Under the pieces are notes generated by a model. That model was not told the DNA's origin. It saw only the letters and a program-made list of their open reading frames with translations, and made no database searches. This document shows, in pieces, positions 1 through 64,000 of a stretch of DNA of 64,000 bases. Each line of letters begins with the position of its first letter. Position 1 is the stretch's first letter. Origin of the DNA: Malacoraja senta (taxonomy: Eukaryota); NCBI GenBank assembly GCA_038087875.1, contig CM075993.1:6450001-6514000 (forward strand). The letters are read 5' to 3'. The position numbers were made by a program, and so were the translations under genes.

Positions 1-565
1 TTACGGAGAGTGGGTATGTCAAGGAGGACTCTCTCTAACTTCTACAGGTGCACAGTAGAGAGCATGCTGACCGGTTGCATCGTGGCTTGGTTCGGCAACT
101 TGAGCGCCCAGGAGTGGAAAAGACTGTAAAAAGTTGTCAACACTGCCCAGTCCATCATCGGCTCTGACCTCCCTACCATCGAGGGGATCTATCACAGTCG
201 CTGCCTCAAAAAGGCTGGCAGCATCATCAAGGACCCACACCATCCTGGCCACACACTCATCTCCCCGCTGCCATCAGGTAGAAGGTACAGGAGCCTGAAA
301 TCTGCAACATCCAGGTTCAGGAACAGCTGCTTCCCCACAGCCATCAGGCTATTAAACACAACTTCAAACAAAGTATGAACTATAACAGCCTAGTGCACTT
401 TATCTGTTTATTGATGTGTGTTTATATATATATATTCTATGGTATATGGACACACTGATCTGATCTGTATTTATGACTACAATATCCTGTTGTGCTGCAG
501 CAAAGCAAGAATTTCATTGTCCTATCTGGGACACATGACAATAAACTCTCTTGACTCTTGACTCT
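1..565 (+). mobile_element. Rex1/Babar-like LINE 3' end
   Basis: [19 protein letters not shown]...[25 protein letters not shown]; tail caataaactctc(ttgactc)n. Confidence 0.88.
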
Positions 566-3500
566 AATCAAAGTAGATTGTCCTCGAAACCATTCACACC
601 ATCTGATAATGTGATCTTGGAGCGGACGGTGGGACTAACAGATTTGTGCCGTACGCCTCGTTTTGGGAATATTTTGAACCTATCCATCCTTTTGTGATGA
701 TTGTCTGAATGAATGTCGACCACGTTTAGTTTAGTTTAGTTTAGTTTAGTTTAGATACAGCGAGGAAACAGGCCCTTCGGCCCTCCCCGCGCTGACTAGC
801 GATCCCCGCACATTAACACTACCCTACGCACACACTAGGGACAATTTTACATTTACACCAAACCAATTAACCAACAACCCTGTACGTCTTTGGAGTGTGG
901 GAGGAAACCGAAGATCTCGGAGAAAACCCACGCAGGTCGCGGGGAGAACGTACAAACTCCGTACAGGCAGCACCCACAGTCAGGATCGAACCCGAGTCCA
1001 CGGTCCTGTGAGGCAGCAACTCTACTGCTACTCCACCGTGCGGCCACCTTGATGAATCTTGTAGATATTAGATGGGTATCCTCAGACAAACCAAAATACT
1101 GTGCAGTAAACCCTTCTTACAGGGGGCCATGGTGGAGGGCGGGGCGGGGGAATGTTGAGAAACTTGTCTCAATGTTTCTTAAATGTTGGGGAAAGTCCCT
1201 GCCTCAACGACCTCCTCCAGCAGCTCTTTTCCATACACCCACCACCCTGTGTGTGTGAAAAAGTCACCCCTTGGTAACCATTTCCACTTTGGCACCGTTG
1301 ATGCTGATTGAGGCATGAACTCCACCTCTCTTCCTGAGTGAATAACTAGCTCCTGTGTCTTGCCGACATTGAGGGAGAGTTTGTTGCCCTGACACGATGT
1401 CACTAAGTTCCCTAGCTCCTTCCTCCACCCCGTCTAGTCACGCAGGACAATAAAGGACCATTGAAGTGTAGAACCATTGAACCATTGATGGGCTGTGTGG
1501 GGGGGGAGAGCACGAAACAGAAGGGGAAGTCTGCGTTGATGAATAACACCAGCCTCAAGTCGAGTTCACCGACGCCACGATCAGGAACGGAGTTTAGTTT
1601 AGAGATCCAGCGCGGAAACAGGCCCTTCGGCCCACCGGGTCCGCACCGACCGGCGATCCCCACCGACCAGCGATCCCCGCACATTAACACTATCCCACAC
1701 CCACTAGGGATAATTTTTACATTTACCAAGCCAATTCACCTACAAACCTTGTACGTCTTTGGAGTGTGGGAGGAAACCGAAGATCTCGAAGAAAACCCAC
1801 GCAGGACGTGGGCTGAACATGCAAACTCCGTACAGACAGCACCCGTAGTCGGGATTGAACCTAGGTCTCCGGCGCTGCATTCGCTGTCAGGCAGCAACTC
1901 TACCGCTGCGCTGCGGTGAGCGCCCAGTTTAAGGGCCCCACACCTCCCCAGCTGCCGATATCTGCCCGGCAACAGGGCAATGAGCCACGGAGGCGATAAG
2001 TCTCCTAAAGCATGAGGGAGTCGGGGTTTAGTCAGTAGAAACAAGGAAATGCAGGCGCTGGTTTACAAAAAAGGACACAAAGTGCTGGAGTAACTCAATG
2101 GGTCAGGCAGCTTAAGGTCATAATGTCATAAGGGATAGGAGTAGAATTAGGCCATTCGGCCCATCACGTCTACTCCGCCATTCAATCATGTTGTCGTGCT
2201 GCCCGACCTGCTGAGTTACTCCAGCACTTTGTGATCTACATCCTTCATCAGCACTGTGGCAGCGTCTTCAGCAGAAGTTCAACACTAGGTCAAGTAGGCA
2301 GCTCACTGACACCATAACACTTTCTTCTCCTTACTACAATCAAACCTAAAATCCACTCCCCTTTCCCCTTCCCCTCTGCCCTGCCACCTTTCACAGTCAC
2401 AGAAATGCTGGAGTAACTCAGCGGGACAGGCAGCATCTCTGGAGAGAAGGAATGGGTGACGTTTTGGGTCGGGACCCTTCTTCAGACTGCAGATGCTGGT
2501 TTACAAAGAAGGTGCTGGCTCGAAGGGCCGAATGGCCTACCCCTGCACCTATTGTCTATTGACACAAAGTGCTGGAGTAACTCAGCGGGAGTCTGAAGAT
2601 GGGTCTCGAACCGAAACATCACCCATTCCTTCTCTCCAGACGCTGCCTGTCCCGCTGAGTTAATCAAACTTTTTGTGTCTATCTTCAGTTGAAACCAGCA
2701 TCTGCAGTTCCTTCCTGCATCTATATCCTTTCCTCTGGCTTCACATTTCACACCTCTTATCTCCTGATCTTCTTATCTCGCAGCCTCTTGTCTTTTCATC
2801 TCTGGCCAGTGACCAAACATCCACCAATACCCCCTCCCCCCCACCTCACCTGTATCCACCTATCACTTGCAAGGCTTTGTCCTGCCCTCAGATCTTCTTG
2901 CCCCCATTCCAATTAAACTGAGGAAGGGTCCCGACCAGAAACATTGCCTATCCATGTCCTCTCCAGAGATGCTACCTGTCCTGCTGAGTTACTCCAGCTT
3001 TTTGAATCTATCTTCGGTTGAAACCAGCATCTGCAGGTCCTGCCGACACATTGTGAATGGTTCAGAAGGGTTTCAGTTTCAGTTTAGTTTATTGCCACGT
3101 GTACCGAGGTGCAGTGAAAAGCTTTTGTTGCGGCTAACCAGTCAGCGGAAAGACAATACATGATTACAATCGAGCCATTTACAGTGTACACATACATGAT
3201 AAGTGAATAACGTTCAGCGCAAGGTAAAGCCAGCAAAGTCCGATCAAGGATAGTCCGAGGGTCACCAATGAGGTAGATAGTAGTTCAACGCTGCTCTCTG
3301 GTTGTGGTAGGATGGTGACATTGCCTGATAACAGCTGGTAAGTAAAGGGCCTGTCCCACTTACGCGACTTTTACAGCGACTGCCGGCACCCGTCATAGGT
3401 CGTTGCAGGTCGCCGAAAAAGGTCAACATGTTGAAAATCCAGCGGTGACCAGCGATCCCCGCACGTTAACATTATCCTACACCCACTAGGGACAATGTTT

Positions 3501-4256
3501 ACATTTACATGGCTATGGGAGGAAACCGAAGAACCTGGAAAAAAAACCACGCAGGTCAAGAGAGTTTATTGTCATGTGTCCCTGATAGGACAATGAAATT
3601 CTTGCTTTGCTTCAGCACAACAGAACATAATAGGCATGAATACAGAACAGATCAGTGTGTCCATATACCATTATATAAATATATACACACATGAATAAAT
3701 AAACTGATGAAGTGCAAATAACAGATAATAGTAAGATTAAACGAGAACTTACCAGTTTGAAGTTTGATCTGTATTTTATGAGGAGTTACGATGAGTGACT
3801 ACGTGAAGAGCCCGTCCAGCACGCATGCGCGACATTAGCGTTCACGCAGTGCAACAGCGACGACCGGGAGTACAGGCGCTCCCGCTACAAGTTTAAACAG
3901 CGGACCATCAGGTAAGTCTTACTCTGAGGTCGTAATCAGCAAGCTGTGCTCTGCTCTGTATTCCAGGGAAACTGGGAAAAATGAGTAAAGCACTGCAAAG
4001 GAAGAAAACCGCCCCCCGTTCGAATCCAACAGAACGGGAGTGTCCCATCAGTGGGGGGCGAGAGGCAGCACCTGGACCGCATATGCTGCGGCACACCCTC
4101 ATCGAGACCGAGCCGAGCCCAGTACCGCTAGCGTAGCCTGATGAACAGCAGCGGGCTGGAGGCAAATCAAGGGTAAAAACATACCGGCCGGTTATGTCTC
4201 ACTCCGATGAGGAGGACTGTCCGCCTTAGAGCGGCAGAGCTAGCTGCCTGAGCCGC

Positions 4257-5050
4257 ATGGAAAGGCTCATGGAGCAAATGCTCCAGCGAGACTTGCTTCG
4301 GGAGCTGGAGCAGTCTCGCCAAGGGAACTCAGGCAATCCCACATCAGTGCTCTACAATGCACTGGCCATCGCTTTCCCCTCAGCCGAGGGCAGCATTGGC
4401 GACCAGGGCTGGGCTGGTCAGCAACATGGGTCATTGGCTGAAGATGTCGGGAGTACGCTTGGGGTACAGGATCAGGAAGAGCTGCTGGGTGTGGAGATTC
4501 GCTACGTGGTTACACCACGAGCAGGGCGGCCATTGGAGCCAAAGCTGGCGGCCAGCATCAACCACCTGTCCCTCAAACCCTTACAAAATCAGGGGGGGTA
4601 TGTTGGACAGAGGATCCGGAGCCAGGAGCTAAAATTACAACGCATCCTCAAGCTCCTGATAACAGGGATAACATCCTATGCTCGTTCCGTGGATGGGGTG
4701 GATATGACCACAAACCAGCAAGACACTCTGGCTCTGCTGTGCAACACCCAATATGAGATAAACAACCTCCGCAAGGAGAGAATAAGACCTGCCCTCAATC
4801 CCAGGTTTGCAGGACTGTGTAAAACACCGGCCTCAGAGCCGCAGATCCTGTTATTTGGAAGGGCAAGTGAAAGACCTGGAGGAAGAGTCCAAAGCATTTG
4901 GCCTCATGAGGGCAGGCCCCGGAACGAGCAGACCCACACAAAAAAACAGACGGCAGTACCCCACCGCGTCCACCAGTCGAGGTCAAATTTATGGAACTGG
5001 TGAAAGCTCGGGGTCCGCATACTATCCCCGAAAGCCTTTTTAGGCCAGGG
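4257..5050 (+). pseudogene. DIRS gag-like ORF1, frameshifted
   Basis: Lies upstream of RT; ...DTLALLCNTQYEINNLRKERIRPALNP...LLFG pattern seen in DIRS ORF1. Confidence 0.6.
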
Positions 5051-5209
5051 CCCGGAGCGGACCCCATGGAAAATGCGCCACCCCCAATCAGCAGTACATC
5101 CAGCAGTACAACGACGGATGAACAAACTGATTAAAGGAACACTACCATAACTATGGAGGTAGGTGGGTCTGGTTCCTACCAGCATGTAAAAGTGGGGGAA
5201 CTGTACTAA

Positions 5210-7220
5210 CAGGGGGGAGATTACACCTATTCATTGAAGCATGGAGGTGTCTCATGAATGATAGTTATATACTTAACAGTATTCGGGGATACAAAATAGA
5301 GTTCATTCAAGAAAACATGCCACCAGTTCAGCACGTACCCCAAAGGGTCTTTACCCTCTCGGTCAAAGAGAAACTAGAGGCTCAAGCAGAACTGGTGCGG
5401 TTACTTACAAAGGGTGTCATTGAGAAATCCAAACATGAACCTTTGGAATTTGTCTCAAATATATTTACCAAAAGCAAAAAAGATGGTGGATGTCGCATCA
5501 TCATTGACTTAACCTCACTAAATACCTTTGTTAAGTATGTACATTTCAAAATGGAAACATTTGTAACCGCTAAACAACTGATTTCCAAAGGATCCTTTAT
5601 GGCAAGCATTAATAATATATAATAATAACTTTATTTATAAAGCACTTTAAACAACCACAGTTGCCACAAAGTGCTGTACATGAGAAATCATGAACAAAAA
5701 GCTATTACAAACAATTAAAAACCATTAATTTAAAAGATGCCTACTATTCAGTACCCATTCATAAGGGTCATCGCAGATACCTGAAATTTACCTGGATGGG
5801 GCAACTATGGCAGTATAAAGCAAAGATACTCTAGTATCTTTGGTATAAAGCATTGCCTAATGGGTTGACATCAGCCCTAGACTATTTACCAAGATATTAA
5901 AACCAGCCTTGGCAACATTAAGAAAACAAAGACATATTGTCATGGCATATCTTGATGATATCCTAATAGTAGGCAAAACCATGAAGTTGGCTAAATCAGC
6001 TGTATTAGCTACCAAACAATTGTTTGAAACCCTGGGATTTGTCATACATCCAGATAAATCTAAGTTGACGCCATCCACAACTATCTGGGATTCACAATTA
6101 ACTCAGTCCACATGTCTGTAACGTTGCCAAAAGGTAAAGCAGCAGAATTGGCACAGACGTGCAACAATTTAATGGTAAGCAATCGACCAACCATCCGACA
6201 AGTGGCAAGAGTAATTGGCAAAATGGTAGCAGTATTTCCAGCTACACAATTTGGACCCCTGCACTATCAGCACCTACGAAGGGCAAAAGTACAGGCGTTG
6301 AAACGACATGCAGGTCACTTTGACCGAACCATGAAACTACCCATTGAAGCAATATCAGAGTTACAATGGTGGATAGAACACATTTGGCATAGTTCCAGCC
6401 CTATCATCATCAATAACCCAACGTTAACTATACAAACAGATGCCAGTGCTCAAGGCTGGGGAGCAACTAATACCATATCCAGCACAGGTGGTAGATGGAC
6501 TAACCTAGAATCATCTTTACTACAAACACTGGGCATAAATTATTTGGAAATGTTGGGTGCGTTTTATGGTTTAAAAGCATATTCTAGGAATATGCACCAT
6601 TTGCATGTTCGTTTACAAATTGAGAATATCACGGTGGTGGCCTATATTAACCATATGGGCGGAATAAAATCTATATCATGTGACAATTTGGTCAACACAA
6701 TCTGGTAATGGTGGGTCGATAGACATATTTGGCTATCAGCAACTTACCTACCAGGTAAGCTAAATACAGTGCCAGGTCACGCAAATTCAATGATAAACAC
6801 CGAATGGATGTTAAATCATAGAGCTTTTGCTAAAATTACAAACCAATATGGCACACCAGATATCGATCTCTTTGCATCCAGACTAAATCACCACGTACCA
6901 ATGTATGTCCCTTGGGAACCACACCCTGAGGCAGCAGCGATAGATGCATTCGCGCTGAACTGGGGGACCTATTTCTTCTATGCTTTTCCCCCCTTCTGCC
7001 TTAATCTGTAGGGTACTACGCAAAATACAGATGGACTCTGCTTCAGGTATTTTGATTGTACCAACTGGCCTACACAGCCATGGTTCCCAGTGGTCCTTGA
7101 CATGGTCATCGAAACTCCTATGACCTTTCCCAGTAGCCCAGACCTATTGACGCACCCTGTATCAGGCATAAGTCATCCATGCCATGACAAAATTAACCTA
7201 CTGGGTTGCAGATTATCAAA
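5210..7220 (+). pseudogene. DIRS pol: RT, RNase H and Dam-like methyltransferase domain, disrupted
   Basis: GRLHLF..W, GYKIEF, KKDGGCRIIIDL, HFKMET, LKDAYYSVP, YLDD, TDAS, EWML, IDLFASRLN, YAFPPF, QPWFP. Confidence 0.9.
5614..5722 (-). mobile_element. L2-type LINE/SINE 3' tail inserted in DIRS RT
   Basis: agcactttgtggcaactgtggttgtttaaagtgctttataaataaag plus (tta)n-like tail; 7-bp TSD cattaat at 5607-5613 and 5723-5729. Confidence 0.75.
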
Positions 7221-7274
7221 AGACCACTGCTGGGACTGGGGTGTCTGACAGGACCATCAACATGATGACACCGT

Positions 7275-8170
7275 ATGTCCACCAGGAAACAATACCTATC
7301 GAGCATCAGGAAGTGGGAAAGATACTGCTCGACTACTGGGACAACGTACTCATCTGCAACCATAACCAATGTACTGGAGTTCCTGGGGGGCCTTCACCAT
7401 AATGAAGGATTGAGCTACAGCGCCATCAATACTGCCAGACGTGCGCTGTCAGCCTACTTAAAACAGGTGCCAGGACAACAGGCCATAGGGTCTCACCCGC
7501 TGGTGATCAAACTCATGAGGAGTATAGTCAACTCCAACCCTCTTAGACCTAGGTATACCCAAATCTGGGATGTCAGTGTGGTCCTGACATACCTAAGGGG
7601 ATGGTCCCCAGCCGGGTCTCTCACCCTGGAAAAGCTAACCCTGAAAACGGTCATGCTGATGACACTAGTCTCAGCACAAAGAGTCCAGTCCCTCCACTTG
7701 CTGCGACTGGACAACATGGTTATAACACCAGACCGGGTCTCATTCACCATTCAGGAGCTGCTAAAGCAGAGCAGGCCAGGAACTTGAGTCCTAGTTATGG
7801 ATTTCCGGGCATACCCACCTGACCTACGGTTGTGTGTCATGACTCACTTATTCACTTACATCAACACAACAAGAGATTCTCGAGGGAGAAAAAAGAAGAA
7901 AAAAAAAGAAAGAAAAAAAAGCCTTATGGGTCAGCTACAAGAAACCTCCTGGTTGGGTGTCGACCAAACCATCTCAAGATGGCTCAAGCAGGTACTGGGA
8001 GCTGCTGGAGTAGATACTGATGTATATACATCTCACTCCACCAGGGCAGCATCCACATCGGCGGCTAAAAGAATGAACATGGAGAAAACGTTCCAAACGT
8101 TCTACCACAAGCCGCTAGCAGAACCTGTGTTATTTGCAGAAAGAGTTTTAGAATCTGCAAAAATATATAA
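7275..8170 (+). pseudogene. DIRS tyrosine recombinase, disrupted
   Basis: STRKQY..., SAQRVQSL (catalytic R), HSTRAASTS (HxxR), TFQTFY (Y); in-frame stop, A-rich expansion at 7888-7920 and a deletion before the Y. Confidence 0.88.
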
Positions 8171-8336
8171 TTTAAGCCCGGGGGAGCATTTTGTCTTTTG
8201 TTATTGTTTAATAGATACCATTATTGTTTACAAACAGATTATGGTTGATTACGATAACATACTTCCTCCCTTGAATGACTTCGGCAGCGAGTGAAGTATG
8301 AACTGTTACACGGTTTGAAATCACAGAGCTTTAAAA

Positions 8337-8449
8337 TCTTCACGTAGTCACTCATGTGACTCCGAAGTAAAATAGTAAGATTAAACGAGAACTTACCAGT
8401 TTGAAGTTTGATCTGTATTTTATGAGGAGTTACGATGAGGGATTACGTG
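8337..8449 (+). repeat. DIRS internal complementary region (ICR)
   Basis: 8337-8355 is the reverse complement of 3791-3809; 8371-8449 is complementary to the right terminus. Confidence 0.9.
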
Positions 8450-11053
8450 CCCTCTGCTCCCACCCTCAATTATAGATCAACTGGTATCTTAGATCTCCTT
8501 TTCTTTACTATGTTTATTTCAATTATTGTGTTTCCTGTGATTCCACACCGCTGCTTTGAAGAATGTCGCGCATGCGTGCTGGACGGGCTCTTCACGTAAT
8601 CCCTCATTGTAACTCCTAATAAAATACAGATCAAACTTCAAACTGGTAAGTTCTCGTTTAATCTTACTATTAATGTTCAGAGTTTTGTCCGAGCCAAGTT
8701 TAATAGCCTGATGGCTGTGGGGAAGTAGATGTTCCTGAACCTGGATGTTGCAGATTTCAGGCTCCTGTACCTTCTACCTGAAGGTAGCGGAGAGATGAGT
8801 GTGTGGCCAGGATGGTGTGGGTCCTTGATGATGCTGCCAGCCTTTTTGAGGCAGCGACTGTGATAGATCCACTCGATGGAAGGGAGGTCAGAGCCGATGA
8901 TGGACTGGACAGTGTTTCCTATTTTTTGTAGTCTTTTCCGCTCCAGAGCGCTCAAGTTGCCGAACCAAGCCACGATGCAACCGGTCAGCATGCTCTCTAC
9001 TGTGCACCTGTAGAAGTTAGAGAGAGTCCTCCTTGACATACCGACTCTCCATAATCTTCTCAGGAAGTAGAGGCGCTGATGTGCTTTCTTAATAATAGCA
9101 TCAGTGTTCTCGGACCAGGAAAGATCTTCAGAGATGTGCACGCCCAGGAATTTGAAGCTCTTGACCCTTTCAACCATCGACCCGTTGATATAAATGGGAC
9201 TGTGGGTCCCCATCCTATTCCTTCCAAAGTCCACAATCAGTTCCTTGGTTTTGCTGGTGTTGAGGGCCAGGTTGTTGTGCTGGCACCATATGGACAGTCG
9301 CTCGATCTCTCTTCTATACTCTGACTCATCCCCATCAGTGATATGTCCCACAACAGTGGTGTGGTCAGCAAAATTGATGATGTAGTTCGCACTGTGACCG
9401 GCTACGCAGTCATGAGTATAGAGTGAGTACAGCAGGGGGCTGAGCACGCAGCCTTGAGGTGCTCCCGTGCTGATTGTTATCGAGGCTGACACATTTCCAC
9501 CAATACGAACAGACTGTGGTCTGTGAATGAGGAAGTCGAGGATCCAATTGCGGGGAGAATGTACAAACTCCATCCAGACAGCACCCGTGGTCAGGATCGA
9601 ACCTGGGTCTCTGACGCTATAAGGCAGCGACTCTACCGCTGCGCCACCGTGCTGCCCCAAAGAGGCGGGATGCTGCCCTGATATTCCATGGATGTATCGT
9701 TGAAAGAAGAATCCTGAGTTGTGTTGGTGTTTTGTCAGCGTATATACTGATCTGTGGCTGCAAGGAATGTAAAGAAAGGTATGGTGGTGCAACTTGTAGA
9801 GCTGCTGCCTCACAGCGCCAGAGTCCGCTGTTCGATGCTGGCATCGGGTGCTGTCTTTGTGTGGAGTTTGCACATTCTCCCCATGACCACATGGGTTTCC
9901 CCCGGGCGCTCCGGTTTCCTCCCACATCCCAAAAAGACGTGCGGGTTTGTAGGTCAATTGGCCCTCTGTAAATTGCCCCTGTTGTGTCGGGAGACAACGA
10001 GAAAGTGGAATAGCATAGAACTAGTGCGAACAGGAGATCAATGAGTTGGTATAGACTTGATGGGCCGAAGGGCATGGTTCCATGCTGTACCTCTAAATGA
10101 AACTCATCTACCAATTGCACCTCCTGCATGTTATCTTTTATGAATGAAGCACATTAATGAATTACCCAGTAGATACATTTTTGAAATGAGCAGAGTTGGA
10201 GATCACCACCATTTAGCAGATAGGATCAATCATAGAAAGAGTATAAAGGATGATGGATGGGAGTGGCACTAGAGAACAGGATGAGAAAACAGGTAAGATA
10301 ATGATGAGTAATGCATAGAGATGAGGCAGCTGAATAGAGATGAGATCGAGACAGAGATATGGTCAAGACCTGAAACGTCATCCATTCCTTCTCTCGAAAG
10401 ATGCTGCCTGTCCCGCTGAGTTACTCCAGCATTTTGTGTCTATCTTCGATAGAGACATAGGAGAGGTGAAGGCAAAGAGGTCAGTAGAGGGAGATGTGGA
10501 GGTACGTGGAGGAAGATTTAGAGAGATAAAAAGATATAGATAGATAGAGAGAGAGAGAGAGAGATAGAGAGATAGAGAGAGACACACACACACATACTGA
10601 AGATAGACAGACAAAGCTGGAGTAACTCAGCGGGACAGGCAACATGTCTGGAGAGAAGGAGTGGGTGACGTTTCTGGTCGAGACCCTTCTTCAGCTGACA
10701 CACTGAGACACAGACAGACAGACCGCAAGAGAGAAAGTTTTAAATGTACAAATGGACACAAAGTGCTGGAGTCACTCAATGGTTAATCTGAAGAAGAGTC
10801 CCAACCTGAAACGTCAGAGATGCTGCCTGACCTGCAGAGTTACTCCAGCACTTTGTATCCTTTGTGTAAACCAGCACCTGCAGTTCTTTGTTTCTATTTG
10901 TTCCATGTCACCAAAGAAGCAAAGTGGGGTGTGGTCTCTCTGGGGACGGGGTGATAATGGTGGGCTGTGGGGGACAGGATGATACACTGTGCAGTGTGAG
11001 GTGTGTACACATGGTCATTTTCACCGTGTTTCAAGGATACAGAGAAGATTTGT

Positions 11054-11763
11054 GGGCCTCTCCCACTTAGGCGACGTTTCAGGCGAGTGCAGGAGACTCT
11101 GCGCTCGCCACAAGGTCGCCACATGTTCGCTGGTGGTCTCTGGCGAGTCTCCTTCGTGGTGGCGAGGAGTTCCCGCATTCTGGGAACTAGTCGTGGCCTC
11201 AGTATGGTCGCCATGGAGAAAATCGATAATCCTGTAGTCGTAGGTGCAGTTGTAGTGGGGTCGCCATGTAGTTGACGGTAGTCGAGGTAGTCGTAGGTAG
11301 TTTTAGTTAATCGCCTTTGCTGACCGGTGAATTTCATTGGCTCATTGGGGACAAAATCATAAGCAGGAGTTTTCAGAACCACGGATAACCGACCGGTAAT
11401 GTTAAATGTCCGCCGAACTTCACAGCTGTGTATCTCTGGTTTCTTAAAAGTTGTCTCCACTCCTTCTCCCCCCTTCTCTCTCCCCCCCACCCACTCTACC
11501 CCCTTCTCCCCCCCTCTTTTAAAGGACTTACCGTACACTGTGCTTTAGCCGTCTTAATTACAGCGCCAACCTTCCTGTTCATCGCGGTGTGTGTCTGTAT
11601 TACCTTGGATTTGCACCGTGTGAATTTCAGACACACAGTGCAAAGCGATGTGTGTGTGCGTTCCACTCCGACAGTCGCCGTTCCAGTTCCTGGTTTTTCA
11701 GGCGACTGCCGGCAACTTGACAGCCGCTGGCAGTCCGCTGAAAAATCGCCGAATTGGGACAGG
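11054..11763. mobile_element. Harbinger-like MITE, ~710 bp; truncated relatives at 3346-3450 and 55344-55462
   Basis: Ends gggcctctcccacttaggcga ... tcgccgaattgggacagg. Confidence 0.7.
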
Positions 11764-12705
11764 ATTTTGCCAGGACTCGAGGGCCTGAGCTTTAGGGAGA
11801 GGTTGAGCAGGCTGGGACACTATTCCTTGGAGCGCAGGAGGATGAGTGGTGATCTTAGAGGGGCGTACAAAATCATGAGAGGAATAGAGCGGGTAGATGC
11901 ACAGAGCCTCTTGCCCAGAGTTGGGGAATCGAGAACCAAGGGACTTCCAGCATCAACAGTTCCTTCTTAAACATCTTGGACATACGTTTAAGGTGTGGGG
12001 GGGTGGGGGGGGAAGATTTAATAGGAATCTGAGGGGCAACTTTGTCACACAGTGGGTGTATGGAACAATCTGCCAGAGGAAGTAGTTGTGGAATGCACAA
12101 TCGCAATGTTTTAGGCACATTTGGACAGGTACATGGATAGGACAGGTTTAGACGTATATGGGCCAAACGCAGGCAGGTGGGACTAGTGTAGGTGGGACAT
12201 GTTGGCTGGTGTGGGCAAGTTGGGGGGAAGAGCCTGTTTCCACACTGTATCACTCTAAGACTCGATGACTCCATGTCTTCTGGTGCGGTTTAGATGCTCT
12301 GCCTGGCTTCGTGAGTGTGGAAAGCAATGGTGCAATCATCCGCACAGTCAACGGGTTTAATGACTGATCTAATGAACCATCTTCTTCCTCACAGACATCA
12401 AACGTGGAAACTTCCCCCTTGCTCACACCTCACAGGTGATCCACAGGACAGAACGCTCAACGACGGGGAACAGAGCGGCTGCAAGAACGGGGTTAAATTA
12501 TTGAATCAAGGAACTGCAGACACTGGTTTACAAGAAGAAAAGACACAAAGCGCTTGGAGTAACTCAGCGGGTCAGGCAGCATCTCTGGAGAACATGGAAA
12601 TGTGACCTGATCAGGTCAGCTCCCTTCTTCAGACTGCAGAAGTGTCCCGACCCGAAACATCACCTACCCTTGTCCTCCAGAGATGCTGCCTGACCCGCTG
12701 AGTAA

Positions 12706-12909
12706 AGGGCCTGTCCCACTTGGGTGTCATTTGCGCGTCACGCAGATGGCGCGCGAAGATTTTGTACATCCCAAAATCCTGGGACGCCGCGCGCGACAGG
12801 GCGTCACTGCCTACGTCACCACGTACCGTGCGCGGCACAACGTGCATCGTGACGCGTAAATGATGACGCGTAAATTACGCGCAAATGACGCCCAAGTGGG
12901 ACAGGCCCT
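12706..12909. mobile_element. PIF/Harbinger-like MITE, 204 bp
   Basis: 33-bp TIR agggcctgtcccacttggg(t/c)gtcatttgcgcgt; flanks taa and tta. Confidence 0.85.
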
Positions 12910-13347
12910 TTACTCCAAGTACTTTGTGTCATTTTCTTTAAGGAGTTAACTTCACTGGGCCTTGCCTGACTCTGGCGATGAATGAAGGGGCGGTTTCAGA
13001 ACCTTCACCTCACACCGGATTTTATTGGGCTTTGTTTTTTTCCCACCAAAAATAATTTAAATCAACTATTTACAAAAATACACACAAAAATACAAACAAA
13101 CCCACCACCATAATTCGAAATAAACAAATATTTTAAATATATTAAATAACTATTTCCCCATCCTTATAGAGGATACATCCCACCCCCCCCCCGCGGTGCC
13201 CAGCGGTCCCGGAAATCCCCCGGGGCGCCCGTGGACAGCGCGTAGTCCCTCTCTAGTACCGCCCGGGCGCGGGCGTAACCTTGGAAACTGGGCAGGGCAT
13301 CTCACTGTGGCAGCCGCTCGACCAAAGTTTCTGTTTACACACTGTAT

Positions 13348-13488
13348 CTTCTTCTTCTGGCGTATGGCGTGCACAGCCTAAAGTTGGAGGACAACTTGTT
13401 CTATTTGATCTTATTTGATTGTGCACGCCGGGTCGATTGCATTCGTTGAAACAGGGCGGACCACGTGAAGGTTGCAATCTCCCACCCC
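13348..13488 (-). mobile_element. ~140-bp non-tRNA retroposon (Vingi/ingi-like non-autonomous) with (AAG)n tail
   Basis: 11-bp TSD acacactgtat at 13337-13347 and 13489-13499; a second, internally deleted copy at 46395-46489 starts at the same base. Confidence 0.8.
13435..13488 (-). ncRNA. Predicted minimal HDV-like (CPEB3-type) self-cleaving ribozyme
   Basis: P1 GGGGUGG/CCGCCCU (G1.U wobble), P2 GAUUGCA/UGCAAUC, P3 ACC/GGU, L3 UUCACGU, J4/2 CGAA; P4 vestigial. Confidence 0.75.
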
Positions 13489-13788
13489 ACACACTGTATG
13501 ACGCTATGACTCTGTGCCTGGATGCAGGGTAGAATGTAGATAAGGCTGTGAATCTAGATGAGGCGAGTACACTTCAGGCCTGATCAACACTCGGTCTCAA
13601 CAAGTCAAATCTCGCAATGGATGCAAATAAAAAACGCACGCATTTATACTCTGGTAGCACCTTTCTTGAAAAGATCAGATCAAGAGTTCCCGTTTAAGAA
13701 GGAACTGCAGATGCTGGAAAAATCGAAGGCAGACAAAAATGCTGGAGAAACTCAGCGGGTGAGGCAGCATCTATGGAGCGAAGGAATA

Positions 13789-13822
13789 GGTGACGTTTCG
13801 GGTCGAGACCCTTCTTCAGACT
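13789..13822 (-). ncRNA. Minimal hammerhead ribozyme motif in a Penelope-derived repeat (best-preserved copy)
   Basis: CUGAAGA-A-GGGU(CUCG)ACCC-GAAA-CGUC; palindromic ACGU stem III; weak stem I. Confidence 0.6.
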
Positions 13823-13919
13823 GATGTGGGGGTGGGGGGGGAGCGGCAAGAAGAAAGGAAGAGGTGGAGAGTGGGCTGTGGGAGAGCTGGGAAGGGGAGG
13901 GCAAGTTCCTCTTTCTTTT

Positions 13920-14336
13920 AATTTGTATATTTTGTATTTGTGTATATGTATATTTGTATATGTGTATATGTATATACAGATACTGTATGTGGCTATGTAT
14001 ATATATATATGTGTATATACTGTACATATATATTATATATTCACACACACGCACACACACACACACGCGTGTATATATATATATATATGGTATACATGTG
14101 TGTATATATGTGTATATTTACATGTGTGTATAATATATGTGTTTGTACAAATATATATATGTGTATATCATTTATAGACACATACATATCCATATACACA
14201 CATATATTTTATATTTTTCTCTCTCGTTTATCATATTGTTTACAGTGTACTATGTTTACATATTCTGTTGTGCTGCAGCAAGTATTACATTGTTCTACCT
14301 GGGACATGTGACAATACAACACTCTTGACTTGACAT

Positions 14337-14396
<60 letters not shown>
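13920..14396. repeat. Compound (TA)/(TG) low-complexity tract and (CA)~29 microsatellite
   Basis: Seen directly. Confidence 0.9.
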
Positions 14397-14399
<3 letters not shown>

Positions 14400-16070
14400 A
14401 CAATAATACACACATAAAATAACTCCTTTCCTGCAGTCTGAAGAAGGGTCTCGATCCGAAATGTCACCCATTCCTTCTCTCCAGAGATGCTGCCTGTCCC
14501 GTTGAGTTACTCCAGCATTTTGTGTCTAGCTTCCTTTCTTGCAGCTACCGTTTGCCATGGTTGATAGTTCGGTCCTGTACCTCACCCTGTGAGGATCATG
14601 ACAATCAAACGTTCTGGACTCTTGGTGACCAACTGAGGACAGGGAGGGGGGGGTGTGTGTCCATGAAGATCCAGCTGAGGAGCATAACCAAGGACGAGTC
14701 GCATCTCCCCTCTCCCATCGGGCAAAAGGTGCAGAAGGGTGAGAACGTCCATGAAGATCCAGCTGAGGAGTTGGCGTGGGTGGAGGGAAGCAATGTTGGG
14801 TTAGTTCCTGCAGTCCGTCCTGTGTCTATCGGTGTGAAGACACTGATGGCTCAGCATTCCCCTGACCAGTGGTCAGCAAGATCCTCATGATTCCAGACCT
14901 TCACCGAGGCTGCGGGCACTGCAGGCCAGACCCTCTCCTGCAGGCTCACACGTCTCTGCTAAACCCCATCTTTTGGTATCTTCGTGCTCTATCGCCAAGA
15001 GATGGTCATCGAGTCATATCGTCACAGACCCATGGAGATGAAGAGTCATAGTGTCAGAGTCATAGAGTCATAATCATAGTCATAGAGCCATGTCGTCACA
15101 ATCACATAATATGACATAACTGAAGCCCTTCTGTCTGGTCCAGAACCAGGGGCCACAGTTTACGAATAAGGGGTAAGCCATTTAGAACGGAGATGAGGAA
15201 ACACCTTTTCACACAGAGAGTTGTGAGTGTGGAATTCTCTGCTTCAGAGGGCGGTGGAGGCCGGTTCTCTGGATACTTTCAAGAGAGAGCTAGATAGGGC
15301 TCTTAAAGATAGCAGAGTCAGGGGATATGGGGAGAAGGCAGGAACGGGATACTGATTGGGGATGATCAGCCATGATCACATTGAATGGCGGTGCTGGCTC
15401 TAAAGGGCCGAATGGCCTACTCCTGCACCTATTGTCTATTGTCTATTGTCTCAATAACATCCCTGTGAACCTTACCCTTTCCAGCTCAACGACGCTCTTC
15501 CCATATCTGGGCGATATTTATCTGTGTGCAAACAATACTCCAAGTGTGATCTCACCAATGAGTTGTGTAGTTGCAACATAATACTCCACCACCTGTACTT
15601 AATGTCCTAACCATAGAAGGCAAGTGTTCCAAATACCTCCCCCACCACCCTGTCTGCCTGTCACCAAGATCCAAGAACTATGTTACCTGTATTCCTACGT
15701 TTCTCTATTCTGCGCCATTCTTCAGGGCCCCAAAGAATGAAGAAAAAGAAGCAAGATGCAAGAGAGAGAAGAAAAGACCCCTGAACTACCAAAGAAGTGC
15801 GAGAAGAAAAAAAAGAAATGAGAAAAAAAAGACGGAGATATGCCCCACTGTCCTTCAATGTACAAGAGTGTTGGGCATTTTGTTTTTTTGTCGGGCGTTG
15901 TGGGATGGATTCAAAGTGCATTTCATTCCCTGCAACTCCCTGTATTTGGAAATTCTCTTTCCATCAGGTTTTGATGTTTAGTTTAGAGATACAGCGCGAA
16001 ACAGGCCCTACGGCCCACCGGGTCCGCGCCGACCAGCGATCCCCGCACATTAACACTCTCCCACTGGGAA

Positions 16071-17580
16071 CAATTCAATTCAATTCAATTCAATTCAACT
16101 TTAATGTCATTGCACAAATACTGAGTATGGGTACAACGAAATGCAGTTTTGCGTCAGTCCGTAGTAGTAGTGCAATATAGAAATTTTTTAAAAAGAGGAT
16201 ACAGAATAATCAAAAATACAGAATAATTAACAATGGGGACGGAGGGACCGGAGGAATCTATCGGCGGGACTCCGAGTTCAGCAATGCGACGGTATAATTG
16301 TAGAAGCTGTTCCTCATCCTACTGGTATGAGACCTGAGGCTCCTGTACCGCCTCCCTGATGGGAGGAGGGCAAACAGTCCATGGTTGGGGTGGGAGGGGT
16401 CTTTAATGATCTTCCCAGCACGTTTCAGACACCGTTTTCGGTGGAGAGCATCCATGGCAGGGAGCGGGGCACCGATGATGTGCTGCGCGGTTTTCACCAC
16501 CCGTTGTAGTGCCTTCCTGTCCGCAACAGTGCAGCTGCTGTACCATACCGTGAAGCAGGTGGTCAGGATGCTCTCGATGGTACACTGGTAGAAGTTGGTC
16601 AGGATCTGGGGGGACAGGTGGGCTTTCTTGAGCCTCCTCAGGAAGTAAAGGCGTTGCTGTGCCTTTTTGATCAGCTTGGAGGTGTTGAGGGACCAGGACA
16701 AATCCTCCGAGATGTGTACCCCGAGGAATTTGGAGCTGGAGACGCGCTCCACCTCAGTCCCGTTTATATGGATGGGGGTATGTCTGCCCCCTCTGACCTT
16801 CCTGAAGTCGACAATAATTTCCTTCGTCTTCTTGGAGTTGAGGACGAGGTTATTGTTGGCACACCAGGTTGTCAGGTGCTGGACCTCCTCTCTGTAGGCT
16901 GACTCACCGTTGTCACTGATCAGTCCTACCACCGTGGTGTCGTCAGCAAACTTAATGATGGCGTTGGATCCGTACTTAGGGATGCAGTCGTGGGTGAAGA
17001 GGGAGTAGAGGAGAGGGCTGAGCACACAGCCCTGTTCAGTGTTATAGTGGAGGAGGTGAGGTTGTTGACCCTAACAGACTGTGGTCTGTTGGTGAGGAAA
17101 TCCAGTGTCCAGTTGCAGAGGGAGGTGGAGATGCCAAGCCCGCTGAGTTTGGTGATCAAGCTGGCGGGGATGACAGTGTTAAAAGCGGAGCTGAAATCAA
17201 TGAACAGCAACCTGATGTAGGAGTTGTTGTTGTCCAGGTGGGTCAGGGCAGAGTGTAGGGCCACCAATATGGCGTCCTCTGTAGACCTGTTGGCCCGGTA
17301 GGCAAACTGATGGGGGTCCAGTGTGGGGGGGAGGCTGGCTTTGAGGTGAGCCAAGATCAGCCGCTCAAAGCACTTAGCAATGACAGGGGTGAGTGCCACT
17401 GGGCGGAAATCGTTGAGGCTCCCTGTGGCTGACTGTTTGGGCACTGGCACGATGGTTGATGTCTTGAGGCAAGTGGGGACAACACCCTGGACCAGTGAGA
17501 GATTGAAAATGTCGGTAAAGACTGGGGATAGTTGTCCAGCACATGCCCTAAGCACATGCCCTAAGCACATGCCCTAAGCA
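16071..17580 (-). mobile_element. Rex1/Babar-like LINE, 5'-truncated, (TTGAA)n tail, inserted in an HE1 SINE
   Basis: RT ORFs 16926..17570 and 16258..17025 ([23 protein letters not shown]). Confidence 0.9.
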
Positions 17581-19910
17581 CAATTTTTACATTTACACCA
17601 AGCCAATTATCCTGCAAACCTGTACGTCTTTGGTGGGTGGGAGGAAACCGGAGATCTCGGAGAAAACCCACGCAGGTCACGGGGAGAAGGTACAAACTCC
17701 GTACAGGCAGCACCCGTGGTCAGGATCGAACCCGGGTCTCTGGCGCTGTAAGGCAGCAACTCTACCGCTGCGCCACCATGCTGCCCTAAAGTCCAGACCG
17801 ACAACACTGTGTATGTACAGACTGAAGGACACCTACACTGTAAAGATAAGAAGCACCCCAACCCGAAACATCACACAAACTAACCTCCCTTCCGTTGACC
17901 CTATTTATACCTCACGCTGCCTCGGCAAGGCCAGCAGCGTAATCAAGGACAAGTCGCACCCTGGCCACTCCCTCTTCTCCCCTCTCCCATCGGGCAAAAC
18001 GTACAGAAGTGTGAAACGCACATCTCCATATTTGAGGACAGATTCTTCCCAGCTGTTATCAGGCAACTGAATCATCCTACCACAACCAGAGAGCAGCGTT
18101 GAACTACTGCTATCTGTCTCTTTGATCGGACTTTACTGGCTTTATCTTGCACTAAACGTTATTCCCTAATCATGTATCAGTACACTGAATGGATCGATTG
18201 TAATCATGTATTGTCTTTCCACTGACTGGTTAGCACGCAACACAAGCTTTTCACCGTACCTCGGTACACGTGACAATAAACTAAACTGAACTGAGCTGAA
18301 CTTCATCCATTCCTTGTTCTCTGCTAAACTCCCTTCAAAAGAAACACACTTTTCAGCTCAATAATCCGTGCAGGTTGCTATTTACCAGACAGCCTGGCAT
18401 TCGCCCTTGTAGGAAGGAACTGCAGTCTGAAGAAGGGACATGATCCGAAACGCCACCCCTTCCTTCTATCCAGAGATGCTGCCTGTCCTGCTGAGTTACT
18501 CCAGCATTTTGTGTCTACCTTTGGTGTTTACCATTAACAAGCCTGTTTCTATGCACTGTATAAATGCTTTAATCTGTTAATAGCGTTAATTAAATATTAT
18601 TTCTATCATTGGATATTGGCACACGCCATAGAATTAATGCCTCACCATGTAAGATTAACGTAGTAACAGCTGGTCTTGTAAACTTCCCTTAAAACAGTGA
18701 AATGTCAATATTGACATGAAGTTTACGTTGTAAGCTTGGGTTGTCATGGTCACTTCTGCTGAGAGGCTGCCAGCCTGGTTATTATTTGTGTGTAGGAAGG
18801 AACTGCAGATGCTGGTCTACACCAAAGATAGACACAAAAAGCAGGAGTACCTCAGCGGGACAGGCAGCATCTCTGGAGAGAAGGAATGGGAGACGTTTCG
18901 GGTCGGGACCCTTATTCAGATTGTCTGGAGAGAAGGATTGGTTGACGTTTCCACAAGGCTGGAGTTTTGTCACCCAACACCCTGCATAGCGATGGCCTTC
19001 CTTCATGCAGATGCCCAGATCTTCACAGAAGACACCCTACAAACAGCTATCTGTCCTAGGTCTCCTCCACTGTCAGAGTGAGGCTAAACGCAAATTGAAA
19101 GAACAGCGTCTTATATTTTGCTTGGGCAGCTTACAGCCCAGTGGTATAAATCTTGATATCTCTCACTTCAGGTAGCCCCGGCATTCCCTCTCTCTCTATC
19201 CCTCCCCCCACCCAAGTCACACCAGCTTCTCGTTTTCACCCACAAACGTACAAACCCCGTACAGACAGCATCCAGGGGTCAGGATCAAACCGGGGTCTCT
19301 GGCGCTGTAGGGCGGCAATTCTACCGCTGCACCACTGTGCCACCGTGGTGGGCCGTAAGGCCAGTTTCCATGCCGCAAGCTCTAAACTAAGCTAAACTTA
19401 ACCCACTATGCCACCAATTCTGGTGCCATCTGCAAACTTACCAATCATGCCACCTGCAATTCTCATCCAAATCATTAGTGTATAGATGACAAACAGTGGG
19501 CCCGGTACTGACGCCCTGTGGTACACAGGGCGTCTCCAATCTGAAAAACAACCCTCCACGACCACCATTTCCATCCTGTCACCAGTTTGCAGTTTATTTC
19601 CACTTTGAATGAATGTTTGATGTAAATCAGATCTAGAACCAGATCCAGATTTTAAAAAAGATGAATATGCTCGGAGCCTGAAATGTAAAGATAAGTTGGA
19701 AATACCCAGCGGAAAACAAATAGAAAGAGAAACAGCTTCATCGTTCCAGAGAAAGATATTGATCGCTTCAAATCCCTGTCAGCAACGTATCACGTATTAT
19801 TTTCATCGAGATATCAATAAGTTATTTCGGAATCTTAGTAGCAGCCTTTTCCATTACATCAAACACTGTAATGCCTCATCTGATATTTCTTTCAACTTTT
19901 AATTTATTAA

Positions 19911-20346
19911 TAGAGGTTGAGCAGGCTGGGTCTCTATTCCTTGGAGCGCAGGAGGATGAGGGGTGATCTTATAGAGGTGTATAAAATCATGAGAGGAATA
20001 GATCGGGTAGATGCACAGAATCTCTTGCCCAGAGTAGGGGAATCGAGGACCAGAGGACAGAGGTTCAAGGTGAAGGGGAAAAGATTTAATAGGAATCTGA
20101 GGGGTAATTTTTTCACACAAAGGGTGGTGGTTGTATGGAACAAGCTGCCAGAGGAGGTAGTTGAGGCTGGGACTATCCCAACGTTTAAGAAACAGTTAGA
20201 CAGGTACATGGATCGGTCAAGTTTGGAGGGATATGGATCAAGCGCAGGCAGGTGGGACAAGTGTAGCTGGGGAATGTCGACCGGTGTGTGCATGTTGGGC
20301 TGAAGGGCCTGTTTCCACACTGTATCACTATGACTCTATGACTCTA
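19911..20346 (+). mobile_element. CR1 3' fragment. Similar pieces at ~11760-12270, 15138-15450, 24420-24760, 30220-30600, 35265-35520, 38945-39200, 40026-40625, 45275-45735, 50945-52040, 55075-55285, 63065-63435
   Basis: LGLYSLERRRMRGDLIEVYKIM...RNLRGNFFTQRVV..WNKLP; tail gggcctgtttccacactgtatcact(atgactct)n. Confidence 0.88.
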
Positions 20347-20792
20347 ACAGGATAAATTTAACATCTTCCCAATGCTTCCTTTGAGCACAATCCCCCTCAG
20401 TTACTACAGAAGATATGGTTTCCTTTTGCAAACATTGTCCAGGGACATATTTAATTTATTTTAGTTCAGATAAGTTTAGAGATACGTGTGAAACAGGCCC
20501 TTCGACCCACTGATCCACTCTGTACAGACAGCACCCGTAGTCAGGATCAAACCCAGGTCTATGGCGTTGTGAGGCAGCAACTCTACCGCTGCGCCATCAT
20601 GCCGCTCAATGTAATCTGGCTGAGCGAGGTTCAGCCTGCTGTGTGTTATCACAAACCTCCTGACTGTTGAAACCTGGCCATGACAGCTGTTGGGTGGTGA
20701 ATCTGTGGAATTCATTGCCACAGATGGCTGTGGCGGCCAAGCCAATGGGTATATTTAAGGCAGAGATAGATAGATTCTTGATTAGTACGGGT

Positions 20793-21125
20793 ACCCACAC
20801 CATCCTGGCCACACACTCATCTCCCCGCTACCTTCAGGTAGAAGGTACAGGAGCCTGAAGACTGCAATGACCAGGTTCAGGAATAGCTACTTCCCCACAG
20901 CCATCAGGCTATTAAACTTGGCTCGGACTAAATTCTGAACATTAGTAGCCCATTATCTGTTTATTTGCACTTTATCAGTTTATTTATTCATGTGTGTATA
21001 TATTTATATAATGGTATATGGACACACTGATCTGTTTTGTAGTCAATGCCTACTATGTTCTGTTGTGCTGAAGCAAAGCAAGAATTTCATTGTCCTATCT
21101 GGGACACATGACAATAAACTCTCTT
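20793..21125 (+). mobile_element. Rex1/Babar-like LINE 3' end (same family as 1-565)
   Basis: [20 protein letters not shown] plus the same 3'UTR and tail. Confidence 0.85.
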
Positions 21126-21230
21126 GAATCCATCAGAGGTTGTGGGAGAAGGCAGGAGTATGGGGTTAGGAGGGAGAGATAGATCAGCCATGATTGAATG
21201 GGGGAGTAGATTTGATGGACCGAATGGCCT

Positions 21231-24212
21231 AATTCAATTCAATTCAATTCAATTCAATTCCTTTATTGTCATCTTGCAACCAACAGTTGTGCAGTGCAAA
21301 ACGAAAAGACGTTTCCCAGGGAATACCGGAGCATCGCACATGAAGTTTAAAACATTTCACACATAATAATAACAACACTAAAACAATCCAGTCCCTGATG
21401 GAACAGTATAAAAACAACGTTAAAATACAGTAAGACCAATCATAAACATGTCCGGGGTGGCTGATTTGAGTGGCCAGTGCTAGTTATTGAAGTGGCCAGT
21501 GCCAGTTATTATAGAGTCCGTGCCAAGCCGCAGAATCAGGTGACTGTAAGTACAGAGTGGCTGTTTAGCAGCCTCACAGCATATGGCAGGAAGCTGTTTC
21601 GCAGTCTTGTAGTCCGGGCTTTGATGCTGCGATATCTCTTGCCTGATGGCAGGAGATCCAGGTGTATGTGGAGGGGGTGCAGTTTGTCCTTAGCAATTCG
21701 CTGAGCTTTTTTCCGACAGCGGCTCAGGAACAGTTCTTGTACCGAGGGTAGGGAGACGCCAATGATCTTCTCTGCTCCCCTCACTACCCTCTGCAGAGCC
21801 TTCCTGTCCGAGCAGTTGCAGGTGGAGTACCACGTATTTAAACAGTACGTGAGTACAGACTCCACCGTACCCCTGTAGAAAGTCCTGAGGATGTTGGTGG
21901 GGAGTGAGGCCTGTTTTAGTTTCCTCAGGAAGTGCAGTCGCTGATGGGCCCTTTTTTACGGTCCCAGTGGTGTTTCTGGACCAGGTGAGGCTGTCTGTAA
22001 TTTGCACCCCAAGGAACTTTATGCTCTCCACTCTCCCCACTGTGGCGCCACTGATGTTAAGGGGTATATGCTTTGGCTGCGCCCTCCTGAAGTCGACAAC
22101 CATCTCCTTTGTTTTGTCGACATTTAATTCTAGGTTATTTTTGCCGCACCAGTCCACTAGTTGTTTTACTTCCTCCCTGTACATTGATTCATCATCTCCG
22201 CTGATGAGTCCCACCACTGTTGTGTCATCCGCGAATGTTATGATTTTATTTTCCCTGAATCTGGCAGCACAATCATGTGTGAGCAATGTGAACAACAGCG
22301 GGCTGAGCACACAGCCTTGAGGGGAGCCGGTGCTCAGCGTGATCGAGCCTGAAGTGTTCTTGCCCACACGGTCTGACTGCGGTCTCTCTGTCAGAACGTC
22401 CAAGATCCATTGACACAGGGTGGTGTTGAGGCCCAGCAGGGTTAGTTTCTCCACAAGTCTCTGTGGGATGATGGTGTTGAACGCAGAGCTGAAGTCAATG
22501 TACAGGATTCTGGCGTATGTGTTTCTGTTTTCCAGATGCGTGAGCACTGTGTGCAGCGTGGTAGAGATGGCATCCTCTGTAGAACGGTTGGGGCGATAGG
22601 CAAACTGGAGGGGGTCTAACGATGAGCGGAGGCTGGCAGTAATGTGGGGTTTCACCAGGCGTTCAAAACACTTCATTATTATTGGGGTCAGGGCGACAGG
22701 GCGGTAGTCATTTAGGCAGGCAACAACTGGTTTCTTCGCTATTGGGATTATTGTACTCGTTTTGAGGCATGTGGGGACAATGGCTTGACTGAGGGAGATG
22801 TTATAGATGTCCGTTAGCACATATGCTAACTCCTCAGCACATTCCTTAAGCACACGTCCTGGGATGTTATCGGGTCCGACTGCTTTCCACGGGTTGACCT
22901 TAGACAGGATTCTCCGTGTGTCCATAGGGTCTATGGTCAGTACTGGCTGGTCGGTTTGTATGCAGGGACTTGTTCTCCCCTTGGGTGTGGTGTTTGCTGC
23001 ATCAAAACGAGCGAAGAAGTTGTTTAGTTCATCAGGGAGAGAAGAATCCGTGTCAGTTACCTGCTGCCTTGCCTTGTACCCCGGTCAGTGTTTGGATTCC
23101 CTTCCACATCCTCCTGGTGTCTCCTGTGTCACAGAGGTGTCCCTGGATTTTTCCCGCGTAGGCGCGTTTCGCTGCCCCGATTCCTTTTTCCAGTGCAGTC
23201 CTGCTAGATCGAAGAGCGGATGTGTTACTGGCTCTGTAGGCTGCATCACGAGCCCTCAGCAGTGAGCGTACCTCTGCTGTCATCCATGGCTTTTTGTTTC
23301 CACGTGCAGTGAAGGTTTTCATGATGGTGACATCCTCGGTGCACTTGGCAATGTAGCTGGTTACAGTCTCTGCGTACTCCTCGATGTTGATGAGGTCGTC
23401 ATAGGATGCCGCTGTCCTGAACACATCCCAGTCAGTGTGCAGGAAGCAATCCTGCAGTGCTGAGGCTGCTCCCTCTGGCCAGACCCTGGTGTGTTTTCTC
23501 TCCGCTCTGGCTTGTTTCTGCCGAGGTCTGTAGGCTGGTGTTAAGAACACTGAAATGTGGTCCGAGTGGCCCAGGTGAGGGCATGGGGCTGCCGTGTAAG
23601 CCTCTGGGGTGTTGGTGTAAACCAAGTCCAAGATGTTCTCTCCCCTGGTCTCAAAATCCACATATTGCTTGAATTTTGGGAGCACCGTCTTAAGGCTGGT
23701 GTGATTAAAATCCCCGGCCACCACAATGAAGCTATCAGGATGTTTGGTCTGGAACTCACTGATGGCGTCATGCAGAGCTCCCAGTGCTTCGTTGGCCTTA
23801 GAATTTACATTATCACTTGGAGCAACATATACAGCCACAACAAAAACAACGGAGAATTCCCTCGGCAGATAGAAAGGCCGACATTTCACGATGAGGAATT
23901 CTATCAGCGGAGATCAGTGTTTCCCAGCTATTGTAGCGTTCACACACCAGTCCTTGTTTATGTACAAGCACAGGCCTCCACCTCGGCTCTTACTAGAGCC
24001 AGCTGCCTCTCTGTCCGCACGGAACTATGTCATTCCCTCCAGCTGTATTGCTGTGTCTGGGACATCACCGTGGAGCCATGACTCCGTGAAAACAAACACA
24101 CAGCAGTCTCTAATGTCCCTGTATGTTGTAACGAGAAGACGCAGTTCGTCAAGTTTGTTGTCCAGGGAGCGGACATTAGAGAGGAGAAGCGAGGGCATTG
24201 CAGGTCTAGTTC
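21231..24212 (-). mobile_element. Rex1/Babar-like LINE, ~3 kb, APE endonuclease plus RT, disrupted
   Basis: [32 protein letters not shown] (APE); YRPVALT, FADD (RT); (TTGAA)n tail. Confidence 0.92.
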
Positions 24213-25587
24213 TACTATCACGTGACCTTATGACTTATGACCTTATGCTAATCAAAGTTTAATGTTGGACATTTCACAAACAGACTAAGAGTTTTATGTT
24301 GCAAGATGTTTTGTAGCATGAGGTGATTAATTTCACACAGAGACCCAATTAATGAGACCCAAAGGGAGAAGTATAATCAGTCATGATTATGGCAGGCAAT
24401 GTGATAGGTCGTTCATTCACCATTAGGTCATTAGGGATAGGAGCAGAATTAAGCCATTCAGCCCATCAAGTCTACTCCGTCATTCAATCATGGCTGATCT
24501 ATCTCTCCTTCCTAACCCCATTCTCCTGCCTTCTCCCCATCACCTCTGACACTCGTACTAATCAAGAATCTATCTATCTCTGCCTTAAAAATATACAATG
24601 ACTTGGCCTCCACAGCCTTTTGTGGCAAAGAATTCCACAGATTAACCACCCTCTGACTATAGATATCTTCCTAAAAGAACGCCCTTTGATTCTGAGGTGA
24701 TCACCTCTATTGATAGACTCTCCCTCCCACCAGTGGAAACATCCTTTCCACATCCATATTGTGGTCACTTCCTCCTAGTGGTTCCATTACTTTCTCTTAT
24801 TAAGAGAGTCTAGGTGCTGTCTGTACGGAGTTTGTACGTTCTCCCCGTGACCCGCGTGGGTTTTCTCCGAGATCTTCGGTTTCCTCCCACACTCCAAAGA
24901 CGTACAGGTTTGTAGGTTACTTGGCTTGGCGTGTGTGTTTAAAATTGTCCCTAGTGTGTGCCGGAGAGTGTTAATGTGCGGGGATCGCTGGTCGGTGCAG
25001 ACTCGGTGGGCCGAAGGGCCTGTTTCCCCGCTGTGTCTCTCAACGAAACAAAATTGATCCAATAAGCTCTCTTATTAAGTCTGGTTCACTGCACGACACT
25101 AAATCTAGAACTGGCTTGTATCGCAACGTGTTTTGTAACAAGCGCTGATTAGGTGATCAGAGCGAGTGATCGCCATTCGGACAGAAAGGAGGGAGAGATG
25201 TGAGATCAGTCATGGTTCATCATCGGCGGTCACTCGAAACGAGTATGACTGTCCTCTCCTCTCCATCGGGTCGTCTACTTGTGGGTCTGCAGATGTCTGT
25301 AGAGGCCGATCCGCGATCCACACACACCTTGGTCGTGGTTACAAGGCAGACCATGTAGGTGGGTCGTTCATTTGTGATACGCTCAGTACGATACGATAGA
25401 ACTTTATTCATCCCCGGAGGGAGATTGGTCTGCCGACAGTCACAACGCGCAAGGAACACTTGAAATTAAAATTAAATTAAAAGTGAACAAAAAAGAAAAA
25501 AGGCAAGCGACGAACCGGAAGGGACGAACGAACAAACAAACGCAGACGTATCCCCTGGGTAGAGGATTCTAAACTAGTGTATGTACC

Positions 25588-26422
25588 CCTCCCCCCCTCC
25601 TCCTCCCTCCTCCCCCTCCTCCCCCCTCCTCTCTCCCTCCTCCCCTCTCACCTCTTCCCCCTCCCCGTCCCCCCATCCTCCCCCTCTCCCCCCACCCCCC
25701 CATCCCCCCATCCCCCCATCCCCCCTCCCCCACACTGGGTCCCCAGTCATCACACAAGTGTGTGTGAGCCCAGGGTATGTATGGTTCATGACACACACAG
25801 TGATAGAGTATTTCTGTGTGACTCATCACATTCAGTGACAGCCGGGGAGGACTCTGGAATCGAAACACAGCAGCTGCCAGTGATTCTAATGTGCGTCAGT
25901 CCCACAGAATTAATTCCTCTCCAACTGTCTCTGCCATTCCCTGGCCCCTCTCGCTCTCCCACTCCCTTCCCACACCTCTCCCTCTTCACCCTCCCTTTAT
26001 ACCCACCCTCTCTCTTCCTCTCCCCCCCCCTCCCTTTCCCCATCACTCTCTCCCTCTCCCTCCCTGCTCTATCTCTCCCTTTCCCCTGTCCCCTCCCCTC
26101 CTCCCAATCCCCACTTCTGTTTCTCCCCCTTACCCCACTCCCCCCTCCCCCTTCATTCCCCCCTCCCCCTTCTCCTGCCCCCTTTCTCTCCCTCTCCCCC
26201 TCCATCTCCCCCTCTCCCTCCTCTTTCTCCCCCTCACCCCACTCCCCCTCGCCCTTCATTTCCCCCTCCCCTTCTCCTGCCCCCTTTCTCCCATCTCCCC
26301 CTCTCCTCTTTCTCACCCCACTCCCTCTTCCCCTCCCTTTCTGCTTCTCTCTCCCCATCTCTCTCCTCCTCTCCTCTTCCCCTCCTCATCCCCCTCTCCC
26401 CCCATCACTCCCTCCCCCTCCC
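25588..26422. repeat. Two C/T-rich low-complexity tracts flanking a ~180-bp unique island
   Basis: Near-pure pyrimidine runs at 25588-25731 and ~25915-26422. Confidence 0.9.
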
Positions 26423-26426
26423 CAAG

Positions 26427-26747
26427 GGCAGGCATGGTGGCGCAGCGGTAGAGTTGCTGCCTTACAGCGAATGCAGCGCAGGAGACCCGGGTTCGATCCC
26501 GATTACCGGGTGCTGTCTGTACGGAGTTTGTACGTTCCTCCCGTGACCTGCATGGGTTTTCTCCGAGATCTTCGGTTTCCTCCCACACTCCAAAGACGTA
26601 CTGATTTGTAGGTTGATTCGCTTGGTAAATGTAAAAATTGTCCCCAGTGAGTGTAGGATAGTGTTAATGTGCGGGGATCACTGGTTGGCGCGGACCCGGT
26701 GGGCCGAAGGGCCTGTTTCCGCGTTATATCTCTAAACTAAACTAAAC
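26427..26747 (+). mobile_element. HE1-type tRNA-derived V-SINE, full length; representative of ~30 copies, e.g. 725-1050, 1590-1920, 37423-37730, 44095-44400, 46895-47210, 50333-50685, 56422-56700, 57030-57340, 62224-62536
   Basis: A box TGGCGCAGCGG, B box GGTTCGATCC, V-domain ggagtttgtacgttc...ggtttcctcccac, CR1-shared 3' end gggccgaagggcctgtttcc, (ctaaa)n tail. Confidence 0.9.
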
Positions 26748-27348
26748 TCCTCCCCCCCCTCCCACTTGTCCAGTTTCCCTGCAATGAGTCCGAAGAAGGG
26801 TCTCGGCTCGGAAACATCACCCCTTCCTTCTCTCCAGAGATGCTGCCTGTCCCGCTGAGTCACTCCAGCACTTTGTGTCGATCTGCCCTGCAATGAAACA
26901 AAGATGGACAATCTCAAATTGAGATTGCCAATATCCTGTTTACCGACTGTTGCAATACATGAGTCTAGTCGATCGAGTCACCCTGGGACTGTGGGCGTTT
27001 TGTGAGATTGCGGCCGAGAATGTCTACCTCTCCTCATCGCCCCAGACTACCTTCCCCTCAGCCCAGGGAGAGATCTAATCAACAAGATGAGTCTCGACCC
27101 GAAACATCACCCATTCCTTCTCTCCAGAGATGCTGCCTGTCCCGCTGAGTTACTCCAGCTTCTTGTGTCTATCTTCTATAATAAACTTGCCTTTTGTCAT
27201 TGAACACCTTGTTCAATGACAAACTTGATCTTGATCCCATAGTTAATGGGAACAATGTGTTCAAAGGAATAAATGAATGTGAGAGGGAGAGGCGTTGCAG
27301 GTCATACAGACTGTGCTGTGTAAGAAGGAACTGCAGATGCAGATTTAT

Positions 27349-28005
27349 AGATCATCGGCGGTCACTCGAAACAAGTATGACTGTCCTCTCCTCTCCATAG
27401 GGTGGTCTACTTGTGGGTCTGCAGATGTCCGCAGAGGCCGATCCACCATCCACATGGTGCAACGTGGGCAGTGGAGACTGGTGGTGGTTGGTAGTCGTCG
27501 AGCCCCCTTCTCTCTCCCCTCACGGTGCTGTCGCTTTGTCTCTGCGACACGGCGTAGATCCATTTCGTGACGTGCAGCTCCTTCCTGCACGGATTTCCTC
27601 CTGGAGCGCTTGTCCAGTGGAATTTGCTCCCAGTTGCTCGATGTGATGTGAAATTTCCTCAGACTGTTCTTGATGTTGTCCTTGAAGCGTTTCTTTGGCC
27701 TGCCGGGGGCTCGCCAACCTTCCTTCAATTGAGAGTACAGGATTTGTTTATGAAGGCGTGTGTTGGACATGCGGATGACATGGCCTGTCCATCCTAGTTG
27801 GTGCTGCATTATTGTGGTGGTGATGCTGGGCATGTTAGCTTCCTCCAGAACGCTGATGTTGGTGCGTTTGTCCTCCCAGCTGATCCTCAATCTTTTGTGA
27901 GGATCTTTGATGGTATTGTTCCAGGGCTCACAGGTGCCTGCTAGGTGGTCCATGACCAGCAGTTTTGTTTGAGCCTTTAGGTCTTGGTCTTCAAAGACTC
28001 TTTTC
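27349..28005 (-). mobile_element. RTE-clade LINE 3' fragment; second tail copy at 25218-25330
   Basis: ISWEDKRTNISVLEEA..PSI...QLGWTGHVIRM..RLHKQILYSQL..G.R..GRPKKRFKD. Confidence 0.85.
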
Positions 28006-28810
28006 CTAGATACAAAATGGTTGAGTAACTCAGCGGGACAGGCAGCAACTCGGGATGGAAGGAATTGGTGACCTTTTGGGTCGAGACCCTTCCTCAGACT
28101 GAATGTGCTGTCCAAAATATGTTACAATAACATTCTGGGTGAGCAGGGACAGATCTCCCAAGTCTGAAGGAGGGTCTCGCCCCAAAATGTCGCCTATTCC
28201 TTCGCTCCATAGATGCTGCTTCACCCGCTGAGTTTCTCCAGCATTTTGTCTACCTTCGTTTTTTCCAGCATCTGCAGTTCCTTCATAAGCATCCCAACTA
28301 AAACAAGGCTTTTTACCACAGCGGAGAGCAGCAGCAGATCTTAGGTGTGTGGGGGGAACTGCAGATGCTGGTTTGCACCAAAGATAGACACAAAGTGCTG
28401 GAGCAACTCAGCGGGCCAGGCAGCATCTCTGGAGAGAAGGAATCGGTGACGTTTCAGGTCGGGACAGAAAGACTGAGAGTCAGAGGAGAGGGAAACAAGA
28501 GATATGGGAGGATACAAAGAGAATGTGTGAAAAGGACAGATCAAAGCAGATGATGATCAAGGAAATTTAGAATGGTTCACTGTTGGCTGAGGGGAAGGTG
28601 ACAACGAGGAAGTCAAACTAATCAGGACGACAGTGAAGCTTTCGTGTTTGTTTTCTAGGTCGGCACAAAACTGAGAGTCTTTAATTTACAACAGAAGTCT
28701 TTAATGCTTTACTCACTGCTGGCAGCAAGACAACTCAAAATGGCTGCACACACACACACACACACACTACAGACAGGAGAAACTATATACAAAACATCTC
28801 CCTTTGTCCT

Positions 28811-28831
28811 GTGCAGCGCCACCTGCTGCAC
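28811..28831 (-). promoter_or_regulatory. Candidate CTCF site
   Basis: GCAGCAGGTGGCGCTG resembles the CTCF core consensus. Confidence 0.4.
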
Positions 28832-29044
28832 GGGAGGAGCAACGGGTCCTCCCACCCACACAGTCCACCAAACAAGGGAAAGCAAGGCTTACTTGAAGTT
28901 AGTACGCTAGGCCTCGAGTTCATCATCCATTCCTTCTCTCCAGAGATGCTGCCTGTCCCGCTGAGTCACTCCAGCATTTTGTGTCGAGCAGGTCTTAGAT
29001 GGCATCATCTCCAGAAGAAAACAGTTCCTCTGTACCTGGAGTAA

Positions 29045-29627
29045 TTTTTTTTTTTTTTTTTTTTTGTGAAAATATTTTTTATTGGAGATAAGTACATAAC
29101 ATATTAACATCATTACCAGTCTTGCATTTTTAAATTGATAATATTGTCAATTATTATTACATTGTCTCCAATACCTTTTGCCTTTTTTTGTTTTTTTAAA
29201 ACTAGATAGAACTAAAAAGATAGATGAAGTAAAGAAAGAAAAGAGAGAGAGAAGAAAAGAGAGAGAAAGAAAACAAAAACAAAAACAAAACAAAAAAACC
29301 CCAAAAAAACAGAAAAGAAAAAGATAGTTAAAGAAGAATGGAAAAATTTATTAAGATAAAAAACTTCGTTTGAGATATATTCGTACATTTCAGAGTATAA
29401 CATTTCATCCATTCTTTAGCCCGAGTGTTAGTCAGGTTCCTGTGCTGAACCATTCTGACCCTTTAAATAATCAATAAAGGGAGACCATGTTCCAACGAAT
29501 AATTCCTGTTTGTCCAACAGGGAAAATCTGATTATTTCCACGTTTAAGGTCTCCGTCATTTCTATAATCCACATTTTGATTGTGGGAGTAATTTTAGAAT
29601 AACCGGTGTTACCAGGAATAGATCTCA
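29045..29627 (-). mobile_element. L1-clade LINE 3' end with poly(A)
   Basis: PTIKMWIIEMTETLNVEIIRFSL...TWSPFIDYL; poly-T run at 29045-29066 on the + strand. Confidence 0.8.
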
Positions 29628-31662
29628 ATGTTTAATGGAATCTATTGTTTCTGCTTTTATATTGTATTTGACAATAACAGGTGCCTGGTGCAAGGGCGAG
29701 ATGGAATTGGTGATTCTGTGGTGAAATCCTGCAGATAACTGAAAATTAACATCTGGGTTTAATTCAGTTTAGTTTAGACATACAGCGCAGAAACAGGCCC
29801 CTCGGCCCACCGAGTCCGCGCCAACCAGCGATCCCCGCACGCGTAACACTATCCTACACACACTTGGGACAATTTACAATTCTTACCAAGCCAATTAACC
29901 TGCAAACCTGTAGGTCTTTGGAGTGTGGGAGGAAACCGGAGCACCCGGAGAAAACCCACGCAGGTTTATAGGTGATAGGAGCAGAATCACAATCACAATC
30001 ACAATGATACTTTATTAGCCAAGTATGGTTTGCAACATACGAGGAATTTCATTCAAATAAAAAGCAACGGAACACACAAAACACATTTTAACACAAACAT
30101 CCATCACAGTGACTCCTCCACATTCCTCACTGTAATGGAAGGCGAAAAAAGTTCATTCGGCCCATCGAGTCTACGCTGCCATTCTATCACGGCTGATCTA
30201 TCTTTTCCTCCTAAACCCGTTATAAGATTATTAAGGGCTTGGACACGCTAGAGGCAGGAAACATGTTCCCGATGTTGGGGGAGTCCAGAACCAGGGGCCA
30301 CAGTTTAAGAATAAGGAGTAAGCCATTTGGAATGGAGACGAGGAAACACTATTTCACACAGAGAGTGGTGAGTCTGTGGAATTCTCTGCCTCAGAGGACG
30401 GTGGAGGCCGGTTCTCTGGATACTTTCAAGACAGAGCTAGATAGGGCTCTTAAAGATGGCGGAGTCAGGAGATATGGGGAGAAGGCAGGAACGGGGTACT
30501 GATTGGGGATGATCAGCCATGATCACATTGAATGGTTCGAAGGGCTGAATGGCCTACTCCTGCACCTATTGTCTATTGTCCATTGTCTATTGTCTATTGT
30601 CATTCTCCTGCCTTCTCCCCATAAATTCTGACCTGTACTAATTAACAATCTATCTATCTCCGCCTTAAAATTATCCATTGACTTAATAATAATAATAATA
30701 ATAATTTATTATACTTTCAAAGGCTCTCAAGGACGCCTTACAAAATTTGATAATCAGCTTACAAAACATATAAGCAGAATAAAACAAAAAAACACATATA
30801 GTAGGGACAACACACAATTCAAAGAGAGAGCAGCGGCAGCTAAACGTCCCAGCGTTCACTCTCCCTCCCGGCAGCCATCTTGGAGACAAAATATTAAAAA
30901 CACCTTTTAACATTGAACATCCACCACAGTGACTCCTACACACTCCTCACTGTGGTGGAAGGCGAAATATAGTTCGTCCTTCCACTTGCTCTTCCTCAGT
31001 CATGGGCCTCGAGCCCCCTCCACGGCCGTCTGTGGCGATGATTTCCACAGATTGCGCAGATACCACCGTGCCGCCCAGAGTAGTGTTACCACCCACTGCA
31101 GCCGCCGAGCGAGTTGCATTAACTCCGACTGGTCAAAATGCCCAAGGAAGGGTGAGTGGCCAGTGAAGCAGGACGGGCGTGGTGGATGCGGGGGCGGGGG
31201 AGAGTGGGTTTGGGTGTTTGGGGCGGCATGGTGGTGCAGGGGTAGAGTTGCTGCCTTACGTACAAACTCCGTACAGACAGCACCGGTAGTCAGGATCAAA
31301 ACCGGGTCCGCATTCTTGCATCCATGTGATGTGCAACAACAGTTGTGAGCATTCTCTGGGGACTGTCGTGGTGTAAGGGCCTCCCAGAGTTAGTGTTATG
31401 TCTTCTTACAATGGAGACCAACGAGGCTACAGGGGACTACATGGGGATGCATGGCAGGGCACGGTGGCGCAGCGGTGGAGTTGGCGCCTTACAGTGCCAG
31501 AGACCCAGTTTGATCCTGACTACAGGTGCTGTCTGTACGGAGTTTGTACCTGTGTGGATTTTCTTCAAGATCTTCGGTTACCACCCACACTCCAAAGCAA
31601 AGACGTACAGCTTTTTAGGTTAATTGGCTTACTGTAAGTGTATATTGTCCTTGGTAGTGTTA

Positions 31663-32245
31663 AGGCTCTGTCTTACCTGTTTGCGGTCATCGGCGGTGAA
31701 GCGCGGCGTCGCCGGTAGCGGGGACCGCGCGGCAACGGCGAGAGCGCCGAGCCTATCCACTGGAGCGCCGCACGGATGCTGCGCGGGGGCCGAGTACTTC
31801 AAACACGGCGGGTCCCACGTGCTTGCGGTAAGTAAAAAAAAGGGCGGGCCGACTGCGATGACGTCGGCCCGCCGCACGTGACTCACTAGCGGCGACTGTG
31901 GCGGCGGCCGTCCTGATCGCGGCGCTGTAATGGTGGCTGTGCCTGCGGCCGTGCCGCACACGTGCCTCACTGGCGGAGGCTGTGGCAGTGGAGGTTTGAC
32001 GCACGGCGCTCGAGCCACACTGGCGGCGGCCCGTGCGGGCGGCCGTGCCGCACTCGTGCATCACTGGTGGAGGTTGTGCGGTGAGTATATAGTTTTCGAC
32101 ATTGTCGGTTTTATTTTAGCACCGTGCGGTGTTGGGAACACCGCCGCACGGCCCGGGAATTGTACGTTCTCACGAGTGCGCGGTCTATGGCGGCAGATTC
32201 TTCCCGTTTCGCCGCCAATGACCGCAGACTCGTGAGACAGGCCTT
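31663..32245. mobile_element. PIF/Harbinger-like MITE, ~580 bp, very GC/CpG-rich, inserted in an HE1 SINE
   Basis: Imperfect TIR aggctctgtcttac..gcggtcatcggcg / cgccaatgaccgc..gtgagacaggcctt; TSD TTA/TTA. Confidence 0.8.
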
Positions 32246-32684
32246 TTAGTGTGCGGGGATCGCTGGTTGGTGCGGGCTCAGTCAGCCGAAGGTCCAGTTT
32301 CCACGGAAAAGGGAGCAGAACATTTGTACGTTCTCTCTGTGACCCTCTGGGTTTTCTCCAGGTGCTCCTGTTTCCTCCCACACTCCAAAGACGTGCAGGT
32401 TTGTAGGTTAATTGGTTTTGGTAAAATTGTAAATTGTCCCTAGCATGCAGGATAGAACTAGTGTACGGGTGATTGCTGGTCAGCATGGACTTGGTAGGCC
32501 GAAGGGCCTGTTTCCACGCTGTATCTCTAAATTAAACTAAACTAAACTAGATTACACTTCCTTCCACTCCTTCCAGTCATCTTCTTGTTCTTTATACTTT
32601 CTTTTCAAGGTTGGGTGTTTAATGATTCATGTTGTTGTTTTACTCAAACAGTTTAGTTTAGTTTAGAGATACAGCGAGGAAACA

Positions 32685-34545
32685 GAAACATAGAAACATA
32701 GAAACATAGAAACATAGAAACATAGGTGCAGGGGTAGGCCATTCGGCCCTTCGCGCCTGCACCGCCATTCAATATGATCATGGTTGATCACCCAACTCAG
32801 TATCCCGTACCTGCCTTCTCTCCATACCCCCTGATCCCTTTAGCCACAAGGGCCACATCTAACTCCCTCTTAAATATAGCCAATGAACTGGCCTCAACTA
32901 CCTTCTGTGGCAGAGAATTCCACAGAATCACCACTCTCTGTGTAAAAATGATTTCCTCATCTCGGTCCTAAAAGTCTTCCCCCTTATCCTTAAACTGTGA
33001 CCCCTAGTTCTGGACTTCCCCAACATCGGGAATAATCTTCCTGCATCTAGCCTGTCCAACCCCTTAAGAATTTTGTAAGTTTCTATTAGATCCCCCTCAG
33101 TCTTCTGAATTCCAACGTGTACAAGCCGAGTCTTTCCAGTCTTTCCTCATATGAAAGTCTTGCCATCCCAGGAATCAGTCTGGTGAACCTTCTCTGTACT
33201 CCCTCTATGGCAAGAATGTCTTTCCTCAGATTAGGAGACCAAAACTGTACGCAATACTCCAGGTGTGGTCTCACCAAGACCCTGTACAACTGCAGTAGAA
33301 CCTCCCTGCTCTTATACTCAAATCCTTTTGCTATGAATGCTAACATACCATTTGCTTTCTTCACTGCCTGCTGCACCTGCATTCCTACTTTCAATGACTG
33401 GTGTACCATGACACCCAGGTCTCGTTGCATCTCCCCTTTTCCTAATCGGCCACCATTCAGATAATAGTCTACTTTCCTGTTTTTGCCACCAAAGTGGATA
33501 ACCTCACATTTATCCACATTATACTGCATCTGCCATGCCTTTGCCCACTCACCCAACCTATCCAAGTCACCTTGCAGCCTCCTAGCATCCTCCTCACAGC
33601 TAACACCGCCCCCCAGCTTCGTGTCATCCGCAAACTTGGAGATGTTGCATTCAATTCCCTCATCCAGCTCATTAATATAAATTGTAAATAGCTGAGGTCC
33701 CAGCACTGAGCCTTGCGGTACCCCACTAGTCACTGCCTGCCATTCTGAAAAGGACCCGTTTACTCCTACTCTTTGCTTCCTGTCTGCCAGCCAGTTCTCT
33801 ATCCACATCAATACTGAACCCCCAATACCATGTGCTTTAAGTTTGTATGCTAATCTCTTATGTGGGACCTTGTCGAAAGCCTTCTGAAAGTCCAGATATA
33901 ACACATCCACTGGCTCTCACTTATCCACTCTGCTAGTGGATAATTATCCACATCCTCGAAAAATTCTATAAGATTCGTCAGACATGATTTACCTTTCCTA
34001 AATCCATGCTGACTTTGTCCAATGAACTCACCACTTTCCAAATGTGCTGCTATCCCACCTTTAATAACTGACTCCAGAATTTTCCCCACCACCGATGTTA
34101 GACTAACTGGTCTGTAATTCCCCGTTTTCTCTCTCCCTCCCTTATTAAAAAGTGGGGTTACGTTTGCTACCCTCCAATCCTCAGGAACTACTCCAGAATC
34201 TAAAGAGTTTTGAATAATTATCACTAATGCATCCACTATTTCTGCGGCTACTTCCTTAAGTACTCTGGGATGCAACTTATCCGGCCCTGGGGATTTATCG
34301 GCCTTTAATCCATTCAATTTACCTAACACCACTTCCCGGCTAACCTGGATTTCACTCAGTTCCTCCATCTCATTTAACCCCCGGTCCCTTGCTATTTCCG
34401 GCAGATTATTTATGTCTTCCTCAGTGAAGACAGAACCAAAGTAGTTATTCAATTGGTCTGCCATGTCCTTGTTCCCCATGATCAATTCGCCTGTTTCTGA
34501 CTGCAAGGGACCTACATTTGTTTTAACTAATCTTTTCCTCTTTCT
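32685..34545 (-). mobile_element. CR1-clade LINE (HER1-like), ~1.85 kb, inserted in an HE1 SINE
   Basis: NYRPVSLTS, LDFQKAFD, PQGSVLGP, KFADDTKL, RPHLEYCVQFW; (ctatgttt)n tail. Confidence 0.93.
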
Positions 34546-37500
34546 CTTGGCCGAAACGGGCCCTTCGGCCCACCGAGTCCGCACCGACCAGCGATCCCCG
34601 CACATTAACACTATCCTACACACACTAGGGACAATTTTACACATACACCAAGCCAATTGACCAACCAACCTGCACATCTTTGGAGTGCGGGAGAAAACCG
34701 AAGGTCTCGGAGAAAACCCACGGGGAGAACGTGCATACTCCGTACAGACAGCACCCATAGTCGGGATCGAACCCGGGTCTACGGTGCTGCAAGCGCTACA
34801 AGGCAGCAACTCTACCGCTGCGCCACTGTGCCGCCCATAGTTTTTGAGGTGAACGAGCTGGAACTTGTGTTTAACACGGAACGTAATTTAATGCCGGTTG
34901 AATTCCTTTCCTTTCCACTGCTTAAGTATCAGCTACCATTGACAAAGTTTCACTCGCCTCTCGAGTCGAGCTCCGAAACTAATTAACATTAGCAGATTTC
35001 CACATTGACATCTCACTTTTTCCACACCCATGTTTTTTTCCACCAATTGCCAGCCTCTGTTTTCCACCCCCTTTGTTGAAGCCCCCACAAGAAAATGTGC
35101 CTGTCTGTGTTTTTTGAAAGCAAAATGTGGAATTCTTGGCACAGAAGGCTGTGGAGGCCAAGTCAGCGGATATTTTGAACTAAATATTTGAGCTTAGCTG
35201 CTGTATAAAGCAAAACAATCACCAATGCTAATCTTGGCAATGTATCCCTTGAGAAAGTAGATGGGGAGGGATTTCTTTAGCCAGAGGGTGATCAATCTGT
35301 GGAATTCATTGCCACAGATGGCAGTGGAGGCCAAACCACTAGGTGTTTTTATAAGCCAGAGATTGACAGATTCTTGATTAGTACGGGTGTCAGGGGTTAT
35401 GTGGAGAAGACAGGAGAATGGGGTTAGGATGGAGAGATAGATCAGCCATGATTGAATGGCGGAGTAGACTTGGTGGGCCGAATGGCCTAATTCTACCCCT
35501 ATTCCTTATGACCTTATGACTGTGGAATCTGCTGCCGTTCATTGTCGGCACGGAGTTATATTTTTATCAGGTAACAATTTTTCCAAGTGGGTTGAGAATT
35601 AAAAATCCAAGCCTGAGTCGTTGTTTAGCAAGGCCATTCGGCCCATCGAGTCAACTCCGACCTTCAATCACAGCTGATCTATATTTTCCTCTCACCCCGA
35701 TAGGCCTGGATTCTTCCCGTAACTTTAGGCTGATCTGGTACAAAGAAGATTGCCGGTAATGCTCCCGCAATTTATGACGCACTCTCATCCTGTAAACAGT
35801 AGGTAATCAGCTTATCATCTACAGTTGTTTAGTTCAGTTTAGCTTAGAGATACAGAGCGGAAACAGGACCTTCGGCCCACCGAGTCCACGCCGACCAGCG
35901 ATCCCCGCACAATAGCGCTATCCTACACACACTTGGGAACAATTTACAATTTTTACCAAAGTCAATTAACCTACACACTCACATGTCTTTGGAGTGTGGG
36001 AGGAAACCGGAGCACCCAGAAAAAACCCACGCAGTCGCAAAGAGTACGTACAAACTCCACACAGACAGCACCCGCAGTCAGCATCGAACCCGGGTGTCTA
36101 CCGCTGTGCCACCATTTGGCGACTTTACTTATCAAGACACATGTTAATCTCCGCTTTAAAAGTATCCAATAACTTGGCCTCTACAGCCGTTTAGCAATAA
36201 ATTCCACAGATTCACCACCCTCTGAATAAAGAGTTCCTCCTCAACTCCATTCTAAAGGTACGTCCTCTTATTCTGAGGCTGTGCCCTCTGGTCCTAGACT
36301 CTCCCACTCCAGGAAACATCCTCTGTACATCCGCTCTACCTAAGCCTTGAATCATTCAGCCTAGGTTGTGGGTATGGGCTGCAGGGAAGGTGAGATGATT
36401 CAGTTCCCTGGGATCTGCTCCCCTTCTCCTGATGATGGAATGTTCTGCAATCTGTATCTCCCTGTAATACAATCCTCGTTGGTCTCCAGGCTAAGAGGAC
36501 ATTACACAAACTCAGGGAGGCCCTTACACCATGACACAACCCAGAGAATGCTCCCAACACCCATTACACAGAATGTGGATGCAAGATCGTGGACCCAGTT
36601 CGATCCTGACCATGGGCATTGTCTGTATGGAGTTTGCGCGTACTACCTGTGACTGCGTGCATTTTCTCCAGGTGCTCCGGTTTCCTCCCACACTCCAAAG
36701 ACACACAGGTTTGTAAAAACAGAGAAACATAGAAAACAGGTGCATGAGTAGCCCGTTCAGCCCTTCGAGCCAGCACCGCCATTCAATATGATCATGGCTG
36801 ATCATCCCCAATCAGTATCCCGTTCCTGCTTTCTCCACATATCCCTTGATTCCGTTAGCCCGAAGAGCTAAATCTAACTCTCTCTTGAAAACATCCAGTG
36901 AATTGGCCTCCACTGCCTTCTGTGGTTGCTCGCTAACATATAAAACACGAGCCTGACTATAAAGTGTGAGGTAGGCTTTGATCTGTCTGCGTTTAACTGT
37001 GTACCAAATATTGAAACATGTTCAGCTCAACAGGAAATCTCCCCGACAGGTTTACGCTTCTTGATGCCAGCTCTGCAGCTTGAAGCAAGATGCTCTTGTG
37101 GAGGGGGAGGGGGTGGGGGTGGGGGGGGTGGAGGGGGTGAGGGGGGGGGGGAGGGAAGGGGAGTGGGAGAGAGAATACTTATGTACAGTGTTATCTGAAA
37201 TGATTTGGTAGCAAGCATCAAAATGCTTTGCACTGTCCCTCGGTACACATGACCTAACACGACCACTTCCTGCCACCAGTTGCTGTGGTGCATCTTGCAG
37301 CAACACCAATATACATTTGCCCAGCAGCCTTCTTCCTTGTGTTTAGTTTCTTCATCAGTGATATGAGCAGAATTAGGCCATTCGGCCCATCAAGTCTACT
37401 CTGCCATTCAATTATGGCTGATTAGTTTAGTTTATGGATACAGCGTGGAAACCGGCCCTTCGGCCCATCGCGCCCACACTGACCAGCGATCACCCGTTCA

Positions 37501-38459
37501 AACCAGTTTTATCCTGCACACACTAGGGGGCAGTTTTACAGAGGGCCGATTAACCGACAAGCCCGCACGTCTTTGGAGCGCGGGAGGAAACCGGAGCACC
37601 CGGAGAAAGCCCACGCGGTCACGGGGAGAACGTGCAAACTCTGTACAAACAGCACCCGTAGTCAGGATCGAACCCGGGTCTCTGGCGCTGTAAGGCCGCA
37701 ACTCTACCGCTGCGGTACCGTGCCGCCCTCAGCTGCTAACTTGCGATTCCACGTCATATGTTCATAAGTGAGAGGAGCGGAATTAGGCCATTCGGCCCAT
37801 CAGGTCTACTCGGATATTCAATCATGGCCGATCTGTCTCTCCCTCCTAATCCAATTCTCCTCCCTCCCTCCCGCGAGCTGAAGCACTTTAAATCATGGCA
37901 GGACTATGGTTAAGAGCAGCCGATCACAAGGAGACTCATCGAGTGAGCGAGCAGGTAGAGAACTGGGAATAATTAAGACCTATAGAATATAGGTATATAG
38001 CAATATAGAATATAGAATCTGAAGAAGGGTTTCGGCCTGAAACGTTGCCTATTTCCTTCGCTCCATCGATGCTGCTGCACCCGCTGAGTTTCTCCAGCAC
38101 CTTTGTCCACCTGTGAGTAATTAAGCCTTCCTGACTCTGCAGGCACAGTTTTGTGACCAGACATTTCCTCCTGAAAGCAGATTCAATAATAACTTCAAAG
38201 GATGCAGCGCCCACAAGCAGGTTAATGTGTAAATGTGTAAAGGGCAGATGACTGGATTTCACCCACACAGACTTAGTTCAACAAACTTTCATAACAACGG
38301 CCTACGCTCGGGATTATAGTGCTTTGATATTGCTGCTCTTATGGAATCATAGAGTGATACAGCTTGGAAACAGGCCATTAAGCCCACATTGCCCAACATG
38401 TCCCAGCTACACTAGTCCCACCTGCCTGCGTTTGCCCCATATCCCTCCAAACCTGTCCT

Positions 38460-38803
38460 TACGACAGATGGCGCAATGGGCTAAGTGTTCGGCTGGCAAC
38501 CGGAAGGTAGCCGGTTCGAATCCCGCTTGGAGTGCATACTGTCGTTGTGTCCTTGGGCAAGACACTTCACCCACCTTTGCCTGCGTGTGAATGCGTGTGA
38601 GTGATTGGTGGTGGTCGGAGGGGCCGTAGGCGCAGATTAGCAGCCACGCTTCCGTCAGTCTGCCCCAGGGCAGCTGTGGCTACAGAAGTAGCTCACCACC
38701 ACCGAGTGTGACTGAGGAGTGAATGAATAATGCGATGTAAAGCGCCTTGAGTATTAGAAAGGCGCTATATAAATCCCATCCATTATTATTATTATTATTA
38801 TTA
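38460..38803 (+). mobile_element. AFC-like CORE SINE with tRNA head and L2-type tail
   Basis: A box 38469-38479, B box GGTTCGAATCC 38513-38523, gtccttgggcaagacactt core, tgtaaagcgccttgag...ggcgctatataaat plus (tta)n tail. Confidence 0.8.
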
Positions 38804-40963
38804 TCCATGTACCTGTCTAACTGTTTCTTAATTCCGCCGAGATAGTTGTCCAACAAGGTTGACTAATTATTGCCCAGTAGTACACCTATCCATGTTCTCC
38901 AGAGATGCTGCCTGACCCGCTGAATAACAGCCACAGAATTAAACGACGTTCTTTTAGGAAGGAGATGAGGAGGAATTTCTTTAGTCAGATGGTGGTGAAT
39001 CTTTGGAATTCATTCCTGCGGAGGACAAGTCAGTGGATATTTTTAAGGCAGAGATAGATAGATTCTTGATTAGTACGGGTGTCAAAGGTTATGGGGAGAA
39101 GGCAGGAGAATGGGGTTAGGAGGGAGAGATAGGTTAGCCATGATTGAATGGCGGAGTGGACTTGATGGGCCGAATGGCCAAATTCTGCTCCTATCACTTA
39201 TGAACCCAAGTGATGCCATGCTGGTGTTCTCTGTCGGGCACCCATGCTCTTGGTGAAATGGCCGCTGTCATACCGTGGCGGCAGGCCTGGCTTGCTTGCC
39301 GCGGTGCCGGGGAGCCCAACCCGGAGTGGGTCTGATGCTCACCTCCTGCTCGCTCCCGAACATCGGGAACCGGAGAGAAGGTGGGCGATGGGAGTTGGCG
39401 ACGGCAGCATACGCAGGAGCAAGGTCTTACCTTCTGCTCCCTCAAGGTCGGTGGTGGGTGGTACCCCCCCCCCCCCCCCACCACCCACCCGGGGCACCGA
39501 GGCTGAAGGTGGCCGGGCGTGGAGAGGAACGACGGCTCGCGGGACAATATGGACAGAGGCGACGACTGCAACAGATCTTTAGGGCCATGACTTTGAAAAA
39601 GCCACTCAGGCAACTGAACCATCCCATCAAGAACTGGAGAGCAGTCCTGACCTCTCATCTACCTCATTGGAGACCCTCGGACTATCTTTAATCTTAGCAC
39701 TGAACGTTATTCCCTTCATCCTGTATCTGTACACTGTGGACGGCTCGATTGTAATCATCTGGTCTTTCAATCATCAGTCTGGTCTTTACGCTGGATAGCA
39801 TGTAACAAAATAGCTTCCCTTGTACCTCAGTACACGTGACAATATGATAAACTAAGCTAAATATGGTGGGCTGTTTCTATGCATTCTGTACTTTTGTTTT
39901 AGTTTAGTGTACAGCGCGGAAACAAGCCCTTCATCCCACTGAGTCCGCGCCAACCAGCGATCCCCGCACACTATCGCTATCCTACACGCACTAGGGACAA
40001 TTTACAATTATACCGAGCCAATTCTTCTGCAGTTGTACAGGGCTCTGGTGAGACCACATCTGGAGTATTGTGTATAGTTTTGGTCTCCTAATTTGAGGAA
40101 GGACATCCTTGTGATTGAGGCAGTGCAGCGTAGGTTCACGAGATTGATCCCTGCGATGGCGGGACTGTCATATGAGGAAAGATTGAAAAGACTAGGCTTG
40201 TATTCACTGGAGTTTAGAAGGATGAGGGGGAATCTTATAGAAACATATAAAATTATAAAAGGACTGGACAAGCTAGATGCAGGAAAAAATGTTCCCAATG
40301 TTGGGCGAGTCCAGAACCAGGGGCCACAGTCTTAGAATAAAGCGGAGGTCAATTAAGACTGAGGTGAGAAAAAACGTTTTCACCCAGAGAGTTGTGAATT
40401 TACGGAATTCCCTGCCACAGAGGGCAGTGGAGGCCAAGTCACTGGATGGATTTAAGAGAGAGTTAGATAGAGCTCTAAGGGCTAGTGGAGTCAAGGGATA
40501 TGGGGAGAAGGCAGGCACGGGTTATTGATAGGGGACGATCAGCCATGATCACAATGAATGGCGGTGCTGGCTCGAAGGGCCGAATGGCCTCCTCCTGCAC
40601 CTATTTTCTATGTTTCTATGTTTCTAATTAACCTACAAACCTGCACGTCTTTGGAGTGTGGGAGGGAACCGGAGCACCCGGGAGAAAACCCACGCAGGTC
40701 ACGGGGAGAACGTGCAAACTCCGTACAGACAGCACCCGTGGTCGGGATCGAACCCGGGTCTCTGGCGCAGTGAGGCAGCAACTCTAGCGCTGCGCCACCC
40801 GTGAAGTTGAACGTACTCGGGGATTGTACTTGTGCGTGGCAATAATCTCACAGATATGTCTGCAAAAAATTTTTATATCTCCGTACCTCGGTAAACGTGG
40901 TGGTAAAAGAACCATTGAAATGTGAAGAAACTGAAGCTTATTTCACTGTGGGAATAATCAACG

Positions 40964-40969
40964 TTTATT
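40964..40969 (-). terminator. Probable polyadenylation signal of the SEMA7A-like gene (3'UTR ~2.65 kb)
   Basis: First AATAAA I found on the minus strand after the stop; preceded by TGTA in an AT-rich unique block. Confidence 0.5.
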
Positions 40970-42599
40970 GGTCACTGTACAAATATAAATAGCATAATAT
41001 ATTTCAAAATCAGTTGGTGTTAATGTGCGTTGTGTAAAGATTTCAACCATCTATTCACAGTCAGTGTCGTCAGTGTAGAATGCCGTCAGCAATGCTACTC
41101 TGTAATATTCCCCAGCCCACAGTTTGCCATTCACTACACACACGTTTTGGGCAAGTCCATGCATGATGGCAATTCTGTGATCCCCGGCGTTACATTCCAC
41201 TCCCCCTCTTTCACCTTTCACCCCCTCACCCTTTCACCCCCTCCCCTTACACTCCCTCACCCCTCCCCTTTCACCCCCCACACTCCCCTTCCCCCACACA
41301 TCTTACTTCCCCCCCCCACTCTCACCCCCTCCCCCACTATTCCTTCCTCTGGCTTCACAATTTGTAACTCTTCTATTCTTTTCTCTCACAATTTCTTTTT
41401 CCCCATCTCTGTTCTTTGACCATCTGCATATCTAACAAACATCCCCCCCCCCTTTTTCACTGTGTTCACCTTTTACCTGCCGCACTTTGTCCCGCCCCTC
41501 CTCTCTTCCAGCTTTCTCCCCCCGCCCCCCCCCCCCCACACCCCCACACAATCAGTCTGAAAAAGGGTCCCGACCCCAGACGTCACCTATCCATGTTCTC
41601 CAGGGATGCTGCCTGACCTGCAGAGTTTTACTCCAACAGAAAGACACAGAGTGCTGGAGTAACTCAGCGGGCCAGGCAGCACCTCTGGAGAACGCGGATA
41701 GGTGACGTTTCTTATGTCGACCAGCATCTGCGGGTCCTTGCTTCTACACCACCGACCCACCAAGAACAAAACTTGGGCAGGAACAGCAATGCTACACAAA
41801 CGTCGCAATCAGCGCTTCACCTCACCAGGCACAACTGAGAACAATAATTGCAAACAAAAAATAACTTTCAATAAAGTGCAATGATGCAATGCTCCGGAGG
41901 CATAAAACAGCCCAGGAAATAGAAATAAATATGCAGCGATGGGAATGTATCTGAAGGGGGGTGGGGGGGAGAGAGGGGGGGGGGAGAGGGGGGGAGAGAG
42001 GGGGGGGGGGAGAGAGGGCGGGGGAGAGAGGGGGGGGAGAGAAAGATAGATTCTTGTTTAGTACAAGTATCAGGGGTTATGGGGAGAAGGCAGGAGAATG
42101 GGGTTAGGAGGGAGAGATAGAACAGCCATAATTGAATGGCGGAGTAGACTTGATGGGCCGAATGGCCTAATTCTACTCCTATTCCTTATGACTGTATGTG
42201 CATCACCCAGGGGGTGAACCCCGTGTCTTCCAGGGTTAAGTTGAACATTGGGAGGAACCTGGAGATATTTCCGTGTTCCCCGCAGAAGCAGTACATGGTG
42301 GCATTAAGTATTAATTCACTACTGACAACATTAGAACGTTAGCCTGACTCCTTTGTTAGCATTTCAAAAGCAGTTCTTCCAATGCTTGACAACGGAAAGC
42401 TATTTAAAAGCAGGAATATCGAAGGCATCGTGTCAGAGAGCAAACTACTGCGGCTGGACATGCGTAGAGGGGACCGTGGAACGTGGAACGGCCCCAATAG
42501 TCAAGGTGGAATAGTCGGTCAACTTTCATCAATCAAAATGGCCACGAGGGTAAGTTGCTCGAGATAACGCAATACCCTTGGAAGGTGGTAATAATCATA

Positions 42600-43205
42600 A
42601 TCATATAGTAAATACAGTGTGGAAACAGGCCCTTCAGCCCAACTTGACCACACCGGCCAACATGTCCCACCTGCCTAGTCCCACCTGCCTACGCTTGGTC
42701 CATATTCCTCCAAGCCTGTCCTACCCATGTATCTGTCTAACTGTTTCTTAAACAATGGGATAGTCCCAGCCTCAACTACCTCCTCTGGCAGCTTGTTCCA
42801 TACACCCACCACTCTGTGTGTGAAAAAGTTAACCCTCAGATTCCGATTAACTCTTTTCCCCTTCACCTTGAACCTATGTCCTCTGGTCCTCGATTCCCCT
42901 ACTCTGAGCAAGAGACTCTGTGTGTCTAACCGATCTATTCCTCTCATGATTTTGTACACCTCTATAAGATCTCCCTTGATCTTCCTACGCTCCATAGAAT
43001 AGAGACCCAGCCTACTCAACCTCTTCCTGTAGCTCACACCCTCTAGTCCTGGCAACATTTTCATAAATCTTCTCGGAACCCTTTCAAGCTTGACAATATC
43101 TTTCCTATAACATGGTGCCCAGAACTGAACACAATATTCTAAATGCGGTCTCACCAACGTCTTATACAACTGCAACAATGCCTTCCCAACTTCTATACTC
43201 AATAC
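42600..43205 (-). mobile_element. CR1 3' fragment within the putative SEMA7A 3'UTR
   Basis: ORF 42675..43214 LYKTLVRPHLEYCVQFW...WNKLP. Confidence 0.88.
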
Positions 43206-43613
43206 TCGGTACACAGAATGGTGTGGGCATTGTGTTATCCAAGCACAAGGATGGTTGTTGTGATGACGTGCGCTTCCAATTAGTTTAGTTTAGCTGATGA
43301 AATGTGTAGGAAAGAACTGCAGATGCCGATTTAAACCAAAGATAAGGACAATTTACACTTATACCAAGCCAATTAGCCTACAAAACCTGTATGGCTTCGG
43401 AGTGTGGGAGGAAGCTGAAGACCTCGGAGAAAACCCACGCAGGTGACGGGGAGAAGGTACAAACTCCGTACAGGCAGTGCCTGTCTGTACAGATCGAACA
43501 CAGGTCTCTGGCGCTACAAGGCAGCAACTCGACCGCTGCGCCACCATGCAGGGGAAAGGGGAAGGGGTAAGTATGTTGTTTTTTTCACCCTGCATGGGGA
43601 ACAGAAGTTATAA

Positions 43614-43981
43614 TCAGTGCAGAACCTGACAAAGGGCTATCACCAAGACAGAATAGAAAGCAACACTGGACACGTATACAGTGGAGGCACTGTTGCCCTG
43701 AATGTTGTAACTAGCATGTAATTGTTCAACGCCCTTTTCATAGGAAAAGCATTTGTACGAGCCAACTTTATCTTCAGTAAATTGTGTTATGAGGAGCAAA
43801 CAATTATCGTCATTGGAGGAACAGGGCAGCTCCTTCTCTCCCTCGTTGAACTTCCACGTGTAATCTGCGTGGTAGGATTGCTTCGGGCAGGAGAGGTACA
43901 CAGGGATGTCTTCATTCAGGGGCAAGCGGAGAACCGTCTTACCGGATTGAGGCCTTGGGGCCGAGGAACGTGACATCGCAG
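43614..43981 (-). CDS. SEMA7A: SEMA7A-like terminal coding exon: Ig domain plus GPI-anchor signal
   Basis: cctag|(A)AMSRSS...VYLSCPKQSYHADYTW...GSYKC...GNSASTVYVSSVAFYSVLVIALCQVLH*; hydrophobic C-terminus with no cytoplasmic tail, typical of class 7. Confidence 0.92.
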
Positions 43982-45800
43982 CTAGGAGGATGAAGACAGA
44001 GATCGTTAGTTGGCACGAGACCAAAGGAAGTGCAGATGCTGAAATCTTGAGGCAAACACAAAATGGTGGAGGGACTGAACCAGTCAGGCAGCTTCTTTAG
44101 TTTAGTTTAGTTTAGCTTAGTTTAGAGATACAGCGCGGTAACAGGCCCACCAGAGTCCACGCCGACCAGCGATCCCCACTCATTAACACTATCCTACACA
44201 CACCAGGGACAATTTTACACTTATACCAAGCCAATTAACCTACAAACCTGTATGTCATTGGAGTGTGGGAGGAAACCGAAGATCTCGGAGAAAACCCACG
44301 CAGGTCACGGGGAGAACGTGCAAACTCCGTACAGCACCCGTAGTCGGGATCGAACCCGGGTCTCTGGCGCTGTGAGGCAGCAACTCTACCGCTGAGCCAC
44401 ACTTTAGAGGGAAATGGCCAGATACCGTTTCGGGTTGGGATCCTTCTTCAGACTCTAGTTTAGTTTAGTTTAGAGATAAAGGGATTAAGGGCGGGACGGT
44501 GGTGCAGCGGTAGAGTTGCTGGCTAATAAAGTATGATTATGATTATGATTTAGGAAGGGGATGAGGAGGAATTTCTTTAGCCAGAGGGTGGTGAATCTGT
44601 GGAATTCATTGCCGCAGAAGGCTGTGGAGGCCAAGTCAATGGATATTTTTAAGACAGAGATAGATAGTTTTTTGATTAGTATGGGGGTCTGGGGTTATGG
44701 GGAGGAGAGATGGGGTTAGAGTAGATCAGCCATGATTGAATGGCCTAATTCTGCTCCTATCACTAATTCATCTTATGAAACTCTTGTCCCTATTTTTTCC
44801 CTTCTTGCAGAAAGAGGAAGTCAGTCTCACGTCCTCACTTAGAAACAAAATTACAGAGCTAAGGGATTTTAAAAATAGACTATCCTCCCTTTAAAGACAG
44901 GGACTTTGTTTGGACATATCTGATCATATACTGTCCCAGTGGCTGTAAAAGGTCCCAGTGACACATCCTAACAACACAACCTCCATGGCATTCATGCCAA
45001 GTGCTGTAGGTCTGAAGTGACGAGTATCGATCCGGTCTACAGGTGCTGTCTCTGTGGAGTTTGTACATTCCACTCGTGACCTGTGTGGGTTTTCTCCGGG
45101 TGCTCCAGTTTCCTCCCACTCTCCTAAGACATGCAGGTTTGTAGGTTAATTGGCTTGGTATAATTGTAAATAGTCCCGAGTGTGTGTAGAATCGTGTTAG
45201 TGTGCGGGGATCACTGGTCAGGGCGAAGGGCCTGTTTCTGCTCTGTCTCTCTTAACTAAACTAAAGTAAAGGAAGTTTACCAGAATGTTGCCTGGATTAG
45301 AGCGTATTAGCTTCAAGCTGAGGTTGGACCGACTTGGATTGCTTTCTCTGGAACGCAGGGGGTCGCTGGATGGAAGTATTTAACACTATGAGAGGCATAG
45401 ATATGGTAGACAGTCAGAACCTTTTATCCCAGGATGGAAAAATCAAATACTAGAGAGCACAGGTTTAAGGTGAGAGGGGAAAAGTTCAAAGGAGATGTGG
45501 GGGGCAACTTTTTCCGAACACAGAGGGTGGTGGGTGCCTGGAACGCACCGCCAGGGTGGGTGGTTGAGGCAGATACAATAGTGGCGTTTAAGAGACTTAT
45601 GGTTAGGCATAATGGATATGCAAGGAATGGAGGGACATGGATGTCTAGGTAGAGAGAAGATGGTCTTAGCATCATGTTTGGCACAGACGTAGTGGGCTGA
45701 AGGGCCTGTTCTTGTGCTGCACTGTTCTATGTTTTAACTGAACCTGTGAGCAGTGGAGTAAAACCATGCATTATATGAACATGTTTCAAAGCGACCTTAC

Positions 45801-45850
45801 CTTCGTTGGTGAAACAGCCATCACCACTAGTGAGATTCTGAACGACTTTC
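45801..45850 (-). CDS. SEMA7A: SEMA7A-like coding exon (~exon 13)
   Basis: tcacag|(K)[16 protein letters not shown]|gtaagg; 50 bp, phase 2/1, bridges the neighbouring exons in frame. Confidence 0.82.
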
Positions 45851-46394
45851 CTGTGAACAGAAATGAAATGTCTATGTTGGAAATGTGTGTACACGCACAC
45901 AGGTACATGCACGCACGCACACGCACACACACGTGCACACACACACACACGCACGCACACGCACACACACGCGCACACACACGCACACGCACACGCACAC
46001 GCACACACTGAACTTGTTTCTCTCATTTATTGTATTGTTTACAGAGTACTATGATCACAGATTGTGTTGTGCTGTTGAATGCAGAACTGCATTGTTCTAT
46101 CTGGGACAGTTGACAATAAAACGCTGGACTCCTGAATCTTGAACGACTGAACCCAATTAATGCAGCACAATCCAACCAGGTGAAAATCACCAGACAGCGC
46201 GTCTCAACGACACGAGATGAAGGACAGAGGTGGGACAACCCGTCCTTAACGGACAATCCGCTGTGACGTGTTTAACGGCCAGTTGCCAGAACGTACAGGG
46301 CGGTGAATGAACCACTTGGAGGGTGGACAGGTCTAGCAAGGCAGCGCCCCCTCAGTACTTCACTGGAGCTTGTCTGGGTTTCATGCAGAGGACA

Positions 46395-46489
46395 GGGGTG
46401 GGAGATTGCAACCTTCACGTGGTCCGTCCAATCAAATAGAACAAGTTGTCCCACAACTTTCGGCTGTGCACGCCACACGCAAGAAGAAG
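46395..46489 (+). mobile_element. Second copy of the HDV-headed retroposon, internally deleted, in a SEMA7A intron
   Basis: ggggtgggagattgcaaccttcacgtggtccg...(aag)n; degenerate TSD atgcagaggaca / atgcggagaacg. Confidence 0.75.
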
Positions 46490-46527
46490 ATGCGGAGAAC
46501 GGAAAGAAACTAAAATGACAGACTCAC

Positions 46528-46688
46528 TTTGAATTAGGTATGACGGCGACACACTTCTTGTGGTCGTTATCCCATCCACAGTAAGGGTCTCTGGCCTGGA
46601 CACAACCTGGACACGAATCAACATATTCCTCACACGCAACCAGTGGGAACCGAACCAGCTCCATGGTCGAAGTGACGTACAGAAGTTT
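46528..46688 (-). CDS. SEMA7A: SEMA7A-like coding exon (~exon 12), PSI domain
   Basis: ttctag|KLLYVTSTMELVRFPLVACEEYVDSCPGCVQARDPYCGWDNDHKKCVAVIPNS|gtgagt; 161 bp; CxxC..RDPYCGW; not captured in the ORF track. Confidence 0.95.
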
Positions 46689-48003
46689 CTAGAAAGAAAA
46701 AGTGTTTTTTTAATAATGATTATTTTCAATGTTTTTCAATGAACATTAAATACAGGAAAATATTTCTAGAATTTTTCTGGAAATATTTTATTATTAATAA
46801 AGTATTTCTGAAAGTATTTTATTAATATATATTAATAAAACATAAGTATTGGAACATAATTCCAGACAATGCTGCAAATAAATACCAATAGTTAATTTAG
46901 TTTAGTTCGGTTTAGAGATACAGGGCAGAAACAGGCCCTTCGGCCCACCGAGTCCGCGCCGACCAGCGATCCCCGCACACTAACACTATCCTACACACAC
47001 TAGGGACAATTTTCATTTATACCAAGCCAATTAACCTACAAACCTGCAGGTCTTTGGAGTGTGGGAGGAAACCGAAGATCTCGGAGAAAACCCACGCAGG
47101 TCACGGGGAGAACGTACAAACTCCGTACAGGCAGCACCCGTAGTCAGGATTGAACCTGGTTCTCTGGCGCTGTAAGGCAGCAACTCTACCGCTGTGCCAC
47201 CTTGCCGCCCATAAAGGGTTTAATGTCTTTTTTTAAATGATTATTATTTTCAATGTTTTTCTATCAACATGAAGTATGGGAATTATTTCTGGTCACTGCT
47301 AGTAATGAATACTATGGGAAAATATTTGTGCTCAATGCTAATGAAAGGAAAATATTTCTGGTCAATTTTATTATGAGTAATAATTATAGGGAATATTTCT
47401 GGTCATTGATATCAATAAACATTTATTGCAGGAAAATAATCTCCGATACTTAGTCTTTTTTAATACCGAAAATCCGAGCGGTCACGGGGAGAACGTACAA
47501 CTCCGTACAGACAGCACCCGTAGTCAGGATCGAACCTGGGTCTCTGGCGCTGTAAGGCAGCAACTCCACCGCTGTGCCACCATGCCGCCCTGGGAAATTA
47601 TTTCTGATCGATGGTATTAATAACTAATAAGTATGGGAAAACATTCCCGGTCAATGCTTTAAAAAAATAATATATAATGGGAAGATAGACACATAATGCT
47701 GGAGTAACTCAGCGGGACAGGCAGCATCTCTGGAGAGAAGGAACAGATATCGTCTCGGGTCGAGCCGATACGTCACCCATTCCTTCTCTCCAGAGATGCT
47801 GCCTGTCCCGCTGAGTTACTCCAGCATTTTGTGTCTATCTTTGATTTAAACCAGCATCTGCAGTTCTTTCCTACACACTAAATAAAGGGAAGATTATTAC
47901 AGCCAAATGTATTAATAAATAATTATAGGAACATATTTTTGGTCATTGGTTCTACTGATTATCATTTCCAGGTCAGAGGGTGACCATTGACCTTTGAACT
48001 TAC

Positions 48004-48119
48004 CCTGTCAGAGTCGAGGGATAAGGATAAGATGGGAGCAGGTTTCTTCAAAACAGTAAGCTGCGCTATGGTGAAGGTGGAATTAGCAGTCTCAAGAACC
48101 TTGTGGATTGTACCGTCTC
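48004..48119 (-). CDS. SEMA7A: SEMA7A-like coding exon (~exon 11)
   Basis: ccacag|(G)DGTIHKVLETANSTFTIAQLTVLKKPAPILSLSLDSDR|gtaagt; 116 bp; GTIHKV motif as in human SEMA7A. Confidence 0.92.
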
Positions 48120-48879
48120 CTGTGGGGTGAAGAAGATTGGCCAGGGTTATAGAGAGGTGAGAACATTCACCATCCTCATACAAGGCATTCCACAGCGGTT
48201 GGCAATAAGGTTAGAGATCACAGCTCAAACATCTCGGAGGAACACTGCCCTAGGTTCATGTTCATAAATGATAGGAGCAGGATTAGACCCTTTCGGCCCA
48301 TCAAGTCTACTCCGCCATTCAATCATGGCTGATCTACCTCCCCTCCTAACCCCATTCTCCTGCCTTCTCCCCACAACCTCTGATACCCGTACTAACCAAG
48401 AATCTATCTATCTCTGCCTTAAATATACCCATTGGCTTGGCCCCCACAGCCTTCTGTGGCAATGAATTCCACAGATTCACCACCCAACAGCTGTCAGGGC
48501 CCATTCGGCCCATCAAGTCTACTCCGCCATTCAATCATGGCTGATCTATCTCTCCCTCCTAACCTCTGACACACGTACTAATCAAGATTTGCTGATTTGC
48601 ATTATGGAACAGTAACCATTAGTTAGCCAAGTAAGCCTCTCTTGCCTGATCTGTGACCTGGTAAATGATGTTAGAGAGATACAACATTGTGTGCAGTTTT
48701 GGTCTCCTAGTTTGAGGAAGGAAGTTCTTGCTATTGAGGGAGTGCAGCGTAGGTTCACCAGGTTAATTCCCGGGATGGCGGGACTGACATATGGGGTGCT
48801 GGCTCAAAGGACCGAATGGCCTGCTTCTACACCTATTTTCTATGTTTCTAATGTGTATCAACTGGCTATCAGCACCTAC

Positions 48880-49075
48880 CCATGGCTAGGATCAGCAGCC
48901 GGTTCAGCTCTCCCTTCGGACCAACAACGGAATCCACGATTATCTTCTTGATGTGTGGCTCATAACTGGTCATGAGTGGACGGTTTCCGATGGGATGAAT
49001 CCAATCCACCATTTCAGGATGATTCTCTACAAGAGTGAGCACTTCATCCGGCAATTCCTTTGTGTTTTTGACACA
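48880..49075 (-). CDS. SEMA7A: SEMA7A-like coding exon (~exon 10)
   Basis: ccgcag|CVKNTKELPDEVLTLVENHPEMVDWIHP...LLILAM-G|gtaggt; 196 bp. Confidence 0.92.
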
Positions 49076-49359
49076 CTGCGGTGAAGAGGGAGCAATAACA
49101 GAAAGCAAGTTATTTGCCAGTCCAATGTGCTTCAGTGCCAAAGGCAAATGATCAGTGAGTACCAGATTCAGGAACAGCTTCTTCCCCTCTGTTACCAGAC
49201 TTCAAACGGAATCAGGGAATCAGAGGAGAAAGCGGGAACGGGGTCCTGATTCTGGATGATCAGCCATGATCATATTGAACGGCGGCGCTGGCTCGATGGG
49301 CCGAATGGCCTACGCCTGCAACTATGTTTCTATGTTTCTATCCACCCGTGATTCCTCAC

Positions 49360-49471
49360 CGTGCCTGGTCTTGGGTTACTGGGAACAGGGCCATTGGAGT
49401 CCTTAAAGGCAGAAGTTGCAAAGACTTTACTAATCTCCTTCATGGAGTAAACACACATGGCTGTTCCATTC
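49360..49471 (-). CDS. SEMA7A: SEMA7A-like coding exon (~exon 9)
   Basis: tttcag|(W)NGTAMCVYSMKEISKVFATSAFKDSNGPVPSNPRPGT|gtgagg; 112 bp; PRPG motif. Confidence 0.93.
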
Positions 49472-49542
49472 CTGAAAAACAAAAGACACCACATTAGATC
49501 GGTGTTCAGCGTGTGGAAGAGAACTGGAACAAAGTGTATTAC

Positions 49543-49860
49543 TTGGAGGAACAGCACCTCATATTTCGCTTGGGCAGCTTACACACCAGCGGTATGAACA
49601 TTGACTTCTCTAACTTCAAGTAGCCCTTGCTTTCCCTCTCTCTCCATCCCCTTCCCCTTCCCAGTTCTCCCACCAGTCCTACTGTCTCCGACTACATTCT
49701 ATCTCCGTCCCACCCACTCCCCTGACATCAGTCTGAAGAAGGGTCTCGACCCAAAACGTCACCCATTCCTTCTCTCCAGAGATGCTGCCTGTCCCGCTGT
49801 TACTCCAGCATTTTGTGTCCATCTTCGATTTAAACCAGCACCTGCAGTTCTTTCCTACAC
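49543..49860 (+). mobile_element. Penelope-like element 3' end: GIY-YIG C-terminus plus pseudo-LTR with hammerhead motif; similar piece at 19050-19235
   Basis: LEEQHLIFRLGSLHTSGMNIDFSNFK* followed by ctgaagaagggtctcgacccaaaacgtc and the common gatgctgcctgtcccgctg repeat. Confidence 0.75.
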
Positions 49861-50714
49861 AAAGTGTATCACTTCTCCTGCTCAGCAATGAAATCCATGC
49901 TCTCTCTCTGAATGACCTTGGATGCATTGTTATCTGATACGAATCATCTGTATGTCGATGAATACCATCTTGAAATTCTACCGTAGTGGCTGCTCAGCGG
50001 TGAGAGGCGGCACGGTGGCACAACGGTAGAGTTGCTGCCTTCCACCGCCAGAGACCTGGGTTCGATCCTGACTAGGGGTGCTGTCTGCACGGAGTTTGTA
50101 TGAGTGGGTTTTCTGCAGGTGTTCCGGTTTCCTCCCACACTCCAAAGACATGCAGGTTTGTCGGTTAGTTGGCTTCGGTAAAATTGTACTTTGTCCCTTG
50201 TGTGTAGGTTTGAGCTCGTGAGCGCTAACGTGATCGTGTTTCCACGCAGTATCGCTAAGGTCTAAAGTCGGAGTACTTTAGGGATTGATGGAACAGTTTT
50301 CAATATGTTGTCATGGTCATAAGATCAACCACGTTAGTTTAGTTTCGGGTTTAGTTTAGTTTAGAGATACAGTGCAGAAACTGGCTCTTCGGCCCATGGA
50401 GTCCACGCCAACCTGTGATCTCCCGCACACTAACACTATCCAACACACACTAGGGACAATTTACAATGTTACCAAGCCAATTAACCTACAAACCTGTACG
50501 TCTTTGGAGTGTGGGAGGAAACCGAACCACATACACACACGTACTATTGGAAGATGTCGGAGAAAGCCCATGCAGGTCACGGGGAGAACGCACAAACTCT
50601 GTACAGACAGCACCTGTAGCCATGATCAAACCCAGGTCTCTGGCTCTGTAAGGCAGCAACTCTACCGCTGCGCCACCGTGCCTCCCACTTGTCCTGCATT
50701 TCCTGTGGACTCAC

Positions 50715-50893
50715 CAATTACTGCTAAACACGCCGTAGACCCTTGTTTCATCGTCAACGGGCGACTTGTAAATGAAGGTGTCTTCAATCTTGTTGAAGTG
50801 GACTTTGTTGGCCGGCTCGTTACAGAGCAGGCGGGCTTTGAGGAAGGTCGACCACTTCATCTGCAGTCGTTTCCGAGATCCACCATGGTCATT
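50715..50893 (-). CDS. SEMA7A: SEMA7A-like coding exon (~exon 8)
   Basis: ccacag|NDHGGSRKRLQMKWSTFLKARLLC...ETRVYGVFSSNW|gtgagt; 179 bp; hallmark KWxTFLKAxLxC motif. Confidence 0.95.
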
Positions 50894-52244
50894 CTGTGGA
50901 GACAAGAGATCAGAGTCCATGACGTCCCACACAAAGGGTTCTGAGGGTGTACGGAACGAGCTGCCAGAGGAGGTCGTTAAGGCACGGACCATCCCAACGT
51001 TGAAGAAACAGTTAGACAGGTACATGGATAGGGCAGGTTTGGAGGGATATGGACCAAACGCAGGCAGGTGGGACTAATGTAGCTGGGACATGTTGGCTGA
51101 TGTGGGCAAGTTGTGTCGAAGGGCCTGTTTCCACGCTGTGTCACTCTATGACTGTAGGGCATGGACATTTAGCCCAGGAAAGGTGGGATGGAGAGTCTCT
51201 TCCCATCAGGAGGCCTGGATAGAGCGTATGTTTTGGTCACCATGTTATAGGAAAGATGCAGTCTAGCTTGAAAGGCTTCAGAGAAGATTTGTCAGGATGT
51301 TGCCAGGACCCGAGGACTGAGCTAGTTGGAGAGGTTGAGCAGGGTAGGATTCTATTCCTTGGAGCGCTGGAGGATGAGGTGTGATCTTATGGAGGTGTAG
51401 AAAATCATGAGAGGAATAGATCGGGTAAACGCACATCCTTTTGCCAGTGTAGTGGAATCAAGAACCAGAGGACATAGGTTTAAGGTGAATGGGGAGGAGG
51501 GGTGAGGAGAAAGAATTAATGGGAACCTGAGGGGTAACTTTTTTTACACAAAGGGTGGTGGGAATATGCAATGAGCTGTCAGGGGAGGTATTGAAGCAGG
51601 GACTATCTCAACATATGAGACAATTAGACAGGTATGTGTATAAGGTAGGTTTAGAGCGATATGGGTCAAAAGCAGGCAGGTGGGGCTAATGTAGATGGGG
51701 CATGTTGTTCGGTGTGGGAAAGTTGGGCTGAAGGGCCTATTTCCAAGCTGTATGACTCAATGAAGAGAGGATGTTTCCAATAGTGGGAGAGTCTGGGACC
51801 AGACGGCACAGCCTCAGAATAAGAAGACGTATCTGTCAAAAGGAGACGAGGAGGAATATTTCATTGGCCAGAAGAAGGTAAATCTGTGTAATTCATTGTC
51901 ACAGACAGCTGTGGAGGCCAAGTCATTGGGTATTTTTAAAGCGGAGATTGATAGGTTCTTGAGGAAAGATAGATCGGCCATGAGCAAATGTTGGAGTAGA
52001 CTCAATGGCCAAAAGGCTTATTTCTGTTCCGATGTCTTTATAGGACTGGGTCACGGCATCTTGTTCAGTCCAGAAATTGTGTGTGGAAGGGTGTGGTCTT
52101 ATGCTATACTGTTCTATTTCTAGGCAAGGACTTTACGATGAGATGAGCGACCACACAGTGTAAACACACAGTGTTGATGGTGATAGATGGAGAAGGATTC
52201 ACAATCTAACTGGAACGGGCAGAAAACCAGGCCCCAGCGTGGAA

Positions 52245-53467
52245 GTCACACTCACCTTACACAACTCGGGGAAGGTGACACACTCGCCTTTACACACTCA
52301 GGCAAGGTGACACTCACCTTTCAAACCCAGGCAAGGTGACACAACCACCTTACACACTCAGAGACGGAGGCACACTCAGGGTTGGGGACATACCCACCTC
52401 ACACACTCAGGCAGGGAGACACACTCACCTTACACACTTGATGCAGAGGTCACACTCACCATGTACACTCAGGCAAGGAGACACACCGAGCACACTCAGG
52501 AAAAAAGACGCGAGTACCTTACACACTCAGGTGAGGAGACACGCCCACCTTGCACATCTGTGCAAGGAGACACATCTTACACACTCAGGCAAAGAGGCAC
52601 GCCCACCTTACACATACAAGGAGAGACACACCATACACACACAGCCACGGGGGCACACTCACCTTACATACTCAGTCATGGGCACACACCTTACACAGGG
52701 AAGGATACACACCCACCGCACACACTCAGTGAAGGACACACCCATCTTACACAATTGGGAAAGGTGGCACACCCACATTACACACAGGCAATGAGACACA
52801 CCCACCTTACACACTCGGACAAGGACACACCCACTTTACGCGCTTGGGCAAGACATGCTCATCTACCTTGCACACTTGGAGAAGGGGACACACCCACCTT
52901 GCACACTCAGGGAAGGGGACACACCCACCTTGCACACTCGGGGAAGGGGACACACCCACCTTGCACACTCGGGGAAGGGGACACACCCACCTTGCACACT
53001 CAGGGAAGGGGACACACCCACCTTGCACACTCGGGGAAGGGGACACACCCACCTTGCACACTTGGGAAAGGGGACACACCCACCTTGCACACTCGGGGAA
53101 GGGGACACACCCACCTTGCACACTTGGGAAAGGGGACACACCCACCTTGCACACTCGGGGAAGGGGACACACCCACCTTGCACACTTGGGAAAGGGGACA
53201 CACCCACCTTGCACACTCGGGGAAGAGGACACACCCACCTTGCACACTTGGGAAAGGGGACACACCCACCTTGCACACTCGGGGAAGGGGACACACCCAC
53301 CTTGCACACTTGGGAAAGGGGACACACCCACCTTGCACACTCGGGGAAGGGGACACACCACCTTGCACACTTGGGAAAGGGGACACACCCACCTTGCACA
53401 CTCGGGGAAGGGGACACACCACCTTGCACACTCGGGGAAGGGGACACACCCACCTTGCACACTCGGG
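52245..53467. repeat. 31-bp minisatellite: 20 near-identical units at 52866-53467, degenerate units at 52245-52865
   Basis: Unit ccttgcacactcggggaaggggacacaccca; two 30-bp variants; alternating tcgggg/ttggga higher-order pattern. Confidence 0.97.
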
Positions 53468-53575
53468 CGATGTGGGAAATCCATGGATCAACATCAGGAT
53501 CGTTCTGTGAATTCCTTTCTCGGAAGAACATGTAAATCAGGTCTCCCACCGGAGACATTCCCACAAAACTGGGAT
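53454..53575 (-). CDS. SEMA7A: SEMA7A-like coding exon (~exon 7)
   Basis: ttcag|(D)PSFVGMSPVGDLIYMFFRERNSQNDPDVDPWISHIARVCK|gtgggt; 122 bp; Sema-domain IYxFFRE...SxxAxxC motif. Confidence 0.92.
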
Positions 53576-54510
53576 CTGAAGGGAAGGAAGCAGGAATACA
53601 GATCATTGGTGCGGTGAACGCTGGGAGAGGAGGGTCTGGTGAGGACCAGGGAACTTAGTTCAGTTTAGCGATACAGTGTAGAAACAGGCCCTTCAGCCCA
53701 CCGAGTCCGGGCCGACCAACAATCTCCCGTGCACTAGCGCTATCCTATCCTTACAGAGGCCACTTAAGCTAGAAACCCTCACGTCTTTGGAGTGCGGGAG
53801 GAAACTGGAGCACCCGGAGAAAACCCACATGGACACAGAGAGAACGTGCAAACTCCTTACAGGCAGCACCCGTAACCAGGATCGAACCCGGGTCTCAGGC
53901 GCTGTAAGGCAGCAACTCTACCGCTACGCTGCCCAAGGAAGTGCAGATTCTGGTTTACTAAAAAAGACCCAAAGTGCTGGAGCAACTCAGCGGGTTAGAC
54001 AGCATCTATGGAGAACATGGTAAGGTGAGGTCTGAAGAGGGGTCCCGACCCAAAACGTCACCTATTTATGTTCTGCAGAGATGCTGCCTGACCCGCTGAG
54101 TTACTCCAGCACTTTGTGCCTTTTTTTTTTGTAAACCAGCATCCGCAGTTCCTTGTTTCTGTAAATATGGAAAGGCCACATTTCAGGTCAGGACCCTTCT
54201 TCAGGTCTTCAATGAGAACCTGCATTTATATAGTGCCTTTCGTCAACTCAAAAGGCACTATATAACGCTTCAAACCTCCGTGTATACTTGTTGTATGGGA
54301 AATGCGATGGTTTACCGATGAGGAAGTCCAGTTGCATCATCTGCACCCAAAAGGTCTACTGACCAATTCCCTTCTCAGATGCTCTCTGACCTGCTGAGTT
54401 CCTCCAGCACCGTTCCCCTATTTTGCTGGTATTTTGGTAATATCTAACTTGCAAAGATTTCCAACCGCTCTGAAGCACGCGTTTGCATTTCTCGAATTCT
54501 TTGTGACTAA

Positions 54511-54926
54511 AGGGCCTGTCCCACTTGCATGCGATTGCGTGCGTAGTTCACGCGAAGTTCGCGCTAAGTACGCGCTAACTTTGTGCGTGACGTCATTTAC
54601 ATTATGCTTATCAATCAGCTGGGCAGGAGGCGGGCCGACTGAATTTGGGCGTCGCACGGCGTCGGGCAGTGACGTCATCACACAATGCCATGCCGGGCGG
54701 TGACGTCCTCACGCAACGCCACGCGCTAGGCATACGCCGTCAAGATGCTGCGTACGACGTCAAGACGCTGCGTACGACCGCAATGCGCCTGCGTGCCGAC
54801 AGCCCCGTACAACTCCGCGCTTCTAAGTGGGACTGGCCCCGCGCGGCCATACGGTGCCTGTACGCCTCAAGCGATCACGAGGTTGCGTAATTTGCGAGCC
54901 AAGGTTGCGTAAGTGGGACAGGCCCT
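54511..54926. mobile_element. PIF/Harbinger-like MITE, 416 bp, CpG-rich
   Basis: TIR agggcctgtcccactt; TSD TAA/TAA; extra internal TIR-like copy at 54824-54840. Confidence 0.88.
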
Positions 54927-55459
54927 TAACGATCTGGCTAACAATGAGCCCTTTCAATCTGAGCAACTCAGCGGGGCAGTTAACATCTCTGGAGAAAAGG
55001 ATCCAGTCTGAATAAGGGTCTCGACCCAAAACATCGCCTATTCCTTTTCTCCAGAAATGCTGCCTGACCCGCTGGGTGTATGGAACAAGCTGCCAGAGGA
55101 GGTAGTTGAGGCTGGGACTATCCCAACATTTAAGGAACAGTTAGACAGTTACACGGATAGGACAGGTTTGGAGGGATATGGACCAAACACAGGCAGGTGA
55201 GACTCGTGTTGCTGGGACATTTTGGCCAGTGTGGACCAGTTGGGCCGAAGGGCCTGTTTCCACACTGTATCACTCTGTGACTCAATGTCTCTGTATGCAG
55301 TTCCTTCTTTCACATGAAACTTAAGTCCTTGGTTCAGAAGTGAAGGGGCTGTCCCACTTGGGCAACCTAATCAGCGATTTCAGGCGAGTTTGCCCTTGAC
55401 TCATACTCGGAGCATGGTCGACACGAGGTTGTAGGAGGTCTTTGTAACTCTCCTTCATG

Positions 55460-56235
55460 CTCCATGGAGGAAATCCCCCATGGAGCCCGTGGACAGCGCA
55501 TAGTCCCTTTCCAAAACCACCCGGGCGCGGACGTAACCCCGGAAAAGGGGCAGGCTGCCGGCTCTGGCAGAGCCCTCTTCCGCCTGGCGCCGTGACTCGC
55601 GGATGGCCAGCTTGGCCAGGCCCAGGAGCAACCCAACCAGGACATCTTCAGCCCTACCCTCTTCCCTACGCACAGGGTGTCCAAAGATGAGGATGGTGGG
55701 TGGGAAATGCAGCCAGAAGGCAAGGAGCAGCCCCTTTCGATATTGGAACAGGGGCTGCAGCCTCACACACTCCACATACACGTGGTACACAGACTCTTCC
55801 AACCCGCAAAAGTGGCAGGCGGCTGGCGAGTCTGTGAACCGCGAGAGAAACAGGTTGCAGGGAACACCTCGGTGCAATAACCTCCACCCCAGGTCCCCAA
55901 TGTAGAGGGGGAGAATCCCTGCGTAGAGGGACCCCCACCGGGGGCCCCCTCGTGACCGGAAGGCAACACCGACTTGGTGTCCGGACGGTGGACCAGGGCG
56001 AGGAAGTGCAGGGTGTGGAGGAGGAGCCCGTACAGGACACGCCTCCCTGCGTCTCGGAGGGAGATGAACGGGGCCGAGGAAAGGTGGCTCAAGTAGTGCG
56101 GGACCGGGTCCTGGGAAGGATTATGGCGCCTGGATCCGACGAGTACTTCCAGCTGAGCGGGGGTTTGCTCACGCGTTCGAGCCTCCCCGACACCCGGTGG
56201 GGCGGGACAAGGGCTGGCCGCTCTCACGACCGGTG
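55460..56235 (-). mobile_element. Tx1-like LINE ORF2 C-terminal fragment; 3' end of the same family at 13019-13310
   Basis: GC-rich; CHFCGLEESVYHVYVECVRL zinc knuckle, LLLGLAKLAI; shares cccgtggacagcg.tagtccct with 13228-13250. Confidence 0.75.
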
Positions 56236-57711
56236 GAGGGGAATATATTCCCTTGATGGTGAGGCGGTCAGTACCTGTGATGGACCAGGCAGTGTCCACC
56301 ACTCTCTGTAATCTCCTTTGTTCCTGGGCATCCGAGTTGTCAAACCAAGTTGTGGTGCAACCAGTCACGATGGTCTCTATTGAACAGCTGAGCTACAGTT
56401 GATCAACAACAGCAACAGGCTAGGGCGGTCACGGTGGCGCAGCGGTACAGTGCCGGATACACGGGTTCGATCCCGACTACGGGTGCTGTCTGTACGGAGT
56501 TTGTACGTTCCCCCCGTGACCGCGTGGGTTTTCTCCGAGATCTTCAGTTTCCTCCCACACTCCAAAGACGTACAGGTTTGCAGGTAAATGTCAAAATTGT
56601 CCCTGGAGTGTGTGGGATAGTGTTAATGTGCGGGGATCGCTGGTCGGTATGGACTTGGTGGGCCGAAGGGACTGTTTCAGCCCTACATCTCTAAACTAAA
56701 TTGAGTTCATCCAAGATGACATAATGTGTGGTCTTCCCCATGTGGGACTGACGTCCGGTGCTAACCCTCACAGCTCCGTGGCAATGAATTATCTGAAGCT
56801 TTTAACAGCCGAGCCTTGGTTGTCTCAGGTTTGGTTCCATTCCAGCTGAAATTCTTTGTCCATAGATATGTTTCGACAGACTTCCTCTTAGTGGAAGAAA
56901 CTGAACCATGACAGTTCCTTAACAATAAATCGACTACAAGTGAAGGCGTGTTTCGATTCCTGCTACATTAGTGAGTTTTGGAGAACCCCAGTCACCAGCT
57001 TATTCTGCACAAAGAGCAGCCGGAAGTTGAGTTTAGTTTTAATTTAGTTTAGAGAAACAGCGTGGAAACAAGCCCTTCAGCCCACCGAGTCCGCACCGAC
57101 CAGCGATCCCCGCACATTAACACTATCCTACATACACTAGGGACAATTTACACATACACCAGGCCAATTCACCTACAAACCTGTACGTCTTTGGAGTGTG
57201 GGAGGAAACGGAAGATCTCGGAGAAAACCCACGCAGGTCACGGGGAGAACGTACAAACTCCGTACAGACAGCATCCGTAGCCGGGATCGAACCCGGGTCT
57301 CCGGCGCTGCAAGCGGTGTAAGGCAGCAACTCTACCGCTGTTACACCAAGGCTCTGTACAACTGCAAAAGGACCTCTTTGCTCCTATACTCAAATTCTCT
57401 CGTTATGCACGTCAACATGCCAATAGCTTTCTTCACTGCCTACTGTACCTGCATTCTTACTTTCAGTGACTGATGTACAAGGACACCCAGGTCTCGTTGC
57501 ACTTCCCCTTTTCTTAATCTGACACCATTCAGATAATAATCTGCCTTCCCGTTCTTGCCACCAAAGTGGATAACCTCACATTTATCCACATTAAACTGCA
57601 TCTGCCATGCATCTGCCCACTCACGCAACCTATCCAAGTCACCCTGCATCCTCAAAGCATCCTCTTCACAATTCACACTGCCACCCAGCTTTGTGTCATC
57701 TGCAAATTTGG

Positions 57712-60700
57712 ATGTCTTGAACATACCAATTTATTATTCTTAAAGTCACATACACTGAAGTTCACTGATCTGGTTAAATTTAAGACTGAGCAAATCATGT
57801 ACAAAGCAAGAAATAATTTACTTCCAAGAAATATACAAAAACTGTTTATGGAAAGACAGGGTGGGTATAATTTGAGAGGGGAACATAATTTTAAAAAACT
57901 CAATGTCAGAACAACTCTTAAAAGTAGGTGCATAGCAATCTGTGGGGTGAATTTGTGGAATGGTCTGCAACAGGAGATAAAACTTAGCACAAACATAATT
58001 CAGTTTAAAAAGATGTCCAAAGACACTTTTTTTAAAGGATATTGGGATGAGGATAGGTGATTGTGAGTGGGATATTTGTTATACTGATTGTATTGGGAAG
58101 GGTGATTATAGGGTGATGGGTTGTATATATGACTAAGAGATTATAGTATATGAGGGTTTTTTCTTTTCTTTTTTCTTTTTTTCTCTCTTTTTTGTATGTT
58201 TTGGTAAATATTTGATTAGTGTATAAATGTAAATAATTTGGTGTACATATGGCTGCTGGTGTACATATGGTGTACATATAGCTGCTAAATCTGTATAAGA
58301 TAATTATTATTATTATTTTAAAAAAAATTATTTATTAGAAGTACATTACATTACAACCGCATACATTAGTACTCGTCATTTATATCTTCTTACAATTAAT
58401 GTACTCCATTTATTTTTTACACTAGAAAAGGAAAAGATTGAAAGAAAGAAGAAAGTGAAGGAAAAAGTGAGAGTGTAGAAAATGTGACAACAAAAAAGGA
58501 CAAAGACCCTATAAGAGCAAAATTAAAAACAAAAGACAAAGAGTTAAGAAATAGACCCTAGAAAAGAAAGAGAAAGAGAAAGAGGAAAAAGAGAGAAACA
58601 AATATTTTTTTGAGCATTACGTAAATGGGACATACCAACTCTTCAACTAGCATCCCCCCTTACCTGACCTCAATTTTTTTTTTTAAGTACTTTTGCACCC
58701 TATTTTTGTAATAATTCTATAAATGCAGACCACGTCAGGTGGAAATGATCTGGTTTACCTGCTAGGAGGAGTCTTATCTCTTCTAGGTGTAATGTTTCAA
58801 ACATATTTGAAATCCACATATTTATAGTTGGTATTGGAGCCTTCTTCCAAAATTTTAGAATTAGCTTTTTTCCAGTTATTAACCCATAGTCCATTAGTTT
58901 CTTTTGAAACACATTTAGTTCTGGACCATCTTCCGTTATTCCGAAGATAAACCATTCTGCTTTGGGTATCAGTCTTGTTTTAAATAACTTTGTAAAGATT
59001 TCAAAAATGTCATTCCAAAATTTTTGAATTTTTGTACAGAAAACGTATGAGTGCGCTATAGTAGCTTCTTGGGATTGACATTTATCACAAATAGATGATA
59101 CATTTGGGAAAATTTTATGAATTGTAGTTTTCGAATAATATAATCTATGTAAAATTTTAAATTGTATTAAAGTATGTCTTACATTAATCGAGCATTTATG
59201 CACGTTTAATAAGTGTTCATTCCAACTTTCCTTTGAAATTTTAATAGCTAACTCTTGTTCCCAGTCTCTTCTGATACCCTCCGTAGATGGTATTTGTACA
59301 TTTAAGATAATATTATACAAATATGATATTAAGTTTGCTGACTCCGCTTTTATCTGCATTGCCTCGTTCAATACATCTACTGGGTTATTATAATGATCTT
59401 TTGTATATTTTTTCAAATAATCGCATATTTGAAAATATTTAAAATATTGATTATTTCCGAGTTTATATTTTATTTGTAATTGTTGAAATGAAAGTAATTT
59501 TCCAGTTTCATACAAGTCACCAAGCGTTTTAATTCCTAGTCTATCCCAATGTGTAAAAGCTTTATCTATAATAGAAGGATTAAACGAAGGGTTATTAACT
59601 ATAGGTAATAAAAGTGATAAATTTCTTAATTTTAAATTTTGTTTTATTTGTTTCCAAATTCGGATTGTACTATGAATAATTGGGTTCTTATTATAATTTA
59701 TGTTATTCAATTTCATTGGAGAAAGGAGGATCACTCCAATGTTTCTAGAGGAGCAATCCTCTTTCTCCATTACAATCCAGTCCACTTGCTGGGCGGAGTT
59801 ATCCATCAGTTGAATCATATTTTTAATATTTACTGACCAATAATAATACATAAAGTTAGGTAGTGCTAAACCCCCTAATACTTTAGGTTTATTCAGATGA
59901 GTTTTTTGTATTCTATGTGATTTATAGTCCCATATAAAATTAGTGATATCTGAGTCGAGTTTTAAAAAAAACTTCTTTGGTAAGTATATAGGAATTGATT
60001 GAAATAGGTATAAAATTTGTGGTAGAAAGATCATTTTTATTGCATTTATTCGGCCTATTAAAGACATCGGGAGCGTTTTCCAGAATTTAATTAGTGTGTT
60101 TAATTTATTAAGTAGGGGGTCAAAATTTGCCCTAAACATACCTTGATATGTTCTGGTAATTTCGATTCCCAAGTATTTAAATTTTTCTGTAGCTATTTTA
60201 AAAGGGAATTTTAAAAGATGTGTTGAATCTTTCAGTTTTATTGACATAATTTCACTTTTATTCCAATTTATTCTATATCCAGAAAAAGATCCAAAGTCTT
60301 CAATTAAATTTAATATATTTGGTATAGTGATTTGAGGTTTTGTAATGTACAGTAATATATCATCCGCGTATAAAGATATTTTATTATATGAGTCTTTAGT
60401 ATTATATCCATGGATATCAGGGTGTATTCTAATTCTTTCTGCTAGTGGTTCAATAATGAGAGCAAACAGCTGTGGTGATAATGAGCATCCTTGTCTATTT
60501 CCCCTTGATAGTTGGAATTTCGAGGATAATATGTTATTAGTTAGTATTCTAGCTGTACGTTTGTTATATAGTAATTTGATCCATAGAATAAAATTCTCCC
60601 CCAATTGAATTTTTGTAATACTTTGTCCATATAATTCCATTCTACTTGATCAAATGCTTTTTCAGCATCCAGTGAAATAATTGATAATTCTTGTTCTTCA

Positions 60701-60985
60701 GATTTGTGTGAGTGCATTATGTTGAGTAGACGTCTTATATTGTTAGATGAATATTGTATAAGATAATTATAAGCAGTTGAATAAGGGATGGGAATTAATA
60801 AGCTTTGGCTTCTTCCTGCTCCTTTTCGGACACATACGATTTCATTTATTTAGATATTGTTTATGACACTTTATAAATATTCATGTTTTGTTTTTTGTAT
60901 GCTGTTTCACACTTGCTTTTTATTCTTTTATTCTGTTCGAAATAAATAAATAAATAAATAAATAGATAAATAAATAAATAAGATT
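57712..60985 (+). mobile_element. L2/Crack-like LINE 3' end (57712-58307 plus 60755-60985) split by L1
   Basis: EHTNLLF...IMYKARNNLLP..IQKLF...YNLRG...GVNLWN...QFKK; (aaat)n tail. Confidence 0.7.
58308..60754 (-). mobile_element. L1-clade LINE ORF2 3' half, 5'-truncated, 16-bp TSD
   Basis: SLDAEKAFD, RGNRQGCSLSP, YADD, FKYLG, C-terminal Cys knuckle; 646-codon open frame; TSD tgtataagataattat at 58292-58307 and 60755-60770. Confidence 0.93.
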
Positions 60986-61713
60986 AGCCAATGTTACTTT
61001 TAATTCCTTTATCCAAATCATTAATATATATTGTGAATAGCTGCAGTCCCAGCACCGAGCCTTGCGGCACCCCACAAGTCACCACCTGCCATTCTGAAAG
61101 GGAACTGTTAATTCCTACTCTTTGCTTCCTGTCTGCCATCCAGTTCTCTATTCATGTCAATACCCTAACCCCAATACCATGTGCTCTAATTTTGCCCACT
61201 AATCTCCTGGGACCTTGTCAAAGGCTTTCTGAAAGTCCAGGTACACTCCATCCACTGTCTCTCCCTTATCCATTTTACTTGTCACAGTAAACTCCATGAA
61301 ATTTTTGTTTTAACACATAGAAGGGTGGCCCAATGGTGCTTGTCTGTACAGAGTTTGTACGTTCTCCCCGTGACCACGTGGGTTTTCTCCGGGAGCTCTG
61401 GTTTCCTCACACATTCTAAAGACGTGCAGGTTTGTAGGTAAATTGACTTGGCATGATTGTAAATTGTCCCGAGTGTGTGTAGGATAGTGTGCGTGCGGGG
61501 ATCGCTGGTCGGCGCGGACTCGGTGGGCTGTAGGGCTTGTTTCCGCGCTGTATCTCTAAACTAAATTGAACTAAAATTGTTTCCTTAATTCTTTCATTCA
61601 TTACGGTCTCTCGTTTGTAGGAAGATAAACAGGTCAGGTCACGCGGTGAAGAGTTTGGGGGAGGGGGGACGATGCGTGCTGGAGGAGAGTGGGGATTGGA
61701 ACTTCACGCTTAC

Positions 61714-61824
61714 CGTTCATCCACCTGCTATCAGTTTTTAGCCGCTTGATGTCATCTTTCTTCCTGTAGCCACTGAATGCCAGCTTGTCCCCATCAAGAG
61801 GGGCCGCAGAGTAGATCCTCTGGT
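61714..61824 (-). CDS. SEMA7A: SEMA7A-like coding exon (~exon 6)
   Basis: ctgcag|(D)QRIYSAAPLDGDKLAFSGYRKKDDIKRLKTDSRWMN|gtaagc; 111 bp, phase 1/1. Confidence 0.87.
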
Positions 61825-61911
61825 CTGCAGGGCAAGATAAAAGCACACACACACTCAGTAGATTGCCCCTGGAACTGACGTAATGTTTATTGATGTTGCA
61901 AAGGTACTTAC

Positions 61912-62014
61912 CAACAACTAAAGACGCAAAGCCTTGTCGTGGAGGACTGGGGAGGACATATTGTCCCAAAACACGGTTCTGTCCATTGATAAATGTCACC
62001 AACTCACCGTTATG
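61912..62014 (-). CDS. SEMA7A: SEMA7A-like coding exon (~exon 5)
   Basis: ttacag|HNGELVTFINGQNRVLGQYVLPSPPRQGFASLVV-G|gtaagt; 103 bp, ends phase 1. Confidence 0.85.
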
Positions 62015-63602
62015 CTGTAAAAGAAAGTAGTTTGATGGTTTTACCATTTAAATTTGATGGCCTTGCCTCTTTTCATTGACCAATAGACTCTGTGAGACGG
62101 CAACACTTTGAGTGCTCAGGTCTCGACCCAAAACGTCACCCATTCCTTCTCTCCAGAGATACTGCCTGACCCATTGAGTTACCCCAGCATTTTGAGTCTA
62201 TCTTCCTTTCTACACATTTCCTCGTTTAGTTTAATTTAGAGACACAGCGCGGAAACAAGCTCTTCGTCCCACCATGTCCCCGTCGACCAGCGATCCCCGC
62301 ACACTAACATTATCCTATACGCACTAGGAACGATTTACAATTATACCAAAGCCAATTAACCTACAAACCGGCTCGTCTTTGGAGGGTGGGAGGAAACCGG
62401 AGCTCCAGGAGAAAACTCACCCAGGTTACGGGGAGAACGTACAAACTCTGTACAGACAACACCTGTAGTTGGAATCGAACCTGTGTCTCTGGCGCTGTAA
62501 GGCAGCAACTCTAACGCTGCGCCACCATGCCACCCTAAAATGCATATGGCGGGCATAGACTCAATGGGTCAAATGGCCTTTTTCCAATGTGCAACCTTTG
62601 TGAATGTAATGTTCTTGGGTTAACTCCTCATCTTTAAACAGTGGCCAGGCCAGTAAATGGTGAGTTTGCTTGATCTCTGTGCGAAGATTTCCTGTAACTG
62701 GGTTTCCTGTCTTCAAACAAATGTCGCCTGAAATCGCATTCTCGGAAATGGTGCAGTCTTTGTGAGTAAGTGAGAGATGAAACGTCGTCAGACATTTCAG
62801 AGACTACGTCAATAGTGTATATCCGTTCAAATTGTTGCAAACAGGGTTAATAATGTACCCAGCAAAACACAAAGTGCTGGAGGAACTCAGCTGGTCAGGC
62901 AGCATCTGTGGAGGGAACAGACTGACGATGTTTCGGGTCGGGACACTTCTTCAGACTGAAGTCGTTCTTCAGAACATTGAAGAAGTTCTCCCCCTCAGTC
63001 TGAAAAAGGGTCCCGAACCAAAACGTCACCAGCCCATTCTCTCCACAGATGCTGCCTGACTCACTGAGGTCATAAGTTCATGAGTGATAGGAGTAGAATT
63101 AGGCCATTCGGCTCATCAATTCTACTCTGCCATTCAATCATAGCTGATCTATCTCTCCCTCCTAACACCATTCTCCTGACTTCTCCCCATAACCCCTGAC
63201 ACCCGTACTAATCAATAATCCATCTATCTCTGCCTTAAAAAATATCCATCGTCTTGGCCTCCACAGCCTTCTGTGGCAATGAATCCCACAGATTCACCAC
63301 ACTCTGGCTAAAGAAATTCCTGCTCATCTCCTTCCTAAAGGAACGTCCTTTAATTCGGAGACAATGGCCTCTGGTCCTAGACTCTGCCACCAGTGGAGAC
63401 ATCCTCTCCACATCCACACTATCCAGGCCTTTCACTATGCCTCCAGCACTTTGAGTTTTATCTCAAGATTTCAGTGTCTGCAGCATCTTGCGTCTCCATG
63501 GTAATATTGCCACCATCTTGTTTCCATCTGCCTCCCCAAAACTTTAAGGTGTAAAGCACGATTCATATAAAGAAGTTGCAGAATTAGTCCACAGTTACTT
63601 AC

Positions 63603-63701
63603 CAACAGCCAGCATCGTGAGTTGGGCGAGTCAGTTGCACACACTAGGTGGTGACTTGTATTGAACCTCTGCAGGACCATGATATAATTCCCACAGGAAT
63701 C
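63603..63701 (-). CDS. SEMA7A: SEMA7A-like coding exon (equivalent to human exon 4), first exon in window
   Basis: ttccag|DSCGNYIMVLQRFNTSHHLVCATDSPNSRCWLL|gtaagt; 99 bp, phase 0/0; resembles human DCENYITLL...LLACGTNARHPSCWNL. Confidence 0.88.
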
Positions 63702-64000
63702 CTGGAATATAAAGGATATGATCAGTAACAGAGGCTAAACAATTGGTTCCTTTTGCATGCTGATATGGATCCAAGGAGAAGGTTTATTGAGAAATACCAA
63801 TTCAAGAAAACAGCTCCATTGGGAAGGGAAGGAGAGGTGGGGGCAGGACAAAGCCAAGCAAGTTGAGATTAGTCGCGTTAGATAGTTGAGTTAGTCAAGA
63901 GTTAGTTAGATTTATCTCTTAGGGCTAAGGGAATCAGGGGATATGGGGAGAAAGCAGGAACAGGGTACTGATTTTGGATGATCAGCCACTATCATATTGA

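Follow-up and report, generated by a model that had tools for sequence, protein, structure and literature searches.

A minisatellite of about 41 copies of a 31-bp unit, made of the end of an exon and the beginning of the intron behind it, adjoins a Sema-domain exon of a SEMA7A-like gene in the skate Malacoraja senta. It lies in the window, that is, the whole stretch of 64,000 nucleotides that was analysed (GenBank assembly GCA_038087875.1, contig CM075993.1, positions 6,450,001 to 6,514,000 of the forward strand); coordinates are those of the window unless a contig position is named. The explanation that we favour, with a probability of roughly 0.78, is that the array is a locus-specific minisatellite derived from the junction, that the exon is spliced at its first donor, and that the copies of the donor are silent and subject to neutral drift. 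The arrangement belongs to a class of repeats that has already been described, and the skate locus is one more example of it.

The host gene, referred to here as copy A, is read on the minus strand (Table 1), and its exons are numbered throughout after human SEMA7A, on which the exon beside the array is 'exon 7'. Exons 3-14 can be joined by way of GT-AG introns into a single open frame of 553 amino acids, the product of which is 82% identical to the skate SEMA7A-like protein P0008. The named proteins nearest to it are semaphorin-7A-like ones from two skates, Amblyraja radiata and Leucoraja erinacea (Rajidae), at 86% across one exon, and when P0008 was compared with the PDB the best match was SEMA7A (E 2.3e-85), followed by SEMA3A (2.4e-61). 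PF01403 was recognised in one exon with 45.2 bits and PF01437 is precomputed in homologs, while Ig matches in the host gene fell below the Pfam cut-off and the product has, as judged by eye, a short hydrophobic end. Class 7 semaphorins carry PSI and Ig domains and a GPI-type hydrophobic tail, without a cytoplasmic part. On these sequence comparisons the host, which the original prediction had named SEMA7A, is best described as SEMA7A-like, its Sema domain being closest to that of SEMA7A. For copy A, exons 1-2 could not be located between exon 3 and an assembly gap some 14 kb further upstream; this gap, at contig positions 6528692-6528891, lies between exon 3 of copy A and a second copy of the gene.

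Table 1. Features of the host gene and of the array, in window coordinates
Feature	Position	Strand	Remarks
Host gene (copy A), exons 4-14	43614..63701	-	exon 3 just outside the window
Sema-domain exon, 122 nt	53454..53575	-	ends in the ARVCK codons
Next exon (acceptor partner), 179 nt	50715..50893	-	starts NDHGG; acceptor at 50893
Authentic donor, AAG/GTGGGT	53448..53456	-	8/9 matches to MAG/GURAGU
Young block, 19 units of 30-31 bp	52878..53464	-	mean identity to the junction unit 97%
Old block, 22 degenerate units	52239..52877	-	units 20-40 average 73% identity
First and third decoys, AAG/GTGGTG	53356..53425	-	one G lost in each (donor G at 53422 and 53361); 6/9 matches
TAG closing the exon's frame	52863..52865	-	196 codons into the array; contained by every exon that extends to a donor past +587

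The array was divided by our own segmentation of positions 53464-52239 into 41 units, the first of which (unit 0) consists of the final 11 exon bases and the initial 20 intron bases, with the boundary at the donor G, 53453. Tandem Repeats Finder reported a period of 31 and 36.4 copies over 52371-53468, and a 62-bp dimer period in the young part (52707-53467). When the young block is ordered from donor to donor by unit type it reads ABCBCACDCACACAEAAEF, an order that shows dimer duplications. A search of the 1.94-Gb genome for an exact 22-mer spanning the junction gave 19 matches, 17 of them in the array of copy A and two in that of its paralog (copy B), and the reversed 22-mer, which served as a control, has no match genome-wide; the likeness of the array to the junction is not due to chance. 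Copies of an exon end were found for just one of the 24 exon ends of the host gene. That the unit is an amplified exon-intron junction, as had been proposed at the outset, is thus supported by a unit 0 that spans the boundary and by a 22-mer confined to the two gene copies. With its boundary-spanning monomer, reiterated donor, restriction to one locus and derivation from the host, the array is a junction-spanning minisatellite of the type known from intron 7 of F7, also termed a 'mirage'.

One could suppose instead that the array arrived from elsewhere, as a dispersed satellite or part of a mobile element, and that it resembles the junction through insertion or coincidence. Dispersed repeats abound in the region and the unit is GT-rich and simple, as this would lead one to expect, but the confinement of the exact 22-mer to the two gene copies, the fact that the exon part of the unit encodes RVCK, which is conserved in ray and shark homologs, and the match of the majority tail of the old units to further exon bases make an external origin extremely improbable.

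It had also been claimed that the homogeneity of the units decays with distance from the exon. There is indeed a drop, but it is a single step: the identity of units 0-18 shows no trend along the young block (rho 0.22, p 0.36), and units 20-40 are likewise trendless (rho 0.13, p 0.58). A smooth polar decay was therefore given up in favour of two blocks, since neither shows an internal trend. The expansion at the exon-proximal end that the decay was meant to demonstrate is better established by the paralog. Copy B (exons 2-11; contig 6530376-6568040) lies about 37 kb upstream, past the assembly gap, and is frameshifted in three exons (8, 9 and 10). Its array has 28 units as against 41 in copy A; its old block is nearly unit-for-unit the same, yet it has only two units of the young type. 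Because the paralog holds the old block without the roughly 17 young units, recent growth sits beside the exon, and we infer that copy A gained these units once the two copies had split, with the true donor on one side of them and the old block on the other. The alternative is that units were lost from copy B. The paralog thereby dates the expansion and places the growth beside the exon.

Copy B might be taken for an uncollapsed second haplotype, a reading prompted by the intervening assembly gap and by the difference of about 1% in the flanks near the exon. It is the less likely one, given a divergence of 13.8% in exon 5 and of 11.2% in exon 10, together with the frameshifts in three exons. 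The DNA run X1 contains the A and B forms at depths of 51 and 47.8, which fits a paralog or a haplotype. Divergence between the copies is patchy, at about 1% beside exon 7 and 2-5% in most exons, with exons 5 and 10 standing out, and may reflect gene conversion or fast protein change. The old arrays of A and B differ by 6.3% and by 10 gap events, compared with 0.8-1.3% in the adjacent flanks, as is expected of a repeat in turnover. At contig 6583405-6593161, behind an assembly gap, exons 13 and 14 recur in inverted orientation, with the last exon open; copy B may have its 3' end here, assembled in the wrong direction.

The old block also bears on the founding unit. The majority tail of its units matches the eight exon bases that precede unit 0 at 7/8 positions in copy B and 5/8 in copy A, so that about 19 exon bases may have been present in the founding unit. 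Single old tails match these eight bases at only 4.7-4.8 positions on average, whereas young tails match at 5.8; this counts against such a founding unit, yet it is to be expected of decayed copies. The history that we propose begins with a 31-bp piece (about 19 exon and 12 intron bases), from which the old block would have grown by duplication and amplification while the gene was still single; later, and in copy A only, slippage or unequal exchange would have inserted some 17 units behind the true donor and ahead of the old block.

An attempt to read polymorphism from the depths of contigs in a second DNA run, X2 (44.6 for the pure unit, 13.4 for a variant and 6.4 for the AAG variant), was abandoned because the cover was too low and the repeats were collapsed. 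The k-mer means of the assembly (7.9 pure, 2.3 CCCT, 5.2 AAG) stand in proportions unlike those of the X2 contigs. As the contigs of X1 and X2 both collapse the repeat, they give no allele lengths.

The amplification has carried the donor along with the exon end. Donor strength was taken as the number of matches to MAG/GURAGU (the slash marks the exon-intron boundary), a consensus set out in PMC1557585. The 11 donors of the host gene have match scores of 6-8, so that the true donor of the exon is not weak. Behind it, at +31 to +587, come 19 decoys, 16 of them AAG/GTGGGT, two AAG/GTGGTG and one AAG/GTAGAT; the 19 near-identical decoys of the original prediction are thus all accounted for, as is the loss of a G that it had noticed in the first and third, which is present in the assembly. 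Equally, the computed consequences agree with what had been foreseen: five of the 19 decoys (+153, +246, +339, +432 and +525) keep the frame, with predicted insertions of 51-175 amino acids that include 6-22 cysteines, and the remaining 14 shift the frame, which puts a stop 780 or 812 nt ahead of the last exon junction. Nonsense-mediated decay (NMD) of such frameshifted products is expected by the 50-nt rule. The distal units of better consensus that had been pointed out do exist, as four AAG/GTGAGT sites in the old block (+791, +1025, +1136 and +1198; donor G at 52662, 52428, 52317 and 52255), but the in-frame TAG at 52865-52863 precedes all four of them, and the use of any one of them would create an exon of 913-1320 nt. 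Secondary structure that might mask the decoys was sought, and nothing beyond chance was found (z = +1.01; 170 of 200 shuffles fold equally well).

Much had been made of the reading frame that stays open across the array (ORF 52863..53606). The frame is open, but this means little: the unit lacks a stop triplet, all six frames of the array are open for 150-381 codons, and the openness is therefore automatic and no sign of selection, while the ATG of the ORF, at 53606, falls in the upstream intron. The ORF was rejected as a mark of selection also because stop-free units are common, being found in 45% of 20,000 shuffles of the unit. A Pfam search with the array ORF returned one weak match below the cut-off (DUF4644, E 0.019), which was disregarded, and of the six other pieces that were searched two had no match.

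Arrays of this architecture are known from mammals, and the following account draws on PMC1557585 (Borensztajn et al. 2006). Human F7 contains in intron 7 a VNTR of 5-9 units of 37 bp, the first monomer of which lies across the exon-intron boundary, and splicing takes place at the most upstream donor only. In F7 minigenes pseudo-sites with CV values of up to 91 were noncompetitive, whereas perfect CAG/gtgagt pseudo-sites engineered into the gene captured 70-90% of splicing. The minisatellites of LMNB2 and PDGF are likewise spliced at the first donor alone, while intron 2 of IFI6 (6-16), with 25 pseudo-sites, and intron 13 of CBS, with a VNTR of 15-20 units of 31 bp, each use two pseudo-sites beside the true donor. 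The skate array resembles that of F7 in its boundary-spanning first monomer, in its identical 5' pseudo-sites, in the intronic hexamer gtgggt, and in having some pseudo-sites in frame. It differs in size and history, having about 41 units of 31 bp with at least 11 exon bases and two age layers, compared with 5-9 units and four exon bases in F7; moreover, polymorphism and first-donor use have been demonstrated for F7, whereas support in the skate is indirect. With CBS, IFI6, LMNB2 and PDGF it shares the architecture, and with CBS also the length of the unit, but the genes are unrelated and the origins independent, and in contrast to CBS and IFI6 no pseudo-site was seen to be used in the contigs and proteins examined. 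Outside the vertebrates, PMC3087553 describes 'mirages' in amphioxus Adh3 and in the globins BflGb6 and BflGb9, where exon-intron boundaries are duplicated in tandem and regular splicing is undisturbed. The skate array is like these in its reiterated splice signals, concerted evolution, divergent ends and tandem boundary duplication; the cephalochordate arrays differ in having units of 10-160 bp, in affecting acceptor as well as donor sides, and in that length instability has been shown for them. A literature search found no paper on the skate SEMA7A locus. By analogy with F7, the skate exon would be held at 122 nt by exon definition and by a bias towards whichever of several identical donors lies furthest upstream.

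The use of the donor was followed in public sequencing runs. Of 24 runs, four (X1, X2, X21 and X22) were chosen for alignment to window positions 53385-53700; three of the 24 were guessed to be RNA, all from other organisms, with X21 and X22 representing two related species, which may lack the young block. The RNA label of these two is a guess (X21 is given as 'probably DNA'), and rare forms are lost from assembled contigs such as these. The X21 contig of 2299 nt (depth 53.4) aligned to 53453-53576 only, and the X22 contig of 710 nt (depth 36) was confined to the same interval; the upstream intron at 53583-53637 was uncovered in both, as against a depth of 67 in the DNA run X1. In X21 the exon is flanked by 831 and 1344 letters, lengths that fit a whole mRNA because 618 coding bases lie upstream (in P0008) and 1182 downstream (in copy A). 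As these long contigs are confined to the exon and the upstream intron is uncovered, the exon appears to have been left at its first donor in both RNA-like runs, and we infer that it is joined in them to the next exon.

Homologous proteins point the same way. In all 11 that were compared, VCK is joined directly to xDxGGS without an insertion, though the array may be absent from those species; two of the 11 are ORFs from Logan contigs of 1.7 and 2.2 kb, which are likely to be spliced transcripts. A protein search with the exon plus 82 array codons gave four matches among 305 candidates, none with more than 39% query cover, which is weak evidence. The suggestion that the array could tune splicing or NMD is consequently not supported: the open frame carries no signal, the long contigs appear to use the first donor, the 11 proteins are free of insertions, and in F7 splicing is restricted to the most upstream donor.

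A leakier junction, in which the decoys at +61, +122 and +153 take a minor share of splicing that ends mostly in NMD, so that the number and type of units slightly lower output, is the form that such tuning would take. The true donor's 9-mer recurs in 16 of the 19 young decoys, IFI6 and CBS show that two pseudo-sites can be used in such arrays, and PMC10078293 reports that the length of tandem repeats commonly alters splicing in humans (spl-TR). X21 moreover contains at least three short array-like contigs (53, 85 and 80 nt at depths of 10.2, 8.2 and 4.5, on 53385-53464). These suggest that the array is also present in that species, and they may represent carry-over of multi-copy DNA, pre-mRNA, or transcripts that run into the array; among the matches listed, none is linked to the exon or to anything downstream, nor does any contig join a decoy to sequence outside the array. 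The long contigs run unbroken past the first donor, no protein bearing an insertion was found either in the 305-candidate search or among the 11 homologs, and the nearest decoy is weakened. On balance such leakage is unlikely, though minor use of nearby decoys may occur, as in IFI6 and CBS. If the first-donor reading is adopted, rare use of a decoy would mostly lead to a premature stop and NMD (14 of the 19 young decoys and all old ones), and use of an in-frame decoy would give a Cys-rich insert of 51-175 amino acids that would probably misfold the Sema domain.

The weakening of the first and third decoys invites a further explanation, which overlaps with leakage, namely that selection promoted the loss of the G because the closest rivals of the true donor are thereby silenced. 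Within units 1-18 the donor 9-mer is changed only in these two decoys, the paralog, too, has a changed first decoy (AAG/GTGGGC, within a 26-bp unit), and the reference list of the F7 paper includes a title according to which a substitution in the second repeat of CBS prevents multiple alternate splicing. However, both G-lost decoys sit in a repeated 61-bp BC dimer and so are likely to be one event copied once, for which the chance of such a placement is, by our estimate, about 1 in 10. The X1 and X2 DNA contigs that align at that place all carry the G (depths 21.7/21.7 and 58/58), so that we may be dealing with a private variant or with an error of the assembly, although collapsed repeats weaken this comparison, and the altered decoy of the paralog belongs to a frameshifted copy. 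Selection on the two decoys is on this evidence improbable.

The most far-reaching proposal is that the young block is an active dosage dial, in which the decoys from +61 to +153 would divert a share of transcripts that depends on copy number to NMD or to a Cys-rich insert in the position that corresponds to the RGD motif of human SEMA7A, the nearest decoys having been weakened by selection so as to limit the leak. This is improbable; if it were true, the locus and its short-array paralog would form a natural paired experiment on how donor arrays tune a gene. Under first-donor splicing with silent copies, the short- and long-array versions of one junction offer a test, in a cartilaginous fish, of the first-donor rule known from mammals, and the locus would matter more only if the use of decoys rose with copy number.

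The amplified junction (53454/50893) coincides with the RGD site of human SEMA7A, although the motif itself is absent from the skates: human CRGD aligns with CKDD in P0008 and with CK/ND in the window gene. A literature search on burial of the RGD motif found nothing.

Other observations concern the remainder of the gene. The tail of the Amblyraja model P0001 matches read-through into the intron after exon 13 (45730-45800), and P0002 terminates with the last exon read out of frame, while the Logan ORFs P0007 and P0008 are complete; the ends of P0001 and P0002 are either an annotation artefact or a short secreted form. In intron 6, an open frame of 649 amino acids on the minus strand (58700-60649), with an 89% similar stretch in copy B, looks by eye like a fragment of a LINE reverse transcriptase.
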